Shown here: positions 1 through 64,000 of the stretch, one piece after another
How positions within the stretch are numbered: position 1 is the first letter of the stretch
How the letters are laid out: every line of letters starts with the position of its first letter
Source of the DNA: Guillardia theta CCMP2712
Lineage: Eukaryota; Protista; Cryptophyta
Direction of reading: 5' to 3'
Length of the DNA stretch: 64,000 nt
Assembly: GCF_000315625.1 (NCBI RefSeq)
Contig: NW_005434630.1
Coordinates: 434,001-498,000 of the forward strand
Made by a program: the position numbers and the translations under genes
The notes under the pieces: generated by a model
Told to the model about the DNA's origin: nothing
The model's input: only the letters and a program-made list of their open reading frames with translations
Database searches by the model: none

Positions 1-3000
1 GACGGTCTTAGGATGCATCGCTGCCTTTTCCTGCTCGTTGGAATCGCCCAGCTGCTCCTCAGACGTGAGGATGGAGATGGTGACGATGGTGTTGCTGGAG
101 GAGGAAGGAGAGGAGTCGAAGGAAGTGACTTCAATCAGCTCGTTCGAGACCTGCAGTACCTCCGCTAGCTCCAGCTTGATCAGGCGCATCTGGTGCGCCC
201 TGCCCACCAGGGACTTTGACACGAACTGCTGGAACGGCTGCTTGACTGTGAGGGCCAGCTCCGTGGTGTCGCGCGTGAAGCTCTTGATCTCTCTAGGGAG
301 CTTGCTCTTCCTCTTGAGGTCCGTGGACATGGCGCTGGCCTGTCTTGCCACTGTGTAGCCGATCCTCCTGCCTTCAAACTCTACCTCATCCCCGTCATTC
401 AGGGCCAGGATCTTGTCCTTGTACAGATCCGTCACGTCCCAGGTCAGGGCGTGACGAACCTTGACGATCTCTGGGCTCAAATTTTTGAGGAGGAGTCGCT
501 TCAGGTAGGCGTGCACGACGACGGAGGAGGTGGAGGGAGATTCTGGGTCCAGCGCGATGTAGTTCTCTCCCAACTTGAGCTCGATGCTCTGAGGAGTAGC
601 TTCCTCAACGGTCGCTTCCGTCTTGTGCAGCTTCGGGAGGAGGACGAAGGGCGATCGCATCAGCTCCTTGACCGCCTTGTCCGCCGACCTCGAGGGCCCC
701 TTCCTCTTGTCCTCCATCGCCATGGCCCCTAAGCTCTGGTTCTTCTTCCTCATGGATTCGAACATATCCTCCACCTTTGCCCCCTCTTCCTCGTCCCTGC
801 GCTTGAGGTAGTCCGACAGCGACTTCTGCTGCTTCTGCTTCTCGTCCGGCCCCTCCACCATCATCTCAGTGCTCCACTCCGTCCACCTCTTCTCCTTGAG
901 GTCCGACATGACCCGCAGCTGCAGGCGGTGAGAGCCTTTTCCCAGCTTGATCTTCGCCTGGAAGATCTTTTTCTGCCTCTTGTTGACCTGCAGCTGGACC
1001 TGTTGCTGGGATATCCCGTCGATCATGAACTGGTAGTGCGTGATGGACTGGATGTACTCGCCGGCGTCGAACCCTGGGGAGGCAGGGACGGTCCACCGCA
1101 GTACCATCTCGTCATCGTGCATGGACATGATCTCGAGCGCCTTGGGGGCGAGCAGAGCTTTCTTCCTGTCCTGCCCGTCGTGCTCGCTGAAGTTGGAGAA
1201 CATGGGATCAAAGTCCGTGATGCCCAGGTCCCGCTGCAGCTGCTTCACCGCCTCCCTGCTCGTCTCTGCTATCTTGATCTTCTTCAACTTCTCCTCCTCC
1301 CCCATTGGATCGTGCAGCACAACTCCCTCCACCTTGTCCTCCAGCTCTGCTGCCGTCTTCTCCAGCTTGTCGCGCAAGTATTCCGCGAAGTTCCCCTTGG
1401 CGATGTCCTGCAGCTCCTTGATGTTGAACTTGCTGTTCTCGAGCACGACGGCGGAGCAGAGGGTTGGCTGCTGCTCGAGGATGCGCTGGATGAGAACCTT
1501 CTTGGCCTTGTCGTTGAGCATGTACACCCCAGAACGCCAGAGGAGGAAGCGGATGGCGTAGGAGGAGAACTGAAGAAAGGTGCTGCCCATGGCCATGCAG
1601 AAGAAGAAGAAGCGAGACTGGGAGGAGAAGAACTGATTGAAGTTGTCGCCTCTCTTGGAGAACTCGTCGTTGGCGTTGCCGAAGATGCGGAAGAGACCAG
1701 CGGCGAGAATGATCGCGAGGTTGGTGAGGATACTGAGCGCGACTAGGATGAAGCCCTCGTACAACCGCAGCTCCCCTAGGAAGGCCTGGAGGTACTGCGT
1801 ACCCCCGACGTATCCTCCGTCTCCTCGGGTGAAGAAGGAGCCGATGAGGTTGCAGAAAGTGCGGAAGACGTGGAGGTTGAAGATGGCGTCCTTCATGGAG
1901 TAGATGGAGGAAGGGGCCTTGTAGCACAAGAGCGTCCAGAACTCGACGGAGGCGGTTAGGATGAGGATGGCAAGAAACTGGAAGCCGAGCACGGGCATGG
2001 CAAGCCAGCGGAAGAGGCAGGTGCAGTACTCGACTGGGCAGAAGTTGCAGGCGTCGATGCCGAACCAGAAGTAGGCGAAGACGATGAGACGAGAGCTGAG
2101 CTCGGCGAAGCGGTAGAGGAAGAGGACGACAAGCTCCATCTGCTCCAGGGAGAGGAAGGAGCACCTGCGGAAAGTCATCCTCATGGTGTGGAACTTGGAG
2201 ACGTCGAGGGTGACGGAGGTCTGGGCGGAGGCGATCATGGCGAAGAAGATGGTCACGACCTGCAGGACGGGAGCTAGAGGAGGAAGAAACTTTGAGCCGA
2301 ACCAGTACTTGCTCTCGTGCTGCATGCACGCGGTGATGTGCAGCAGCGCCGTGGGAAAGAGGACGAAGAATCGTTCGAGGTTCTTGGCGAGGAGGAGGAA
2401 GGGAACATCGCGGATGGCGGCTGTGATCTGCATGTGGGAAGCAAACCAGGGGGACTCCTGATGATGCCGCATCCGGTTCCGGAAGATGAGCTTGAGGAGG
2501 AAGGAGGAGAGGAGGAGGAAGAACCAGATGCAGTACGAGCAGATGATCATGAGGTAGTAGAAGGCATGGCCGGTGATGCCGCAACGGGCGCACCACTGGA
2601 AGAAGATCCTTGAGTCGGCGGTCGTGAGGGGTCCTCCCTGCCTTACCATCCTGTCGATCTTTTCGTAGTTGAAGATGAGGACGATGTTGAGGACGAGGTA
2701 GACGAGGGAGGAGGACAGCAGCGCTACGTGCGACCACAGCGTCTCCCGATGGGCGCTCCTCACCTTGGAAGCAGGGGCGATAATGGTCTTGATGATGGCT
2801 CGGTTCTTGGTGCAGTCCATCGGGTACTCTCCCCTCCTGTTCCTCGTGTGCTGTGCCCTCCCCTGCGCTCTGCAAACCAGCTCGATCACCCCCGGCAGGT
2901 TGTTGGAGGCAGCGGCGATGTGTAGAGGCGTGTTGCCCTCCTGCAGGAGGAGCGGATCGTTAGCTGTGACCGTTCTCATCCTCATCCTCGTCCTCATCCT

Positions 3001-4873
3001 CGTCCTCACTTTCTCCTGCCTCCTCCTCAACCCCAATTCCTCACAACCTACTCGCTTCCTCGTCCTCTCCTCCCCTCCTACCTCATCCTCTTGCCAGACG
3101 CCCTTGGGATGCTGATCGGCGAGAATCTTGAGAACGTCGAGGGCCTAACATGCCATACATCTCAGCTTTGGACCTTTCCTTCTTGTATCATCCGCCTTCT
3201 CTCTTCCCTCCCCCACTCCCACCCGAACTTTCTCCTCCTCCTCCCACCAACACCTTCCTCCACCTCCGGCTCTTTCTCTCCACTTCCTCTTTCTCTCACC
3301 TGTGGCGCACAAGTACACGCGATGATATGCAGGGGGAGCTGTCCTCGCTCGTTGGGGATGTAAGCTGTCTCAGGGTGGAAGGCAAGAAGCGCCTTGACGA
3401 TGTTGAGAGCTTGAGAGTTCTTGAGCACGACGTCCTGCGAGCATGCGCGATGCAGCATGTTGCCGATGTTCCCCGAGAGCCGCAGGGCCCCGTCAGGATA
3501 CGCCGTCGTCACTGCCGCCACCACCATCCCCACCGTCGAGGAGGTGGACATGAAGGCGATCTCCACAGGAAGCAGCCCGTTCTCGTCCTCAGCTCGCGCT
3601 GCCCCAGAGTTCAGCTGCGCCAGTTTCCTGACCATGTCCCCCGCGTCGTCGCTCGGGTTTGCTGCGGCGATGTGGAGGGGAAAGCGCATGGCATAGTCCC
3701 TGTGCCTCGGAGAGATAAGACGCTCCTGGTTGAGGGCAGCAGAGACCAGCAGGGCTCCGACTGGCCCACGGTTGGCGGCAGCGATATGGAGGGGCAGCTG
3801 TCGAAGACTGTCTTCAATGAGGACAGCAGGTTTGAGACTCGACCTGGAGAATGGGAAGTGAGAGAGAGGATGAGGGAGAAAAAGAGATAGATGAGATGAG
3901 ATGAGATGAGATGAGATGAGATGAGATGAGATGAGATGAGATGAGATGAGATGAGATGAGATGAGATGAGATGAGATGAGATGAGATGAGATGAGATGAG
4001 ATGAGATGGGATGAGATGAGATGAGGTGAGGTGAGGTGAGATGAGGTGAGATGAGATGAGATGAGATGAGATGAGATGAGATGAGGTGAGGTGAGATGAG
4101 GTGAGATGAGGTGAGATGAGATGAGATGGGATGGGATGGGATGAGGTGAGGTGAGGTGAGGTGAGGTGAGGTGAAAAAGAAGATAGAAGCAAGGAGTGCG
4201 GTAGATTTCGATGAAGCATCGATCATAAGAAGCGATTTGACGGAAGATGACGTATGAGTGGGAACGAGAGAAAAAAGGAAACGGAGAGAGGTCGAGCGAG
4301 GGTGAAGGCAGCTGAAAATCATGAAGGAGGAGAAAGAGAGGAGGGGCAAAAATGACAAGCATTGGGGAGAGGGCATGTGGGAAGGGAAGAAGAGGGGGGG
4401 GGGGGAGAAAAGGAACCTTGAAGGGCCAGCTAACAGCTCAAGGCACATTCCCACGGAGACAGAACTTTCGTTCTGCATGAGGATGTGAAGAGGTCTTCGC
4501 TCGAGTACAAAGGCAGCATCGTGGCACATTTCCCCCGTCCCAACCTTTCTTCCGTACTGCAAGGTATGCGGGTGTGAGAAAGAGGAGGAAGACGAGGAGG
4601 AGGAAGACGAGGAGGAGCAGGAGGGAGAGGGGGAGGAGCGGAAGGATGGGGAGGAGGACGGAGCGTACCGGGATGAACTCGTTGTCGCTTTCAACCGCGC
4701 GAAAGAGTTTGGCGACAGGGGAGAGCGAGAAATCCTCGAGGTCGAACACGTACCGCAGGTACCTTGCAGCTTCTGAGTTGCCTTGGCTTGCTGAATACCT
4801 GAGTAGTACATACACATTAAATATCTTTCTTGTAGTTGCTTTTCTCTCAAAAAATTGCACCCATCAGAGCTCT

Positions 4874-4928
<55 letters not shown>

Positions 4929-5513
4929 CTCCCTCCCTCCCTCCCTCCCTCCCTCCCTCCCTCCCTCCCCTCTTCATCATCCTCCTCTTCCCATCCGTCG
5001 TTTCCTCTCTCACCAGTTCAGGACATGTCTGGACTCCCAGGACTCGTCCACGTCATCTTCCAGGCCGTCAAGAAGCTTCAGGACAGCTAGCGACGCGAAC
5101 TCAGAAAAACAAGCGGAAAAAAGGAGAGGGGAGGGAGAGGGAGAGGGAGAGGGAGAGGGAGAGGGAGAGGGAGAGGGAGGAAGCGAGAGGGAAAAAGAGT
5201 TGGGATGATGAAAAGGTTTGAGGTGCAGGAAATGCAATGAGGGAGTTGAGGTTTGCTGTTTTACCTCCATTCAGCTCCTCGATCAGTGCGCTCGATCCTC
5301 CGAAGAAGCGCTTTTTTTCCATCTTGATGATCGATTGAAGTTTGGTCTCCTTGTTTCTCCGCATCATCCTGCTGCTGTCTGCTGCTGCCTTCCAGGACCG
5401 TAAGAAAAGACCTGCGAGCCAGTCAGGGAAAGCAAGGAAGGGAAGCCACTGAGCGATGGTGAAGCAGACCCGACAGTCAGTCAGTCAGTCAGTCAGTCAG
5501 TCAGTCAGTCAGT

Positions 5514-5545
<32 letters not shown>

Positions 5546-7709
5546 AATCAGTCAGTCAGATGAGAGGTGGGCAGGCGACTGAGCCGAAGGTAAGTTACCT
5601 CGGAGGAGGATCTGAGGGAGAGAAGATGAGAGGGAGGAGCGAACGGCATGCCCCTGAGCGATCTGCATTTCCCTCCCTGCCTGCTAGCACGTCAGCCTCC
5701 CTCGAACATCAGAGCAATCAGTATTACTCTGAATCCGCTCCCCCTGCCGTCATGACCGTACCCAACGGGGAAGGCGGCAAGCAGCATGTTTGACATGCGG
5801 CTGACAGCTTGCTTGTAGGTCAAGGCGATCTTCTCCCACTGAAATATGAACAGATGAGCAGCCGAACATCATCGTTGGGAGGATTCTCATTATCAACATC
5901 GAATGTTGCTCATTCTCTCCTCGCCCCTTTCCTTTCCTCCTGCTCGTCCTCCTGCCTCCCCTCCTTGCTCCTTGCTGCTCTCCACTCGAAGTCACAGCTC
6001 CTTGCTCCCTCACCTGCCCCGCCGGCGGATCTTTGGAGCTGTAGATTCCCGTGGTCGCGTCGAAGCTCAGCTCCGTCTTTCTGACCGTGTGCAAGACGCA
6101 CTCGGGAGCGACGAGCAGGATCATCTGCCGAGCTGTTGCTGAGCAGATGCAGGAGGAGGAAGCGTGGGAGTACCTTGAGGGCTCGCAGGGCACTTTCTTT
6201 CCTCCCGTTCATGTTCATGAGGACGTAGTCCTGGTCGGAGACTTCATTCGGATCATGTCGAGGCAGTTCACTCACCACAGGGAGCAACCCGTCCATGTCC
6301 GGTTGCATCGCACCCTCTGGGTACCCGAAGTCCTCGTTGAGGAGGGAACGAACCATCCGATGGACGTTGGGATTCATCTCGGTATGCAGCCTGAAGGTTG
6401 TGTCCTGCGGATTGGTTTAGGAAGGAAAAAGAAGGGAAGGGAAGCGAGGGAGAGAGAGGGAGGGAGAGGGAGTGAGAGGATGAGGTACGATCAGGAGTGC
6501 TATGAGGTTTGAGGAGGAGCCGGAGGGAATCGTCTGTCACCTGACGGCTTGTGGGCCCTTCATTCCTACAAGCATAGTGCAGGGCAAGCGAGCCAAACCG
6601 ATCCTTCTGACGGGCAGCGAACCTGTTGGTCTTCAAGAGCTCCTCCACTGCCGAGGTTGCGTCAGCCACCTCCTCCTCTTCTCACTATCAAGGACGCACC
6701 TATCAAGGGCGCGATCTCGTTCTCATTCATAGCCGCCACGTGGATGGGAAACAAGCCAAACTCGTCGGCCTTGCCGATCTCCCAGGGACGGGAGGAGAGC
6801 CTGTACTTCACGTCATCCAGCCGATCTCCAGCACAGATGTCGCAGAGGGAGGAGCGCTCCAAGTAGACGAGGTATCGTTGCGACTCCATGAGCTTCAAGA
6901 AGGTACGGAGGAGGCGAAGTCCGATGGCTATTCGAGAGATCAAACGAGACCCCGTCGCCGCGTTCCTGGCTGTCGATGCTCCGGAGGTTGAGGAGGTCTG
7001 GATGGCACATTCTTCTGGATAGTTGGCCGCAGACATGACAGGAGGATGAGGAGCTTTGATGATGGCGTAGTCATTGATGATCTTGTAAAAGGTCAAGATA
7101 AAGGACAGCAGGACTATAAGAGCGTCGAAAAGGTTCCAACGATGCTTCAGGATCTCAAACACCCCGAACGCTACCATCCTCGACAGAAGCTCCAGCGCAA
7201 AGAGGGAGATGATGATGGAGGAGATGGCTGTCTGGGGCACTGAATCGCGACCATAACAATCTGAGCTCAAATCTCAGCAAGCGAGCAGGCAGGGTTGGGG
7301 TACCTTTCTGACTCTCGGATATTCCATACGTGTATATGAGAGTGGAGGTGACGTCCACAATTACGAGAGAGATGATGAGGATGTTGATCTTCAAGACAAC
7401 ATCGCGGCTCTGAGCACATGGTCACAGGAAGTAGAACACCTCGTACCACAGAGACCTCAAGTTTCTTGGCAAGCCAAACTTTCCAACGCCCTGAACAATG
7501 GTTTCTAATGAGCACATTTGCTATGATAAGAAGTACCCCTGGGTTTCCGCTCTGGTTCAGAAACAGGCACTTGGACTGCACCAGGTTCTCCCTCAGCTAC
7601 AGTCTCCTGGCAAATGAATGTCAGCAAAAATTACTGAGCATCCTGTATAAACCTGAGGCTTCGTAGCCTCCTGAATGTCTATCTGATCGTTCTGAATCGT
7701 GGATGTCAT
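1..7709 (-). CDS. Large multi-exon membrane protein: N-terminal voltage-sensing domain (S1-S4), many ankyrin repeats, XK/Xkr-family multi-TM domain, FN3-like domain and coiled region; 3' end lies beyond the window
   Basis: VSD: ILIISLVIVDV (S1), IISLFALELLSRMVAFG (S2), WNLFDALIVLLSF (S3), SRIAIGLRLLRTFLK (S4). These run in one ORF (6662-7270) into the ankyrin motif DEFGLFPIHVAAMN. Further LPLHIAA / GSLALHYAC / GNTPLHIAA repeats occur at 6640-2880 and are joinable by GT-AG introns. The exon from ~2940 to 1 is open and reads RDVPFLLLAKNLERFFVLFPTALLHI, LQVVTIFFAMIASAQTSVTLD and VLFLYRFAELSSRLIVFAYFW (XK-like), then VLRWTVP...YQF...LQLRVMSDLKEKRWTEWS (FN3-like). Start codon is approximate. Confidence 0.75.
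3889..4174. repeat. Intronic pentanucleotide microsatellite (ATGAG)n with GTGAG/ATGGG variants
   Basis: Directly visible ~285-bp array. Confidence 0.97.
4876..4970. repeat. Intronic (GCT)n followed by (CCCT)n
   Basis: Directly visible. Confidence 0.95.
5125..5178. repeat. Intronic (GAGGGA)n
   Basis: Directly visible. Confidence 0.95.
5473..5559. repeat. Intronic (CAGT)n/(CAGA)n
   Basis: Directly visible. Confidence 0.95.
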
Positions 7710-8278
7710 ACTTCCCTGTCACAGGTTCTGACACCCTGACAAGGCCGAGGTTTGTCGACAAGGCAGTTCTGCAGTTTCAAACGAGTGCTGTCGGTGATAC
7801 CATATCTTTGTCCGATAGCTGGACAACAAAAGGAAAGAAAGTGATGCTAAGTTTCCAAGCTATGGCTCCTCCGTTGCCCTGCCTGCTCCCTGCTCCCTGC
7901 TCCCTGCTCCCCCTCCCCTTCTCCTCCATCTTCTTCCATGTTCGTTCTTCTCCGACCGCCACTGGGGAGATATATCTGTCAACTGCACGTCAAAAACAAC
8001 TTCTTTTTTAGGCTACTCAAAAGTCCTTCTAAAAGTTCAAATTTGGATATTTATTTTGAAATACTAGGCGCAAATGTACAATCAAACCACTCTCTCCAAG
8101 TACATTTTGATCAGTAGGCGCTAATCACTTTGGGAGGAGGAGCAGGAGCGGCAGAAGCAGCAGCAGGCAGAGCAAGAGAAGCAGAATGCCGATGACAGCA
8201 TACCATCACACTCCCGTCTTTGGATCCTGCTGAACAAAGTCCTTATCGCAGGGACAAGGACGGGAAGTTGTCGGTAGA

Positions 8279-9298
8279 ATGGGCTCAGCGCTCAGCGACC
8301 CAACGAATGAAGGAAGACAAGAGCTCTCCGACCAGTTCATCGAGACCATGCAGCATCGGATGGCAGTGTTGAAGAGGAACAGGCAGGAGCATCTTGCGGG
8401 GAAGATCAGAGAGAAATGGCAGCAGGATCGGTCTGTGTGGACCGTGGAGACCATGTACAAGAAGCTTCGAGAGGGGATCGACTGGATCGATGAAGACCGC
8501 CCCTCTGTTGCCCAGTAAGTGATGAAGCAAAGGTGAGCGCTCTGATCCGGTGGTTGTGCAGTGGTGCAGAAGGGGAGCAGGTAAGAGTTTCCCCTGTCCT
8601 GGAGGCGAGGAAAGGAGAGAAGAAGAGCAAGCCCCAAGCCGAGAAGCCGTCCATCGTTTACCTGCAGCCTCTCGTGACCACTCAGGGCCTCCTGCCCTTG
8701 TACATCTGAATGGAACCTGCAGGAGAAGCAGAATGCACAGGCGTGGGAGGAGTACAAGTATCCAGCGGGGGGTCTCGGGTTCGACCACGTGCTTGCCTGC
8801 CGGCCAACACCCTTGCGGTGCAATGATGAGCTTCGGGCAGATCATACGGCCGGTGGAGTACGAGAAAGGACACAAGGCGGAGCGGGATCGGAACGAAGAC
8901 TTGTTCCGAAGTAGGGAGACGGTCGATGCTCGGGCCAGTTACGGTGACCGCTTCGAGCAGGCAAGGCCTCCCGGACAGTAGATGCGTATCAGCGATACTA
9001 CGAGCGGAGGGATGTTGAGATCGCTAAGTTGTACTCGGTGCACGTGAAGACGCATCGGGTGAGTATGCTGTTCCTTGGCGATGTGATGAAGAGGAGCAGG
9101 TCAGGGCAGGAGTCTCCGACCCAGCAGAGAAGAAAAAGATTTCCGAGTTCGGTGAGATACACATCAAGCTCAGGCACGCGCCTGATCTGCTTCTTTCCTC
9201 GGGCAGGCGCGCAAGAGGAGGAGGCAAAGGTGGCGTTCCACGAGGAGAGAAGCTTCAAGGATCGGGAGATCGAGAGGCTGATCGAGGTGATGAGGTAG
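8279..9298 (+). CDS. Hypothetical multi-exon charged/helical protein
   Basis: Coding-like exons (MGSALSDPTNEGRQELSDQFIETMQHRM...; IIRPVEYEKGHK...; DAYQRYYERRDVEIAKLYSVH; EEAKVAFHEERSFKDREIERLIEVMR*) linked by short GT-AG introns; no family recognised. Confidence 0.6.
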
Positions 9299-9381
9299 AG
9301 AGGAGCAGCGAGCCAACTTATCACTTCATTCCTCATGTACACGAACCTTTCACATCTACTCCCCCCCCCCCCCCTCTCTCC

Positions 9382-12300
9382 TCAGTGCTTCGAGCGCGAG
9401 CCCTTCTTCACCGCGGACTTCTTGTTGCTCTTCTTGGACTCCATCTCTTCCTCCTGGCAAGCCCGGTCAGCACCGCTCCCTCACCTCACCTCGATCAGCA
9501 CCGCTCCCTCCCCTCACCTCGATCAGCTCCCGTGCGATGGCGTCAGCATCTCGTTCCCGCTGCTTCTGCTGCCACGAAGACTCCTCCTCCTCCTTTGCCT
9601 TTCGCTTCTCCCTCCTGCTCCATCGCTCAGGACAACACGCGCATCCGTCAGCCGTTCGTCTACCTCCGGTTGAGCTCCTTCCTCGCCTGGTGCGCAGCAT
9701 CGGAGAATGGGAGAGGCTGAATGAAAGTGAGAGGAAGAAGAGAAAGGCTGAGGCAGCATACAACGTGTGCTTGCGGATTTGTGGTGGGCGTGAAGGTCCT
9801 GACCCATCGGATATTTTCCTTGAGCTCGTGAGGGCTAGCGGCAACATCAGTCTCCTCCTCCTCCTCGTCCTCCTCCTAGGCGGAGTGGAGGGAGTACCTT
9901 GAGCTCAGAATGCTGTTCAGCAGGTTCTCTGCCTCTCCAACCACATCCGAGTCGATATGAAACTGCATCGGCGTCAATTCGCTCCCCTCCCCTCCCCTCC
10001 CCTTCTCTCCCTCTTCTCCCGCAGCTTCATTTTCCCCCTCCTGCTTCCTGAGTCCGAGCCACCACATCATTCTACCCATCCTCCCGCCACTTTCCTCCTT
10101 TCCTCCGCCTCCTTCCTGCTCTGCTCCAACCTGCCCAATCTGCATCATCTTGGACAGACGCTCAGGGTCCAAGTCCGTAGCTTTCCTGTAGAGCCTCATG
10201 GCTTCTGCGTGCAACAAGTCAGAGGGAGCGAGAGAGGAGGAGGGAGACGCGCCTAAATGCTCCCCCTTCATCTCCCGGAGGATGTGGGCCAGTAGGTAGA
10301 TGGAGGAGACGTCGTGCGGGTCGATCTCCAGTGCCTTTCGCACGAAAACTTCCGCCTTGTCAAAGTCGGCTCCGTTCTCGCGGAGGAAGGCAGCGTAGTT
10401 GTAGCAGACAGCAAGGTTGTTGGGCGCCTGCAAGGCAGGTGAGGACGGCAGTCAAAAGAGGCTTCCAGTTCGACAGCAGGAGCAGGAGCAGGAGCAGGAG
10501 CAAAGAAACGGGGAGAAGCAGGAGGAAAGAGAGGAGCGAGGAGAGCAGGAGAGAAATGAGGATGATAAGAAGGATGGTGGGACTAGGATGGAAAGAGAGG
10601 GAAGCGGGAGGAGGAGGAGGAGGAGGAGGAAGGGGAGGACAGGAAGGATGGGGAGAGGGAGAGAACAAGGAGGAGCCAAGTGTCGCGTACCAACTCGTAA
10701 GACTGCTCAAAGAGCCTGATGGCCTTGTCCATCAGGTACTCCTTCTGCTTCTCGATATCGCTTCTTCCTTGCATGCTGTCGCCCTCGCTCTGATGATTCA
10801 GATGGCGCAGGTGAACTCCCGTCATGATTGCATAGCTGCACAGAGCTGTAAAGTGGGTCGAGTTGATCTGCAGCGCCCTGAAACATCATACAACACCAAA
10901 TGTCAAATCTCACACCCTTGATATCCCTCCTTTTGTTCATCTCTGCCACTCCCTGCCCCCTCATTCCTTCGTTACTCTCTCCTCCCTCGTCCTTCCGTCC
11001 CTTCCTCTCCCTTCCGCCTCACAGCCTCCTCCAAAACTCTTCTCAGCTCACTCGCTTTCTCACCTCTCATAAAGCACATTCGCCCTGTCAAAGTTTGCGT
11101 GCGCCTCGAAGTACAAGTTCGCTAGACTGATAATGGCGTCCAACGACATCGGATCCGCCATCACCGCAGCCTCGTACATCATTGTCGCTCCTGGCAAGTC
11201 GTCGGCGTCGTCCAGGAGACGCCCATACTTGCAGAGATACTTGCCGTTGTTCGGCTTCAGAAGCGTCAACTTCTCGTACTCGATCCTTGCTCTCTGGACG
11301 TCGTGCAGTTTGTCATGAAGCATGGCCCCGTACATGAATCTTGTCTCAGCGTTGTTGGGGTCAAGGCTGAGGGCCTTCTGGAAGACTTTCTCTGCATTTC
11401 GATAGTCTTGCTTCTCCTCTGCGCGCGGTCGGTCAGGACGAACTGCTTTCATGCAGGTCAAGGGTCACCGAGAAAGACGGCGTAGTTGCTGTAAATATCG
11501 GGATCGGAAGGAAGAAGCTCCATCGCTCGAGTGTATGCAGCTTCTGCTTCTTCCTTGCGATCAGTAAGATGATGCAGGTTCAAGGCAAAGGTTGAGACTG
11601 CGACACTGCACACGAGGGGGTCAGCATCATTCCTCCCCGTTCAATCATCTTCTACCGCCCTCACTCTGCACTTCTCTTCTTGCTTGTCCACTTTCTCAAC
11701 TCTGCCATTTCCCTCTGGACTTCACCTTCATCCTTCCTTTATCTTGCCACCTACTCCGTTCACTCCTCGCCTTCTCATCTCTCATCGCTCCTCCCCTCAT
11801 TCTCCTCCTCCCCTCGTTCTCTTCTTCACTCGCCATCTGCTTCTCTCCCCCACGCTCACCCGAAGTTTGGAGCAACATTGAGAGCATCTCTGAAGAGCTT
11901 GATACAGTGGTCTGAAAATCCTTCCTGCCGATCGATGAAATTGGCATACGCATACATCACCCATGCGTCATTGGGATTGTTTTTCAGCACAGTTTCAAAG
12001 ATTAATCGCGCTCCTCTTATGTCGCCTGTGAACAAGGGATCCTCAGCCCTGTATCTCTCCTCCTCCTCCTGCACCTCCTCCTCTCACCAAACACTCGCTC
12101 TCGGAAATCGGAGAAGGAGATTGCAAGGTGAACATGCAGGGGGTTGACGGCGAACGCTTTCTCGAACATGGCCTGGACCTGCTGCACCACCGGCTGCTTG
12201 AGGTCGCTTCCCTCACAATTGTGCTTGAGCAAGTGAGCACATAAAAGCTTAACCTGCTGCTCCGTGAGGAGGGAGGGAGGAGGAAGAAAGAACAAGGGAG

Positions 12301-15300
12301 GAGGGAGGGAAGAGGGAGAAAGAAAAAGGGAGGAGGGAGGGACGAAGGAGAAAGAACAAGGGAGGAAAGAGAGGGGAGGTGGAATTTGTACAGTGTGTTC
12401 ACAGGTCCCCTGCGAGAGCTCCATCCCCTTACGGTACTCCTCCTGAGGAGTTGTCGTCAATAGGAAGAAGGAAGATTCTGGAAGATTGGAGAGAGAAAGG
12501 GGTTGACAGCAGAAATTAGAGGAGAGGAGCATAGAGGACAAGCAGAGAACAGGGACATGAGGAAAAGGAGGAAGAGGAGGAAGAGGAGGAAGAGGAAGAA
12601 GGTGAGAGGGAGGGAGGGATCTAGGAAGGTTTTTGTCCAAACTGACACTTACCAGCGCTCCACTGTCGTCGACATTGATTTCGCCCAAGATTTGCCCATG
12701 TAGGCCGTGCAAGCAGCACTGGAATTTCTTCTTCCGGGACAGTCTGAGGGCTTGAGAGATGAGCCTTTCCGCCTGACAGAACTTCAACCCTGTAGTAGGA
12801 CGGACTCTCTCCCCTACCTCCTTCCCCTGATTGTCATAGAGCAGCAGGTCGCCGAGAGCGAAGGAGGTGAAGGGTTCCGTTGGATCCAGCGCAAGGATCT
12901 TGCGCAGTGCCTGTGTAGCAGGATGACAAGGGAGAAAGGCGGCAAGGTAGAAGAGCGTACCTCCCATGGCACTTCTTCTGCGTTTGATCCCAAGCACTTG
13001 CAGAAAACCAGCCCGCTGCGAGATGAAAAAGTGAGGGCACTCGTGATAACAGCGGAGACTTCTGGACAAGAGGATGCCCAAACACAAGAGCATGCAATCA
13101 GAATCAAAACTTTGATATTCGTTACTCCCCCTCATCTCAATGGGGATGACAAAGCAAGCTGAATTGTACAACACACAAACACATGAACATCCGCATACGC
13201 ATCGGACGAACCTGAGGACCTCTGCACTCTTGTAACCATGCTGCGTTGCTAGCTCAAGGTAGGAGCAGGAGGAGAAGGGATTCGCTCGGAGGTTCAGTGC
13301 CAAGACTCCGATACGTGCATAGAGGAAGCCATTGCGAGGGGAGAGCGCGAGAGCACGAAGGAAGAATTCTTCAGAATCTTTGGATCCTCCTTTCCACTCT
13401 TCGATAAAGCCCTTTGCCTTTTAGCCCATCGTCACCGACTCTTCTCTCGTTCCCCTCTCATCATCCAGATGAATGATACAACACATCAGCTCATGGTCAT
13501 CAAAGTTATCATCGTTGACATCATCACCGCCATCGTCGTCACCAAACCACAATTGCAATCATCTCCATCATTACAACCATCCCAATCTTTATCTCTCACC
13601 ACCACCACCACCACCACCACCACCATTATCCAACTTACAATCCACAGAGTCTCATCCTCTGGCCTGAGCCGGACGGCCTCCTCCAATCTCGCAATCGCAA
13701 ACGCCGAGGAAGAGATCCGAGCAAGCGCGCCGATGGTGAAGGAGGAGTTGTCTCCTCCTCTCACCCTCTTTTCCAGCACAGCAGCAACCTCGTCATAGAC
13801 TGGATCTTTCTCCCCCGTGATCTCCTCGTGATGCACGTAGAGCAGCTCCATGAACATCTCAGTCATCATCATCCCCAATCGGAACCTCCTGAATGCGCTC
13901 GTCGCAACCTGCAGCTGCTGCTGAGTGCAACACACGACCTGACCTATTTAGTCACCTCAAGAGCTCCTTTGTAATCTTTCTTCTTCTTCAGGAGGAAGAA
14001 GGAGTGGGAGAAATGAACTATGGCTCGATCTCCCTGTTGCTCCTTGTAAGCAAGTTTGAATGCACATCAGCATCTTCCCCTACCTCTGACAGCAGCTTGC
14101 TGTATTGGGCCTGCCCCTTCGACATGTCGTTCTCCCCAAACGCGTAAAGTTCTGCTTCTGCCAGTCGGACGGCAACTTGCAGCTCCTGCTGGGAAATCGC
14201 CGACGTCTGGTTAGAAACGACTGAGGGTAATCGATCCGAAATGTCGTTGAGGGCGCGAAACATCGAAAGTGCCCGTAGCAAGTTCTCAGTGTTCGACCAA
14301 GAGACGTGGGAGAACTGCAGGTAGCAGTTCAGGAGGCGAAGGGCGGCGTCCCTGACATGCAGATGTCAACAGAGAGCAGCGAGAGGGTCCAGGAGATGAA
14401 GAGAAAGAGAGAGGGGGGGGGGAGGAAAGAGGGGAGGAGAAGGGGAGGAAAGAGGAAAGAAGAGCAGAGAGCTTCTCACTGTACGAATCGAATGCCATCT
14501 TCAAGGTCAGTGATCATCTTCTTCGAGTTTTGTGAGTCCAGCCCAAGGATGCAACGGACAAGCGCTGGCAAGGCATCAGGACTGAGTCAAGCTCCTTGCT
14601 CTAGAGACATCGACTCACCAACGACGACCCTGAGGTCATCTGAGCATAACACAAGGGAGCTGTTTGACGACAGCTTCCACAGAAGGATGTTCAGATCGTG
14701 CCGTTGGTGCGAGACTTTCTCGTCCTCGTCGTCCTGCTCCCTCGAGTATGCACTCTCTCGCGCCTCGTAGATCATGTTGCGCTGGTTGCAGTTCCACTGC
14801 TCCAACGTCGTTGAGTGGAACAAGAAGTTGGCAATGCTCATCTTCATAGCTTGCGCCTCGTCGCTCATTCCTTCCTGAAATTCCTCCCACGCCATTTCAA
14901 AGGCGCGAGGAGCGTAGATCATGGAGTCATAGAAGAAGAAGATCAGCTGAGACACGCTCATGCGCTTGCACTCGCGCTTCAACTGCTGGACAAAGTCAAA
15001 GGGTCGATTGACAAATCTCATCTACTTGACCTTGTGCAAGAACCGAGCCTGCGACGCCAAGTCTGCAAGGAATGAGAAGCAAGCAAACACAAGAAGGAAG
15101 AAGCTTCGTCTGGAATACCTTGACTGAAATCGGACGTGCTTTTGCTGAGATTTTCCTGCACCAGTAACATCACCAACACAAATATTCAGTCAAGTCGAAT
15201 GGAGATTAATGATCTATTTGTACCTGAGCTGTGTTTGTATTTTCCATCGCTCCCTCAGTCTCGTTCATCCTTTGCATCTCATGATCTGAGTCGTTGCTCT

Positions 15301-17655
15301 GCAGAGACAAACTTGAGAGAGAGAGCAATCCGACGAGACGAATACCTGATGGGATCCTTTGTTCCTTTGTGTCTCTACTTCATTCAGTGCAGAGAAAGGA
15401 TTGAGGCTTCCAACGGGCCTTGCAGCATTTGCACTGAATTATGAGGATTTAGTGCACTTGACATGTGCGATGCGCACTTGCGATTCAAGACAAGTGAACG
15501 CATCTCACCTTGAGGAGGTGAAGTTTGTTGCGGCAGGCCTTGGGGCAACGGCAGGCCTCTCGCTCTTATCCGAAAGGGGGGATGCGACTTGTGTCTTGGT
15601 CGAACTCTCCTCGTTGATCGGGTCGTTTGCCTTGTCCTTCATCCATCCATCATCAGACGATTGCAAGCACAAGGAAAATAGGGACGGCAAGACCTTCTTC
15701 CATGCCGTTCCCTTGTCCGAGGCTTTCTGCTTCATCGCCTTCGCCTTGTTCGAAGACAACTCGGCTGGTTTCTTCACGTTCTCTTTCTCCTGCACGCCAG
15801 GTGCTGCTTTTTCGTTGTCCGAAGGGACTGCATCCTTCCTGACCTGCGCATTCTCCCTCTTCTTCTGCACTGCCTTCCTGTGACGCGAGCTGGGCGCTGC
15901 CTCCGCCACCTTTCCTTGCACACTTGCTGTTTGCGCGGGACCTGCTGGGAGCTCGAAACCCTGCTGGCCAGGATAGTCATAGTGCACATCAACAACATCG
16001 GATTCCATCTGCTCAGTGTTTGTCATCCGGACGAGGTCAGACCAAGTTATCTCAACCCTTGGCGCCTGCATGAAATACAAGTGGGCTTTCGCAAGCAAGA
16101 TTGAAGCGGAGAGGAGGAGGAGGAGGAGGAGGAGGAGGTCAGTGGCAGGTCACCTGAGCCTGTGGGACCTCAGTCTGTGTGGGAAGCACCTTCTTGACCT
16201 CTTTGTGCTCTGATTTTTCGAACGTTGGGTGGAAAATACCCATCTCATCCCAATATCCCTGGAGGAGGAGAGGTGAGAGGACGAGAGGAGAGGAGCAGAA
16301 GGCTGAGGGAAGGAGTAGCCGAGGGAATAAATGCCAAAGATAGCAGGAAGAGGGCAGGGACGGGACGAGCGGGAGGGAAGGAAGGGAGGGGTGAGGGATA
16401 ATTGCACGGCGATCTTCCACAGTCCTCCACAAGCACAAGTGAGTCTGGACCTTGGGCGGAGGATCGGGACGGCTGTCGAACTCCCAGATCTGTTCGATCC
16501 CTCCTTCGTCGTACTGCGAGTCGTGCTCCCACATGCTGTTCGGCAGAATCTGTGCTTGCAACGCTCACAGCGAGATCATCCAGGTCACGTTCCTACCTTC
16601 TGCGGCACATCCCCGTGCTGCCCTCGCATCATGTAGGCAGTGCCGTACATCCCCTGCTCCATGCTGAGTTTCAGTAGCAACAGGCAGGTGCCTGCTTGCC
16701 TCCAGGGGAAAGGGGCTCCATCTAGGCGGGATGTCGTAATCAGGTCCTTCCTGGCTCGGGCATTGGTCCATCTAGACGCTGACGTCAGTTCAAGTGCGCA
16801 GACAATCCGGTCACCTCGTGCACGTCGTCAGGATATTTCTCTTGGAAGAGATCCTCTAGCGAAGGAACGGGCTCCTGCCTCCCCTGCCACCTTCCATCAT
16901 CCTTTCGCTGCTCCCTTCATCCTCCCCCCCTCCCCCCTCCCACACTCACAGTCGCTTTGTGGCGTTCAACGAAGCGTTGCTGCGCATCATGAGAAGGGTG
17001 CAAGAGACTACTTCCTTCGACTTACTCGCTCTTCCCACAGCTCCACGAGGTTTCGCAAGATCACGGACGGACTCGTGTTCTCCCCTGCGTTTGCTCGTCA
17101 TAACCAAGAGGAGGCGGGAGGCAGGAAACCGTCTGGGAGCCAGCGACTTCGATTGTGTGCGACCATGTCACTGGGTGGCTTCTCCTCCATGGACCTTGGG
17201 GCAAGCTTCTGGTTCCGGTGCCTCAACGAGAGCGACCTGGGAGGAAGTCAGAGGAGGAGCTCAATCAAGGATAGCCTACTTCTGCACGGTATCCTCCCAC
17301 GCATCGTCAGTGTCTCCAGAATCCAAGTCGCCGCCAAAGGTCTCTTGGTCTAGTTCTGGATTGTTGAGGTCGTCTCCTTCGAACATTTTCCTAAGGCATA
17401 GCCTCAACCACGAGCAGGGTTGCCGGGAACAAACCTTTCAAAGCTATCCTCGTCGTCAAACTGCAGAACTTCGCCGTCTTGCCCACCGACTTTCCATTCA
17501 TCCCCATCATACCCTCCTCTGAACCTGAACGTGGAAGGGCAAGACGGTATGTCGCTCGTCCTGGCAGCATACCGGAAGTTCTCCGTGGGAGGGATTTGAA
17601 ACGCGATTTCACAGGAACAGAACAGGAGCAGGAGCAGTATGCCCGAGCGCGCCAT
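9382..17655 (-). CDS. Large multi-exon TPR-repeat protein with N-terminal signal peptide and an FRFRGG motif
   Basis: N-terminus MARSGILLLLLFCSCEIAF...FRFRGG then an acidic stretch. TPR-type segments: AEKVFQKALSLDPNNAETRFMYGAML, YNYAAFLRENGADFDKAEVFVRKALEIDPHD, ALRKILALDPTEPFTSFALGDLL. The exon chain is traceable through 15.0-15.5 kb; stop TGA at 9382-9384. Could still be two genes. Confidence 0.7.
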
Positions 17656-17925
17656 CACGATGAAACTTCACATCTCCGTGGAGGATCCGAAGGACCGACT
17701 GAAAGGATCACCATGGCTACTCCCTCTCTCTCTCAGAGCCGCCATCGCTCGCCGGGGGTGCCGCGCCCTGGCATTCCCTCAGTGCATGCGGGCGCATCGA
17801 AGGGAATCCGGTCACTTGGACGAAACTTTGAGGCGTTGAAGTTTTAAAGTTTTGGATTGTTCTCGAAAGTTTTGGAGTTTGATGATTGGGGATGAGGGGC
17901 ATCACTTGCGAAAGGCGCACGAGCA

Positions 17926-18727
17926 ATGGCGACAGATCGACCGGATGATGACGAGGAGGAGGAAGAGGTGAGAAGAGGAGGATGGTGAGAAGAGGAGGAT
18001 GAGAGAGGAGAAGGAGGAGGAGTTAAGAGGGGGGGGCTGAGAGAGGAAGAGGAGGAGGAGGATGAGAAGGAGGAGGATGAGAAGGAGGAGGTGGTGGTGG
18101 AGATGATGGCATGATTAGAAGAGACGAGATGCGGAGGATAGGAAGGGAGAAGTGAAATCAGGTAAGGATAAGACGATGGGAAGGAGAGAAATTGGTGAGA
18201 ATTTATAAGGGAGGAAGGTAGGATTTAGGAAGGAAGGAAGTTGGTAGGATTGGGATCGGGATGTTATGAGACGATCCAAGGAGGAGGATAATGAAAGTCG
18301 GCAGCACTTGCATACAATCAGTGTTGTCGCATGTTTTACGCTGACACGTGGCACCGCAGAAGGTAGTCAGGAAAGGCGAAGACGCGAAAGCACACAAGGA
18401 ACTCAACAAGCTTTCGGGTGACAACGAGGGAGAGAAGGAGGTGGATACAGGCAAGGCGCAGAATGCGCTGTCACAGCTGTCGAATGCCGCGGAGGCTGAG
18501 AAGCTAGCGAAGCTGGAGAGAGAAAAGGAACTTGCGAAAGTCAAGATCGACAAGAAGGATGTTGAGTTGATCATGTCCGGTACTGCGATCAACGTCATTT
18601 GCTGCGCCTTGTAAACTCATTCCTTTGTTCAGAGATGGAGATTGATGAATCTAGAGCGGAGCGAGTACTGAGAGAACACAACGGCGAACCCGTCAAGGCT
18701 CTACAATATTTGATTGATAGCAAATGA
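17926..18727 (+). CDS. HYPK: Huntingtin-interacting protein K (NatA-associated, C-terminal UBA-like domain)
   Basis: EREKELAKVKIDKKDVELIMSEMEIDESRAERVLREHNGEPVKALQYLI matches the HYPK C-terminal signature; three exons. Confidence 0.88.
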
Positions 18728-19376
18728 TACAACCTTTACACTATAGTTCACTCCTTATGACAGCCCGGGCTGCCTTGCGGCACATCGCTATGTACACATA
18801 GAAGGGGGGGAAACAACGTGGTGCTCTACTAGCCCAGCTGCAGAAGCCTCATTGCTCTTGGCGGGGGTCTCATGGTTGTTCCTTGGCATGGTTCCTTGGC
18901 ATGTTGTCAACGCTGTCATGTGTTGAATGGAACCTGTGTGCATGCTCAGCTAAGACTGCATGTCGAGAACAAACAGCTACACTTTGTCATGCCCCGCGGC
19001 CAGGAGCGAACATATGAATTCCATGACGGTGAATCGTAATTCCCCTGTTGAATCGTCATTGTGAGAGTGTGCACGTGTCAACGATGCTCTTACCACATGA
19101 TACGATTGTGATCTTCCCGCTGTCCATTCCATCCCCACCTGAGACATCTGCACTTTGTCGCCACCTATCCAAACCAATGAACATGAGGCAACGTCTTGAA
19201 ACGACGCAAGCACCTTGACTTTGCTTCCTCGATCCAAGTTTCGTTGTAGACCGGGTGCAAACTTGTGTCGTGCCTGCTCCGTCGTCACCATCGCAGAGGC
19301 ACAGTGAACCAACTGCACACCATCGTTCCGATGTTAACAACCCGTTGTCATCACGAGGGAGGCTGAATCACTGAGA

Positions 19377-20726
19377 TCAATAACTTTCGACCCAGCATGT
19401 CCCTACAGCAACCTTTGAGACGTGTTCCTTACTGTGCTTTCCTCCACAGCCAGAGGATCTCCTTCCAAAGCTATGTCCCCTCGGTCCCCTTGAAGAAACT
19501 TTCAACCCGCAGAGCAGTCGTATCGAAATTATGCGTACGGTGCAACTTGGGAGAACAACAAACAGAGCACCAGCATTCCGACCTCTGTGCAGCAGCCAAG
19601 TCACTTGGGAGACAAGGCCTACAACAAGATCGCGAACTCCTATCAGAGCCTTATTGAAAGCGGTGACATGTCGGAACCACCAGTCTCCGCACTTCTCCTC
19701 GCTCGGGTCGTGCGGGAGGTTCATGGCCCGTCCAAGAACCTGCGGTATCAAGTGACTCGGGAGGAGGGAGCACGAGCACAAAGCTGCCTGGACTACTTCC
19801 GTCTGATTCCAGTAGTCAGCCAGCTGCAGGGCTGTCCTCCCCTGCCAGTCAACGCACCACTGGCAAGCTCCAAGTTCCAGGAGGGCGAGAACTGCCCTGG
19901 GGTGACCATTCGCCGAGGCCCAGTGGAGCGGAGTGAAGCCTGCTCGGTTGGAAGCGTTCACCTCAGCTCCCTGCGCATGGGAGCGTGAGGGGAACTAGAG
20001 GATGTAGCGGGGGGAGGGGTCAAGCGCACCAGCTGAACGAGTTGCTGGATGGCTGGCACGTGGCCGCTCCCCGCTGCAAGGTGCAGGGGCGTCTGGAGAT
20101 CGTTGTCCCTGCACTTAACGTCTGCTCCGAGGTCAGCGAGGAACTTGATGATCTTGGTGTATCCTCCCTCCGCCGCCCAGTGCATCGCTCCTTTGCCTCC
20201 TTGGGTTGGGTCGCTCGAGTTGACATCGGCCCCGTCCGCCACCGCCTCCTTGAGGTCCAGGATCTGTCCGAACCGAGCAGCCTTGCAGAGGCGGAAGCTC
20301 AACCAGGTCCTCTCCCTCTCTATCACCTCGTCATCGAGGCAGAGACAGAGCTGATCCCAAGTGGTGAACAAGTCCTGCACTGTGGGGCCCGGGTAGATGG
20401 ACTGTTTTCTCAGCATCCTCAGTCCTAAGATAGAGAGCCGAAGCTTCGGCAGCCTGCTCGCTACCTCCCTCATCAGCTTCACATCGTCAGGATGGCCGAG
20501 GGTGTGAAGTCGCTTCCCCTGGACCCTCTGCAGCTTCGACAACGACCCACCCTTCATCCTGTTCGCAGCGATCAAATCGCGGTAAAATGTCGGCATGCGA
20601 GAGGCGAACAACAGGGAGGAGGAGGAGGACTGACCTCATAGGCCTTGCAGGATGAGTCTCCTCCATCTCCCCTTCGATCCCCGCGCCCATGGCCGCTATG
20701 CACAGCAGCAGCCGGGCGGGGCCCAT
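19377..20726 (-). CDS. Ankyrin-repeat protein with signal-peptide-like N-terminus and an MRMKGG motif
   Basis: GKGAMHWAAEGGYTKIIKFLADLGADV, LQTPLHLAAGSGH, GFTPLHWASANGH, GRTALQLA. Removing the first intron gives MGPARLLLCIAAMGAG...PMRMKGG. 3' end uncertain. Confidence 0.8.
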
Positions 20727-21115
20727 GGACCCGGGCTTGCGATGGAGGCGCATCGGGGGTAACGTGACTGTGACTCAGGCGGAAGCGAAACCCAGTTGAA
20801 AATCTGACGGAAGGGAGGGCGCTAGGACAGACGACGACAGCGGAGGGTCGGCGCGAAGAGAAGAGCAGGAGGGAAGAGAGGGGGGGCTAGAACGGAGGAG
20901 AGGAGAGGAGAGGAGTGCGGGAAGTGGAGGAGGAGCAGGGGGGGAGTGTGGGGGGGAAGTGAGGCAGGAGGGTTTGTGGTTGGAGGACAAACTGCGTTTC
21001 GTGCAAACTTGTTGCAGGTCGGGCTGGGGAAGGAGAGGATCAAGGTGGAGGGAGGGAGAAAAGGGAGGGAGAGCATCGAGGAGGAAGAGGACTGCCCGTG
21101 TGCATGCAGTAGAGC

Positions 21116-23104
21116 ATGGATAACCACCTTCTGCACCCTGACAACCATGAGATACATGACGAGCCGCAGTCGACGACCAAGACTCTGTCCACTATAGCAG
21201 AGAACGCCGGAGAGAACGGAGGACACCATGCGACCCGCCTTAAGTTCTACCACAAGCTTCAACACATGTCCCTCCTTCCGTTCCTCCCGCACCCCCACCA
21301 TCGCGTTCCCCCCCACCATCACCTAGCGGTCACGCCATTGCATGATATCTTGAACAATGGAGAGCCGTACGTGTGGGTGTCAGAGGCGATGGACCTTGGA
21401 GAGGAGAGTCTGCTGGAGTCCAACGACCAGACGGAGCATGAGGAGAAGAAGCAGAGGATGAAGCGGATCGGCATTGCGAGGGTCTTCACGATCGTCAACG
21501 TCATGCTCGGCTCCTCGCTCCTGGTGGTGCCCTGGGCGTACTCTCGTAGCGGGCTGCTGCCGGGAGCTGCACTGGTGTGCGGCATAGGCGGCTTCTGCCG
21601 ATACACTTCGAGCCTCATCCTGCGATGGAGTGAGGGGCACGAGGACTTCTCGGAGATGTGAGACAAGCGGCTGAGAACCTGTGTGCTTGCTGATCTAGGT
21701 GCAGGTGCAAGAGCTACCTGGGGAAGCCGGCATGGCACGTCTGCCTCTCCTCGTCCCTGGTGGTCCTGGTGGGAGCCCTGCTGGCCTACCACACCATCAT
21801 GTCGGACTTCTTGTACTCGTTGTCCAAGGCCCTGATCCCCAACAGCGAGTACCAGGGGAACCTGTTCTACGCGGTTGTTCGCGCCTTGTTCCTTGACCGT
21901 AGGTTGTCGCCCCTCCCCATCGCCATGTTTGTGTTCCCCTTTGCAAATTTCCGAGATGTCTCCACCCTTGCAAGATTCACTTCCTACGGGATCGTCGCGG
22001 TCGTCTTCACCTTCTGCTACATCCTCGTCACTTCGTGGGGCGCGTTCATAGCAGCAGTGGAAGGGGGACAGGGGAACGTCACTTTCACCTTGGAGCAGGA
22101 CAGTGCAAATCCTGACAACACGCTGATCGTCCCTCTTGCTGGGAGGAACTGGGGGGACTTGGCCGGGATCCTGCCAGTCTCCTTCTTCGTCCACAACCTG
22201 ATCATCCCCATTATGCGCGGCGACGAGCCGATGAAATGGAAGATGATGCAGCACGACGCTGCGTTCTCTCTGGTAGTGCTGATCTACTCTCTCGTCGGAG
22301 CATCGCCAGTGTTCTCGTTCGCCGCTGCCATGCAGACATGCGGAGGACTCAGGAACGAGACGAGCTGCCACGACATGGTTGGATGTGTCTGGCAGGATTC
22401 CCACATCACCGGAGCAGAGTTCTCGAGGAGGCAAGGATTGGAAATCTTCGGCTCTGTTTGTGTTGAACAGCCCATGTCGCAAAACTTCTTGCGGACTCAA
22501 CTCCCGCCATGGCCGAACCCTCTCGCCTCGAAGCTTCTCCACACCCTCGTGCAATCGGCGGTGCGCAGCCAACATTCACTGCCATCAGTGTCCCCGGCTT
22601 GACTCCCTTGGCAGGTGCTGATACAGCTTCTCACCATCTTCCCGCTTGTCTGCGCCATCGTCAGGGGTCAGTTCTTCGTCTACGTCAGCGGTCTCTTGCC
22701 ATGGCGCGGAGATCGCGGCGACTAACGAACTTTCAAGGAGTGGAATATCCTGGAAGGGTCCAGGGGCTCGTCTTCGTAGTCTTCATCATCGGACTCTCTA
22801 CCTTGGTCTCGTCGAGCTTTCCTGATGCTCCAGGGAAGGCAAGGCAGCAGAGTTGCTAGATGACGTCATCGTTCACGCTTGTTTTGCAGATCCTCGGCAT
22901 CGTAGGAGCGATCTCCGGCACTCTCTATGTGTGTGTGCTCCCCATATCTCTACATCTGGTGCGGATTGACCCCACGGCTCCTGCGTTTGACCATGTCGAC
23001 AGGTTGCGCTGAACAACACGGGGAATTTGTCAATCACTTCATTCATCATCCATGTCATTTTAATCTTGGGAGGAACATTCCTCTTTGTTCAGGGTGTGAT
23101 TTGA
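21116..23104 (+). CDS. SLC38A9: Amino-acid transporter, SLC38A9-like (Aa_trans family)
   Basis: VFTIVNVMLGSSLLVVPWAYSRSGLLPG (TM1), LAGILPVSFFVHNLIIPIM, EYPGRVQGLVF, plus an N-terminal RLKFYHKL motif resembling SLC38A9 RIHYYSRL; stop at 23102-23104. Confidence 0.75.
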
Positions 23105-23198
23105 AATCACCAGCCTCATGCGTGTCATGATACGCGCTGTAAAGCCTCGCTGCTGACCACCTGGCGACTGTCGGCTCTACTTTTGTGTATCGTTGGGC

Positions 23199-25747
23199 CT
23201 AAGGAGGAGGAAGCCCGAACTTCTCTGCTCTTCGGCGAAGTTTCTCCTCCTCCGAACTCTTTGAGTCTGATAAAGCGGCGCGAGGCTCTCGATTTGACTC
23301 TTGCTCGCTGGTTCCCTCGTGGGCTGGAGACCTTACGTCTACTCTATCCCTCGCTTCATCCTGTCGTCCTGTCCTGGGATCCTGCGAGGACCCACCTTCT
23401 ACTCGATCTTGAGAAAACCTTTCCCCTTCCCTCGAGTCGAAGCGCCTTGCCTCATCGCGCTGCCCCCCGCGGTTCGGCCCTCGCTCTCCGCGAGCTTCTG
23501 CTCGGTCAACTGCACGAGGGGATCTAGGGGATCGTCTCATGTCCCTGGGATCCCCCCTGTAGTCCCGAGGCATGTCTCTTGTATCTCTTCCTTCTCCCCT
23601 ATAGTCCCGAGGTGATCCCCGTACGTCCCTTCCATCCCTCGGCTCTCCTCGAAGGTCTCGAGGGCCCCCTCGCGGTTCCCCTCTAACGTCCTGCGGGAAC
23701 CTGCCAGGGGGTGGCGGCCCTCTCGAATCGCTTCCCTGGGACCAACCCCTCCTCACCTCGTCTGGGTGCATGCTCGGATAATCCCTCGGATCATGCTCCA
23801 TCCTCTCCCTCCTGTCCCAATCCTCTCCCTCTCTTGGTCTAGACCAGCCTCCCTGGCCTCCTTGCTCTGACCTTCCACCGCGGTCTCCCATGGAGCCATC
23901 GCCGGTGCCTCTGTCGTCCATGTCTCGGTAGCCGCTTCCCATTCCATTCGGCCCGTTGCCATCCCGGTGCTGCCGATCTTGCTCAAAGTTGCTTCTCCTC
24001 CCTCCTCTTGCCTCGTAATCTGGCCTCCTTCCTCCTCTGTCTACCCATCCCCTGTCTCTTCCTCTTCCTCGCTTGAAGGGGCCTCGATCTCTCCTGGAAA
24101 TCAAATCATTCCAACTCAACTTGCCTCATAACTCGCTCTGTCACCTGTCTCTCGGACTCCTGCTTCTGCTCCTGCTCCTGCTCCACTTTCTGGAACCGGG
24201 CGAAATATTGCTAGGTGGGTTTCTCCTGCCAGGAGATCTTGATCGGTTCTTTCGTCTATCGCTGTCAGAACAACTTTAGAGAATCACACAACTTTTCATC
24301 CATCTAGCTACCGCGATCTTGACCTCGACCTGGACCGATCGGGAGGCCTGTTCCCCTCCCGTCCGTCCCCTCTGCTGAATCTGTCCACATCCTGTCTCTC
24401 CCCCCTGTTCGCGAAGGGACCCGGTGGAGTATCACCTTCTCTGCTTCTGCCCGATACCAACGTCACTCAAGATCCTTGATGAACAAAGTAATCAACCTTG
24501 ATCGAGCCTCGAGCTCTCGATCTTTCGAGAGTGACCTATCCTCGGGTTCTGCTGCAAAGCAACAATCAACTTTCCCCGTGTCCAAGACATGTTTTACCTT
24601 CTGAAACCCTTTCTTCTACATCAGAGGCCTGCCCTGTTGCACTGACTGTTGATTCAATCTCTGCCTCTCCAAGTATTTGTCCGGAATCCTCCATCTCTGT
24701 ATTGCCCGCCTCTTCACCGTTTGCTTGTGAAGTCTGATTCTTGTCTGCTTGATTCGTGTCTGCTTTCAAGGTATGCACATTGATGTATTTCGCTTTGGGC
24801 AACTTGTAAAGCGCAAGCAGTGTGGTGGCCACATCGATAACCTACGATCAAATGCCAATGAGATCCAGCCAAGGAAAAATATGCTCTCTACCTGCTCCTT
24901 CTCTGCGTCAAAAAGATTCCACCAAGGCGGATCCTCAGGCAAATTTATCCCCAGATCCCTGTAATTCTTTGTTGGCTTTGCAAGAACATCGCTCAAAAAA
25001 TTCTCACCTGCTTGCGAGGAAAATGGCCCCACAAGCAAGCACATATGCAGGATATTTCAAGCAAATGATTGACCGGTAGGCATCATTGGCATAGTTCCAA
25101 GATCTCTGTGGGAGCTCGGGGTATTGGGGCGGAATCTGTCCAAACAGAACCCTGATGTAGTACAACACGAACTTGTGCGCATGTTCGGCATGGATGATAC
25201 TGCGAGTAAAGTCAGTTAACTGTCAAGATTTACAGATGCCCGAGACACAAACAAACACTTACAATCCGAGTTCTCTCAGGATAGCCGATTCGGCATTGAA
25301 AAGCTCCTCCCTCAGGCTGACAAATCTTGTTGTCCCAGTAGCCAACGGCTCAATACGCTTGCCCAAATGATTCATGGCGCTTGCATGAAAGACATTCAAG
25401 ATGTCCTGGGTCTTCCTGGGCTGCTCTTCGATCTTGGACCCCAGGAACAGTGCAGCCTTTGCGACTGAACGCACATCGCATTTCACCATCGACTCCCGAA
25501 AGAAGAATCGATGGAAAATAATCTGGCCCGTCACGATTGCCGTCTGATGCATTTTGAGAAGGATGCCGGCTTCTTGAATGAGCTCGCATCCGTAAAGCCT
25601 CAGCAAAATTTCTGTCCGCTCGTCCACTCCATCCTTGTGGCTGGGAGTGTTGGTCAGAAGAGATGGATTACGAGTGAAAATGGTGATGTCATCGACGGGA
25701 ATCAGAGATTCGTCAGCCACTCCTTCCGTCATGCCTGTTCCGTCCAT
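23199..25747 (-). CDS. CCNL1: Cyclin L with RS/RG/RD-rich C-terminus
   Basis: TPSHKDGVDERTEILLRLYGCELIQEAGILLK...GQIIFHRFFF...ALFLGSKIEEQPRK; LPEDPPWWNLFD; Arg-rich tail. Confidence 0.9.
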
Positions 25748-26586
25748 TCCTCCGATGTTTCAGACCTCTCAGTACCAGTTGACCATCTGCACAGAAACAA
25801 AGTTCAAAACAGAAAGAAATCTTTGGGGTGATTGATTCCCGACCCATTTTGCTCTCAATAAAAGCTGTGATATCTCCATCGTCTTTTCCTGCTTTCTTCC
25901 TACCTATTCCTTTCCAAATCTTTCTCGTTGAACCACCGACCATCTTCTACCTACGCTCTACCTTGGCTAACTCCCAATGATCTACCGCCATCACGTTTCT
26001 CTCCCAACACTCCTCTTTGATTCTCTTCTTGTCCTCAGTCGTCTCATTCCCCTCCCGTTGTTTCCTTCCTGTCAGTCTGCTGGCTGCCTTCTGCCTCCCG
26101 CCATCTTACGCTCTCTTCCCATCCCTCTCCGCCCCCGGCATTGCCTTGCCGCTTTCTCGAGAGGATCCCTTTTCCTGGGTACTGGAAATGAGAGGGGTAG
26201 GGGTACTTGGACTACCGGTTATTTGTGATCAATTTTGTGGGAAAATGTAGGTGAGGGTGAAAGCATCTGGGATAAGATGAGACAGCTTTTAAATATTAGT
26301 CAAAATACAAATCCAAAGACAGCAAAAATGGAATGCAATCCAAATTTGCTGCCTTGTATTACTCGGAGGCGGACCCAGTGGAGCGCAGGAATCGGGGAGA
26401 AGTCGTAAGGGGAAAAGGGAAGATGCAGGGGAAGATGGGGAAGGTAGGATGGCGGGACAGGCGACACAGGGAAGGGAGCAAGAGACTGCTCAGCAATAGG
26501 AGGAGGAGGTTGATAGTGGAGGATAGTTGTTGAGTGGAGCAGTCTGCAGGAACGAGGAAAGGTGTGCCAGGGCTGCGATCGATACC

Positions 26587-29500
26587 ATGCCCAAGAGCGA
26601 AGTTTTGCAACTCGTGAAGGCCGTAGTCGATCCTGAGAAAGGCCCAGAGGAGAGGCAGAATGCCTTTGAAGCGCTCGCAGCCATGATCAGGGCGGGACCG
26701 GATGTGGCGATCTCCTTGAGCGACCCCTTCTCCGCCAATGACGACGTATTTGAGTCCTTCTTAGGATTGATCTCTTCCTCTGGCCCAGCAGAATCTGAAA
26801 GTTTGCTAAGCATACTGAAGATGATGGTTGGCGAGATCGGAATGAGCATGCCTCACTTCAGAAAGACGCTGCTGCTGGCGTTCTGTGAACAAGGGTGGTC
26901 AGCAAAGGCCGTCCAGATCCTGCAGATGAAGCTGTCGCTGCTAAACATAGGGGACGCTCTCCAACCGACTTCTTCCTTCTTCTGGCTGGAAGGAAGTCAC
27001 GCGGGAATCTATCTTGGAGGGAACTCAGATTGGTTTCTGAATGAGGGCTACACCTTTGAAGCCAAAGTGTGGAAAGAGAACTGCCCGGAAAACGCGAACA
27101 CAACCCTGTTTGCTGTTCTGAGCAGCGAGGACTATCATGGAAGGGAGTCGTTCCTGATCAGGGTCCACCTCAAATCCTCGAGGGTGAAGATCACAATCGG
27201 GGACAAAGCTGCGGCGCTGGAGTTCGACTCTGGGCTGGCATTGCCGTCGTGCGAGTGAGAACGCTTTCCTTGTAGTCCTGAGGTGAAGGAGGGCTGACGA
27301 TGGTACAGGTGGTGTAACATAACCGTCTCTCACTACCATGACAAGAGGATCATGAAGCCAAGTCAGCTTATTGTCGCCGTCAACAACGAGGAGGCCAGGA
27401 CGGCGGTCAGGTGCGAGCGAGAACGACTCGCATGCTAGCCCCTCCTCTCATGCCTACTGCAGATATCCGTCTGCCATGGGAAGAATCCGTGCTTACTTCG
27501 GCTGCTCGGGGTATCAATCAGCTCTACAGGGATCTGGCTCCTTCAGGGGCCTGGCAAGAGATGTTCGCTTCTGGGCAAGGGCGTTCTCGGCTGAAGAGGT
27601 CAAGAGGGCACGAGGAGGAGACTCGAGCCGGGAGCAACTCGCGCATCCTCTCTTTGCTGCCTCTGCAGGCTCCCTCCCCTTCTTGTCTGAGTCGATGGAG
27701 AAGTGCTCCGAGCTGCCGGAGCTCGACAGCAACTCGAGGTGCCTTGGGGAGGTGACGGTGCTGAACAACTACCATGCTGTTGAGGCACTGGAGAACCTGG
27801 GTGGGATGAAGGTACTCCTCCTTCTCCTCCTCGCCTCTTTCAGGATCCCGAATCCTACTGGAAAGGCCGAAACTCTTGCTTGTACTGTCTTGGACCTCAT
27901 GCACAACTTCCTGCTGCTGACGGACTCGCTTCCGACTGCGGTGTCCGAGGGAGGGGAGGGCTGCGAATGGCTGGTGCTGGTCTCCGGCTTCTCCAACGTC
28001 CTCTTCGAACTACCGTTGGAATGTCGGACGAGGGAAGTCATGGAGAGAGTCTGTAAGATCACCAGAAGCATGTGGGAACGCAGCAAACCAAGCTCTACTC
28101 CCCCTCCCTCCGCTCAAGGCAGCGGACAGGCAGATGTCAACTTGGCACAGCACTTTGTCAAAGTCTGTCTGCTCAACGGCCGGGAGTGGAGCTCGTGCTA
28201 TCAGGAGGGGTTCTCGGGCTGCTTGTTGGAGCATGCGGTGGGATGGTCGAGGAGCGATCCGCAGCTGCTCCTGCATACCGATGACCTGGCAGGGATTCTA
28301 CTGCGGCTGTCGTCTTGGCATGCATGCAAGGAGGCACACGCTAACGACTGTCCCCTGTGCGTGCAAATGGCGGAATGCTGCTGCAACCTCCTAGTGCACA
28401 GCAGCGAGATCAAAGCCCAGCTCGATTCCCTCAAGATTTTGTTGGTGGGGAGGATGAATACTGCCCACACATGTAAGGTTGCGCTGCTGACATTCATGAG
28501 ATATCTGGAACATTACAACTCGTCAAGGCAGGGAAGTCTTCGATTTCCATCTTGTCCTGCAGACCTTGCAACTATCTCCATCTTCATCATGAAGGACAGG
28601 AGGAGTTTCGACAAGATTTTCGCTACCGCCCTGCGTGTCCTTGCTTTGCACCTTATATCGTCATCTGACGAGGTCAAGAGGGACTTTGAATCCTCTGGAG
28701 GGTACAAGACGCTGCAGATGAGTCTGTGCTCAAGAGAGCTTGACGGCGAGCAGCAAGACGTCTGTGTTCGTTGTCTGCTGATCATGGTCGTCGAGGAAGA
28801 GGTGGACGTGAAGCAAGACCTCAAAGGTGAGGTCCGCAACACCCGGGCGCTGGAAGTCCTGCTGGCTTTCTTGGAGGTCTGCTGTAACAGAGTGAGGAAG
28901 GCAGCAGTGAATGATGTTGCAACTCTGCTGCGGACATCGGCGAACAGCTGCAAGAGGATCCTCGAGATCCCTTCCTGGCCCGATCGCTTCCTCACCTTAA
29001 TCCATGGCATAGGAGAAGAGGAGGGCAAGAACGCTGGAGAGGATCTGTTTCCCTCCGTTGACCTCCTCTTCTCGCGCATCATCTCGAGCATGGCTGGGAC
29101 GGAGGAAGGAAATTCAGCGATGCAGGAGATTTTCTTTGCCTTCGGACGATACCGAGGAAGTGTGCAGGCGATGGAGGGGACGGACTTCGAGTTGAGCATC
29201 AAGAAGAGGTGAGAGGGGCCGAGGCGGGAAGGAAAATAGACAGACAGACAGAGTAGGAAAGCAGGGAGGGAGATAAGGAAGAGGAGAAACGAAGGGAGGC
29301 TGAGAGGGAAAGGGGGAAGGAAGATGGGAGAGTAAGGTCACTGTTTGAATGATTTTTCTTGCAGCGCATGGCGGATACTGGATGTCATTGTTGATCGTGT
29401 GAAGGAGGAGGAAGCTCGAACCTCGGCGGTCATTGCAGGAGGAGTGGTTGTCTGCTTGTACTGCAACATCTTCCTTCACTTCACCGAGGAGAACCGGGTG

Positions 29501-32500
29501 GGATCGAGGGGAGACGCCGAGCAGAGCTTTTCCTCCTCCCCCTCCCATCCCTGGCGAGAGATCTGCCTGTCTCAGTTCGAGGAGGTGCAGAAGAGGCATG
29601 ACAGGGCTGGAACCATGTTGCTGAACAAGCTCCTCCCGGTCATGAAGAAGCTACTGGACGACCTAGAGCGCAAAGACAGTTTGCAAGCTTCAGTCTTCTG
29701 CATGTCGGGAGGACTGGAGTCGTCCTCTCCTCTCATGCGGCCATCACGTTGGTTGTTCTGCTTGTTCTCGCTCACCCTGTCGATGGTGCTGCATGAAGTC
29801 AGAGAAGCGCTCGAGGAGGACGTTCCTCCGCACCTGCTGGCAAGACTGCAGGACCACCTGGCCGTCCTAGAACTGAGCTGCCGCTTAAAATCCGACTCCA
29901 ACGACGGCAGCTTGTTTGCTACTGCTGCGGTGGTTGCCATGCATGAATGCTGCAAGACTGCTGCAAAAAAACTCTCCAACGAGGATGGAGAACGAGGAGG
30001 GGGAGGAGGAGGAGGAGGAGAGAGTGGAGAAAACTTGAAACGCCTTATCCGATTGCTAGCAGCTCGCGCGATCTCTTTCTGCCAACTGGTTGACCAGCCG
30101 ATGATCTACAACTTGTTTGCGGGTTTCACTCACAGGGCAGCTGTGGAGCAGAGAGTTCAGAAGGTGGAGAAGGAGGGAGGGCTGGAGGTTCTACACGCTC
30201 CGCTGGAGGGAGGGCTTGCTGCTTTCTCGGAATACTATGGGGGTGAGGAGGAAGAGGATCCGATGGTGAGAAGAGAGGAGGTAGGGAAGAGTTTGGCCGC
30301 TCTAGCCGACGATTCTCAGCAGGATCGAAAGGAGGAGGCGCAAGATGACAAGGAGGGGAGGGGACTACAGCAGAGTGCAGCGGACCGAGGGGGTGAAGTT
30401 CAGAGGGAAGGAGAGAGTAAGGAGGGGGGAGAGGAGGACAACCCCCTTGCAGCGTTTGAAAGCGTAAAATGGTCTCTTCCCGAAGTTGCAGGGCACGTCA
30501 GATCGAGCGAGCAGCTGCTGCATCGGATGTCAGCGAACTGGAGGGTGATGTGGAACGAGAAGATCGTTGAGGGCGAGAGAAGCGCGGGGGACGAGGCGGT
30601 TGATGCGAGTATGGCCAACCACCTCAAGAGCTCGTTCGAGCTCATGAGGGGGAGGTGCTCGAAGACAGAGAGCATTAGGGTCGAGAGGACCGCACAGGAG
30701 GTGGAGGAGCTGAGGATTAAGACCTCCTGCCATATGAGCGCGGTCGTCAACATGGTGGAGCCGATCTTCTGCCAGGCAGGGGACGTCTTCAGCCAGCTCT
30801 GCATCGAGCACGGCATCTTCAACAAGAACGCTCTGCACTTGTCAAGGCTGTGCCTGGACTTCAAAGAGAACTCCAGGAGGCAGCGATACATCCTGAGGCG
30901 CAACGATGAGTTTGTTGAGTACAAGAGGAGGGACGTGGCAAAGCTCGAAAAGATGGAGAAGAGATCTGTTCCGACCATCTTGAAAGAGACTGTTGCCAAG
31001 ATCATCTCACTGACTCGGGAAAGGAAGGGGGCGGAAGGGTATGAGAGCACCGAGGAGTTCGACAGTGGGGACGAGCAGCAGAACGAGCAGGTTCAGTTCG
31101 ACGATGACGAATGGACGGACGTGGCGTTGCAGGGGGGGGAGGCAGGAGAAGAGGGGGAGAGTGTCAAGGTCGATAGGGACCTCAACCTGCTTCTCCTCGA
31201 ATGCTGTGCGCGCATGATCACTGTCAGCGGCATCTGCCACGGCACCTTCTCCCTCTACAGCTCTTCCATCGTGTTCAAGCCGGACTCCTCGCGAACCCTG
31301 TCAAACCTGACCATGAGGGACGATGAGGCGTCGCTCAAGAGCATGATGCAGAGAGCGTACTGCTGGGACCTGTCGGACCTCACGGAGCTGCAGAGCAGGA
31401 GGTACATGCACCGCACATCGGCGCTCGAGCTGTTCTTCATGCATCAGCCCCCTGTCCTCCTGGACTTCAGCCACGTCGAGCTCTCAGGAGAAGGAGGGGA
31501 GGAGGCGAAGTGCGGAGGAGGAGATCGCTATGTTAACCAGGCAAAGAAGGTCTACAAGGAGATCCTGAAGCAGCGGAAGAAGACTTCTCTCCGCAGGAGC
31601 TTCTTCCGCAACCCCAGGAGAGCGCTGCTCAAGTACAAGCTGCAGGAGATGTGGATCGATCGTCGCCTATCCAACTTTGAGTACCTCATGCTCCTCAACT
31701 CCTTTGCTGGGAGGTCGCACAACGACCTGACCCAGTACCCTGTCTTTCCTTGGATCCTGCAAGACCACACCTCCAATGAGCTCGACCTTACGCAAGCCGC
31801 GTCCTTCCGTGACCTCTCGAAGCCCATCGGAGCTCAGCACGAGCAGCAGGTGGCGAAGCTCCAGGAGAGGTTTGAGGGGATGCAGGATGTGGAGCAGCAG
31901 CCCTTTCACTATGGCACACACTACTCGACCCCGGGTAATTTAACTCCCCGCTCCTCCCCCTATTCTCCTCCTTATCCTCCTCCTCTTTTTCCCTACAGTC
32001 TCTTCCTACGTCATCGTTGCTCTACCTCAATAATCCCACTCTCCTCTTTCTGCACGCCCCAAGTCCTTTCATCCTTGTCCTCTGACTTAGGCTGTCTCCA
32101 CGTCTTGGCATCTTTCCTCTCACACACATTCGCAACTACTCCTACACAATATTCGCTCCCTCCCTTCTTCCTTTCATTTCTCCAATCTCCATCCTCCAAC
32201 GCGCCTCTAACGAATCCCTTCTCCATCCCCCCCGCTGCTCCTCTTCTTCCTTCCTGACTCTTCGTACAGGATACGTGCTGTGGTACCTCATCCGCCTTGA
32301 GCCCTTCACCAAGATGGCGGTGCATCTGCAGGGGGGTCACTTCGACGTCCCCGACCGTCTCTTCTGGAGCGTCGGGGAAACTTTCAAGAACTGCACGACG
32401 AGCATCAACGACGTCAAAGAGCTGATCCCCGAGTTCTTCTACCTCCCCGAGTTCCTCCTCAACCGCGCCGCGCAGGACTTCGGGGAGACGCAGTCCCGAG

Positions 32501-34619
32501 GACGAGTCTCGCACGTCGTCCTCCCGCCCTGGGCCAAGGGCGACAGCACTCGCTTCGTCCACATGATGCGGCTGGCGCTGGAGAGCGAACAGGTCTCGAG
32601 CCACCTGCACGAGTGGGTGGACCTTGTCTTCGGGCACAAGCAGCAGGGGGCAGAGGCGGTGAAGGCAACCAACGTGTTTCACTTCCTCTCCTACGAGAAT
32701 CAGGTGGACTTGGAGAAGATCTCGGACCCCGAGGAACGGAGGGCAGTCGAGGCTCAGATCGCGGACTATGGTCAGACCCCTCGCCAGCTCTTTCGCTCTC
32801 CCCATCCTCGCAGGAAGGAGTCGAACTCTGTGCCAAGGCCAATCTTCTACGACATCCTTTTGTTCCGTGGGCTGGTGGATGAGAGGAGGAAGAGCTCTTC
32901 CCCGGTCTTCGGGACATTCACCTCCTTCCCTATCGCCTCCTCTGGGACAGGAAGCCCCGGGATGGTAGTGGGAGGGACGTACGGCAACTCCCTCCTCACG
33001 ATCTCTGTGGATGGAGTCGTGGAACGATGGGCATGGGATGCGAATGTGAGCTCGAACGGGAGACCCTTCAAGGCAGAGAAGATCTCGGATGCTCACAAGG
33101 TTTCGCCACTGCAGGCAGCCAAGAGCGTCGCCAAGGGAGTGAAGGGCTTCATGCAGACAGGAGACCTGCCGTCCCTCTCCTCCATCTTCAGCGCCTCAAA
33201 GGCCTCCCTTGCTCCCCTCCTCGGCGGTGGGAGTGCCTGGGGCTACGCTCACGGCACTTGCGTATGTCTCCCTCGCCATCCCAGCCAACGATGCGAGCAG
33301 GTCCTGATCTTCCAGGGTGGCTTCGGAGGAGGAGAGGTCGTCGTGTACACGTGCAGCCCGTCCTCTCCTCCCAAGAAGACACAAACGAGGAGGCTTCACT
33401 CGAGCTGCGTGACCTGCATCGCAACATCTGAGCGCTATGAGGGTCTCGTCGATGTCCGTCTGATCACAGGCGGGGCTGATGGCTGTGTGAAGATCTGGAA
33501 ACTCCTGCTGACACAGTCGGTAGGGACAAAAATCTGAAATTTCCTCCCTCCCTCCTTCCGTCCCTCCTTCCCTCCCTCCTTTCNNNNNNNNNNNNNNNNN
33601 NNNNNNNNNNNNNNNNNNNNNNNNNNNNNNNNNNNNNNNNNNNNNNNNNNNNNNNNNNNNNNNNNNNNNNNNNNNNNNNNNNNTTGCCCCTCTTGTCCCG
33701 AGCTAACAATAAGTTTTTCTAGACTCTGCTTGATCGGCAGGTCAGACTGAGCAACGCTCCACTTCCTTGCCTGCCCGTTGCTGTGCTCAACTCTCATGTT
33801 TCACCCGTCATCTGCCTCTCAGTCTGCATGCCCATCGACCTCCTCGTCGACGGATCCGCCGATGGTACGGATCGATGATTCTGGTTTCCCCCCTCAATAG
33901 CCGTTGATGTTCATCGCAGGAAGGATCACTGTACACAGGATGTCAACGTCAGAGCATGTGAAGACCATCCGGTGCCCGAGCAAGTTGAGGATGGAGGTGT
34001 GAGAGCTCGGGAAGCAGAAATCTCTCCTCTGACTCCCCGTTCTTCTTCCTTCAGGTTGTGAGGATCATAGAGAACGGACTCCTGCTGGCGTACTCGCGCC
34101 AAGACAACTTGTTGCGTGCGTATGCACTGGCAGGAGACGAGATTGCAAGTTTCTCCTTCGGCTCCTCAGTCATGACTTGCCTTACTGCCTCCTCCTGCGG
34201 GAACTATGTGTTTGCCGGTGAGTTCAATCCCCTGGCTTCCTCCTACTCATGATCGTCCGCAACAACCTGGCCTTCCCTCCCCTTCCTCCACAAAGCAAGC
34301 GGGTCGATCTTTCAGTCTGATAGTTGTTTGTAGGTGAATCGACAGGAAATATAAGGATCCTCGAGGTTCCCTTCCTCTCCGAGCTACAAACTCTCTCCCC
34401 TACCAACAGCACAGGTCTTCAATCACGACAGATCTGACTAGACGGAAAGCTGATGACGTGTGCTCAGGGCGCGTTGACTTCATCGTGCTCAGCCCATGCA
34501 ACAACTACTTGCTGTGCGGCTATAGGAGCGGACATGTCGAGCTTGTTACAGACAAGGGACAACTATTGGATCAAAAGAAAAAAGCGTTGGAGGATCTTGG
34601 GATATATGGACTGCTGTGA
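26587..34619 (+). CDS. BEACH-domain protein (ConA-like, ARM-like, PH-BEACH, WD40); neurobeachin/NBEAL-like
   Basis: RRYMHRTSALELFF (PH), WIDRRLSNFEYLMLLNSFAGRSHNDLTQYPVFPW, FHYGTHYS, DVKELIPEFFYLPEFL, YGQTPRQLFRSPHP, followed by WD40 repeats; an assembly gap lies in an intron. Confidence 0.93.
33584..33683. other. Assembly gap (100 N)
   Basis: Run of N next to a pyrimidine microsatellite. Confidence 0.99.
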
Positions 34620-34693
34620 GAATGTGATTTCACTCTTGTTTATGTACAGAGAAGAAAAGAGGTAACTCTACATCATAACATTGCTCCACTTCA

Positions 34694-34912
34694 TCAATTG
34701 TATTCGAAGTCCATATTGTGGTGCTTGTCGTATACTTCAGGATTTCGCTTGCTCCATGGCTTGGTGAGCTTGGCATGGTGACTCACTTTGTTGTGATTGG
34801 TCTGCTTGCTTGCGACAGCAAACTTTTCACGGAGGAACTGACTTTGCTTGGACTGCTCCTTGAGGATCTTAGAGATGACACGAGGAAGGTTCTGCAGAAG
34901 CTTGGCAGGCAT
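34694..34912 (-). CDS. Small basic hypothetical protein (72 aa)
   Basis: Intronless ORF MPAKLLQNLPRVISKILKEQ... with host-like codon usage and a TATAAAA about 200 nt upstream (~35110-35116, - strand). Confidence 0.45.
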   Translation of the reverse strand: MPAKLLQNLPRVISKILKEQSKQSQFLREKFAVASKQTNHNKVSHHAKLTKPWSKRNPEVYDKHHNMDFEYN

Positions 34913-36033
34913 GTCGATGCGATCAAATCAAACGAAAATCAAGAACACGAAGGGTAGACGATCGGGATGGGTTTGGGTCTTGCAGAAGACTCAGAGGGCT
35001 TGTAAGAAGATCGAAAAAGATAGGAGGGAGGGATGGAACCTCGTAACGAAGGAAACCAGGGAGGTGGGAGGAGAAGGTTGAACTTGGTAGGCGAAGGTCA
35101 GGCCATCGCTTTTATAACCCCACACAGGGAGCAACTTCTGCAGGGTAGGGTAGCCTTTGGCTAGGGGTAGTAAGTGTGAAGAAGGGAACAAGGAAGGGTG
35201 TAAGTCTAATTCAATGATAGTCCATAGAGGGGTGTGTTTGCAGACTAGCTCGATTTGTATGGGGTGGGTACTCAAACCTTGGGGTGCGATAGAGAGGGGG
35301 GGTGGGGACTTCGGGTACAAGAATCGTCACTTTGCTCCAAATTTTAAAAGAGGAAAAATAGTTATAATTTTCAAAACATTTGAAGTCGATGCTCTATCAT
35401 CGTCTCAATTGAAACTTCAAAACAAATATTTCCGAGGATGTATCAAATGTTTATATCATCATTGTTACATTTACATGTGCCCATCTTTGTGGCGGTTGCA
35501 TTCGAAACAAAGTCTTTTTCTGCTCTTTTGAAATTGAAAACTTTCATTTTCCGATTATATATATAGATATAACAACAACACACGAATAATTTAAAAGGTT
35601 TTCTTTTGAAGATTTCTAAATTTGTATTTATACAATGTTTTAGAAACATCTTTAGATCTTTCTGTCAGCGGCCCCACCTCTATAAATTCATTTTTAAAAA
35701 CTTCTACCCCTCATCCCCCCACATCCTTTCTGAGTTCCTTCTCAGATTCCTTCTGGTTCCTTCCAGGGTTCCTTCTGCAGTTCTTTATTGCGCGAGGCAG
35801 CACCACGACACCAACTAGTAGGGGCAAGGGTGGGGGTGGGGTCCAGTAATGGGAGGGTAGGGTACATCACACACCCGCCTTTATTCCCTCCAGAAATATA
35901 ACATATGAGGGGTACACATGAAAATAATGCTGACTGCAACTCTATAGGTGGGGTAGTCATTAGAAGGGCATGGTGGAATTCATGTGCGCTCCTCGAGTTC
36001 ACCAAGTGCACTTGCTAGATCCCATATAGCTCG

Positions 36034-36899
36034 ATGCACATGCTGGGAGACGGATCAGCGACGACATGCAGTAGGGAGGGCAAACCTGTCGTTGACGGCA
36101 CAAGCAACATAGTGCTAGGTACCAGGAACGACCTTCACTGTTCTGGGACAGTCTGGCCAGCCGCACATGCACTTTTCTCCTACCTGCGATCTCATGACAT
36201 GTATGGAAAGGCGGTGCTCGAGTTAGGATCAGGCACGGGTTGGTTGGGTCTACAGCTGGGACGCGTTTTCCCTGAATCACACCAAGTCTGCACAGACCAT
36301 CCAGACTACATGCATGCACTCATTGAAAGCTTGTCTGAAAATTCACTCCCCAACGTCGAAGCTCGCGAACTTGACTGGGCGGCGCCATGGCCTGACGAAG
36401 AGTTCAATAAGTTCACCATGGTGATAGGGTAACCGATGATTTGCCTAGAGCACAGAGAAACACTGATGCCTCATTTCGCAGGTCGGATCTTGTTTACAAT
36501 GTCTATCTGACCAAGGTGTTAGCAAGTTGTTGGCGGAGAATTCTGGATGCTAGCAGCAACGTGCGGATAGTATACGCCCACATGCTGCACCGCTGGCAGG
36601 ATGCCGGTGTGGATTGGCCGTTGCACGAGGCGTGTGTATCGCATGGCATCGGTCTGCACGTGTTGGAAGTGAACGGATCGCAGAGATCTGAGGACCGTAA
36701 CGTGGACGAGATTCCCCAAGGTCAGTTCCCGGTCATCTTCCAGGTTCGATCAGGAGAGATGCCCAAGTACTCCACCGCCCTGCTCCGGTCGGCCATCACG
36801 CAGGCAGAGATGAGGAGCATGCGGGAGTGGGAGATGGCAGACGAAGACGAGCGATCGGACATTCTGATGGCAGCAGCCATAGCAGAGATTGAATGGTGA
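36034..36899 (+). CDS. SAM-dependent protein-lysine methyltransferase, family 16 (METTL21-like)
   Basis: GTVWPAAHAL, VLELGSGTGWLGL, CTD, LDW, and VIG|SDLVY joined across one intron (~36430-36481). Confidence 0.85.
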
Positions 36900-37089
36900 T
36901 CCCAGCGGGCAAGCGTTGCCATTGGGCTATGCGATGAGTGTGTCAAGATATGGTTTCATAACCAACTCATCAGAAGTGATGAGGTCTTATTCGACGAGAT
37001 GTTCTCTTGCTTTGTCTGGTTCCGACAGTCCGAGCGCTACCAAGGCGATCTGGTCAGGAACCGCTACAATGCAGCTTCCCTGGAGTTTT

Positions 37090-37166
37090 ATGAGGCAATG
37101 ACAACAGTAGCGTTCTCGTCTCTACTTGCTTAAGAGGAATGTATTGAAGAACAGAAACACGGGTTG
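37090..37166 (+). repeat. 77-bp imperfect direct repeat, copy 1 (copy 2 at 50942-51018)
   Basis: atgaggcaatgacaacagtagcgttc...gaggaatgtattgaagaacagaa..gggttg; 8 mismatches in 77 by manual alignment. Confidence 0.9.
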
Positions 37167-37611
37167 GAGACAGTTTTGTAGCACTCGAAGGACAATCTTT
37201 ACATTTTAGTTTTCAATTCACGTGATAGACATCACACTGCTGCAGCCACACCTTCAAGTGAATAAACACATCCTGTCTTGTGTATGAAACTGGAAATCAG
37301 ATGTCGAAGTGTCACTGGAAGAAGAAGTAACAAAGTATATAGCGTCTTTGCCCCCTTCAACCTAGTCAAGCTCATCCATCAGCAATCCGCGCTCTAGCTC
37401 CTTCAACGTGCCTGATCCACCAACTCGCCACAAGCCCCATGCCACAAATTTCGATGTTGTCTTCGGACGACACTAGTACAATTCCAATATGCCCACAAAC
37501 ACCTTCCAGTCCCAGTTATCCCAGCAGCGCTGCTTGATTCAGGTTGAAACATTCTTTTCAGTGAAATATATCCCTGCCATGTTTCGATTGTACTGCTCCA
37601 AGGGAAAAAAT

Positions 37612-37739
37612 GCACAAGTCGACGTACCCGCCGCGTCGCTGTAGTACCCTACTCCACATGCTGTGCAAGCCGACGTACCCGCCGCGTCGCTGTAGTACCC
37701 TACTCTACATACCGTGCAAGCCGACGTACCCGCCGCGTC
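37612..37739 (-). repeat. 51-bp tandem repeat (about 2.5 units) encoding Cys-rich CxxGYYSDAAGTSAC units
   Basis: gcaagccgacgtacccgccgcgtcgctgtagtaccctactc repeated. Confidence 0.9.
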
Positions 37740-38390
37740 CTTGGCTGGATCGTATTGTAACATGGATGGCCTTGCAGCTGTCTCGGGTGGCTGTGACGCT
37801 GGTTACTATTGCTCATTATCGGGAGGACTCGAAGCACGGCCGAACGGAACAACTTCAGGTTTCGGTCCTTGCCCACCTTGTCCGGTTGGAACTGTGCAAC
37901 CAATCAGTTGTCCACCAGGAACATTCTCTGGGGTTGTATTGTACTGAGTGAAACTGCAAATGATTGCCAAAGCTGCTCGGCACGATACTTCTGCCTACAG
38001 AGAACACCAGCATACCACAAACTTGTCCAGAGGGATTCTACTGTCCATCATGAACGATTAATCCACGTAAAAATGACTGTCCGATTGGCAGTGAATGTCC
38101 CGCAGGTCGGTTTTATCCCAAACCATGCAATGCAGGTTACTACCAAGATCAAGTAGGCCAGAGCGCCTGCAAGGTGCTGTCCTATGTCCGTCGGGGTCCT
38201 ACTGCCCTTCTGGAACCAGCGTTGCACATCCTTGCAGCCCCGGGACATACGGGCCTTCACCAGGGCTGGCCGCTTGCCAGGGGTGCCCGAGCGGGAAAGC
38301 ATGCGTACAGCCAGGGACCATCACGCCGACGGTATGTCCGCGGCAGGATACTACTGCGAGTCGAACAGCTCGTCGCCTACTCCGAAATGA
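37740..38390 (+). pseudogene. Fragment of a Cys-rich (GCC2/GCC3, ephrin-receptor-like) repeat protein
   Basis: CDAGYYC, CPPGTFS, CNAGYYQDQVGQSAC, CPSGSYCPSGT..PCSPGTY, AGYYCESNSSSPTP in shifting frames with stops. Confidence 0.75.
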
Positions 38391-38397
38391 CGCAGTC

Positions 38398-41300
38398 TCA
38401 AAGACTCTTTGCGCCCATATCCTCCAGCATTTCCTTAATTGAACATGGAATACTCTGATCGATCGTGGCATCTCGAAACATTAGTTCGTTGCCGAAACAA
38501 TTGAGATCAACTGAGAGAAGAAAGCATCCGTCACTTAAACGCGACCAGCACTTGAAACAATGATCATCACGAGAAAAAGAAAACAAAACATCTGCATGCC
38601 GCCCCCAGCTCACATCACTGACGATTCCTTTATGCCCAAAAAGAGCCTGACACCTCCCCGTCTCTACCTCCCACACCCGTATCTTCTTGTTGTATCCTGT
38701 TGACCAGGCCGCGATCCTCCTCCCGTCCGGACTCCAGCTCACGTCGCTGACTGTATCTCCTTCAGCCTCCAGCACCTGACACCTCCCCGTCTCTTCCCAC
38801 ACCCGTATCTTGCCTCCGTCGCCTGATGACCTTGCAGCGATCCTCCTCCCGTCCGGACTCCAGCTCACGTCGCTGACTGTATCTCCTTCAGCCTCCAGCA
38901 CCTGACACCTCCCCGTCCGAAGCTCTACCTCCCACACCCATATCTTCTTGTTGTATAAATAGGACCTTGCAGCGATCCTCCTCCCGTCCGGGCTCCAGTG
39001 CCAGCTCATGTCGCTGAGTTCATCTCCTTCAGCCTCCAGCACCTGACACCTCCCCGTCTCTACCTCCCACACCCGTATCTTCTGCCCGTCGCCTGATGAC
39101 CTTGCAGCGATCCTCCTCCCGTCCGGACTCCAGCTCACGTTGCTGACTGTATCTCCTTCAGCCTCCAGCACCTGACACCTCCCCGTCTCTACCTCCCACA
39201 CCCATATCTTCTGCCCGTCGCCTGATGACCAGGCCGCGATCCTCCTCCCGTCCGGCGGACTGCAGCAAACACTACTCCAGCCCACGTCGCTGACTGTATC
39301 TCCTTCAGCCTCCAGCACCTGACATCTCCCCGTCTCTTCCCACACCCGTATCTTGCCCCCGTCGCCTGATGACCAGGCCGCGATCCTCCTCCCGTCCGGA
39401 CTCCAGCTCACGTCGCTGACTGTATCTCCTTCAGCCTCCAGCACCTGACACCTCCCCGTCTCTACCTCCCAGCCTGTCCATGCCCGTTTTTTTTTTTGCA
39501 CTGTGAAAGTCACTTCGTACCCACTGTCAGCTATTTCCATTGATTCTTCGACATCAGTTTGAATTTGAGTTACTATCTTCTTACCATCTTGACTCCATTT
39601 CACGTCCGCGATCTCTCCTTCAAATTCCTGCAGCACCCTGCTGCAACTTCCTGTTTCTACTTCCCATATCTGTAACTGAACGGTTTCATAATCTGATGAG
39701 TCTTCATTTTCTGATTCTGATTCACTCCAAAGGTCTGAATCTGAATCAAACATGTCTGAGTCCTCGTCACTGTCTAGCCAAGAGTCAGAATCAGACTCAG
39801 ATTTTGACCAGACAGCAAGCCTCTTCCCGTCTGGACTCCAGCTAGCAACCTTTGCCCCTTCCAAATAGCTGAGAAGCTCCTGATTCCTCCCAGTCACTAC
39901 ATCCCAGATCAATATCCTCCCGTCCGGGTCTGAGTCCGAGTAAGTTGCAAATTTTGTTTTTGATTTCTCCCAAGTCATCTTTTCGAAGAAAACATTTTTG
40001 TAAGAGAATTCAGTGTTACGTGGTTTCTCGTACATCGGTAAAAATTTATGACCCCACGTTTGCTCAAGAAACGAAGCACACCATCATCATTCAGCGAAAT
40101 ACACAGACCTTCCCCTTGTTTTGAGATGCTCATGATATCCGAGGAATGTTGAATCGATCTTAAGCATTCCTCCAGTGCAAGGTCCCAGACTCGCAGCATC
40201 TTCTTGGGATTCGAATGAACCGTAACGAATGTCCTTCCTTCTCGACTCCAAATGATTCGATCAACCTGAAATCCATGTCCCACCACCACTTGACACCTCC
40301 CCGTCTCTACCTCCCACACCCGTATCTTCCTTGAATATGACCAGGCCGCGATCCTCCTCCCGTCCGGACTCCAGCTCACGTCGCTGACTGTATCTCCTTC
40401 AGCCTCCAGCACCTGACACCTCCCCGTCTCTACCTCCCACACCCGTATCTTCGCCCGTCGCCTGATGACCTTGCAGCGATCCTCCTCCCGTCCGGACTCC
40501 AGCTCACGTTGCTGACTGTATCTCCTTCAGCCTCCAGCACCTGACACCTCCCCGTCTCTACCTCCCACACCGTGATTTGATGTTTTTGCTCAGTCCGAGA
40601 CCAGGTCGCGATCTGCTGCTCTCTTGGTGACAATTTTCGATCATAATGAATGGGAATCGATATGTCTGTTCTTTTAGTACACCCTTTTGTCATGAGATCT
40701 ACCGTATGTAGATAGCACTTTACGCAATTTGTTGACCATGTGATGTTTCCGTCAGCTCTGAAATTCATATCTCGGATCGCTCCGTTGTTTCCTTTTACTT
40801 CAAAATAACATTCTTCTGTTTCGATATCCCATACTTTGATTGAGCCCTTGCTCGACACACATGCCAAGCTCTTGCCATCAGCCTTCCATTTCATTTTCTC
40901 AATATCTTCATCAAACCAGGATTCGAGCTGCACATTGCAAATTCCTGATTTTACATCCCACACAAATATGGATCCATTACTTGATTTGGTCGCTAATTGT
41001 TTTCCTTCAAGATCGAATACCCCGTGTTGTACATCCTGACCCATGAGGTTTACAACTGGCATTTCTCCAAAGAAAGCACCATCTAGACGAGCTCCTTCAA
41101 GCATGGATTCCACAAAGTATCCGTGACTTGCGTCTACACCCGACAGATCTGCTCCCTTCAGGTTGGTCCGGTGAAAGATTCCGTTGCTCAAGATTGCGCC
41201 TGCAAGTCTCACTCCATGAAGGTCCAAGCCTGAGAAAGGCACGCTCGCGGCCACCAAGATCGTAGCCGCATTGGCTGAGGCTCTTGCAATTGTCTCAAGC

Positions 41301-43310
41301 TCGCAGTGCCGCGAGGCTCTGATCACGTCAAATAGTCGTTCTATGTACTTGGGTTTGCTTCGCAGCACCATTGCGTGCTCTTTGATTGACTCTATTTCGT
41401 CTCGCAGGTTGTAGACAGTCAGACCCTCTGGCACGATATCGTTTTCCTCGCCCACACCAGCGCGAAGCTCCTCAAAGGTATTCTCGGCAAGGAGAAACTC
41501 CGCACAGTGTCATGCACGAAGCTGACCTCCAGAATATCTCCAAGCTTGTTTGTCTTGAGTCGTGTCAGGCAGCCTCTGAGCAGCCAGTATCCCAACTCCT
41601 TCTCCACGTGGCCTTGCCTCATCGACAGGTTGAAAGGAGGTTCTGATAGGAAGATCCCCCCTGACTTGTGTCGTATGATGATGTTACGTTGCCTGAGCAT
41701 GTGAAGACAGAGCTGTTGAGCAGCTCTTGAGTACCAGCGAATGTAATTTCCATCATCAACCTCGGCCTGCTGCGCCAACTCTGCAAGCTTATGATTTTGC
41801 TTCAATTTGTCCCACTCTCTTCTATACCACTCCTTGGCGTACTCCTTGTACATGCTGTGTCGTGTAATCATGGATTTTGGCTTGTTCATTCGTTTGTAAA
41901 ATAGTCCAGGAAGCACAGTAAGCATCACCTTCAACGAGTAGGGTGTGCTTATAATGCTTTTGAGCTCGGGATTTGATTTTAATGCCTCTTCAAATTGCTC
42001 CATGCTCAATCCCTTGTGAGATCGCTTCATTACTTGGTCTTCGATGTATCGGCTGATTTGATCCTTCGCGTTCCAGCTCAGTGGACAAACCCAAGCGACT
42101 TGAAGGGCTTCCCTTCCCCCAAGCCCATGCGGCCAAAAGAGCGGGTCTGCCTTTCCTTCCATTTTCAGGTAGCCACTCCTACAAGTAACGATAACCTTGA
42201 TGCCTTTGCTGACTGCAAGCTCCTTGAATAGCTTGTCGACAACATTCTCTGTCGTCCCCATCTCATCATAAGCATCCATTACGACGAAAAACGAGTGACG
42301 GCGAAGGAAATCTCTCCACGCCTGATCATTGACTGGCGATTTCTCAGGCCCCACAGCATCCTTCATGTATTCCTTTACACTTTTGCATCTCGGAAGATAT
42401 AGATACACTGGGTAAGCTTTGTCTGCATGCCATGCTTCTCCCATCTCTATTACCCACTTCATGCCGATGGTTGACTTGCCTGATCCGGCCTGTCCGAGAA
42501 GCAGCAGGACACGCTTCCTTTTATCGTGCATGAAACTATGCAGAAGCTTTGAAGATGGCACACCTGGTGCTTGCCTGAACTCAGGATCCGAATCTGTGCA
42601 GTCAGTCTCAATAAAGCAATCGACCGCTTCGTCTACGCTCTCCGAAAAATCACCAAGTGTGTGCTTGATGATTTCACGGAGGTTTTTTGGTATGCTACCG
42701 TATGTCCACTCGACAACCTTACCCGATTCTAGATCCACTTTGTCTGCAAAGCCGTACCTATGACTGTGGCACCAGGCATTGATGATCATATTAGCCTTGT
42801 GAGGCATGAAAGGAGGACTTTGAGATGTGACCATGTGAATAGAGACTTTAGCCTTCTCTTCCAGCTGTTTTATGGTCTGAAAGTCTTCAAAGAAAACTCA
42901 ATTGTATTATCTCCTGCTGTTTCCAGCTCTCCATCAGCAGTTCCGTGCACTCCAGTGTTGATATGAATAGATTGACCAAATGCACTCATTGCTTCAACGA
43001 TCTCCTTGACATCTTCAGCACATACTGGCTGAGTATTCTCCCACAAGTGCTGACCAGAAGCAAGACTGAACACAAAGAATTTGCGATCCGTGGACCATCG
43101 GAGAACATAACGGCCTGGTAATGTCTCAATGAGTCCAAGCGCCCTTGCCTCCTTTTGCAAGTCGAACTTCCGTCCCAGAACCAGGTCATCACTATGAACC
43201 ACAACTCCTCGTTTCTTACCACCTTGACCTAGGTCATGTCGAGATCGCTCTACTTCCTGCTCCAGCTCATCATCTTCCTCCCAGTGCTCACGATCTTGTC
43301 CTGCCCTCAT
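38398..43310 (-). pseudogene. NLR-like STAND protein: putative His/Cys peptidase N-terminus, NACHT, pentapeptide repeats, WD40 repeats; intronless, with four single-base frameshifts
   Basis: Walker A LLLGQAGSGKST, Walker B VVMDAYDEM, VIVTCR, TPYSL, FVHDTVREFLLAE (after frame repair), ASANAATILVAASVPFSGLDLHGVRLAGAILSNGIF...FFGEMP, many WSPDGRRIAA repeats. Five ORFs join by restoring one base at ~42895, ~41500, ~40453 and ~40043. Confidence 0.88.
38645..40575 (-). repeat. Eight near-identical ~126-147-bp WD40-coding repeats (6 + 2)
   Basis: Unit cctgacacctccccgtctctacctcccacacccgtatcttc...tgactgtatctccttcagcctccagca recurs near 38645, 38775, 38900, 39041, 39170, 39317, 40290 and 40410, with partial copies near 39443 and 40540. 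Confidence 0.95.
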
Positions 43311-43649
43311 CGCTCTTCAAACCTGCCCGTTACTAGAGGGGTTACCGGGCGTAGTACCTGGCGTAGTACTACACGAAGGGTCATGTGTTGTATGAGGGTC
43401 TTGGTCGTCCACTCCATAGGGAGAAGCTGGGGAGAAGCTGGGGAGAAGCCTTTGTTCCCTTCACTGCAGGTACGGATGGTCTCCTTCATGCTGACGCTTT
43501 GCGGTTTCTCTGATATCTGGCGGATCACCATGGAGCTACGAGCATCGTTACCGCGTACCAGAGCCGCCCGGCTCAAATAACCAGCGTGTTCTATCGCCGA
43601 CCCCGGCCGATTCTTTTAACGAAAGCCGGGCAGTCCCCGGTCAAAGGCG

Positions 43650-44020
43650 ATGGAGCGGGACGCCGAGCAGGCGCAGCGGGAGAAGCAGCTCGCGCGGGAC
43701 CGGGCGAGGGAGCGGATCGCGGAGATGGAGAACCAGAGCACGGCGGAGGCGCGGATCAACCGCTCCTTCGAGCTGTACCCGCTCTCGCGCGACGAGCAGG
43801 AGACGTGCGCCGCCCTGCTGGAGCCCTGCAAGCAGACGTCGCTCCTCGTCATGCTTAAGAAACATAAATTACAGAAACAGATCATCAAGGTTCATGATAT
43901 CATTGCAAGCTACATCAATTTCATCCTAGACAAATACAATATTCCTCGTGATGAATACACCAGAGAAGATCCCATGATAGGGTTCAAGGGCTGGCCTGAT
44001 ATCCGTAAGACAGAGCCCAT
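43650..44020 (+). pseudogene. Chimeric hypothetical ORF fragment (GC-rich coiled-coil part fused to an AT-rich part)
   Basis: MERDAEQAQREKQLARDRARERIAEM... with a composition switch at ~43850; the rest of the listed ORF is antisense to another fragment. Confidence 0.45.
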
Positions 44021-44348
44021 GGACCTTGACCACCGGTTGCTTGATGGGCATGAGCTCGACCACGCCGTTGTCCCTGTTCCACTGCATGGCCTCGAGGTTC
44101 TTCATGAAGGGCTCGTCGAAGGAGAAGTACTCGAGGTTGAGCTCGAGGTTCTGGTTCGCCTGGTGCTCGGCCATAATTTTAGCCAGGCGCTGATATGCAT
44201 AAATGTAGGTAGTATTTCCGGTAGAAGAGTAAGTTCCAACTGGACAGTAAGTGGTGTAGAAACCGGCATCAGCCTTCACATGCCTCATTAGCAGTATGCA
44301 CGCCAAGACGAAGATAAAGGTCCTCCGCCCCAACATCATCCCCGACAC
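44020..44348 (-). pseudogene. Signal-peptide/Cys-rich N-terminal fragment fused to a GC3-rich unknown fragment
   Basis: MMLGRRTFIFVLACILLMRHVKADAGFYTTYCPVGTYSSTG followed by KIMAEHQANQNLELNLEYFSFDEPFMKNLEAMQW. Confidence 0.45.
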
Positions 44349-44421
44349 TTGCAGTTCCCCAGCACTAACACTCTGAATACAACTGATATGTGTTAAGCAC
44401 GCGACGTGCCCAGGCGAAACA

Positions 44422-44557
44422 GGTAGAGTTTAGGGTAGAGCGAGGGATGGGTAGAGCGCAGGGTAGAGCGAGGGATGGGTAGAGCGCAAGGTAGAGCGAG
44501 GGATGGGTAGAGCGCAAGGTAGAGCGAGGGATGGGTAGCGCGCAAGGTAGAGCGAGG
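44422..44557. repeat. 28-bp G-rich tandem minisatellite (about 4.5 units)
   Basis: (g/a)ggtagagcgagggatgggtagagcgca repeated. Confidence 0.92.
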
Positions 44558-44665
44558 AGGAAGGACCGAGCAAGTCGGAAGGCAAAGCCTTCAATCAGGG
44601 GATTGAACTAACGGGAGTAACGGGAGCGAATTTGATGCTTCGTTGGTGGGCGGGCGTATTAGAAA

Positions 44666-47600
44666 GTGACTCGACCCTCAAATTCCAATGTGGCCTTTGT
44701 TCAAGGTGATACGTCAACTAAGGTAACTTTCCCTTTGGGAAGCATTCCAAGCATATTTACGATATGTACAATTGCGCGGCATATTGCAAATGGGACATAC
44801 GGTCGAATCTTTCAAGGCAACACTATCAATTGGCTACATGGGTGGTGGTTTGAAGAACCCGGAAATGGATATTCCATATACGATGACACTAGTACCAAAT
44901 ACATCAAAAATGGGGTTGCACATTATAATGGGTGGATGACAGAGTTTAATGCTTCACTTTTCAGCACTCATGATCATTGGATGATATTTTGTGGACAGAA
45001 TAATGCTATACATCCGAAGAACATCAAAGCTGCAGAGATTAGTTCTGGCTATGTGATTTATGATGTAGGCACTGCAGACGGTGGATCGGGAAACACACAA
45101 CTAGTCATTAACACTGGTGTATATCCCCAGGAAGTAAGTGATTTCAAAATGTCACAGGTTTACATATGGGATCAGACGTTAACATCCGACGAGATGGACA
45201 ATGTGATGTATGCGATGATGCATTACCTGGACACAGGAAAGTCTCTCAAAACGTTGGAGTCGGCCAGCATTGCGCCGATATTTGGATGCTCGGCTTGTCC
45301 TGGTAACTATACTACAGTTGCCATGGGCTCATCGCTTTCACAGTGTGCATGCCTGGCTGGGTATTACGATGATGGATCTGGCACTTCAACCTGCTTGCAA
45401 TGCCCTGCATTGACATCTTCATCCTTTGGTTCCACCTCATTAAGTCAGTGCGTGTGTATACATGGCTATTACGATGATGGAACTGGCATTCGCACATGCC
45501 TCCGCTGCCCCCACTTGACTACCACGAGGTCTGTCGGGGCGACTTCGCTCAGTCAGTGCGTCCCGTACGCCCCCCTCGTCAGCTACCAGTTCGAGGACCC
45601 AAACAACCTCGGGTATGACAGCTCTGGGAATGGGTATAATGCAACCAACTACGGAGCAACGCAAGGCCCAGGGAGGAGGGGAGATGGGGCGGCAAAGTTT
45701 AGCGCGGCTGATACAGAGCAGTACATGACAATGCCCAATAAGATTGATTTCGGGATCATTCAACAAAGCACAGGTTTAACAGTGGCTTTTTGGGGCTATA
45801 TGACTACATTCTCTTCCATGTATGCAAGGTTCATCGATTTTGGTGGAGGACCAAACAATGAGAGCTTAGCAATATACCCCAACGGGGCAGCAACTGCGCC
45901 ATTAACTTTCGCTGTGCTTGATGGCGCTACCCCGATTAACATCTCGTATGACTGGATTCCGCAATACTGGCACCACATTGCATTATCCATAAATCCCAAT
46001 GATGGGTCGACGGATCAAAACAAGATTTCGATATGGATAGACGGTTTGCTGGTCTGTAATGCTTGTCAGCAAGGTCTACTCAGTTCAGTAACTACAGTAT
46101 CATCTCGTCAATGGTACATTGCAAAAGCGAACAGAGCAAATGGAAAGACAGATGGTTCAATCGATGATTTCCGTATATACAACTACCCCTTCACCCAATT
46201 CGACGTCGAGCAGCACTACCTTCCCCTCTACTACCCCACCGGCTGCCTCTCGCAGTCCTACAACCCGAATGCCCTCTTCGCGTTCTACCCGGAGTTGGTG
46301 GCGAGTGCCAATTTCCCAGGGGTGGCGAACCTCAATGCCGCGGTCAGCTCCCCTCTCACCACCTTCGACGACGCATTCCGGCAGTTGGTTGCAAGTGACA
46401 AGTACGGGACGATCGTCTGGGTCTGTTATGATTGCGACTTGGCACACTGGCTCACGTTCTATAAGCGTATACTCCCTGTTGATCCGGACTGGAGCATGTC
46501 CCAGCAGTTTCTGTATCGCTGGATCGCGGACAGGAACACGCCGAATATTCATGTCAAGTTCTATACCAACGAGGCGGACTACCTCGCCGATAACTCGGCT
46601 ACCTTGTTCGATCCGAGCTACTTCTCCATGACCTACGCCACAATCAGCACAAGTCCAAGTGTGGCGCCTACGGTGATCGATAGCAGCTATTCATACCTCA
46701 CGTTTACGCATGTGAATGGTACGAGAACCAACTATTCCGTTACATTTCCCCAAGATACCGTGATTGATTACCTTATCATCGGGGGAGGTGGTGGTGGTGG
46801 GGCAAATGGAGGTGGAGGTGGAGGAGCTGGTGGATTAATCTACAAAACTGGTGTTTTGGTCAAGAAAGGAACGTAAGCTGTAGTTGTTGGTGCTGGGGGA
46901 TCTGGATCACGGATAAATGATGCTTACAGCCAAGCGTCGTCAGGTCAGCAATCGTCTTTCAATGGAGACATTGCAGTGGGTGGAGGGTACGGAGGAACAC
47001 GGGAGGTATCTTCAGGAGCTAATGGTGGCAGTGGTGGAGGAGGATCGAATTTAGGATTTGAAACTGCTGGTAATGGAAATTCGGGTCAGGGAAACAGTGG
47101 GGGAGCTGCTTTCGAGAGTTCTTGTGCTAGTGCGGGAGGCGGAGGCGGAAGTGCAGGCGGAGTTGGAACTCGAGCGAGTAGCAATCAAGGTGGAAATGGT
47201 GGTCCAGGACTGGCTGTGAGTATCACAGGGTCATCGGATGTCTATGCTGGAGGTGGTAGTGGCGGAGCCACTTGTACGCAGGCTGGTCAAAACGGGATGG
47301 CGGGGAAGATGGATCGGGGAGTTCCAACTATGGTGGTGGGGGCGGGGGTGCGGAGGTACCGGGTCGTATGTGATTGGACCCGCAGGTGATGACGGTCAAC
47401 CAGGTGTCGTCATCCTCCGTTACCGCACGAATCACGAGGCCGTGTGTTTTTACTTGTTGAAGGATTGTCAGAGGTGTCAGGATGGGTTTCAGACGAATCA
47501 ATCCCTCGCAACAAATCAGTCTCAATGCGTTTACATGGATTTTGTGCATCCCTGGTGTCCAGTTGGATTTTATTCATCCACGGGGTTTCAGGAAGCTCAA

Positions 47601-48446
47601 GATCAACGTTGCAATGGTCGTTGTCCTCAGGCATGGTATGGTAATACTTCGCAAAGTCCTTTTGGAGGTTTAGATCGTTCACTCACAGCTACCTATGGAC
47701 AACATTTATTTATGGCTAGTGGTTCTAAAGTTTGGTTGCGAGTAAATTTTTCAGATATCGTTACCATTACAAATGTTCGATGGTGGCCTAGAACGGACTA
47801 TCCTATGTGGGCAAGTGGTGAAATCTGGCTTGGAAATATATCGATGGAACCAACGCTTAATGAAAGATGTGGTACTCGCAGGTATGGGACTTACTTCAAG
47901 GACGGTTACACCGTTGCTACTGTGAATTGCGATGTCAGCGCGATGTATGGATGGATTGACGCAAATCCACCGTACTCATACGCTGCAGGCGCATGGTTAG
48001 AAATAGCAGAGATCGCATTCTTCGGCGGGTGCAGCCCCTGCCCCGCCGGGACCACCACGCTGTTCAACGGGCGGACGGACCCACGTGAATGCTACAAAGT
48101 TCAATTGGATACACCACCGTGTTCTAAAGATACATATTCATCTAACGGAACAATGTACAACTGGGGATTGATGTGCGGATTATCGAATAACGAAATTTGC
48201 AAATCAAGATCGCACGATATTCCAGTCTGGTCAAACACTTATTCATGGAGGCATCCGTTTACATCTTTGGCAGGGTATATTCCCTACCTAGCTACCTATG
48301 AACTTCTTGATACGACCTTGAATTTGACTACATTATCTACAGCGAATGTTCCATATTATGTACTTGTAAGATATGGAGGAAAAGCGTTACTCGGAGCAAG
48401 AAAGATATGGAAGGCAGAAGCGGAAACATTGCAGACTAAGCGATGA
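44666..48446 (+). pseudogene. Large extracellular/virion-fibre-like mosaic protein: LamG/ConA domains, Cys-rich repeats, Gly-rich domain, F-type-lectin-like domain; disrupted
   Basis: APLVSYQFEDPNNLGYDSSGNG...WHHIALSI...IWIDG...GSIDDFRIYN (LamG); CACLAGYYDDGSGTSTC; DYLIIGGGGGGG...GGGGAGG; in-frame TAA at 46874 (KKGT*AVVVGAGG); frameshift near 47300; GQPGVVILRY; WLRVNF...VRWWPRTD...EIWLGN. Confidence 0.75.
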
Positions 48447-48700
48447 TGTGATCGACCTGACACGTAGCTTCCAAACGAATTGTATTTAAATCGATATATT
48501 TGTAACTATACATTGGAAAACGCGTGAAGGGCACATGGAGGTCGTGCGCGTGCGCGTGAGCCGGCCGTCTGCGTGGTTCCGTGATCCAATGGACGTGGAT
48601 GACGATAGCGTTGCAGGCTCTCACGTTGTAAAACGTCACGATTATAGCGACAAAGGGAATCGGCTATGGATCATCAAGACTGGATTGGTTCAAGTCGGAT

Positions 48701-49384
48701 GTGGTGACGAAGGAACTGACCAACAAAGCAGCTATCGTTTCGAAGATAGATCGTATCATAAGTTTGATATGGCAAGGGAAGCGGGTGTACAAGCGCTCTT
48801 ATCAGCACGAGAATGGGGAGCATGCACGGCGTGAGAAGAAGTACCATATTGGTGCTTATTCTGACTCTTTAGAACATTGGTCTGAAATGAACAGGTACAA
48901 GCTATACGATATAGAGGGTGAAATAAGAGGACTTGAACTGGATAATGAGAAGGAAATCATCACTGAGATTGATCTTCTCATAGATCTGTTGCGGGATGTG
49001 ATGGTCAAACTCGAGGTGATCAGCGGGCAGTGGGACCTTGCATCGCTTGTATGTAAAAATCCAATATCGGCGTTGCCGAGGTTGTATCCCAATGAGGTAT
49101 TGGGTGAAATGGAGGAGATCGCGATCATGATGATGTATTGCAGGAAGGCTACAATCCTCATCAAGGAAAACTTCAAGGCTATTTTTGATAAATATCAACA
49201 TGGGAGTGCCTTGCAGGACAAAATTGAACATTTACAACATTTGTATGACATGGTGATCAATAATATCGATGTTAAATCCCAGAAGGAGGCAAGAATATGC
49301 TTTGATATCAAGTCATTGACGTTCGATCGTGACTTAAACGAGGATAATGTTACTCAGGCACATGTCTTGTACTTGTTTTTTTAA
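48701..49384 (+). CDS. AT-rich intronless hypothetical helical protein or fragment
   Basis: 227-codon ORF with composition unlike host genes; no family recognised. Confidence 0.45.
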   Translation: MVTKELTNKAAIVSKIDRIISLIWQGKRVYKRSYQHENGEHARREKKYHIGAYSDSLEHWSEMNRYKLYDIEGEIRGLELDNEKEIITEIDLLIDLLRDVMVKLEVISGQWDLASLVCKNPISALPRLYPNEVLGEMEEIAIMMMYCRKATILIKENFKAIFDKYQHGSALQDKIEHLQHLYDMVINNIDVKSQKEARICFDIKSLTFDRDLNEDNVTQAHVLYLFF

Positions 49385-49404
49385 GAATCTTTCCAACCAA
49401 TATT

Positions 49405-50286
49405 ATGTATTGTCGCTTCCGCTTCAACGCGGGCTCGCACGTCGGCGCCAACGTCCTCCCGGTTTCCAGGAAGATGTTCTTCGGCACGACCATGACGGAG
49501 TGCCTCCCGGCCCCGGGGCTCAACCGCCAGAGCGGGGAGCAGGGCATCAACCACAAGGCCATCGAGCTGCTGTCGGACCTGGAAGGGTGCCGGAAAAAGA
49601 TGAAGGCCGTCCTACGAACCATCCAGCAGGAGTCCATGCAAGCCAAGGCCTCCTTCCAGTGCATGCCGGTCAACGCCTACGGCGCCCACGAGGAGGGCGA
49701 CGCCTACCTCTCCGACTTCCGCCGCTACGCCGACTCCAAGTACTGGGCCCCCGAGCCCCCGGACTTCGTCGGCATCTCCCACGGCTTCACCCGCGGCTTC
49801 ATCAACGACATCCGCGAGCACAAGCTCTACATCGTCTGCTCCGGCGGCCTGAACTACGCCTCCCACAACTTCTACAACATGATCCTCGACATCGGCGACC
49901 GCGCCACCGCCGCCGAGGTCCATGAGAGCGAGGAGGTCCACTGGCTCCGGAAGGCGTCGCAGCGCTCCCGCTGCAAGATCATCAACGCCGTCGCCGACGC
50001 CTTCGGCCTCGACATCCCCATCCAGCTCGACACCCACGAGCACTCAGCCGAGGGCAGCCACGTCGCCGCCCCCACCGCCGAGACCCTCCACCACGACATC
50101 CAGCGCACCGCCCACGACGTCGTCTCCAACCACGCGGTCAACACCGAGGCCGCGGAGAACGGCGTCCTCTGCCCCATGCACCCCTGCGAGGGCATCTGGC
50201 TCTTCCAGGGTGCCCATCCTGATAGAAACAACTACAATGGAGGTGGTTATCCAAACGTACCGACCGTGACAATCCACATTCAATGA
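49405..50286 (+). CDS. GC3-rich intronless hypothetical protein fragment, possibly viral
   Basis: Extreme C/G third-position bias from 49410 to 50210 (...PPDFVGISHGFTRG...KLYIVCSGG...PTAETLHHDI...CPMHPCEGIWLFQG), flanked by AT-rich junctions. Confidence 0.6.
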   Translation: MYCRFRFNAGSHVGANVLPVSRKMFFGTTMTECLPAPGLNRQSGEQGINHKAIELLSDLEGCRKKMKAVLRTIQQESMQAKASFQCMPVNAYGAHEEGDAYLSDFRRYADSKYWAPEPPDFVGISHGFTRGFINDIREHKLYIVCSGGLNYASHNFYNMILDIGDRATAAEVHESEEVHWLRKASQRSRCKIINAVADAFGLDIPIQLDTHEHSAEGSHVAAPTAETLHHDIQRTAHDVVSNHAVNTEAAENGVLCPMHPCEGIWLFQGAHPDRNNYNGGGYPNVPTVTIHIQ

Positions 50287-50699
50287 CCGATCAGCCTGTG
50301 CACTCTAGCCAACATAGATTTGAAATGAATTAGCCATGCTAATATTACCATCACTGAAATACCATTGCAACGTAAAGTCATCTACCTGATTTGCCGCGAT
50401 AAGATCATTCAATAATCGTACAGGGAAAGTTGATCCTGAATCGAAACAGTAACCGAACACTTTGTCTGTTCCGCACAATCCGGAAACCCATTTGCACCGC
50501 AAAAGTTTTCAAGATTCACTTCTTTGGTACAAGTACTGCTGACGCCAACATCAAACAAGAGAAAAGATGACAACCCTGTCAAACCACACAATCACGAGCC
50601 CATCGCGGCCCATTGTGAGCAGCTGGAGTCAAGTAAGGCTTACGCTCCATGTTTTCATGTTAAGGCGAGCCCTCGAGAGGAATCCAGAAGAAAATATTC

Positions 50700-50945
50700 A
50701 GAGAATTGGGAGTGTTGAACCGCCTTACATGTACCAGAACAAATGCGCTGTAGAGATACACGTATCGACCATACAATCCACATGTCATCTTTGTAAATCC
50801 AATGACCGTAGGTGTGAACAACCCACAGTACAAGTTAGTGGAATATGAAACAGCATCGTTTCCTATCCAAACCTCCACCGTGGAACCAGAAAACTCGGTA
50901 CCACGAGGATAAATCCAGACCTCGTTGATGAGGCGAGGAACATGA
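50700..50945 (-). pseudogene. F-type lectin/discoidin-like domain fragment
   Basis: LINEVWIYPR...VEVWIGNDAVSYSTNLYCG...MTCGLYGRYVYL. Confidence 0.65.
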
Positions 50946-51018
50946 AGCAATGACAACAGTAGCGTTCTTCTCTCTACCTGCTTCCGAGGAATGTATTGAA
51001 GAACAGAATCATGGGTTG
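50942..51018 (+). repeat. 77-bp imperfect direct repeat, copy 2 (copy 1 at 37090-37166)
   Basis: atgaagcaatgacaacagtagcgttc...gaggaatgtattgaagaacagaatcatgggttg. Confidence 0.9.
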
Positions 51019-51332
51019 AACAAAGTCTTGTTGGACTCGACGGACCATCGTTACACGTTAGTTTGCGCGCATCATCTGCCACGTTGTGAGGGTTTATCAT
51101 TCAATGATAGTCTTATTTGGGAAGACAGTGGGAATGTATGAAGCATGCTGTATTTTGAAAAGAATGTCCCTGGTTGTTCAGAGAAGGACTCTATCACATT
51201 GCACAACAAATCTGACAACAACGCAAGCTGAGCGATTTATTAACAATAATCACGAAGGCTAACGAACTGACATGTAAAGTCAACACCAAGAAGCTTAGAC
51301 CCTGGTTATTTTCGATCAAACGACGCAGGTTC

Positions 51333-54300
51333 CTAGCATTCACAGTCTGTGTTGCCAGTCCAAGTCGTCAACTTCTGTACTATGTAGAACAGCAAAGCAA
51401 GAAATACAATCACAATGGACTCAGTTCCGCCAAAGACATCCATGCTATCCCTTCCTCTCCTTCTATTGCCCTGATCATCCTTCCCATTCGTGTCCTGTCC
51501 GTCAGGTCCACCGTTCCTTCTCTCTTCCTGCATTTCGACCTGCAGAGGTTGTTTGTCCCCGTCTCACCAAGACGGCTCACTTGAGCTGTTCAACTTGCGA
51601 TGTTTAGCTGACAGCAATCGTTTCTCTTGTTGTTGCGTTCACTTCAAAGCAGCTCTCCCCTCTTCCTTTCCTATGTTCCTCCATGCACCCGCTCCTGGTC
51701 CAAGGTTACCACCACCTGCGTCCTTGCCTGCATGGCAGCTATTCTCTCAGTCACGTCCGTTACAATCCTTGTAACAGCAAATGCAAACCCTCCCCATGCT
51801 GCTCCTGGCTGTGGCCATGTCTCCTCCCCCTACGCTTGCTTCGCATCCTCTCCCTTCCTGTCTTGCGTTTGCAGCTCCGTCTATCTTTCCTCCTTGCTCT
51901 CTCCCCTCCTCTCTGACTTGCAACTTTGAAACACGAATTCGTGGGCGAGCACTGAATAACATGCGCAAATCCAGTCCTCTGTCACTGTTCCATCTTTCAC
52001 GATCTTGCTCTAGAAGATTTTCGCCCGAAATGAGCGAGAAGATGATCGAAAGTCCCTGGGATGTTCGACTCCGTGGGCCGTACAGCACCAACGACAAACT
52101 CTTGCAAGTGATAGGGTGAGTCGGCCGGGTGTTTGCTTCTCTAGAGTGATCTCGTTGCAAGCTATCTAAGGCAGAATCCTGCTTCAATATCAGGCCGACC
52201 GATGTGCTACGAGGTTGCGATTATCCCAGCCGCTACCATGACGCTTAAGTGGTGCGTTTCAGCCAAGTCAGATCCTGGAGAAGAGGAGGGAGCGCGAGTT
52301 TGCTCTTACGCCTGCGTTTGGTCTGGTGAACTAGTCGTTTCCTCCTTCCATTTTCTGCCTGATTGCAAGTGCTAGACCCCTGAGGACCTCGGAGATAGCT
52401 CCTCCAACCACTTTCTCGTCGTTGCTGTCTCCATACTGCAACTGGCCTGCGGAGGACTGGTGAGAGCGACTCAACCAACGACCTTTCCAGAGTCTTTCTC
52501 CCTCCTGCAGTTCCATCCCTCTCCGAGCTGCAACAGTCCTGCTGCCTCATGCTTGTCACTCCTCAAACACTTCCTCCTGCTCGCCTCTGCCTTCACTCCC
52601 GCACGAATCCTCCAAGGTTTCATGTCCGCATCATCATGACTGTAATCACAGGACGAATGTCACAACAATATCACCCCTCTCTCTTGGGACGACGGCACAA
52701 TCTTCGGCGGACCCCCCGGTCTTCGATTCCAACTTGATCCTCTCTTCCTGCTGATGCCGACCCCTTGCAGTCTACGACAGCCCAGCCAGGCAGGAGGCAA
52801 CGCTCTTGCACTGCCTCGTTCATCTAAGGGAAGGACATCATCCCGGCGAGTTTGGCACGGGCTACCAGAACTCGGGCTACTGGGCAGGTAGGAGGACGTG
52901 GAGGCTGCGCTGAGAGCTGAGGGAGCAGCAGGAGGGGTGACGGAGCATCCGACGATGAATCAGGTGTTGATACCCTGATCAGGGCAGTGGTGGCTGACCC
53001 GGAAAGATGTAGATGCAGGAGGTCGCACGGACAATGGCGGCAGGGGTAGCAACGGAACGGGAACGGGAGGTAGAGAGGAGAGGAGAGGAGAGGAGAGGAG
53101 AGGAGAGGACTAGAGGAGGCAGAGATTGTTCGAGGGTCGTAGGGGAGAAGGGAAGGGGGAGAGCAAGAGCACAGGGAAAGAAGTGGGGGGGGAGGGAGGC
53201 AATCTTGTGGTCTCATGCTGTTTGCCATGCCAGCTGCTGGAGCCGCTCGGGAGGGAGTGGAGCAGCCAGTCCTTCGTCAGGTGAACCCGCACTGCCTCTT
53301 GCTCCTAATGCCTGACTGCTGGGGGCCTGCTGGGGGCAGAGCTTGTGCGGACGCCATGAGATCGAAGGAGGAAGGGGCGATCAGAGTCTGCAACCTCCTC
53401 CTCAACCTCCACCTCCGCCTGCTTCTCGAGCACGTCCTTGCTCGTGCTGGGCAGGGCGCTAGCCTGTGATGAAGGAGATGATGAAACTTCGATCTACTGC
53501 AGATTGTCGTGTACTGAGGAGATGACAGGCCAGATGCCCTGGCACTCAGTGTCACCTCTCGCTCTCCTCCTACTCGATTGAGCCAGTCACCTGCAGGAAG
53601 CGATCGAAATCTACCTGTCTGTCAGAATCCTCCGTGCAGCGGAGCACGATGAAGTCGACCTCCTCCTGCGCATGAAAAGATCAGCCATAACCTTCACCAT
53701 ATCCTCCTCCTACTTGACTCCCCCCTCCCCCTCGCCACCCTCAACCTCAGGGGCATCCTCATCCTCCAATACTGCACCATCTGAACCTCCTCCTACACCA
53801 CAACATTTCACCTCTGCCTACAACTCCTTCCGCTCCTTGCTCTCTTTCTCCTTCGCACCTCAGAGTAGCCGAAGGAGTCGAGGGCCAGGCGGAGCTCGGA
53901 GGAAGACAAGGCTAAGCGACGGGAATAATGTGAGAGGTGAGGCTAACAAGACAGAGTGGAGGGGAGATAGGGAGGGAAAAGAAGCAACCTCCGCTGCCGT
54001 CGAGATCAAACGCCTGTGCCAATTTTCAGGTCTGGTCGCTGGTGGACGGGGGAGGCAGAGGGCAGGAGGACGGGGAAGGGAGAAAGAGTCTGGACAACGT
54101 CGAGTAGCGGGAAGAAACGAGAAGGCTGGAGGAACTTAACCTGGAAAAGGCTCCATGCTTCAGAGTGAGCAAGCTGTTGTTTGGCGTTGAGAGCCTTGTC
54201 CCTAGGACACGTCGGTTGCGCAAGGAGAGGCGACGGGGAGGGGGATGTAAGAAGAGGGAGAAGCGAAGCAGGTAGGACAGGAGCAGGAGGAAGAGGAGGG

Positions 54301-55592
54301 GGAAACAGAGAAAGGAGTTTCACATGTCACGGAAAACCCAGGTGAGCAGAGTCTGCGCCTCCGCCAGCGCCTCCGACCAGCTGTCCTCCTGCTGGGTCCC
54401 AGCAGCTTCATTGAGCCAATCAGAGATGTCGCAGCTCTCGTCAAGCTCTCTCAGCCACCTGGGGAGAAGAAAATCAGCGTCTCCTCCCTCCTCCTCTGCT
54501 CCCCTCACGCGTCCCACGCCTTGGCCAGCGACTGGTTCCGGATCCTCCCTATCACCTTGGTGCCTTCTTAGCTTCTAGACGAGCTGGGACAGGAGAGAGC
54601 AAGGGGGGCGTAAAGGAGGAAGGGAGGGGAAGGGGGAAGCAGGGAGAAAAGGAGATTCTGACCATCTGTGCGGTCAGCCGCTGTCTGCGTGCAAGCTTTG
54701 ACGAGAGGAAGAAGCTGTAAACCTTGTCATCAAGGAGAGGAGGAGGAAGGACGGAGGAGGAGGAAGAGGAAGAGGAGGAAGAAGAGGAGGAGGACAGCGA
54801 GGGTGATAGAGAGACCTGTGCGAGCTACCAGCGGACGCAGCGATGATCTTGATCCCCTCAAGGAACTTGATCTTCGTGGGAGCCTCCAACCTTAGAGGCG
54901 TCACAGCCCCGACCCCCTCGATCTCTCAACTCACGCGGACTTGTCTCCTCCTCCGCACTGACCATTGAAGTTGCACCCACAGGCGAACACGTCTCCCTCC
55001 CTCCCGACGAGGAGCGAGTGCAAAGAACCTGCAGTGACATGCACAACCTTGCAACTCCGCGTCAACTCTTGCTTACTCTACTTCAGATCCTCCTACCTCG
55101 ACTCCTACCATCGCTTCCATCCTCACAGGGCTCAGGACGTATCTCTTTCTGTCCTCTCTTCCCGTCCATGCGAGGCCCAGCTGACCAAACTGATTGCTTC
55201 CTGTGGCAAAAACCTTGCAGGATCTCAGGAGGGCAGGAGGGAGAGCAGGGGGGCGCTACTGTACCTCCTGCTCGCTCGTGAGGAACAGCGAGTGGTAGTC
55301 CCCTGCGCTCGCCATCATGACGGAGTAGGAGAGGAGGCCGTGGATCTTGGAAGGAAACTTTCATTGCAGGAAGATCGACAGCAACAATCACCCTTGTGGG
55401 CTGCAGAATCTTGTCTGTCTCCTCTCCAAGCCCCAGCCGTCCATGCCCCCCGCTGCCAAAGGCGTAGACCTGCCCCTCTCTGTTGATAATGAGGTTGTGA
55501 AAAGCTCCACTTGTAATGAAGACGATGTTTGAGCATCCTGGTAGGGTGTTGGTGACCAACACAACCAGCATGATCATGATCATGATCATGAT

Positions 55593-55633
<41 letters not shown>

Positions 55634-57531
55634 CCGCACAATCAAGAACAACAAGAACAAGTCAATTTCAACGTTCCTACCATCTATCACGCTAGGTTCA
55701 GCTCTTCGCATCGCGGCCTCTCCCTCTCCCTCGTGCTCCTCGTGTACCCTCTCCTCCTCTTGAAGATTTCCCAGCTGGCCGACGTTCCCAGTGCCGCATG
55801 AGCTCACCAGACCGTCTGCTCGCAAACTCTCAACATCGCCAACAGGACGTTGAGACTGACGCACCGTCCGTCAAGATCAGACTGTGGTACGCTCCCGTGC
55901 TCACGCTCCTCCCACGCCCTGCTCCCTGTCAGCGAGAACTTTCACGCACTCCAATGCCGCTCACCTGAGATCTTGTCCACCCTGCCAACAATGCCAGACA
56001 TTGTCAATCTCCTTTGCGTGGAAGCAACAGCCAACAGCAGCAAACCTTCTAGGCGTCCTCTGCACCCTCTCGTCATACCTTGGAATCGAAGTTATTTGCT
56101 GGAGGGATGAACAAGCAGGAACAAGCACCCCAGAGCTCCATATCTTCCGTCCCCACATGACAAGACCATCCCGCAGTCTGACAACAGCATCGAGTGTCTT
56201 CCACGTCCTCCAGTCAGGTTCTTCTCAACCTACTTGCTGAACTCTCTTCACCTCGCTCCTGCCGCCACCTGGACGATCTTGATTTGACCATTGCCGAAGA
56301 GGGAAGGATGGAAATGAATCTCTCGTGACACGAGCTGGGAGAGCGTCAAGCTCCAGCTCAGCAATCTGCTGAGACCTGCTCATAGACGAAGTCTTCGTCC
56401 TCCATCTCGCGGTCCTCGTCCGACACGCCTGGTTGAAGGAGACCCAGCTGGCCCCACTCGCCAGATCCACAAGACAAGACAGCTCCATTCTCGTTGATGA
56501 ACAAGGAATGACCCACACCTGTCATGCTATCAGACACTTGAGGAGATTCTACACAAGGCTGGCTGCACCTGCTGCGACTGCTGTGCAGGGGAGAGATTCG
56601 TATCGAATCAAAGCAGGAGTGCACACCTGCGAGAGGACGTCAGGTGCAGCAGAAGAAATCAAAACTTTCCTCTTGCGTGTGCCCGAGGCCAGTCTGCCCG
56701 AAATTTCCTCCCCCACAAGCGAAGACATCCCCTCCCACCATCGACTCTCTTTGAAGCTGCGCAAGGAATTTTTCCTTCGCCTCCAGCTGCCTTTGCAGAT
56801 TTTCTTCGATGATTTGACTCTGTAATCTTCTTTCCTCCTCCAACGCCAGGGCAAGTCGTCTTCTCCTCTCCCGCTCTTCTCTCGCAAGCCTCGCAGCTGC
56901 CTTGACCTTGGCCGCTGCTTCGTCCAGAACGAATCGAAACCTGACCAGCAGTTTCGTGCGTTGTCCGTCGAAGCCCAAACGATCTGTTCATTCTCGTCTC
57001 TCACTTCAAGAACCAACTCCACGCCTGGAGCACCAGGCCTTGAGATCTTCTCCATGAGGGCATAAAGTTCGATTGTGCATTGTCCTATCAGCTCGCTACC
57101 TGTGACATCCCAATCATACAGTTGGACCGATAAGCAAGCTGTCCTTCTAGCATCCGCAAGACTCTTCTCACTCAGCTGCATGTACTTGCCGATGATTTCT
57201 TCACCCTGCCACACAAACTTGCGTTAAAACGCTGCCGTCCTGCTCCAACTCTGATCTCCTCACATCGTCGACGGGTAGCTCGAGGACTTCGTTCCAGGTG
57301 GGGTTGAGAGTCTTTCTCACATGCCTGGTCTTGAGGGAATGCTCTCCAAGAGAAATCGTCACGAAAGGATCGCACAGCCCGATCGTATCCGTCTGCCAGG
57401 TGCTCGTCAGTCTCGACCCTCCAGTCATTGCCCTACCTCACCTTGGGCAGGTGGGTCCCTTTGATCACCGTCATCACCAGCAGTCCCTTGGGCCATCCCA
57501 TGAGCTCTTGAATCTCGTTAAGCTCCTTCAT
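51333..57531 (-). CDS. Multi-exon protein with C2 domain, RCC1 repeats, EF-hand-like motifs and a C-terminal hydrophobic anchor
   Basis: MTVIKGTHLPK|TDTIGLCDPFV...KTLNPTWNE, VQLYDWDVTGSELIG (C2); VFACGGGNFGQTGLG, GVGHSLFINENGAVLSCGSGEWGQLG, SGAFHNL...FGSGGHGRLGLG (RCC1); FDLDGSG and DSDRQVDFDRF (EF-like); IVIVFLALLFYIV...CEC*. May be two genes. Confidence 0.7.
55570..55632. repeat. Intronic (ATCATG)n/(CAG)n
   Basis: Directly visible. Confidence 0.93.
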
Positions 57532-58051
57532 CGTTTCTTGTTCTTACTGCTTCAGGCCAACAACAAACATCGCGCAATGTGAATCATCCCTTGTGAATCA
57601 TTGTTTTACCATTGTTTTATTGACTCATCAAGTTTGACAAGCCGTTGATCCTGACTCAGGTGACTGCTTTTTCAGTCAATAAAGATTGTTGGCTTTGTGC
57701 CACCCGGATTCTTTACTCAAGGCTTTACTCAAAGTTAGTGCAACGGAAGTTTTAACGGCGGTCCGGGGCCGGGCCCGGCACGATGTGACTTCAATGAAAC
57801 GAATACAAATGTCACCCTGTAGTTTGAAAATCTCCACCTCAATTCAAAGTTACTTTGGAACGACACTACCGGTTGCAAAAGGTAGACCTTCTGTTTCCTA
57901 AAGGGGTGGGGTCATCGACTACTTCCCGGGCTGGTCACAGGGAGTACCAGGGGGGACCGTCGCTATGGCGGCAAGAAGGGTAGTGATGGGGATGGTGTTG
58001 AGTTGGATGTGGTGGGAGAGTGAGAGCTGGTGGTTCCTTGGGAGCTCCAAG

Positions 58052-61000
58052 ATGCTCGACCCCTGGGAGCTACATCCCTCCTTCAACGCCACGAGAGAGA
58101 TCGCAGAAGAGATCGAACGGCTGGTCGCCAAAGCTGAGTTGGTCGTGTCGGAGCTGTCAGACTCGAAGATGAAACCTGTGTCGCACCAAGGAAGGTTTCT
58201 TACCTCGTATCCCTTCCAACAGCTGATAGGAGGTGATTCTTCCTGACTCTCTTAATGCATGCTAAAGCACTAAATTCTGTAGGAGTAAAGCAGAAAAGCA
58301 ACAAAGTTGAAGCTTGGGACCTCGAAACGAATTCCACACGAGAAATGAGACTGTGGAAGGCGCAGAAGAACCTGAAACTGCTGAAGAATCTGTGGATCGA
58401 TGTTCAGAACAAGAGCAAAGTGTACGAGGGAGCAGTGACCGCGTTGATTTCAAACAACATCACACTTGCGGCGATGCGAGCAAAACTGCGTGAGGTGAAG
58501 TTAGGAGAGGCCCAAAGCAACGTGACTGATGGGATCATGTTCAGCATCATGTGATGGCTCAAGAAAACAGAGAAAAGCTATCTCGCGATCAGCTCAGAAT
58601 GGTCTGAATGAAGTACAAGCTTTGTGTACTCACCTCGGATTTGCAGCGATCGTTCATTTCAAACTTGTCGCGGCTGGACTTAGAGCCCTTGAAAGACATG
58701 GTACTTCCTTCCTGCCCGGCTACTCTCATCTCTCATCTTTCCATGCGTAGTTGCCCATCTCGTGGCACCAGCAGGTACTGAGGAAACGAGAAGACGCGAT
58801 CGCGTTTGTGTCGAGGTTGAACCGAGCAGAGCATCGCTTTTTGATGGAGCTGTTCGGAGTCGTCCAAGCTTACGTCAGCGTCCTGAAGATGAGAACGAAT
58901 CTCAAGGAGTCTCTGAACCAAGCGAGGTGTTGCCATGTCTTCCTTGCTTCCACGCTCATTCCTTGTGTATCACAGGAACTACAGTGCTTTTCAAGATATC
59001 TTGTCGAGAGAGAACGAACGTCTCAAGTGCAGCATAACACCTCCTCTTGAGATATACACTGATGTTGACATGAAAGGTTAAATGATGAAATCAGGAACTT
59101 GACATACTTCTGGACACAAAGATGCTCGAAGCTTGCAAGTAATATGTAGTAATTTAGAAATTGCGATTGTTCTAAAATTCCTGCAAGATGACTTGTCTGT
59201 GGCAAAACAAGATCGTGAACTGGAACAATCTTTCTCGAAGAATATCAGTCAAAAGCTAAATCAGGTGAGGATTATTTTGCAAAGACTGCATCTGTCACAA
59301 AAAGCACAATAGACCATGTTGACGCTAAGGCTGGCGCAGTTGAGATGTGATTCCACACCAGGTTTGCTCGCACGTGACTCCCTGTGATACGTCTGATGAG
59401 TCTCTTCAAAGGCAATGACATGAACGCTAGTGGCGAGTCAGCGTTCTTGCAGGAGCTAGAGCTATGTATGAATCGAAGCAAGGACTATCAACGGCAGATT
59501 CGTCACCATGAGTGGAATGCAAGGAGGCTGGAGGGAAAAGTCCGCTATCTTTCTCAGCATTCGACTTCTTGGTTGGACCTCAAGAACTTGGTACTGTTGT
59601 ACCCGTGGCTGCTGCTCTAGACCTGAACTGAAGTGAACACGTCAGAGAACAAGAACATGGTTTGCGATCAAACGAGGTCTGGTGACGGTCTATGCGCTGG
59701 TCGTTGTGGGTGAGTTGGTCATGCTAAAGATGTATCGGTGACAGGAATCGTTGCAGGCTTGCTGATAGCTCTCCTGATAGTTCCCATATTTATTGACTAC
59801 CATCGGCGATTCCCATTCCCTCAGTCCTTACTGTCTACCCTTGGGATTTCATTCCACTTCTTCCTAGGGATCTCGACCCTGTACTTGATGGGGAGATTCA
59901 ATCTGAGTTTTGGTATCAGAGTTTGTTTCTTCTTCGAGCGAATTGAATTCCTTTCGTTGCAACAGGATGGGCGATAGCAATCTTCCCGATTTTCAAGATG
60001 CAGATTGAGTTGAAGAGGAAATTCTTTGAATCGCAGTCTTCATCGGTCTTGTTTCAAAATCCTGTCAAGGAGTCTGCAGAGATAGATGCTCCTGCCGTTG
60101 ATGTTGGCGTGGAGATAATCTCTGCAGTCCTCGAAAAGACGACAGAGATGGTTGGGTTGCGCGACCCCTACGTTCTTGTGCTGTATAATGATCAACACAA
60201 GAAGACCCAAGTACGTTGTCTGTCCTTGTTTATCTGCTTCAGTGACCGACGATCAACCCAGGTCAGAAAATCTACATTGCTCCCTGAATGGAACGAATAT
60301 CTTGAATTCAATGACATCAAGGATTTCGATGACATGATTGAGATACAAGTGAAGGATTGGGATAGATTCTCCAAGGATGATACTCTCGGCACCATCACTT
60401 TGCCTCTGGCTGAAATCCTCGGACAGGTCGAACGCGGCAAGTTCTCTGCCATAGAAGAGCACGAGATTCTAGCGGAAGACCAGGAAAGCTCCATTGGGAT
60501 GCTGAGAGTGAAGTGGACTTGGGACTTTATCGCAGTGAGCGAGGGCAAGCAGGACCCCTTGGAGAAGTTCGACTGTGAGGACCCGCGTTGGTCCTTCTCC
60601 AAGGCCTGGAAGTTTGACTCGGGGTACCTCCGTCATGAGTTTGAATCGGCCTCAATGCTCCTCCAACATTACTTCCCCGCCTTGCGCTCGGCGATGCTGA
60701 CAGTTTCGCAAAAGCTGCTGACGTTTGGCATTTCATATCGAGTTATCCATGTGTTTGTTGCCTGTATGGCTAGCTATATCAGCGGGAAGCTGAGACTGGA
60801 CATGAGTTACGTTGTGCTGATAGTCATCTGCTTGAAGAAGTGCGAAGACTTTGTCTTGTACATCAGTTGCATAGAGAAGTTCGAGAAGACCATGCAAGAT
60901 GATCACAGGTGTTGCGATGTTTTCAATCCTCAATGCACTGAGATGGTGGAGCAGAATGAAAGCGATCAAGAATTGGCAGATCCAATTTGTTCCGACAGAG

Positions 61001-64000
61001 CTCGAGATTCCTGATTCTCACCTCTACGACCTGCTGCAGGTCTTCAGACATATGCGTCCATATCGACTTGTTCACTCAGAAGTCTCCTGGCTCAACGACT
61101 TTCTTCAAGCCACATGGATACGATATCAACACTGGTGATTTGAACTTGTTCACCTTGTTCTTGTTGTTTCTGAAGCAGCCACAGGTTCACCTCTTATCTG
61201 CAGAACCTGCTCAATGGCCTGCTGGGTTTGTTGTGGACATGACCTGAAGGACGCGTTGACTTTTGGACGCAGGTCAATTCTCGCTGCAAATCAAGACAGT
61301 CAACATCGGGTCTTCGGCTCCTCGGATCAGAAACTTGAGCGCGGTAGCTCCGTCCCCCAGCATGCTCCCCAAGTCCAAGGACCTGCTCGTGGTGACAATC
61401 GTGCGAGGAAGGAACATCTTGGGGAAGAGAAGCTTGAGGAACCTGCGGGGGATGTGCGACCCGTACGTCAAGGTGAGTCTGGATGAGTTTCGCAACGCCA
61501 GGACCAGCACCAAGAAGAACTCTGAGAACCCTGTGTGGGACGAGACGTTCAGGTTCTACATCTCTGAAGAAGAGTCGGACAAATGGAGCGTCTCCCTCGA
61601 GCTCTTCGACGACGACCCGGGGAACGACAAGCTGATAGCTGACGTGGTCCTAGAGCACGACTTTGTCAAGACGTTGCAGGAGAACAGATCGCTGCAGAAG
61701 GAGTTCAGGATGCAGAAGGACGGCACCTTGCTCGACATCTTGCTCACCGTGAGGTTCAAGCTGGTGGAAGGGAAGACCCACGTTCCTGCAGAGTCTTCCT
61801 GCCGACTGTATCAGATGAACTTCGACTGTGAATGGGACATGGACACGTCGGTTAAGCTGCGAGCTGCTGGGTTCCCTGTGATTCTGCAGCTGATATCTGC
61901 AAAGTTCTTTGCGAGGATAACGTTCGAATGGCTCGACCCACAAACCATGATGAACAGACCTCCCAAGCACAGACGCGAGGAGCAGGAGTTCTCCAAGTTT
62001 GGCTTCTTGTTCACAGTGAGTTGTGTCGATGGTGATTGTGACTCACAAGCGACTTCAGGAGTACATGCACGTTGCTGACTACCCCAACTTGTTTCGGATG
62101 TGGATCGACGTGCGGAGGAAGCCGATCTTGGAGTCAAAGGTGGAAGCGTTCGGAACCATCGACATCTGGTCGCTGCCAGGGATGAAGTACATTCAGAACA
62201 CCTACGTCACCGACCTCATCTACGACTTGTTCCCTATCAAGATTGACATCTCAGATCCCAACAAGTTCCACGACAAGTCGAAGGGAGCCGTTTCGAAAGA
62301 CTTATTTGGGTACCTGAACACCAAGGATAACGATCAGCAGAGGTTGGATGTCATCGACTGCACCTCAGCTTATCTGATCTGTCTGTCAGGTTTGCGTTCC
62401 TCAGCCTCGAGCTCATCAGGATTTCTCCTGTGAAGGATCAGTCAGAGAATTTCTTTCTCTGTGTCGTTTCTCACGGAGCTGTGGAGATTGATGACGAGAG
62501 TCCTGAAGAGAATCAGCTGCAGTCGAACGCGAGTTACTTCTGCTGCAGCTCGACGCATTCAAGCAGGAAGGGCTGGTTGCTCAGGTCCATGCTGATGAAT
62601 ATCCAAGATCCTTTCAAAGAGATGTTGAGGTTTCAAGTATATTCCTTGTCAGGATATCAGATCGCTTTCCATGGGAAACCAATATTCCAGACTAGCATGC
62701 GCGTCAGTGAGTTTCTTGACAGACATGTAGTGCATCGGAACTTCATCAGACGGCACGTCGTCGTCGAGAGTGACGGCCTCTGCCTGGAGCTGACAGCAGA
62801 AATACGCACTGATCTACAAGAGCGATCAGACCGCCAGGACATGCCCATGGCCGTGCCATGCAGCTCAGACAAGGATGATACCGACTGGCTCGTCGTCGTG
62901 CTGGAAGACCTTCAGTTTGAGGAAGAGATGGACTTTAGCACGCTAGCATGTACCTTCCTAGTTGAAAATGCTTCTGGCTCTTGCATCGCTAAGATAGAAG
63001 ACGCCCAGTGGAATGGCGCGAAGGTAGTAGTCGCTTCATATTGATTTTCAACGTAACGACACAGAACTTTTATCAGAAAAATCCCTTCTTGATATCAATA
63101 CCATCAGACATCCGGTACCTCTGATGTTCCAGAGCTGCGATGCGATTGAGTGCACTGCCAGGACTTGTATGCTCAAGATCAACTTCAGTATAGACGAGAA
63201 GTACGTCCTGCAGGTGAGTTGCAGCAGCGTGCTGGTCCTCTCCCCACCTGAACTTCACTTCCTAGTGCGTCAAGTTGCTCAACGAGTGGAAGTCGCAGGG
63301 CGAGGACCACGTCATGAACATGTCGGAGCACCTTAACGTCGCTCACAACGTCAGCAGCAGCCCAAGGGTCCGCAACAAGTCTCGATGCGTCCTCCTCGGC
63401 CACCTCCTGTGGCACAGGTGCGCGGCTCAGCTGCGAGCCTCGGCTTGACGCCTGGGCAGGAGGATCCCTGGGGAAGCGAAGCCTTCCATCCTCATTCGGA
63501 ATCTCCGCGTTCTCCACCTGCCCTGGGAACGCGGGTTCCAGCCCCCGGACGCGCAATGGTGACCAAGTGGCTGGTCGTTGGCTGCTCCTGACGTCCTCGC
63601 AGCATCGTAGGGAGTTGCGTAAGATCAGAGTGCGGAGGGAGCGGAAACGCAGACGAGGGGGAGGGGAGACAGGGAGACTATGTCAGGAGCTCGCTCAAGC
63701 GACAGGAGCTGTGCGTTGATCAAGAGGTCGCTCTGCTCGGGTGGCTGACGGGGGTACAGGAGGCCGTCGTTCTCTGAGGAGTTCCGCTTCCAGCCCGAGC
63801 TGGGGCTGCTGGGCGAAGCGAGCGGAGGAGAGGTCTGCCTGCGGATAGAGATCTTGCAGATCGATACCGCCGGAGGAGAGAGAAAGGTAGGGACGATATG
63901 CAAGCCCCTCCGCAGCCTCTACGTCGAGAGCCTGGCCAGGGAGAAACCCGCGCGATTCTTGCAGGAGATGTCAAGGGGTCTGAGGCAGGAGGTAGTGGCG
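58052..64000 (+). CDS. Extended-synaptotagmin/tricalbin-like protein: coiled coil, TM segments, C2, SMP (interrupted by a C2), further C2-like domains; runs beyond the window
   Basis: GLRDPYV...STLLPEWNE...VKDWDRFSKDDTLG (C2); EVSWLNDFLQATW, VNIGSSAPRI, FDCEWD, KPILESKVEAFGTIDIWSLPGM (SMP); MCDPYVKV...NPVWDETF...LFDDDPGNDKLI (C2). Confidence 0.8.

Follow-up and report, generated by a model that had tools for sequence, protein, structure and literature searches.

A candidate gene fusing a voltage sensor, ankyrin repeats and an XK-fold membrane domain in the cryptophyte Guillardia theta

Do a voltage sensor and a membrane domain resembling the XK family, found at the two ends of one locus, belong to a single protein, and could such a protein link membrane voltage to the movement of lipids? 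The locus occupies positions 7709 to 1 of the window, a stretch of 64,000 nucleotides from Guillardia theta CCMP2712, and all features described below lie on its minus strand. As read from the sequence, the candidate fusion is one nuclear gene encoding a voltage-sensor domain (VSD), ankyrin repeats, a linker, further ankyrin repeats, an XK-fold domain, an FN3-like domain and, in the orthologues, a BIR domain.

Gene organization

All 15 junctions of the 16-exon model (7709 to 1) are GT-AG, phase-compatible and free of stops, in agreement with the canonical splicing that the earlier note had reported for the exons between the two ends. The model encodes at least 1824 aa, coding continues past the window start, and the whole protein would have roughly 2,400 residues. 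The exons and frames of the previous gene model are present, but two small 5' exons (7606-7537 and 7490-7447), conserved in relatives, were missing from it.

Exon 1 (7653-7709), the least certain, was assigned by direct reading and the gene model as the putative start, with ATG at 7709-7707 and an in-frame stop three codons upstream. Exon 2 (7537-7606) encodes an N-terminal cytosolic segment, AVQVPVSEPERKPR, conserved with L010 and L009 (VVPNSEPARS...), and exon 3 (7447-7490, RWKVWLAKKLEVSV) aligns to L010 RQKWKSDLAEFLSV. The intron after it is very short, 37 nt, with an alternative acceptor at 7389/7388. Exon 4 (7304-7409), containing S1, was aligned with S1 of L010, L009 and P0016. Exon 5 (6700-7260) covers the S1-S2 loop (DCYGRD), S2, S3, a long S3-S4 loop (APHPPVM..YPEEC), S4, its extension and the first ankyrin repeat (6769-6722), as placed by Pfam Ion_trans, PDB Cav3.3 and alignment A5. 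Ankyrin sequence LLKTNRFAARQKDRFGSLALHYACRNEGPTSRQ in exon 6 (6541-6647) shares 82% identity with L010; P0016, P0017 and L010, whose ORFs read through without interruption, confirm the junction. Exon 7 (6174-6404), located by tblastn to the L010 frame, ends the first ankyrin block and may include an in-frame 45-nt intron (about 6275-6231, GTGAGT..CAG) not in L010.

The linker is encoded by exons 8 to 12. Exon 8 (6014-6124) follows a 49-nt intron and is read in another frame, a shift that its homology with the open frame of L010 supports. Weak collinear matches to L010 with fitting phases define exons 9 (5728-5838, E 0.025) and 10 (5265-5448, E 0.033), splice phases and by-eye similarity to L010 ELNLVIESLHDWL define exon 11 (5014-5086), and exon 12 (4669-4798) has a collinear match to L010 (E 0.058). 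The second ankyrin block starts in exon 13 (4417-4556, ERRPLHILMQNESS), which matches L007, L009 and L010, and continues in exon 14 (3300-3843), with an Ank_5 match and 52-60% identity to L001, L010 and L009. Exon 15 (3082-3144) encodes the ankyrin helix ALDVLKILADQHPKGVWQEDE, where P0003 and L010 read ...APQALEIMEDLI...LGNTPMH without the two introns of the window. Exon 16 (1-2940), a stop-free frame running off the window start, carries the last ankyrin repeat, the XK-fold domain and the tail. Within a 1048-codon frame without stops (3144-1), the last repeat precedes the multi-TM domain (2772-1510), with the tail after it, so that the repeats do run in-frame into the membrane domain as previously noted.

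The window sequence is read as one gene because its relatives have the parts in the same single-strand arrangement and a single L010 frame connects S4 with the second ankyrin block. At least three other lineages, represented by metagenome contigs, carry VSD, ankyrin, linker, ankyrin and TM domain in this order on one strand, and in L009/L007 and L010/L011/L012 every part is collinear on a single strand. In L010 one open frame, 606 codons long, stretches from the S3-S4 loop as far as the second ankyrin block, and the small exons of the window all map onto it in order. S1-S4 and ankyrin lie within one uninterrupted ORF in P0016 and P0017, ankyrin repeats and TM1-TM4 are joined in one ORF in P0003/L001, and the Hanusia phi orthologue P0001 (EukProt) holds the end of TM8, FN3 and BIR in a single sequence. 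One RNA run gave only 2 reads, both within or adjoining the VSD exons and none across junctions. Two adjacent same-strand genes, VSD-ankyrin and ankyrin-XK-FN3-BIR, with chance open frames in between, would fit these unseen junctions, the weakness of the linker matches taken one by one (E 0.025-0.06) and the Hanusia protein, which spans the C-terminal part only. This arrangement is nevertheless highly improbable, given that all junctions fit in sequence and phase, that the linker exons are ordered along a single L010 frame beginning in the VSD, and that the order is kept in at least three further lineages. One gene versus two had been set beforehand as a test, and the single gene withstood it on the collinear relatives, the L010 frame and the P0016 and P0017 ORFs.

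Voltage sensor and ankyrin repeats

The four helices of the sensor are S1 INILIISLVIVDV (INILIISLVIVDVTSTLIYTYG; 7388-7323) in exon 4, and S2 SLFALELLSR (F..E...R; 7228-7160), S3 WNLFD (7138-7076) and S4 SRLISRIAIGLRLLRTFLK (6949-6887) in exon 5. S4 continues within exon 5 (7260-6700) directly into an ankyrin repeat, and neither an S5-S6 pore nor a phosphatase was found after it. The earlier description of a four-helix sensor lacking pore and PTEN phosphatase and running in-frame into ankyrin is thus borne out, with the motifs on the minus strand and S4 and ankyrin in one exon. The proposed profile search for PF00520 (Ion_trans) gave E 1.5e-7 and 31.3 bits, above the cut-off of 25. By phmmer against the PDB, the sensor matched Cav3.3 (6e-12), Cav3.1 (1.5e-11) and Ci-VSP (4.5e-3). 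Judged by its residues, the sensor is a complete, pore-less VSD of Cav/Nav type with an intact charge-transfer centre.

In four lineages whose overall identity is 50%, the S2 Phe/Glu/Arg, the S3 Asp and the S4 R/R/R/K have all been kept, which argues for selection on sensing. The S4 register reads R-I-A-I-G-L-R-L-L-R, with Ile at the would-be second Arg position. This hydrophobic position, together with a coupling distance of about 650 residues for which no precedent is known, would suit a VSD that no longer senses voltage and is left as a structural relic or a mere anchor in the membrane, or one that conducts protons or ions like Hv1, the rest of the protein working independently of voltage. 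We consider this improbable in view of the residues kept in four lineages; moreover, the VSD of Hv1, with three S4 arginines, functions without a pore domain. Hv1 resembles the cryptophyte sensor as a pore-less VSD, but its signature S4 RxWRxxR is absent here.

A helical extension of S4 leads straight into the ankyrin repeats, for which the suggested profile check returned Pfam Ank_5 at 31 bits (cut-off 27). The two ankyrin blocks are separated by a helical linker of about 250 residues, and the second ends about 20 residues before the XK-fold domain, giving a spacer from S4 to the effector of about 650 residues.

XK-fold membrane domain

The membrane domain (1510-2772, 421 aa) has eight TM helices and two shorter inserted helices in its AF2 model, and was assigned by this model, VIA, Foldseek and Atlas features. 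The model was template-free, was made from an alignment of cryptophyte-type sequences only, and is of moderate confidence (pLDDT 60, pTM 0.54). In the VIA comparison it matched XKR8, XKR8, XKR4, XKR9 and XKR9 at Z 17.6, 17.4, 17.0, 16.6 and 16.6, where Z of about 14 is attainable by chance for helical models according to the search tool's own note. The comparison with Xkr8 that had been proposed came out positive, with all solved XKR structures matched between Z 16.6 and 17.6. When 48,161 chains were searched exhaustively with VIA, XKR8 (17.4), XKR4 (17.0) and XKR9 (16.6) took the first three places, aligned over 267-275 residues across model residues 3-413; the best non-XKR chain reached Z 11.3 and covered half of the domain. 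The top Foldseek match was XKR4 (probability 0.93), while a quick Atlas shape search with the model gave no match. Atlas language-model features showed the XK-related family set in 33 of the 40 nearest clusters (score 0.91, 205 of 256 features shared), all of them from animals.

Sequence searches gave a fainter signal. The search against Pfam XK-related (PF09815) that the earlier note had proposed, and long profiles against the PDB, gave no significant match for the TM domain, which falls below the Pfam threshold. P0012 matched the Pfam family weakly (E 2.5), with TM3-TM5 at HMM positions 135-221 in the correct register. The motifs quoted in the earlier note (AKNLERFFVLFPTALL; LFLYRFAELSSRLIVFAYF) are present. 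A short TM5 profile (A6; LFLYRFAELSSRLIVFAYF, 2068-2124) found human XK (9yg5_D, residues 206-232) as its best PDB match at a marginal E of 0.3, with the invariant R, E and R aligned with XK R215, E218 and R222. The claimed XK/Xkr relation stands on fold, language-model features and TM5 register, but not on Pfam or PDB sequence searches.

In no other helix of the domain are conservation and hydrophilicity as high as in TM3, where the motif AKNLERFFVLFPTALLH (2338-2388; 12 invariant columns in alignment A3) has K, E, R, F, P and H as invariant residues. TM3 of the XKRs is likewise the most conserved helix and unusually polar; it has an invariant Pro, follows the pattern K-x-x-E-x-F....P and is kinked at PQL (PMC8298096). 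The domain further shares with XKR8, XKR9, XKR4, XK/XKR1 and CED-8 (PF09815) its size (about 330-420 aa), its fold (Z 16.6-17.6, 263-282 aligned residues), a division of its membrane helices into two sets of four, with one shorter helix inserted per set in the cryptophyte model, and cytosolic N- and C-termini. It differs in structural-alignment identity of only 11-14%, in the lack of a recognisable caspase-site tail, and in being one part of a cryptophyte protein of about 2,400 aa that also has VSD, ankyrin, FN3 and BIR.

We infer that the TM domain is related to the XK/Xkr lipid scramblases of animals but has diverged from them very far. A reading in which a mediocre model, or convergence of helical bundles, produces the resemblance and the domain is an unrelated new family could draw on the pLDDT, the lack of significant HMM matches, the blank Atlas shape search and the chance level of Z. 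It is hardly probable at all, since all XKR entries and nothing else stand at Z 16.6-17.6, cover the domain in full and are separated by 5 to 10 Z units from whatever comes next; the model was built free of templates, from cryptophyte-type sequences only, and two independent sequence-based pointers, the language model and the TM5 profile, agree.

C-terminal domains and proposed function

After the XK-fold domain come a juxtamembrane helix, which is conserved, a stretch resembling a coiled coil, and an FN3-like domain (850-1149), modelled by AF2 as a seven-strand beta sandwich (residues 121-220, pLDDT about 70-80). Foldseek matched it to many FN3 domains (E 1e-4 to 1e-3, probability 1.00), so that the FN3 claim holds for the fold, but a Pfam search of the region returned no FN3 match. 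The remaining tail (1-849, LKLGENYIALDP...VHAYLKRLL...) is conserved in P0001, L001 and L010, with a low-confidence model. P0001 extends about 600 aa further to reach the BIR domain, which lies beyond the window edge and was therefore placed by orthologues, three of which score 35.8, 30.2 and 25.7 bits (Pfam cut-off 22.9).

The topology is self-consistent, with 4 + 8 membrane spans putting all soluble parts in the cytosol. The fused gene could be a candidate link from membrane voltage to lipid movement. The XK-fold module would handle lipids at the membrane, and S4 movement would be passed through the rigid ankyrin array to its cytosolic face; in animal XKR8 and XKR9, a C-terminal plug at this face controls activity. 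The BIR/FN3 tail may add a second input, dependent on a partner or protease. The caspase-linked circuitry of cell death includes both BIR domains and the XKR scramblases of animals. Taken as a whole, the one-gene VSD-ankyrin-XK-fold-FN3-BIR protein with this voltage-to-lipid mechanism seems to us slightly on the probable side.

To our knowledge, scramblase activity has not been demonstrated for several animal XKRs. TM1 of the cryptophyte family has no acidic residue and lacks the D26/D30 pair of Xkr8, an invariant mid-helix Asn (Glu in P0012) being found instead, and a hydrophobic residue stands at the E141 equivalent, four positions beyond the conserved Glu of TM3. Xkr8 scrambling requires D26, D30, E137 and E141 (PMC8500837), and the absence of these TM1 and E141-equivalent residues speaks against a scramblase reading. 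The missing TM1 acidic residues would suit an XK-fold module that is, in the same architecture, no scramblase itself but a membrane adapter or anchor, with ankyrin, FN3 and BIR as docking sites and the VSD tuning recruitment or contact-site function instead of scrambling. Human XK is such an adapter, for the bridge-like lipid-transfer protein VPS13A. The sole XK-family sequence match is to XK, whose deposited name is 'Endoplasmic reticulum membrane adapter protein XK', and protein-interaction modules abound in the protein. We regard the adapter role as unlikely: XK-VPS13A is itself thought to involve scrambling by XK, XKR1 is called a scramblase in the title of a 2026 preprint, and a VPS13-binding element was not identified.

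A literature search found no paper describing this architecture, and the earlier note knew of no described protein that has it. Among known systems, Ci-VSP/TPTE likewise place a pore-less S1-S4 N-terminal to a non-channel effector, and the Ci-VSP sensor is a detectable relative. The cryptophyte protein has no PTEN-like phosphatase, its effector being a second membrane domain, and its long ankyrin and helical spacer is unlike the short, basic VSP linker, a difference that counts against the voltage-to-lipid reading. In the sperm Na+/H+ exchanger SLC9C1, a VSD controls a transporter-type membrane domain within the same polypeptide, but there it comes after the transporter and acts together with a cyclic-nucleotide-binding domain, whereas the cryptophyte VSD comes first, followed by ankyrin. 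The orthologues share with IAP-type proteins a BIR above the Pfam cut-off, but have a single BIR that ends a membrane protein.

Gene model and voltage sensor

Six-frame translation of positions 1-8200 placed the coding sequence on the minus strand. A stop-free frame of 1048 codons (3144-1, minus strand) continues past the window start, and upstream of it lie numerous short open segments whose sequence resembles ankyrin or a voltage sensor. A model of 16 exons, all on the minus strand, was built by combining splice signals and phases with homology to relatives. It comprises exons 1 (7709-7653, uncertain), 2 (7606-7537), 3 (7490-7447), 4 (7409-7304, preceded by an uncertain intron of 37 nt with an alternative acceptor at 7389/7388), 5 (7260-6700, with the Ion_trans match), 6 (6647-6541), 7 (6404-6174), 8 (6124-6014), 9 (5838-5728), 10 (5448-5265), 11 (5086-5014), 12 (4798-4669), 13 (4556-4417), 14 (3843-3300, with the Ank_5 match), 15 (3144-3082) and 16 (2940-1, continuing past the window edge). 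Canonical GT-AG splicing, as read in the earlier note, holds for 15 of the 15 introns (37-573 nt), and the CDS is stop-free, with 1824 aa encoded before the window edge is reached. Two introns contain repeats, (CAGT)22 in intron 9 (5474-5559) and (GAGAT)58 in intron 13 (3884-4174). Exon 7 includes a 45-nt in-frame GTGAGT...CAG segment (about 6275-6231) that is missing from the homologue on contig L010 and may represent either an unusually short intron or an insertion particular to the lineage.

The S2-S4 exon (7260-6700) matched Pfam Ion_trans (PF00520) over S2-S3, with an E value of 1.5e-7 and a score of 31.3 bits (cut-off 25). Matches to PDB sequences were obtained with Cav3.3 (6e-12), Nav1.8 (5e-4) and Ci-VSP (4.5e-3), and also with the voltage sensors of Cav3.1, Cav3.2 and Nav1.7. 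By direct reading, S2 is SLFALELLSR (F..E...R) and S3 is WNLFD, so the Phe, Glu and Asp of the charge-transfer centre are present. S4, SRLISRIAIGLRLLRTFLK, carries three Arg and one Lys in register with the pattern R-IAIGL-R-LL-R-TFL-K, and one register position is hydrophobic (Ile or Val). These S2, S3 and S4 motifs are kept in the relatives' proteins P0016 and P0017 and on contigs L010 and L009.

An S5-P-S6 pore is absent after S4 in the window exon, as it is in P0016 and P0017, whose ORFs are uninterrupted, and Pfam scans of the exons detected neither a PTEN-like phosphatase/C2 nor any other phosphatase family. There is neither a pore domain nor a phosphatase because S4 runs within one exon (7260-6700) into a helix and then into the ankyrin repeat ADEFGLFPIHVAAMNE. 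The four-helix sensor proposed earlier, pore-less, phosphatase-less and leading in-frame to ankyrin, is thus upheld. The ankyrin assignment also passed the Pfam cut-off, with exon 14 matching Ank_5 at 31.0 bits (cut-off 27); the L010 homologue matched Ank_2 at 44.3 bits. Two extracellular cysteines, in DCYGRD of the S1-S2 loop (7260-7243, minus strand) and YPEEC (about 7020-7006, minus strand), are invariant in every lineage. The latter sits in an unusually long, conserved S3-S4 loop, APHPPVM..YPEEC, and the pair may be bridged by a disulfide between the two loops or make up a ligand-binding site of the sensor.

A probable single gene in several lineages

Sequencing runs were compared with the window over 4176-7800, beside the (GAGAT)58 repeat. 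Runs X1 and X2, from 2011, are colinear with the window through introns and hence represent genomic contigs, not RNA. The RNA run X5 gave two reads in this region, both at 7080-7321 with no junction covered, and run X8 gave none. In one low-depth DNA contig of X2, a base is missing from the GGGG run at 7162 in the S2-S4 exon, which is most likely a sequencing error rather than an allele.

When JGI metagenomes were scanned for the pattern of the TM3 block, eight loci emerged; the short contigs L003 and L004 add nothing to the comparison. On the contig sets L009/L007 and L010/L011/L012, tblastn matches to S1, S2-S4, ankyrin block 1, the linker exons, ankyrin block 2, the TM domain and the tail follow the window order on one strand. 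A single open frame of 606 codons on L010 (2783-4600) extends from the S3-S4 loop through S4, ankyrin and the complete linker as far as the beginning of ankyrin block 2, and the small window exons each map onto it in order. Another lineage, at 53% identity, is represented by P0016 and P0017, in which S1-S4 and ankyrin share an uninterrupted ORF; the junctions between exons 4 and 5 and between exons 5 and 6 are thereby confirmed. P0003, on the Tara contig L001, joins ankyrin and TM1-TM4 in one ORF, with a BIR farther downstream. Protein P0001 (EukProt; 75% identical) of Hanusia phi, a cryptophyte of the Geminigeraceae, reaches from the end of TM8 through the FN3-like region to the BIR. The architecture described in the earlier note recurs in other lineages, by the collinear single-strand order of the two contig sets and the 606-codon frame. 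The comparative evidence for one gene is strong, and on these alignments a one-gene architecture is very probable. Word-based protein searches with the TM domain or its profile matched only the Hanusia fragment and protein P0012, and the window gene's own annotated protein was absent from their results.

The membrane domain and the XK/Xkr family

A template-free AlphaFold2 model of the membrane domain (2772-1510, minus strand) was computed from alignment A1, which contains cryptophyte-type relatives only, and is of modest confidence (pLDDT 60.3, pTM 0.54). The best PDB match in Foldseek was human XKR4 (probability 0.93, E 0.49). Structural alignment with VIA over Foldseek's list ranked XKR8 (Z 17.6 and 17.4), XKR4 (17.0) and XKR9 (16.6 and 16.6) first, followed by a chain at 7.7, and the five structures 7dce, 8xej, 9boj, 7p14 and 7p16 align over model residues 3-416. 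When VIA was run exhaustively on 48,161 representative chains, the three XKR representatives were again at the top (Z 17.4, 17.0 and 16.6), with 267-275 residues aligned over model residues 3-413. The next chain, a four-helix bundle at 11.3, covers residues 12-194 only. The XKR fold consists of a four-TM-helix repeat that occurs twice, with one partly inserted helix per repeat, and the helix pattern of this moderately confident model fits it. A quick shape search of ESM-Atlas with the model returned no match. The comparison with Xkr8 envisaged earlier thus favours the XKR structures; the fold evidence from the predicted model is clear, and the membrane domain in all likelihood adopts an XK fold.

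Sequence searches were less direct. The membrane domain matched no Pfam family at E values up to 1 and no PDB sequence at E values up to 10 (phmmer/hmmsearch), and phmmer or hmmsearch against PDB with the domain, the family alignments A1, A3 and A7, or P0012 gave no XK match. The XK-related profile PF09815, which the earlier note expected to recognise the domain, found no match in the window domain, and all family members are below its gathering score. The best of them, P0012 (E 2.5, 7.4 bits against 24.8), aligns its TM3-TM5 in the right register with HMM positions 135-221. In a feature search of ESM-Atlas, XK-related clusters were nearest (score 0.91, 205 of 256 features in common), and 33 of the 40 matches belong to the XK-related family set. 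A6, a 71-column profile of the TM4 end and TM5 block, had human XK (9yg5_D) as its best PDB match at a marginal E value of 0.3, and in this HMMER alignment the family-invariant R, E and R correspond to XK R215, E218 and R222. R214 of Xkr8 is regarded as equivalent to a residue of XK that is mutated in McLeod syndrome (PMC8500837). The Arg that forms the R214-D295 salt bridge from TM5 (XK R222, a McLeod syndrome site) has a counterpart in the family, as aligned by A6 at E 0.3.

Conservation within the family is highest in TM3, in the block K..ERF..LFP.AL.H..AC..H, where the Pro is invariant and the Q of PQL is replaced by T, S or L. This block parallels TM3 of XKR9, which is conserved, hydrophilic and Pro-kinked at PQL (PMC8298096). 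The XK-like character claimed for the TM domain is therefore supported by the XKR fold (Z 17.6-16.6), the feature search and TM5 (E 0.3), but not by the PF09815 profile. The sequence-based pointers agree with the XK fold, and true homology to XK/Xkr is likely.

Searched exhaustively with HMMER, 1.84 billion representatives yielded only 14 relatives, mostly fragments, and the membrane-domain family is rare. P0012 is a stand-alone member of 388 aa on an unrelated Logan contig (L002:1567-2754). VSD and ankyrin are absent from the 1.5 kb upstream of it, and therefore the XK-fold membrane domain exists also outside the fusion. Whatever its function, a recognisable XK/Xkr-fold domain is thus not confined to animals but occurs in five or more lineages of cryptophyte type, joined to BIR. 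This is relevant to how the apoptotic 'eat-me' machinery arose.

Possible function and the region after TM8

Scrambling by Xkr8 is lost on mutation of D26, D30, K134, E137, E141 or R183 (PMC8500837); D26, D30, E137 and E141 make up a buried acidic cluster shared by TM1 and TM3. Beyond TM5, residue equivalences to XKR8 rest on motif spacing only. By this spacing, the TM3 Glu with a Lys at -3 would correspond to K134/E137, whereas the position of E141, four residues after the Glu, is hydrophobic in the family. TM1, which has the acidic D26 and D30 in Xkr8, has no acidic residue in the cryptophyte family and shows an invariant Asn instead (Glu in P0012). Judged from sequence, these departures in TM1 and TM3 would matter for function, and the scramblase field gains a natural variant without the TM1 acidic pair.

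The last ankyrin repeat stops about 20 residues before TM1, and the topology is consistent, with every soluble part cytosolic. XK-related scramblases scramble phospholipids, and they become active when the C-tail is phosphorylated or cut by caspases. In the proposed mechanism, S4 motion would be passed via the ankyrin array to the XK-fold module, which would handle lipids. Scrambling activity of the protein is possible but less likely than not, and its gating by voltage is unlikely. A first voltage-gated lipid scramblase, in which a channel-type S4 movement would open an XK-type scrambling path via an ankyrin lever, is likewise improbable. If true, an electrical signal would rapidly collapse membrane lipid asymmetry in a free-living alga, and the XK/Xkr fold and its tie to cell-death-type modules such as BIR would be older than animals.

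To our knowledge, few effectors are driven by a pore-less voltage sensor, namely a phosphatase, a Na+/H+ exchanger and Hv1's own proton path. The combination of such a sensor with a non-channel effector is already known; the XK-fold effector is new. A lipid-handling domain of this fold would be a new effector type, and voltage control of lipid asymmetry would become directly testable with one cloned protein. A literature search found no paper combining Xkr8 with a voltage-sensing domain, no mention of such a domain in the Xkr papers that it listed, and nothing relevant on Guillardia or cryptophytes together with XK-related proteins or voltage-sensing domains. The statement that no protein of VSD plus XK architecture had been described agrees with this literature.

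The 502 residues after TM8 were modelled from alignment A4 at pLDDT 55. Residues 121-220 of the model (1149-850, minus strand) form a confident seven-strand sandwich, which matched many FN3 domains in Foldseek, among them those of Ihog, EpoR, RIM-BP and chitinase (E 1e-4 to 1e-3, probability 1.00). Pfam gave no FN3 match in the region after TM8, and the FN3 reading of the earlier note thus stands by fold but not by Pfam. The tail is also conserved outside the sandwich. For the region LKLGENYIALDP...GDEVEF, an FHA-like assignment is unsupported, with no Pfam match and a low-confidence model. The helix directly after TM8 (1509-1474, minus strand; RAKKVLIDLI / KAKKVLIQRI) is among the best-conserved non-membrane stretches in all homologues. 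This strictly conserved helix (KAKKVLI...) may have a role like the C-terminal regulatory plug of XKR8 and XKR9.

The window ends before the BIR part, and the BIR (PF00653) was detected in orthologues only, namely P0001 (35.8 bits), L001 (30.2) and L010 (25.7), against a cut-off of 22.9. It may recruit a protease or another partner. In the Tara homologue's 705-aa ORF, an EF-hand follows the BIR at residues 632-658 (L001:6070-6160; Pfam E 5e-5, just below the cut-off), a hint that calcium may act as an input in certain lineages.

Follow-up and report, generated by a model that had tools for sequence, protein, structure and literature searches.

Near-identical WD40 units with recombined, predicted top-face variants in a candidate NLR-like receptor gene of the cryptophyte Guillardia theta

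The genome of the cryptophyte Guillardia theta CCMP2712 (GCA_000315625.1, scaffold JH993008.1) contains a gene whose predicted product joins an N-terminal domain and a central NTPase to a long C-terminal WD40 region, and within that region eight full repeat units are nearly identical in DNA and differ in amino acids at a few sites, most of them on the predicted top face of the propeller. It is rather probable that the gene is a functional or recently disabled NLR-like receptor whose WD40 units shuffle their loops. It lies on the minus strand of a 64-kb window, the whole stretch of DNA that was analysed, and its parts are given here in window coordinates.

38398..43310, minus: whole gene, about 1,638 codons, from ATG 43310 to the stop at 38398-38400, single-base gaps allowed for
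42560..43310, minus: N-terminal domain, about 250 residues, conserved among cryptophyte homologues (55-60% identity)
42166..42513, minus: putative NACHT-type P-loop NTPase core (Pfam profile matches and motifs)
42469-42495, minus: Walker A, GQAGSGKST, in the NTPase core
42262-42291, minus: Walker B, FFVVMDAYDE, in the NTPase core, of the form hhhhD-x-x-DE
42169-42195, minus: VIVTCRSGY, a T-S/C-R motif after Walker B in the NTPase core
41069..41233, minus: pentapeptide repeats (PF00805, E 4e-8), between NTPase module and WD40 region
40568..41026, minus: four diverged WD40 blades ahead of block A (ORF and Pfam scan)
40283..40567, minus: block A, units A1 and A2 plus 33 nt of unit sequence entering a diverged blade (TRF, core search, alignment)
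39472..40282, minus: about four diverged, older WD40 blades between the blocks (ORF and Pfam scan)
39685-39807, minus: 41-residue Ser/Asp/Glu-rich insert in one inter-block blade (translation)
38646..39471, minus: block B, units B1-B6 plus about 28 nt of unit sequence entering the last blade (TRF, core search, alignment)
38401..38645, minus: last diverged blade and C-terminal tail (ORF)

No intron was seen across the open reading frame at 38398..43310, which is made up of five abutting stop-free pieces in frames 0/2/1/0/2 and runs for about 4.9 kb without a stop codon once the frame breaks are allowed for. The layout, with its N-terminal domain, NACHT-like NTPase, pentapeptide repeats and about 18 WD40 blades, is tripartite, combining an N-terminal effector-type domain, a central NTPase and C-terminal superstructure-forming repeats, and the same layout is present in the paralogue P0285 and in homologues from Hanusia phi. 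The N-terminus, NTPase and linker belong to a family with members in H. phi and G. theta. The stored Pfam label for the N-terminal domain of the homologues is Tox-HDC (PF15656 on the paralogue); for this domain the label was not confirmed, Pfam scans of the gene pieces and of the homologues giving no match at E ≤ 0.001. The HET domain is likewise absent from Pfam scans of the N-terminal pieces and of the homologues. The NTPase core matched the Pfam profiles NPHP3_N (27.8 bits, cut-off 24.8) and nSTAND_NTPase5; the NACHT profile scored 22.9, below its cut-off of 26.7, an NCBIfam search of this part gave no match, and its AlphaFold2 model was poor (pLDDT 46, 7 sequences). PDB sequence and profile searches with the NTPase part returned only P-loop matches to G-alpha, which were not taken as homology, and the assignment of the putative NTPase to NACHT is weak. 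Pentapeptide proteins were also among the database matches to the gene. Taken together, sequence comparison supports an NLR-like tripartite switch protein with a WD40 sensor as the predicted gene product.

An earlier note on this DNA had claimed eight near-identical WD40 units at 38645-40575, and core search, TRF and alignment all confirm them. A 37-nt core of the unit occurs eight times on the minus strand (seven exact copies and one with a single mismatch), compared with none in 100 shuffles, and TRF reports arrays at 38646-39471 and 40283-40571 with a period of 126-128. The canonical unit has 43 codons (129 nt), and the eight full units fall into a group of six and a group of two.

40567-40440, minus: unit A1
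40439-40317, minus: unit A2
39471-39343, minus: unit B1
39342-39199, minus: unit B2
39198-39070, minus: unit B3
39069-38935, minus: unit B4
38934-38800, minus: unit B5
38799-38674, minus: unit B6

Pairwise nucleotide identity between units is 82.5-100% (mean 91.4%) and mean amino acid identity is 82% with gaps counted as mismatches, while the blades flanking the arrays in the same protein are far more diverged than the eight units. Both blocks begin and finish in the same unit phase, unit sequence continuing for about 30 nt into the diverged blade that follows each, and they lie about 810 nt apart, separated by a spacer that encodes diverged blades. Block B amounts to seven consecutive blades of the C-terminal propeller, and the tail contains a motif, IDQS..., common to the array gene and the paralogue GUITHDRAFT_117479. 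Units A1 and B3, 1.4 kb apart, are identical save for one missing base. A two-unit higher-order repeat, hinted at by a TRF period of 273 nt, was rejected, with identity at two-unit distance of 90.1% versus 89.8% at one unit. Every one of the variants listed beforehand (TVSD/TVSN/ELSD, AAW/AAR, SSGDGG/SSGDGQ/SYLYNK/STGYNK/SYSR and IR/IW) is present; the in-frame WEETG deletion is indeed common to B2 and B6, its size being 3 nt (one codon) and not the 6 nt originally given. The other in-frame length variants are LR (+6, B5), WH (+6, B4), SVCCSP (+18, B2) and a loss of 6 nt in A2, and all differences in unit length are multiples of three, the single-base gap in A1 excepted.

The AlphaFold2 model of the block B region (pLDDT 84, pTM 0.80) has a regular a-b-c-d strand pattern and is matched by Foldseek to solved WD40 propellers (E 4e-18); the modelled piece is cut from the longer array, and a closed ring would be of 7 or 8 blades. 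Among the eight units, 10 of the 12 amino-acid-variable columns fall within 18 top-face columns (Fisher p = 0.0009), the division between top face and remainder being taken from the strand topology of a model and not from measured coordinates. This variation lies in the d-a loop and where strand a starts, where strand b ends, in the b-c turn and where strand c begins. The fungal HNWD proteins have their hypervariable codons on the top face of the propeller, within the d-a loop and the b-c turn, with strong positive selection at 4 codons (PMC1805685). The proposal that the algal residues fall in equivalent loops holds for most of them, those of the b-c turn and of the d-a loop with the start of strand a. 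In the beta-strands that form the scaffold, the units differ at silent sites only, and the variable codon columns without amino acid change (2, 9, 28, 41, 42 and 44) are all six silent. Across the eight units pN/pS is 1.18 in these columns and 0.07 elsewhere; with so few units the value of 1.18 is indistinguishable from neutrality and lends no support to diversifying selection. What the pattern establishes is a scaffold under constraint whose loops are free to vary, which falls short of proof of positive selection. Free loops over a constrained scaffold are normal in any WD40 protein.

The mix-and-match of variants is borne out by the four-gamete test, which 18 of 66 informative-site pairs fail, giving a minimum of 2 events (Rm of at least 2). 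In the b-c patch, up to about 8 of 12 nt differ between units whose flanks match for at least 30 nt. Synonymous divergence between units (pS) is about 0.13, and homogenisation is therefore not very recent, A1 and B3 excepted. The CGG/TGG (R/W) site could reflect recurrent CpG change instead of recombination. A donor for the SYLYNK, TGYNK, SYSR and LR/WH/SVCCSP patches was sought as a copy of at least 11 nt elsewhere in the window, with none found, and the locus of the close paralogue (L002) likewise contained no donor of any weight of at least 10 nt. A word search and an exhaustive library search found no protein with more than 46% identity to the array; the gene's own transcript fragment P0143, at 98%, matches only its diverged middle blades, and the other library matches are WD40 proteins at ≤46% identity, and many of the top ones are highly repetitive. 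Exchange of units between paralogues gained no support, since the sole close paralogue found (P0285, at L002), in searches not exhaustive for the genome, is without an array or a unit match.

The reference interrupts the gene four times, a point the earlier note missed, and public annotation divides the locus into models of 471 and 383 aa. These breaks, together with a homopolymer run near block B, were compared with X1, X2 and X3, the contigs of three independent public runs from three studies.

39994..39995, unstranded: missing T (T5 should be T6); base inserted in X1, X2 and X3 contigs, and P0143 reads through
41492..41493, unstranded: missing A; X1, X2 and X3 contigs, and homologues read FVHD..RSFFL.E straight through
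42892..42893, unstranded: missing A (A4 should be A5); X1, X2 and X3 contigs, and homologues read straight through
40452..40453, unstranded: single-base gap in A1 relative to the otherwise identical B3, in the most variable codon (column 49)
39487..39497, minus: A11 run in the ORF just upstream of block B; X1 and X3 contigs keep 11

Three of the breaks are reference errors, because the contigs of X1, X2 and X3 each add one base there; these contigs otherwise match the reference over 40542-43309 and 39442-40320, and the H. phi and G. theta homologues are uninterrupted across the first two junctions. The A1 gap lies outside any homopolymer. The depth of the B3-type contig is 2.3-3.4 times single-copy in X2 and X3, with 2.0 expected if the A1 gap is real and 2.48 if it is not, and a gap-junction contig was not found in X1 or X3. 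Word depth leans to a reference error at A1 and is not decisive; the gap could be genuine. As for transcription, the transcript-derived protein UniRef A0A7S4JAJ4 (P0143) is 98% identical, covers the diverged middle blades and carries the read-supported base at 39994; it reads the A11 run one A longer and then terminates. The transcriptome-sized contig sets X1 and X3 stop at 43309 and 43307, adjoining the ATG, and the DNA-sized X2 continues. Raw RNA reads are scarce, 16 having been counted in 6% of a 12.8-Gb run, and in 14 of the 16 the first mate of the pair is on the minus strand, from which no strand call is made, the library type not being known.

Within the array, the short-read contigs of three runs agree exactly with the reference along the canonical unit paths and at the two block borders. 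The variant stretches of B2, B4 and B5 are without contig cover, as expected of such contigs, which drop minor bubble branches, and the contigs in the array are 39-92 nt long and did not verify unit order; for the exact B2/B4/B5 variant sequence, as for how many units there are and in what order, the 2012 reference is the sole basis. One X1 contig follows another path, from 38737 to 39059. Word depth in the repeats exceeds by 5-45% the expectation from reference copy number, and that of the unit contigs fits roughly 8-11 copies genome-wide. The unique parts contain no substitutions among the runs with the locus, and the runs are therefore probably of the same strain.

Were the gene a decaying pseudogene, with four genuine frame breaks and repeat variation as the onset of degeneration, then the four frame changes of the reference, the split annotation, the scarcity of raw RNA reads and the A1 gap, outside a homopolymer and still standing, would all be in keeping with it. 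This is quite improbable, given that three of the four breaks are missing from the contigs of three independent runs, about 4.9 kb is stop-free once the breaks are allowed for, every scaffold change is silent, the other indels preserve the frame, a transcript-derived protein exists, and word depth leans to A1 being the same as B3. There is only a slim chance that the order, number or variants of the units are an assembly artefact of mis-joined Sanger reads. The three proven single-base errors within 5 kb speak for such an artefact, as do the variant parts of B2, B4 and B5 that no independent contig covers, the alternative X1 path and the raised word depth; yet the canonical unit paths and block borders are exact in three runs, the codon-wise, in-frame replacement patches are unlike base-call errors, and the absence of variant paths is expected of contigs that discard minor bubble branches. 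A single Sanger read would also span, or nearly span, block A (290 nt) or block B (826 nt), which counts against an artefact.

A further alternative is a young tandem amplification of WD40 blades, by slippage or unequal crossing-over and with unconstrained drift in the loops, in a protein that serves as a scaffold or regulator and has no part in non-self recognition. The loop-column pN/pS of about 1 is neutral, as such drift would have it, many top library matches are highly repetitive WD40 proteins, the close paralogue is without the array, and repetitive WD40 proteins with hotspots are common in prokaryotes, protists and fungi (PMC5587647). This explanation is doubtful all the same: uniform drift at a pS of about 0.13 does not give the b-c patch differences (about 8 of 12 nt), the indels are in frame with one exception, and the host is of NLR type, a class enriched for such arrays according to PMC13449251.

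On the reading preferred here, the gene is transcribed, is functional or lost its function only very recently, and encodes a STAND/NLR-like receptor of about 1,638 residues. Eight of its blades are young copies of one 129-nt unit, the blocks formed by tandem duplication together with conversion between units, and neighbouring-patch variants are found in all combinations. The propeller top face may be the ligand-binding surface, in which case unequal crossing-over and conversion of near-identical units would reshuffle the loop variants and alter specificity. Like other NLR-type proteins, the receptor would then respond to bound ligand by freeing its NTPase module, which would oligomerise and activate the N-terminal domain. 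The most likely function would be in immunity or cell death.

The suggestion of a HET-E-like shuffled-repeat receptor therefore stands in part: the NLR-like layout, high internal conservation, top-face variable sites and recombined variants are there, whereas selection and paralogue exchange are not supported. The gene resembles the HNWD/NWD proteins of Podospora anserina (HET-E, HET-D, HET-R) in its predicted arrangement of N-terminal effector, NACHT and WD40 (PMC1805685; PMC2873952), and in WD40 units that are near-identical in DNA, with amino acid variation on the top face and recombined variants. It differs in that the N-terminal domain is a cryptophyte-specific one and not a HET domain, the unit has 43 residues with a b-c turn two longer (the fungal unit has 42), a pentapeptide stretch lies between NTPase and WD40, and the array is split into two blocks, with diverged blades around and between them. 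Furthermore, no sharing of units with paralogues was found for the algal gene, repeat-induced point mutation is not involved, and allorecognition is not known in this alga. The design is already known from fungal HET-E-type receptors, and G. theta is a tidy example of it in a new lineage, not a new principle.

NLRs with an ATPase and superstructure-forming repeats that are 80-100% alike (HIC repeats) have been described (Dyrka et al., 2014, PMC4986451; Genome Biol Evol 2026, PMC13449251), and HIC NLRs outside fungi are already published, the class being reported as enriched among NLR-like architectures of fungi, animals, plants, bacteria and archaea (PMC13449251). The eight algal units, at 91.4% nucleotide and 82% amino acid identity, lie within that range, while cryptophytes are not named in the available portions of these papers, and full-text literature searches for NLRs of cryptophytes or Guillardia returned no paper. 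Highly-Repetitive WD40 proteins, reported from prokaryotes, protists and fungi, have an internal identity of at least 0.7 and predicted top-face hotspots, and have been read as young duplications (Hu et al., 2017, PMC5587647). The algal unit is similarly conserved apart from predicted top-face sites; whereas that class is defined by repeats only, the array here sits in an NLR-like protein and takes up just a portion of its WD40 region, most of which is diverged. Among algae, candidate receptors with shuffled repeat modules have a precedent in the NB-ARC-TPR and LRR-ROCO proteins of Ectocarpus (Zambounis et al., 2012, as cited in PMC13449251); as summarised there, that system belongs to a brown alga, with other NTPase and repeat types, one exon per repeat and shuffling proposed to act on exons, whereas the G. 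theta array is an uninterrupted coding stretch.

The array thus provides a concrete cryptophyte candidate receptor with named codons, and it adds an independent lineage to the case for near-identical repeats as a general route by which NLRs reach new specificities. Single-base gaps in the reference split this 1,638-codon gene into two unrelated-looking models, and the family is therefore under-annotated. More tentatively, and with less likelihood on its side than the reading of the gene itself, cryptophytes might run a lineage-specific NLR-like repertoire that shuffles near-identical WD40 units, of which this gene (HDC-like, NACHT, pentapeptide, WD40) would be one active member, and the A11 run or the number of units could act as an on/off or specificity switch. 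If true, such a repertoire would be a first point of entry to innate immunity or non-self recognition among cryptophytes.

A 37-nt core of the WD40 repeat occurs in eight minus-strand copies (seven perfect, the eighth with one mismatch), where none is expected by chance, and TRF places two arrays at 38646-39471 and 40283-40571 with a period of 126-128. Setting the unit borders at the Trp codon of WEVETG yields eight full units, in two blocks termed A and B:

40567-40440, minus strand, unit A1
40439-40317, minus strand, unit A2
39471-39343, minus strand, unit B1
39342-39199, minus strand, unit B2
39198-39070, minus strand, unit B3
39069-38935, minus strand, unit B4
38934-38800, minus strand, unit B5
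38799-38674, minus strand, unit B6

The canonical unit comprises 43 codons (129 nt). DNA identity between unit pairs averages 91.4% (range 82.5-100%), protein identity among units, counting each gap as a mismatch, is 82%, and A1 equals B3, 1.4 kb away, save for one base absent from A1. The eight near-identical WD40 units claimed in the earlier note are thus borne out, and every variant that it named is found in the unit alignment. The WEETG deletion is indeed common to the non-adjacent units B2 and B6, but it removes one codon (3 nt) and not the 6 nt claimed. Four further in-frame length variants are present (B5, +6 nt; B4, +6 nt; B2, +18 nt; A2, -6 nt). Past the last full unit of each block, unit sequence (WEVETGRCQ) carries on for about 30 nt into an otherwise diverged blade, so blocks A and B start and end in the same unit phase; a two-unit higher-order repeat is unsupported. 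The detailed sequence of the variant units is that given by the reference, which has proven single-base errors nearby. One contig of the public run X1 links 38737 to 39059, omitting 321 nt (side 30 nt), which is either an alternative route across the array or an artefact of that contig.

In a codon alignment of the eight units (43 canonical columns), 12 columns vary in amino acid (19, 20, 22, 23, 24, 43, 45-49 and 52) and six vary only silently (2, 9, 28, 41, 42 and 44). Columns 7-18 and 35-40 show no change, silent sites included. An AlphaFold2 model of 38401-39498 (pLDDT 84, pTM 0.80) has regular d-a-b-c strands and matches solved WD40 propellers. Following a topology given for HET-E (PMC1805685), the top-face set was made up of the d-a loop together with the first three residues of strand a, and of the b-c turn together with the last two residues of strand b and the first three of strand c. 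These 18 top-face columns hold ten of the 12 variable columns, against two in the remaining 25 (Fisher p = 0.0009). Column 49 (G/Q/K/R) varies most and corresponds to HET-E codon 25, which belongs to the four hypervariable codons of the fungus (PMC1805685); HET-E codons 8 and 9 are the counterparts of columns 22 and 23. The proposal that the variable residues occupy the loops equivalent to those of fungi therefore holds for 10 of the 12 columns, but not for the WEETG deletion and the LR and SVCCSP inserts, which sit in the c-d and a-b loops of the opposite face.

Summed over unit pairs, pN/pS is 1.18 in top-face columns, 0.07 in the rest and 0.54 in all columns. Because pS is alike in the two partitions (about 0.13), these ratios indicate that the scaffold is under purifying selection and that the loops evolve at roughly the rate of silent sites. 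The loop variation is compatible with diversifying selection, short of demonstrating it. In the b-c patch, units whose flanks are identical differ at as many as about 8 of 12 nt, which uniform drift does not yield; no donor for these patches was found within the window or the paralogue locus. The mix-and-match assortment of variants described earlier is upheld by a four-gamete test, in which all four combinations are present for 18 of the 66 pairs formed by informative two-state sites, with a minimum of two events. AAW/AAR is a three-nucleotide haplotype (GCGGCCTGG versus GCTGCAAGG) and is therefore poorly explained by recurrent mutation, while the CGG/TGG site in column 52 could reflect recurrent change.

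Six-frame translation of the host gene, an NLR-like gene of about 1,638 codons, gives five long, abutting stop-free pieces in frames 0, 2, 1, 0 and 2, from an ATG at 43310 to a stop at 38398. Read in order, they encode a domain of about 250 residues at the N-terminus, followed by a P-loop NTPase, a pentapeptide-repeat stretch, some 18 WD40 blades and a short C-terminal tail. Features outside the units are as follows:

42560-43310, minus strand, N-terminal domain, whose homologues bear the stored Pfam label Tox-HDC
41069-41233, minus strand, pentapeptide repeats linking NTPase module and WD40 region
39685-39807, minus strand, Ser/Asp/Glu-rich insert of 41 residues within a diverged WD40 blade between the repeat blocks
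39487-39497, minus strand, A11 run within the ORF, 15 nt ahead of unit B1

Tox-HDC was not returned by hmmscan for the window pieces (E <= 0.01) or for the related proteins P0285 and P0002 (E <= 0.001). The NTPase has NACHT-type motifs, with Pfam NPHP3_N over its cut-off, NACHT slightly under its own and nSTAND_NTPase5 also matched. Searched against PDB, a profile of the NTPase part (41494-42891, minus strand) matched no solved NLR structure and found G-alpha subunits only (E 5e-5 to 0.02), with matches over the LLLLG-x-GKST P-loop region. Both the G. theta paralogue and Hanusia phi keep the pentapeptide linker, which is unusual for an NLR-like protein. A neighbouring 736-residue ORF (44666-46876, plus strand) with Ephrin_rec_like, Laminin_G_3 and glycine-rich domains is unrelated to the array.

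The frame changes might suggest scrambled gene fragments, a reading that the sequencing data speak against. Homologues from Hanusia phi (P0002, P0004, P0125), an ENA contig (P0003) and G. theta (P0126/P0285, GUITHDRAFT_117479) continue straight across the first two. Over 38350-43400, contigs from three studies (genome-sized X2, 2021; X1, 2018; X3, 2014) all have an additional base after 39994 (a T), after 41492 (an A) and after 42892 (an A), exactly the junctions lying outside the repeats, and show no further difference from the reference over 40542-43309 and 39442-40320. Since three independent runs add them, the 2012 reference misses three bases and the host gene is unbroken at those sites. 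These missing bases account for the public annotation, which cuts the locus into 471-aa and 383-aa models instead of one gene; the 471-residue ORF upstream of the array has a single match among public assemblies, GCA_000315625.1 scaffold JH993008.1. The fourth break, a one-base gap in A1 between 40452 and 40453, lies outside a homopolymer and inside the most variable codon. No contig with the gap junction was found in X1 or X3, whose listed contigs wholly explain the depth of bin 40378-40546; however, bubbles of one base are dropped when contigs are built. The contig of the B3-type path reaches 2.3-3.4x single-copy depth in X2 and X3, against an expectation of 2.0 for a genuine gap and of 2.48 for an A1 equal to B3. 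We lean towards a fourth reference error. Protein analyses used the separate pieces, and a base was inserted at a break only in a hypothetical sequence for word counting.

An exhaustive library search returned P0143 (UniRef A0A7S4JAJ4), which is 98% identical to the diverged middle blades. It reads ...NSLTKNVFFEK..., the frame restored by the additional T at 39994, and is therefore independent of the 2012 annotation; its accession series marks it as derived from a transcriptome. The X1 and X3 contig sets are transcriptome-sized (about 40 Mb) and their contigs end beside the ATG (43309 and 43307, respectively), while that of X2 runs on; these ends are compatible with an RNA origin. Raw RNA reads of run X19 are so scarce (16 from about 6% of its data, of which half fit in part only) that expression, though real, is probably low under its conditions. 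At the A11 run, A0A7S4JAJ4 has one extra A and terminates ahead of block B, whereas the X1 and X3 contigs keep 11; this discrepancy could stem from slippage during transcription, from a switch or from an error in assembling the transcriptome.

The paralogue GUITHDRAFT_117479 (992 aa; 63% identity to the host gene linker region, via its cluster-mate P0126) lies at the following locus:

GCA_000315625.1 JH993075.1, 1-208, 6001-9064 and 12365-15064, locus L002 of the paralogue and its two Peptidase_C14 neighbours

The paralogue shares its N-terminus, its NTPase, the pentapeptide stretch and the C-terminal tail with the host gene, but carries only about five diverged blades and no tandem near-identical array. 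Genes with Peptidase_C14 (metacaspase-like) domains flank it on both sides. No protein in either of two large searches exceeded 46% identity to the repeat array, and the word depth of unit contigs corresponds to about 8-11 copies in the genome. Taken together, these comparisons indicate that the amplification is probably specific to the host gene and would postdate the paralogue split.

In Podospora, the HET-E/D/R (HNWD) proteins combine near-identical WD40 units, hypervariable top-face codons, concerted evolution and established repeat shuffling, as described in PMC1805685 and PMC2873952. Exchange of units between paralogues, the hallmark of that family, was not found for the G. theta gene in the paralogue, the two protein searches or the word depth. 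The earlier suggestion of a HET-E-like system with a putative immune role in this alga is thus supported in part: repeat design and the sites of variation agree with the HET-E type, and the NLR-like gene that holds them is intact at three of four apparent breaks. Dyrka et al. (2014; PMC4986451) extended the HET-E/D/R pattern to fungal NLRs, and a 2026 paper reports high internal conservation (HIC) repeats as enriched in ATPase-containing NLR-like proteins across all domains of life (PMC13449251). Hu et al. (2017; PMC5587647) document, in prokaryotes, protists and fungi, highly repetitive WD40 proteins whose hotspot sites are diverse. Such proteins were frequent among our top matches, for example one from Chlamydomonas sp. 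UWO 241, a green alga, and a Microthrix NACHT protein. Our literature search turned up no publication on NLRs in Guillardia or in cryptophytes. Because HET-E, HIC and highly repetitive WD40 proteins have already been published, the G. theta array belongs to a described class, sharing with the HET-E type its repeat design and the location of its variation in an NLR-like gene.

Follow-up and report, generated by a model that had tools for sequence, protein, structure and literature searches.

A probably inactivated gene copy in Guillardia theta flags an NLR-like protein family headed by a divergent Tox-HDC superfamily domain

On the minus strand of the window, as we call the whole stretch of 64,000 nucleotides of Guillardia theta CCMP2712 DNA analysed here (contig NW_005434630.1, positions 434,001 to 498,000), a broken gene extends from about position 43,310 down to 38,398. 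Although this copy has probably lost its function, it points to a genuine, intact kind of NLR-like protein that had not been reported before. From the N- to the C-terminus, the intact members consist of a short variable leader, a domain of ∼165 residues belonging to the Tox-HDC superfamily, a divergent NACHT-type STAND NTPase, pentapeptide repeats and a long WD40 array. Taken as a whole, we consider it likely that the gene is a decayed copy, with four frame breaks, of a cryptophyte Tox-HDC/NACHT/WD40 family that has a predicted NLR-like effector mechanism. The case for the domain rests on the intact paralogues.

Eleven intact copies were found in the G. theta genome (87.1 Mb, 669 contigs) besides the window copy, giving a twelve-copy family, plus two small fragments. 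Each intact copy covers the whole region in a single open frame of 794–2,120 aa. Since these 11 paralogues of the same genome read through the region, the domain pattern observed in the window is not due to chance. In Guillardia the NACHT-type NTPase always follows ∼90 residues after the Tox-HDC-like domain, and one paralogue (C118) carries a true CHAT-fold domain ahead of the latter. The nearest relatives outside the genome belong to the cryptophyte Hanusia phi. The layout of the broken gene is given in Table 1.

Table 1. Features of the broken gene (positions within the window)
Feature	Position	Strand	Basis
Piece 1: acidic leader and first two-thirds of the Tox-HDC-like domain	42870..43310	-	ORF, 146 aa
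Frame break 1	42877..42908	-	Overlapping open frames; 1-base gap in T run versus three intact paralogues
Second part of the Tox-HDC-like domain, other frame	42712..42897	-	Profile positions 102-163, E 2.3e-28
Linker and NACHT-type STAND NTPase	41482..42711	-	Pfam NPHP3_N, NACHT; Walker motifs
Frame break 2	41482..41497	-	tblastn of four intact paralogues; query and window coordinates overlap across frames
Pentapeptide repeats and first WD40 blades	40430..41497	-	Pfam Pentapeptide 3.8e-8, WD40 families
Frame break 3	~40440-40470	-	Frame change in paralogue tblastn; ORF list
WD40 repeat array (sensor part)	38398..40442	-	Pfam WD40 1.3e-29
Frame break 4	~39981-40047	-	Frame change in paralogue tblastn

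In the window copy, the Tox-HDC-like domain starts at about 43193, ends at about 42712 and is ∼165 residues in size. Its first piece, 50–58% identical to the intact paralogues, contains both SDDLVLG (43173–43193) and the His motif HINTGVHG (42942–42965), and ends with NTIEF (42894–42908) followed by SLKTFRP and a stop at 42870–42872. The second frame, open from 42897 onwards and beginning VFFEDFQ, carries ED (42883–42888), VSIHMV (42829–42846) and the Cys motif NAWCHS (42763–42780), and is unbroken from the Tox-HDC-like part into the P-loop NTPase. The two domain pieces were searched apart and never joined. An earlier note on this DNA had read the domain after restoring one T near 42895, and DNA alignment with the three intact paralogues agreed, the window lacking one base in a short T run. 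The description given in the note was accurate apart from the string EFFFEDFQ read across this site, one residue of which is absent from the sequence as it stands.

The NTPase of the window copy shows a Walker A motif, GQAGSGKST (42469–42495), and a Walker B-like motif, FFVVMDAYDE (42262–42291), and matched Pfam NPHP3_N at 27.9 bits (cut-off 24.8) and NACHT at 23.0 bits, which is below the cut-off of 26.7. When the corresponding regions of four paralogues were compared with Pfam NACHT, three scored 23–27.1 bits, one of them above the cut-off, and the fourth gave no match. The order of domain, NACHT-type NTPase and repeats that had been proposed before is supported by the Pfam analysis of the window as well as by the paralogues.

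The Tox-HDC family was defined by three motifs, [SGxH], D/N and an invariant C, and was predicted to act as a thiol peptidase or transglutaminase of bacterial polymorphic toxins (Zhang et al., 2012, PMC3482391). Judged by sequence comparison, the Guillardia domain is a divergent clade of the Tox-HDC superfamily, set apart from canonical Tox-HDC by an extra conserved N-terminal part of ∼45 residues and by a longer signature, HxNTGxHGxxxG ... AWCxS. Common to both are [S/T]GxH, then D, then C in this order, and an alpha/beta architecture. Among nine intact paralogue domains scanned against Pfam (E ≤ 10), Tox-HDC (PF15656, gathering cut-off 21 bits) was the sole family to recur, being detected in five. 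The best of these scored 23.6 bits (E 6.5e-5, profile positions 2–114 of 130), which is above the cut-off, and the other four scored 11.7–18.2 bits, below it. The remaining four showed no Tox-HDC match (three had no Pfam match and one matched Pfg27 only), and none was obtained with the two domain pieces of the window when scanned apart in Pfam. A six-frame scan of the genome with PF15656 found nothing, as the clade is too divergent for such a scan.

Because the Pfam evidence was borderline, membership was assessed by a second, profile-based test. A profile of the alignment of the 11 Guillardia domains (A2), searched against 1.84 billion representative proteins, retrieved 168 clusters at E ≤ 1e-3, of which 79 were found at E ≤ 1e-10. 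Ten of 84 scanned relatives from this search matched Tox-HDC at E ≤ 1e-3, the best at 1.9e-8. In the reverse direction, three canonical Tox-HDC proteins, independently retrieved with PF15656 from 401 gammaproteobacterial genomes at 47–62 bits, were scored with a family HMM built from the relatives found with the Guillardia-only seed. All three aligned over the whole domain at 51.1, 42.5 and 40.9 bits, against a decoy maximum of 6.6 bits in 2,000 shuffles, and in the HMM alignment the motifs SGSHG, FFIKD and FYCYS of the canonical proteins were paired with NTGTHG, F..ED and AWCYS of the family, respectively. Comparison of the two alignments, both thin, by hhalign gave an E-value of 4.2e-4. The link between the two groups is reciprocal at the profile level, with one paralogue above the Pfam cut-off and the clade mostly below it, and the resemblance to Tox-HDC suggested in the note proved correct.

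Conservation within the family was consistent with this assignment. The His was kept in 134 of 141 family domains (95%), the Asp in 121 (86%) and the Cys in 132 (94%), four of the remaining nine being gaps, so that the expectation that His and Cys would be conserved among homologues held. The flanking N, G, G, G and S were kept in 127–135 of the 141 domains, and N, G, H, G, G, D, S, C and S are the best-kept positions over ∼140 very divergent sequences. A sub-clade with the motif HINGGTHG was considered as a bridge to Pfam and no scanned member of it matched Tox-HDC; one protein of this sub-clade, P0133, was discarded as a false positive, being an F5/8 type C protein. An NCBIfam scan returned chance-level matches only, a PDB sequence search with the Guillardia profile and with the broad family profile returned nothing and no solved Tox-HDC structure was found, and a search of the ESM Atlas gave no usable lead.

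Many of the relatives are metagenomic. Named bacterial sources include Simkaniaceae and other Chlamydiota, Bdellovibrionota, a gammaproteobacterial MAG and an Anaerolineae MAG, and the domain was present in 6 of 301 sampled genomes of the Chlamydiota phylum. Outside the cryptophytes it heads STAND fusions with NB-ARC and TPR (P0030), NACHT and HEAT (P0039) and NACHT and ankyrin repeats (P0041), and in P0012 the homology to Guillardia continues through the NTPase. Chlamydial proteins of 1,077–1,226 aa headed by the domain showed a weak P-loop (AAA_22) match, and two of them are encoded near each other on a single contig, separated by one gene. The family also includes short proteins and fusions to ankyrin, U-box, zf-Nse or metalloprotease domains. 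When a quick tree was built, the 16 cryptophyte domains grouped in a single clade (SH-aLRT 99), surrounded by metagenomic sequences whose branching was unresolved, and the STAND-fused members were scattered, which points to repeated domain shuffling. Searches by tblastn with a paralogue domain against phages, and with the bacterial relative P0006 against phages and plasmids, yielded chance matches or none, and a scan of viral contigs revealed no relative. When eight long relatives were scanned with PADLOC, no model matched the NTPase part in any of them, nor the Tox-HDC domain, the matches being limited to the TPR and ankyrin repeat parts; none of the eight therefore falls, by its NTPase part, into a known defence family.

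An AlphaFold2 model computed on the A2 alignment (pLDDT 90.6, pTM 0.88) is alpha/beta, with a core in the order strand, helix, strand 78–82, His85 loop, helix 97–111 including Asp106, strand 119–123, strand 138–141 and Cys144. The fold predicted in 2012 (PMC3482391) was that of a Rossmannoid sandwich, described as 'similar to' caspases and flavodoxin, in which His, Asp and Cys stand at the ends of three successive strands and form one active site, whereas in the model Asp106 lies within a helix and the additional strand 119–123 intervenes. Foldseek returned no PDB or BFVD match to the model at E ≤ 1e-3, and the fold matches obtained were generic Rossmann-like proteins (PTA, PlsX and SRP GTPases), all at background Z. 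The honest description of the predicted fold, as far as the model goes, is Rossmann-like alpha/beta with no close solved relative.

By analogy with NLR/STAND proteins, the WD40 array would bind a ligand and the NTPase would then oligomerise in a nucleotide-dependent manner, thereby bringing the N-terminal domains together. The clustered N-terminal domains would be the effector and would become active as a cysteine-dependent enzyme, possibly a thiol peptidase or else an enzyme of the transglutaminase-like or acyl-transfer kind; its targets would be proteins of the host or of an invader, and defence or cell death the outcome. We favour an enzyme with a cysteine nucleophile, because the positions conserved in the alignment (His, Asp, Cys, a Gly-rich loop and Ser) are of a catalytic type and do not resemble a hydrophobic interface. 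Since the 2012 paper gives the activity of Tox-HDC as a prediction, the chemistry of the present domain is likewise a prediction, and peptidase action and a role in cell death are putative. It is possible, although we think it the less probable reading, that the domain is a cysteine-dependent enzyme other than a peptidase, such as a transglutaminase, a deamidase, an acyltransferase, or a hydrolase that holds a phosphate or nucleotide in the NTGxHGxxxG loop. A transglutaminase was left open by the authors who defined the family (PMC3482391); small-molecule binding would be in keeping with the Gly-rich loop that follows the first core strand and is strongly conserved, and with the Rossmann-like matches mentioned above, and the family fusions to U-box and zf-Nse would fit protein modification. 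Nevertheless, every one of these fold matches was at background Z, and the Pfam, PDB-sequence and NCBIfam searches revealed no sequence link to such enzyme families.

Concerning the state of the window copy itself, all four defects are frameshifts, and the pieces are without in-frame stops. An intron at break 1 was ruled out, as the frames overlap by ∼30 bases and the paralogues read straight through this site. Breaks 2–4 are not introns either, because the query coordinates of the four full-length paralogues used in tblastn are contiguous or overlapping across them. The three frame changes downstream of the first had been absent from the earlier note. We conclude that the window copy is probably a recently inactivated pseudogene, an assembly error being a rather unlikely alternative. 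Most likely no complete domain product is made from it, since the break leaves the His motif in one frame and the Asp and Cys motifs in the other. A related proposal, namely that the copy is a working gene whose four frame changes reflect mistakes of assembly or sequencing or are passed by ribosomal frameshifting, seems improbable to us as well. The occurrence of frameshifts and no in-frame stops would fit assembly errors too, all 30 of the 30 domain residues that are invariant in the family are kept in the two pieces, and break 1 is located in a T run. On the other hand, 11 paralogues with uninterrupted frames in the same assembly indicate that the assembly copes well with this family, and the public protein model of the locus (P0050, 471 aa) likewise begins downstream of the break, at the first Met past break 1. 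Programmed frameshifting in particular was dismissed, as four independent events in a single gene would be unprecedented and the first site, by inspection, is not a canonical slippery heptamer.

The earlier note had also likened the His-Gly and Ala-Cys motifs to the caspase dyad. That the domain is a protease of the caspase-haemoglobinase fold (clan CD), with His-Gly and Ala-Cys as a caspase-type dyad, is in our opinion very unlikely. Locally the motifs (strand followed by xHG, strand followed by xWC) do resemble the caspase dyad, the model is alpha/beta, and the 2012 paper did predict a caspase-like/flavodoxin-like Rossmannoid sandwich (PMC3482391). In the model, the His comes directly after strand 78–82 and the Cys directly after strand 138–141, and a His and a Cys each placed after a beta-strand are what the domain has in common with CHAT and other caspase-fold proteins such as SAVED-CHAT and Craspase Csx29. 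However, this confident model showed no detectable clan CD fold match: no caspase, gingipain, legumain, separase or CHAT chain was found among its Foldseek and VIA-align matches. In contrast, the CHAT-like domain of the Guillardia paralogue C118, which was modelled in the same way as a control, readily matched SAVED-CHAT (E 6.8e-10) as well as Craspase, CED-3, separase and legumain. At the sequence level, no Peptidase_C14, CHAT or related Pfam profile matched the window pieces or the paralogue domains at E ≤ 10, so that neither the profile comparison with the caspase and CHAT families nor the fold bore out the caspase-like reading. Least probable of all is that the domain has no catalytic role and, in the manner of CARD or PYD, serves only as an adaptor or for oligomerisation to recruit downstream partners, for although the His is lost in 7 and the Cys in 9 of the 141 family members, gaps counted, the best-conserved positions are small and polar and of catalytic type, whereas a scaffold would conserve a hydrophobic surface.

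In the literature searched, Tox-HDC was named only in the 2012 survey (PMC3482391) and PF15656 nowhere, a search combining Guillardia or cryptophytes with NACHT returned nothing relevant, and two large eLife surveys of prokaryotic NTPase-centred conflict systems made no mention of HDC. Within these limits, neither the linkage of Tox-HDC to STAND NTPases nor its occurrence in algae seems to have been described, and no paper was found that describes such a module for algae. Since 2012, Tox-HDC has remained an orphan prediction, lacking a structure, an assay and any known role outside secreted bacterial toxins. Its N-terminal position in an expanded cryptophyte NLR-like family, together with the repeated STAND fusions, now provides a testable cellular context, namely that of the effector of a nucleotide-driven switch. 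The domain would thereby represent a new effector type among those common to bacterial toxins and eukaryotic immune receptors, and NLR-like biology would be extended to a major algal lineage in which nothing of the kind was found described in the searched literature. The intact paralogues, the conserved triad and the confident model make direct experiments feasible. More tentatively, we raise the possibility that Tox-HDC-like domains are widespread, unrecognised executioner enzymes of NLR/STAND immune switches, common to intracellular bacteria (Chlamydiota and others) and cryptophytes and probably spread by gene transfer; in cryptophytes they might be proximity-activated cysteine enzymes, in one paralogue acting with the upstream CHAT protease in a manner echoing the pairing of caspase and Tox-HDC in bacterial polymorphic toxins.

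Compared with known systems, the domain also differs from canonical Tox-HDC in its placement, which is a matter of context and not of fold. Canonical domains lie at the C-terminal ends of secreted RHS-type toxins or make up small stand-alone proteins in beta- and gammaproteobacteria and phages, whereas the Guillardia domain is placed at the N-terminus of an intracellular eukaryotic STAND protein. With the bacterial STAND/NLR-like defence proteins (Avs, bNACHT) the family has in common the combination of an enzymatic effector, a STAND NTPase and a repeat sensor, the enzymatic role being predicted here, and it differs from them in that the eight long relatives scanned lie outside the PADLOC models for the NTPase. 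The fungal HET-E/NWD-type and animal NLRs are similar in their tripartite order of effector, NACHT and repeats, in being encoded by a multi-copy family and in their near-identical WD40 repeats. Unlike in these proteins, the N-terminal module in Guillardia is Tox-HDC-like and not HET, HeLo, PNP_UDP, patatin, CARD, PYD or TIR, and a stretch of pentapeptide repeats is present between the NTPase and the WD40 array.

One of the intact Guillardia paralogues of the broken gene, located on contig C118, carries an N-terminal extension of ∼650 aa ahead of its Tox-HDC-like domain, within an open frame of 1,695 aa. The extension contains the motifs HLACHG ... LNLCWSG and gave only a weak match to the Pfam CHAT profile (E 0.031), and an AlphaFold2 model of this CHAT-like domain (pLDDT 82) matched SAVED-CHAT at E 6.8e-10, as well as the caspase-fold proteins Craspase, CED-3 and separase. 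The CHAT-like module occurs at least 21 times in the Guillardia genome, with many of the copies grouped on contig C118, and the Cys was absent from two of the 12 copies aligned. The pairing of a CHAT-like with a Tox-HDC-like domain in this paralogue recalls the 2012 survey of polymorphic toxins, in whose table a 'Caspase' protease appears beside Tox-HDC (Zhang et al., 2012; PMC3482391).

Features at the window locus, in Guillardia paralogues and in a Chlamydiae MAG
Feature	Location	Strand	Source or remark
Short direct repeat, GGGGAGAAGCT-like units	window 43415-43455	+	
Public protein model P0050, 471 aa	window 41419-42834	-	NCBI, UniRef, EukProt
422-aa open frame	L008	opposite to paralogue	G000 (Guillardia) contig C13; adjoins paralogue
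CHAT-like N-terminal extension of C118 paralogue	L050:1108-3117	-	G000 contig C118; also L051-L062
Tox-HDC-like gene, one of pair	L047:782-4069	+	Chlamydiae MAG, G004 contig C12
Tox-HDC-like gene, other of pair	L047:5349-8888	+	Chlamydiae MAG, G004 contig C12

At the window locus itself, the public protein model P0050 starts at the first Met past the frame break of the broken gene, and as it begins only after this break, it includes neither the His motif nor the Asp motif of the domain. The GGGGAGAAGCT-like direct repeat precedes the broken gene's first ATG by ∼100–150 bases. In the closest paralogue (L002, contig C52), the first ∼30 residues of the domain are partly duplicated (SADGLRAGPKHDLQTQARELGL) ahead of the complete domain, with a poly-Glu run in between; the matching position at locus L009 contains an extended tract of Arg-Glu dipeptides as well as an N-gap. 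Judged by eye, the open frame next to the C13 paralogue resembles the catalytic domain of a protein kinase.

The products of the chlamydial gene pair (1,095 and 1,179 aa) both begin with a Tox-HDC-like domain that is followed by a weak P-loop match, and a 370-aa ORF is placed between the two genes. Three metagenomic proteins (P0019, P0083 and P0116) possess two Tox-HDC-like domains in tandem, and P0019 has Arg in place of the His and Asp in place of the Cys in its second copy. In P0064 and other matches of the Guillardia-seeded profile, the domain is also fused to a matrixin/astacin metalloprotease plus an RZ zinc finger, to the E3-ligase-like U-box and zf-Nse domains, to ankyrin repeats and, in one case, to a PAD_porph deiminase.
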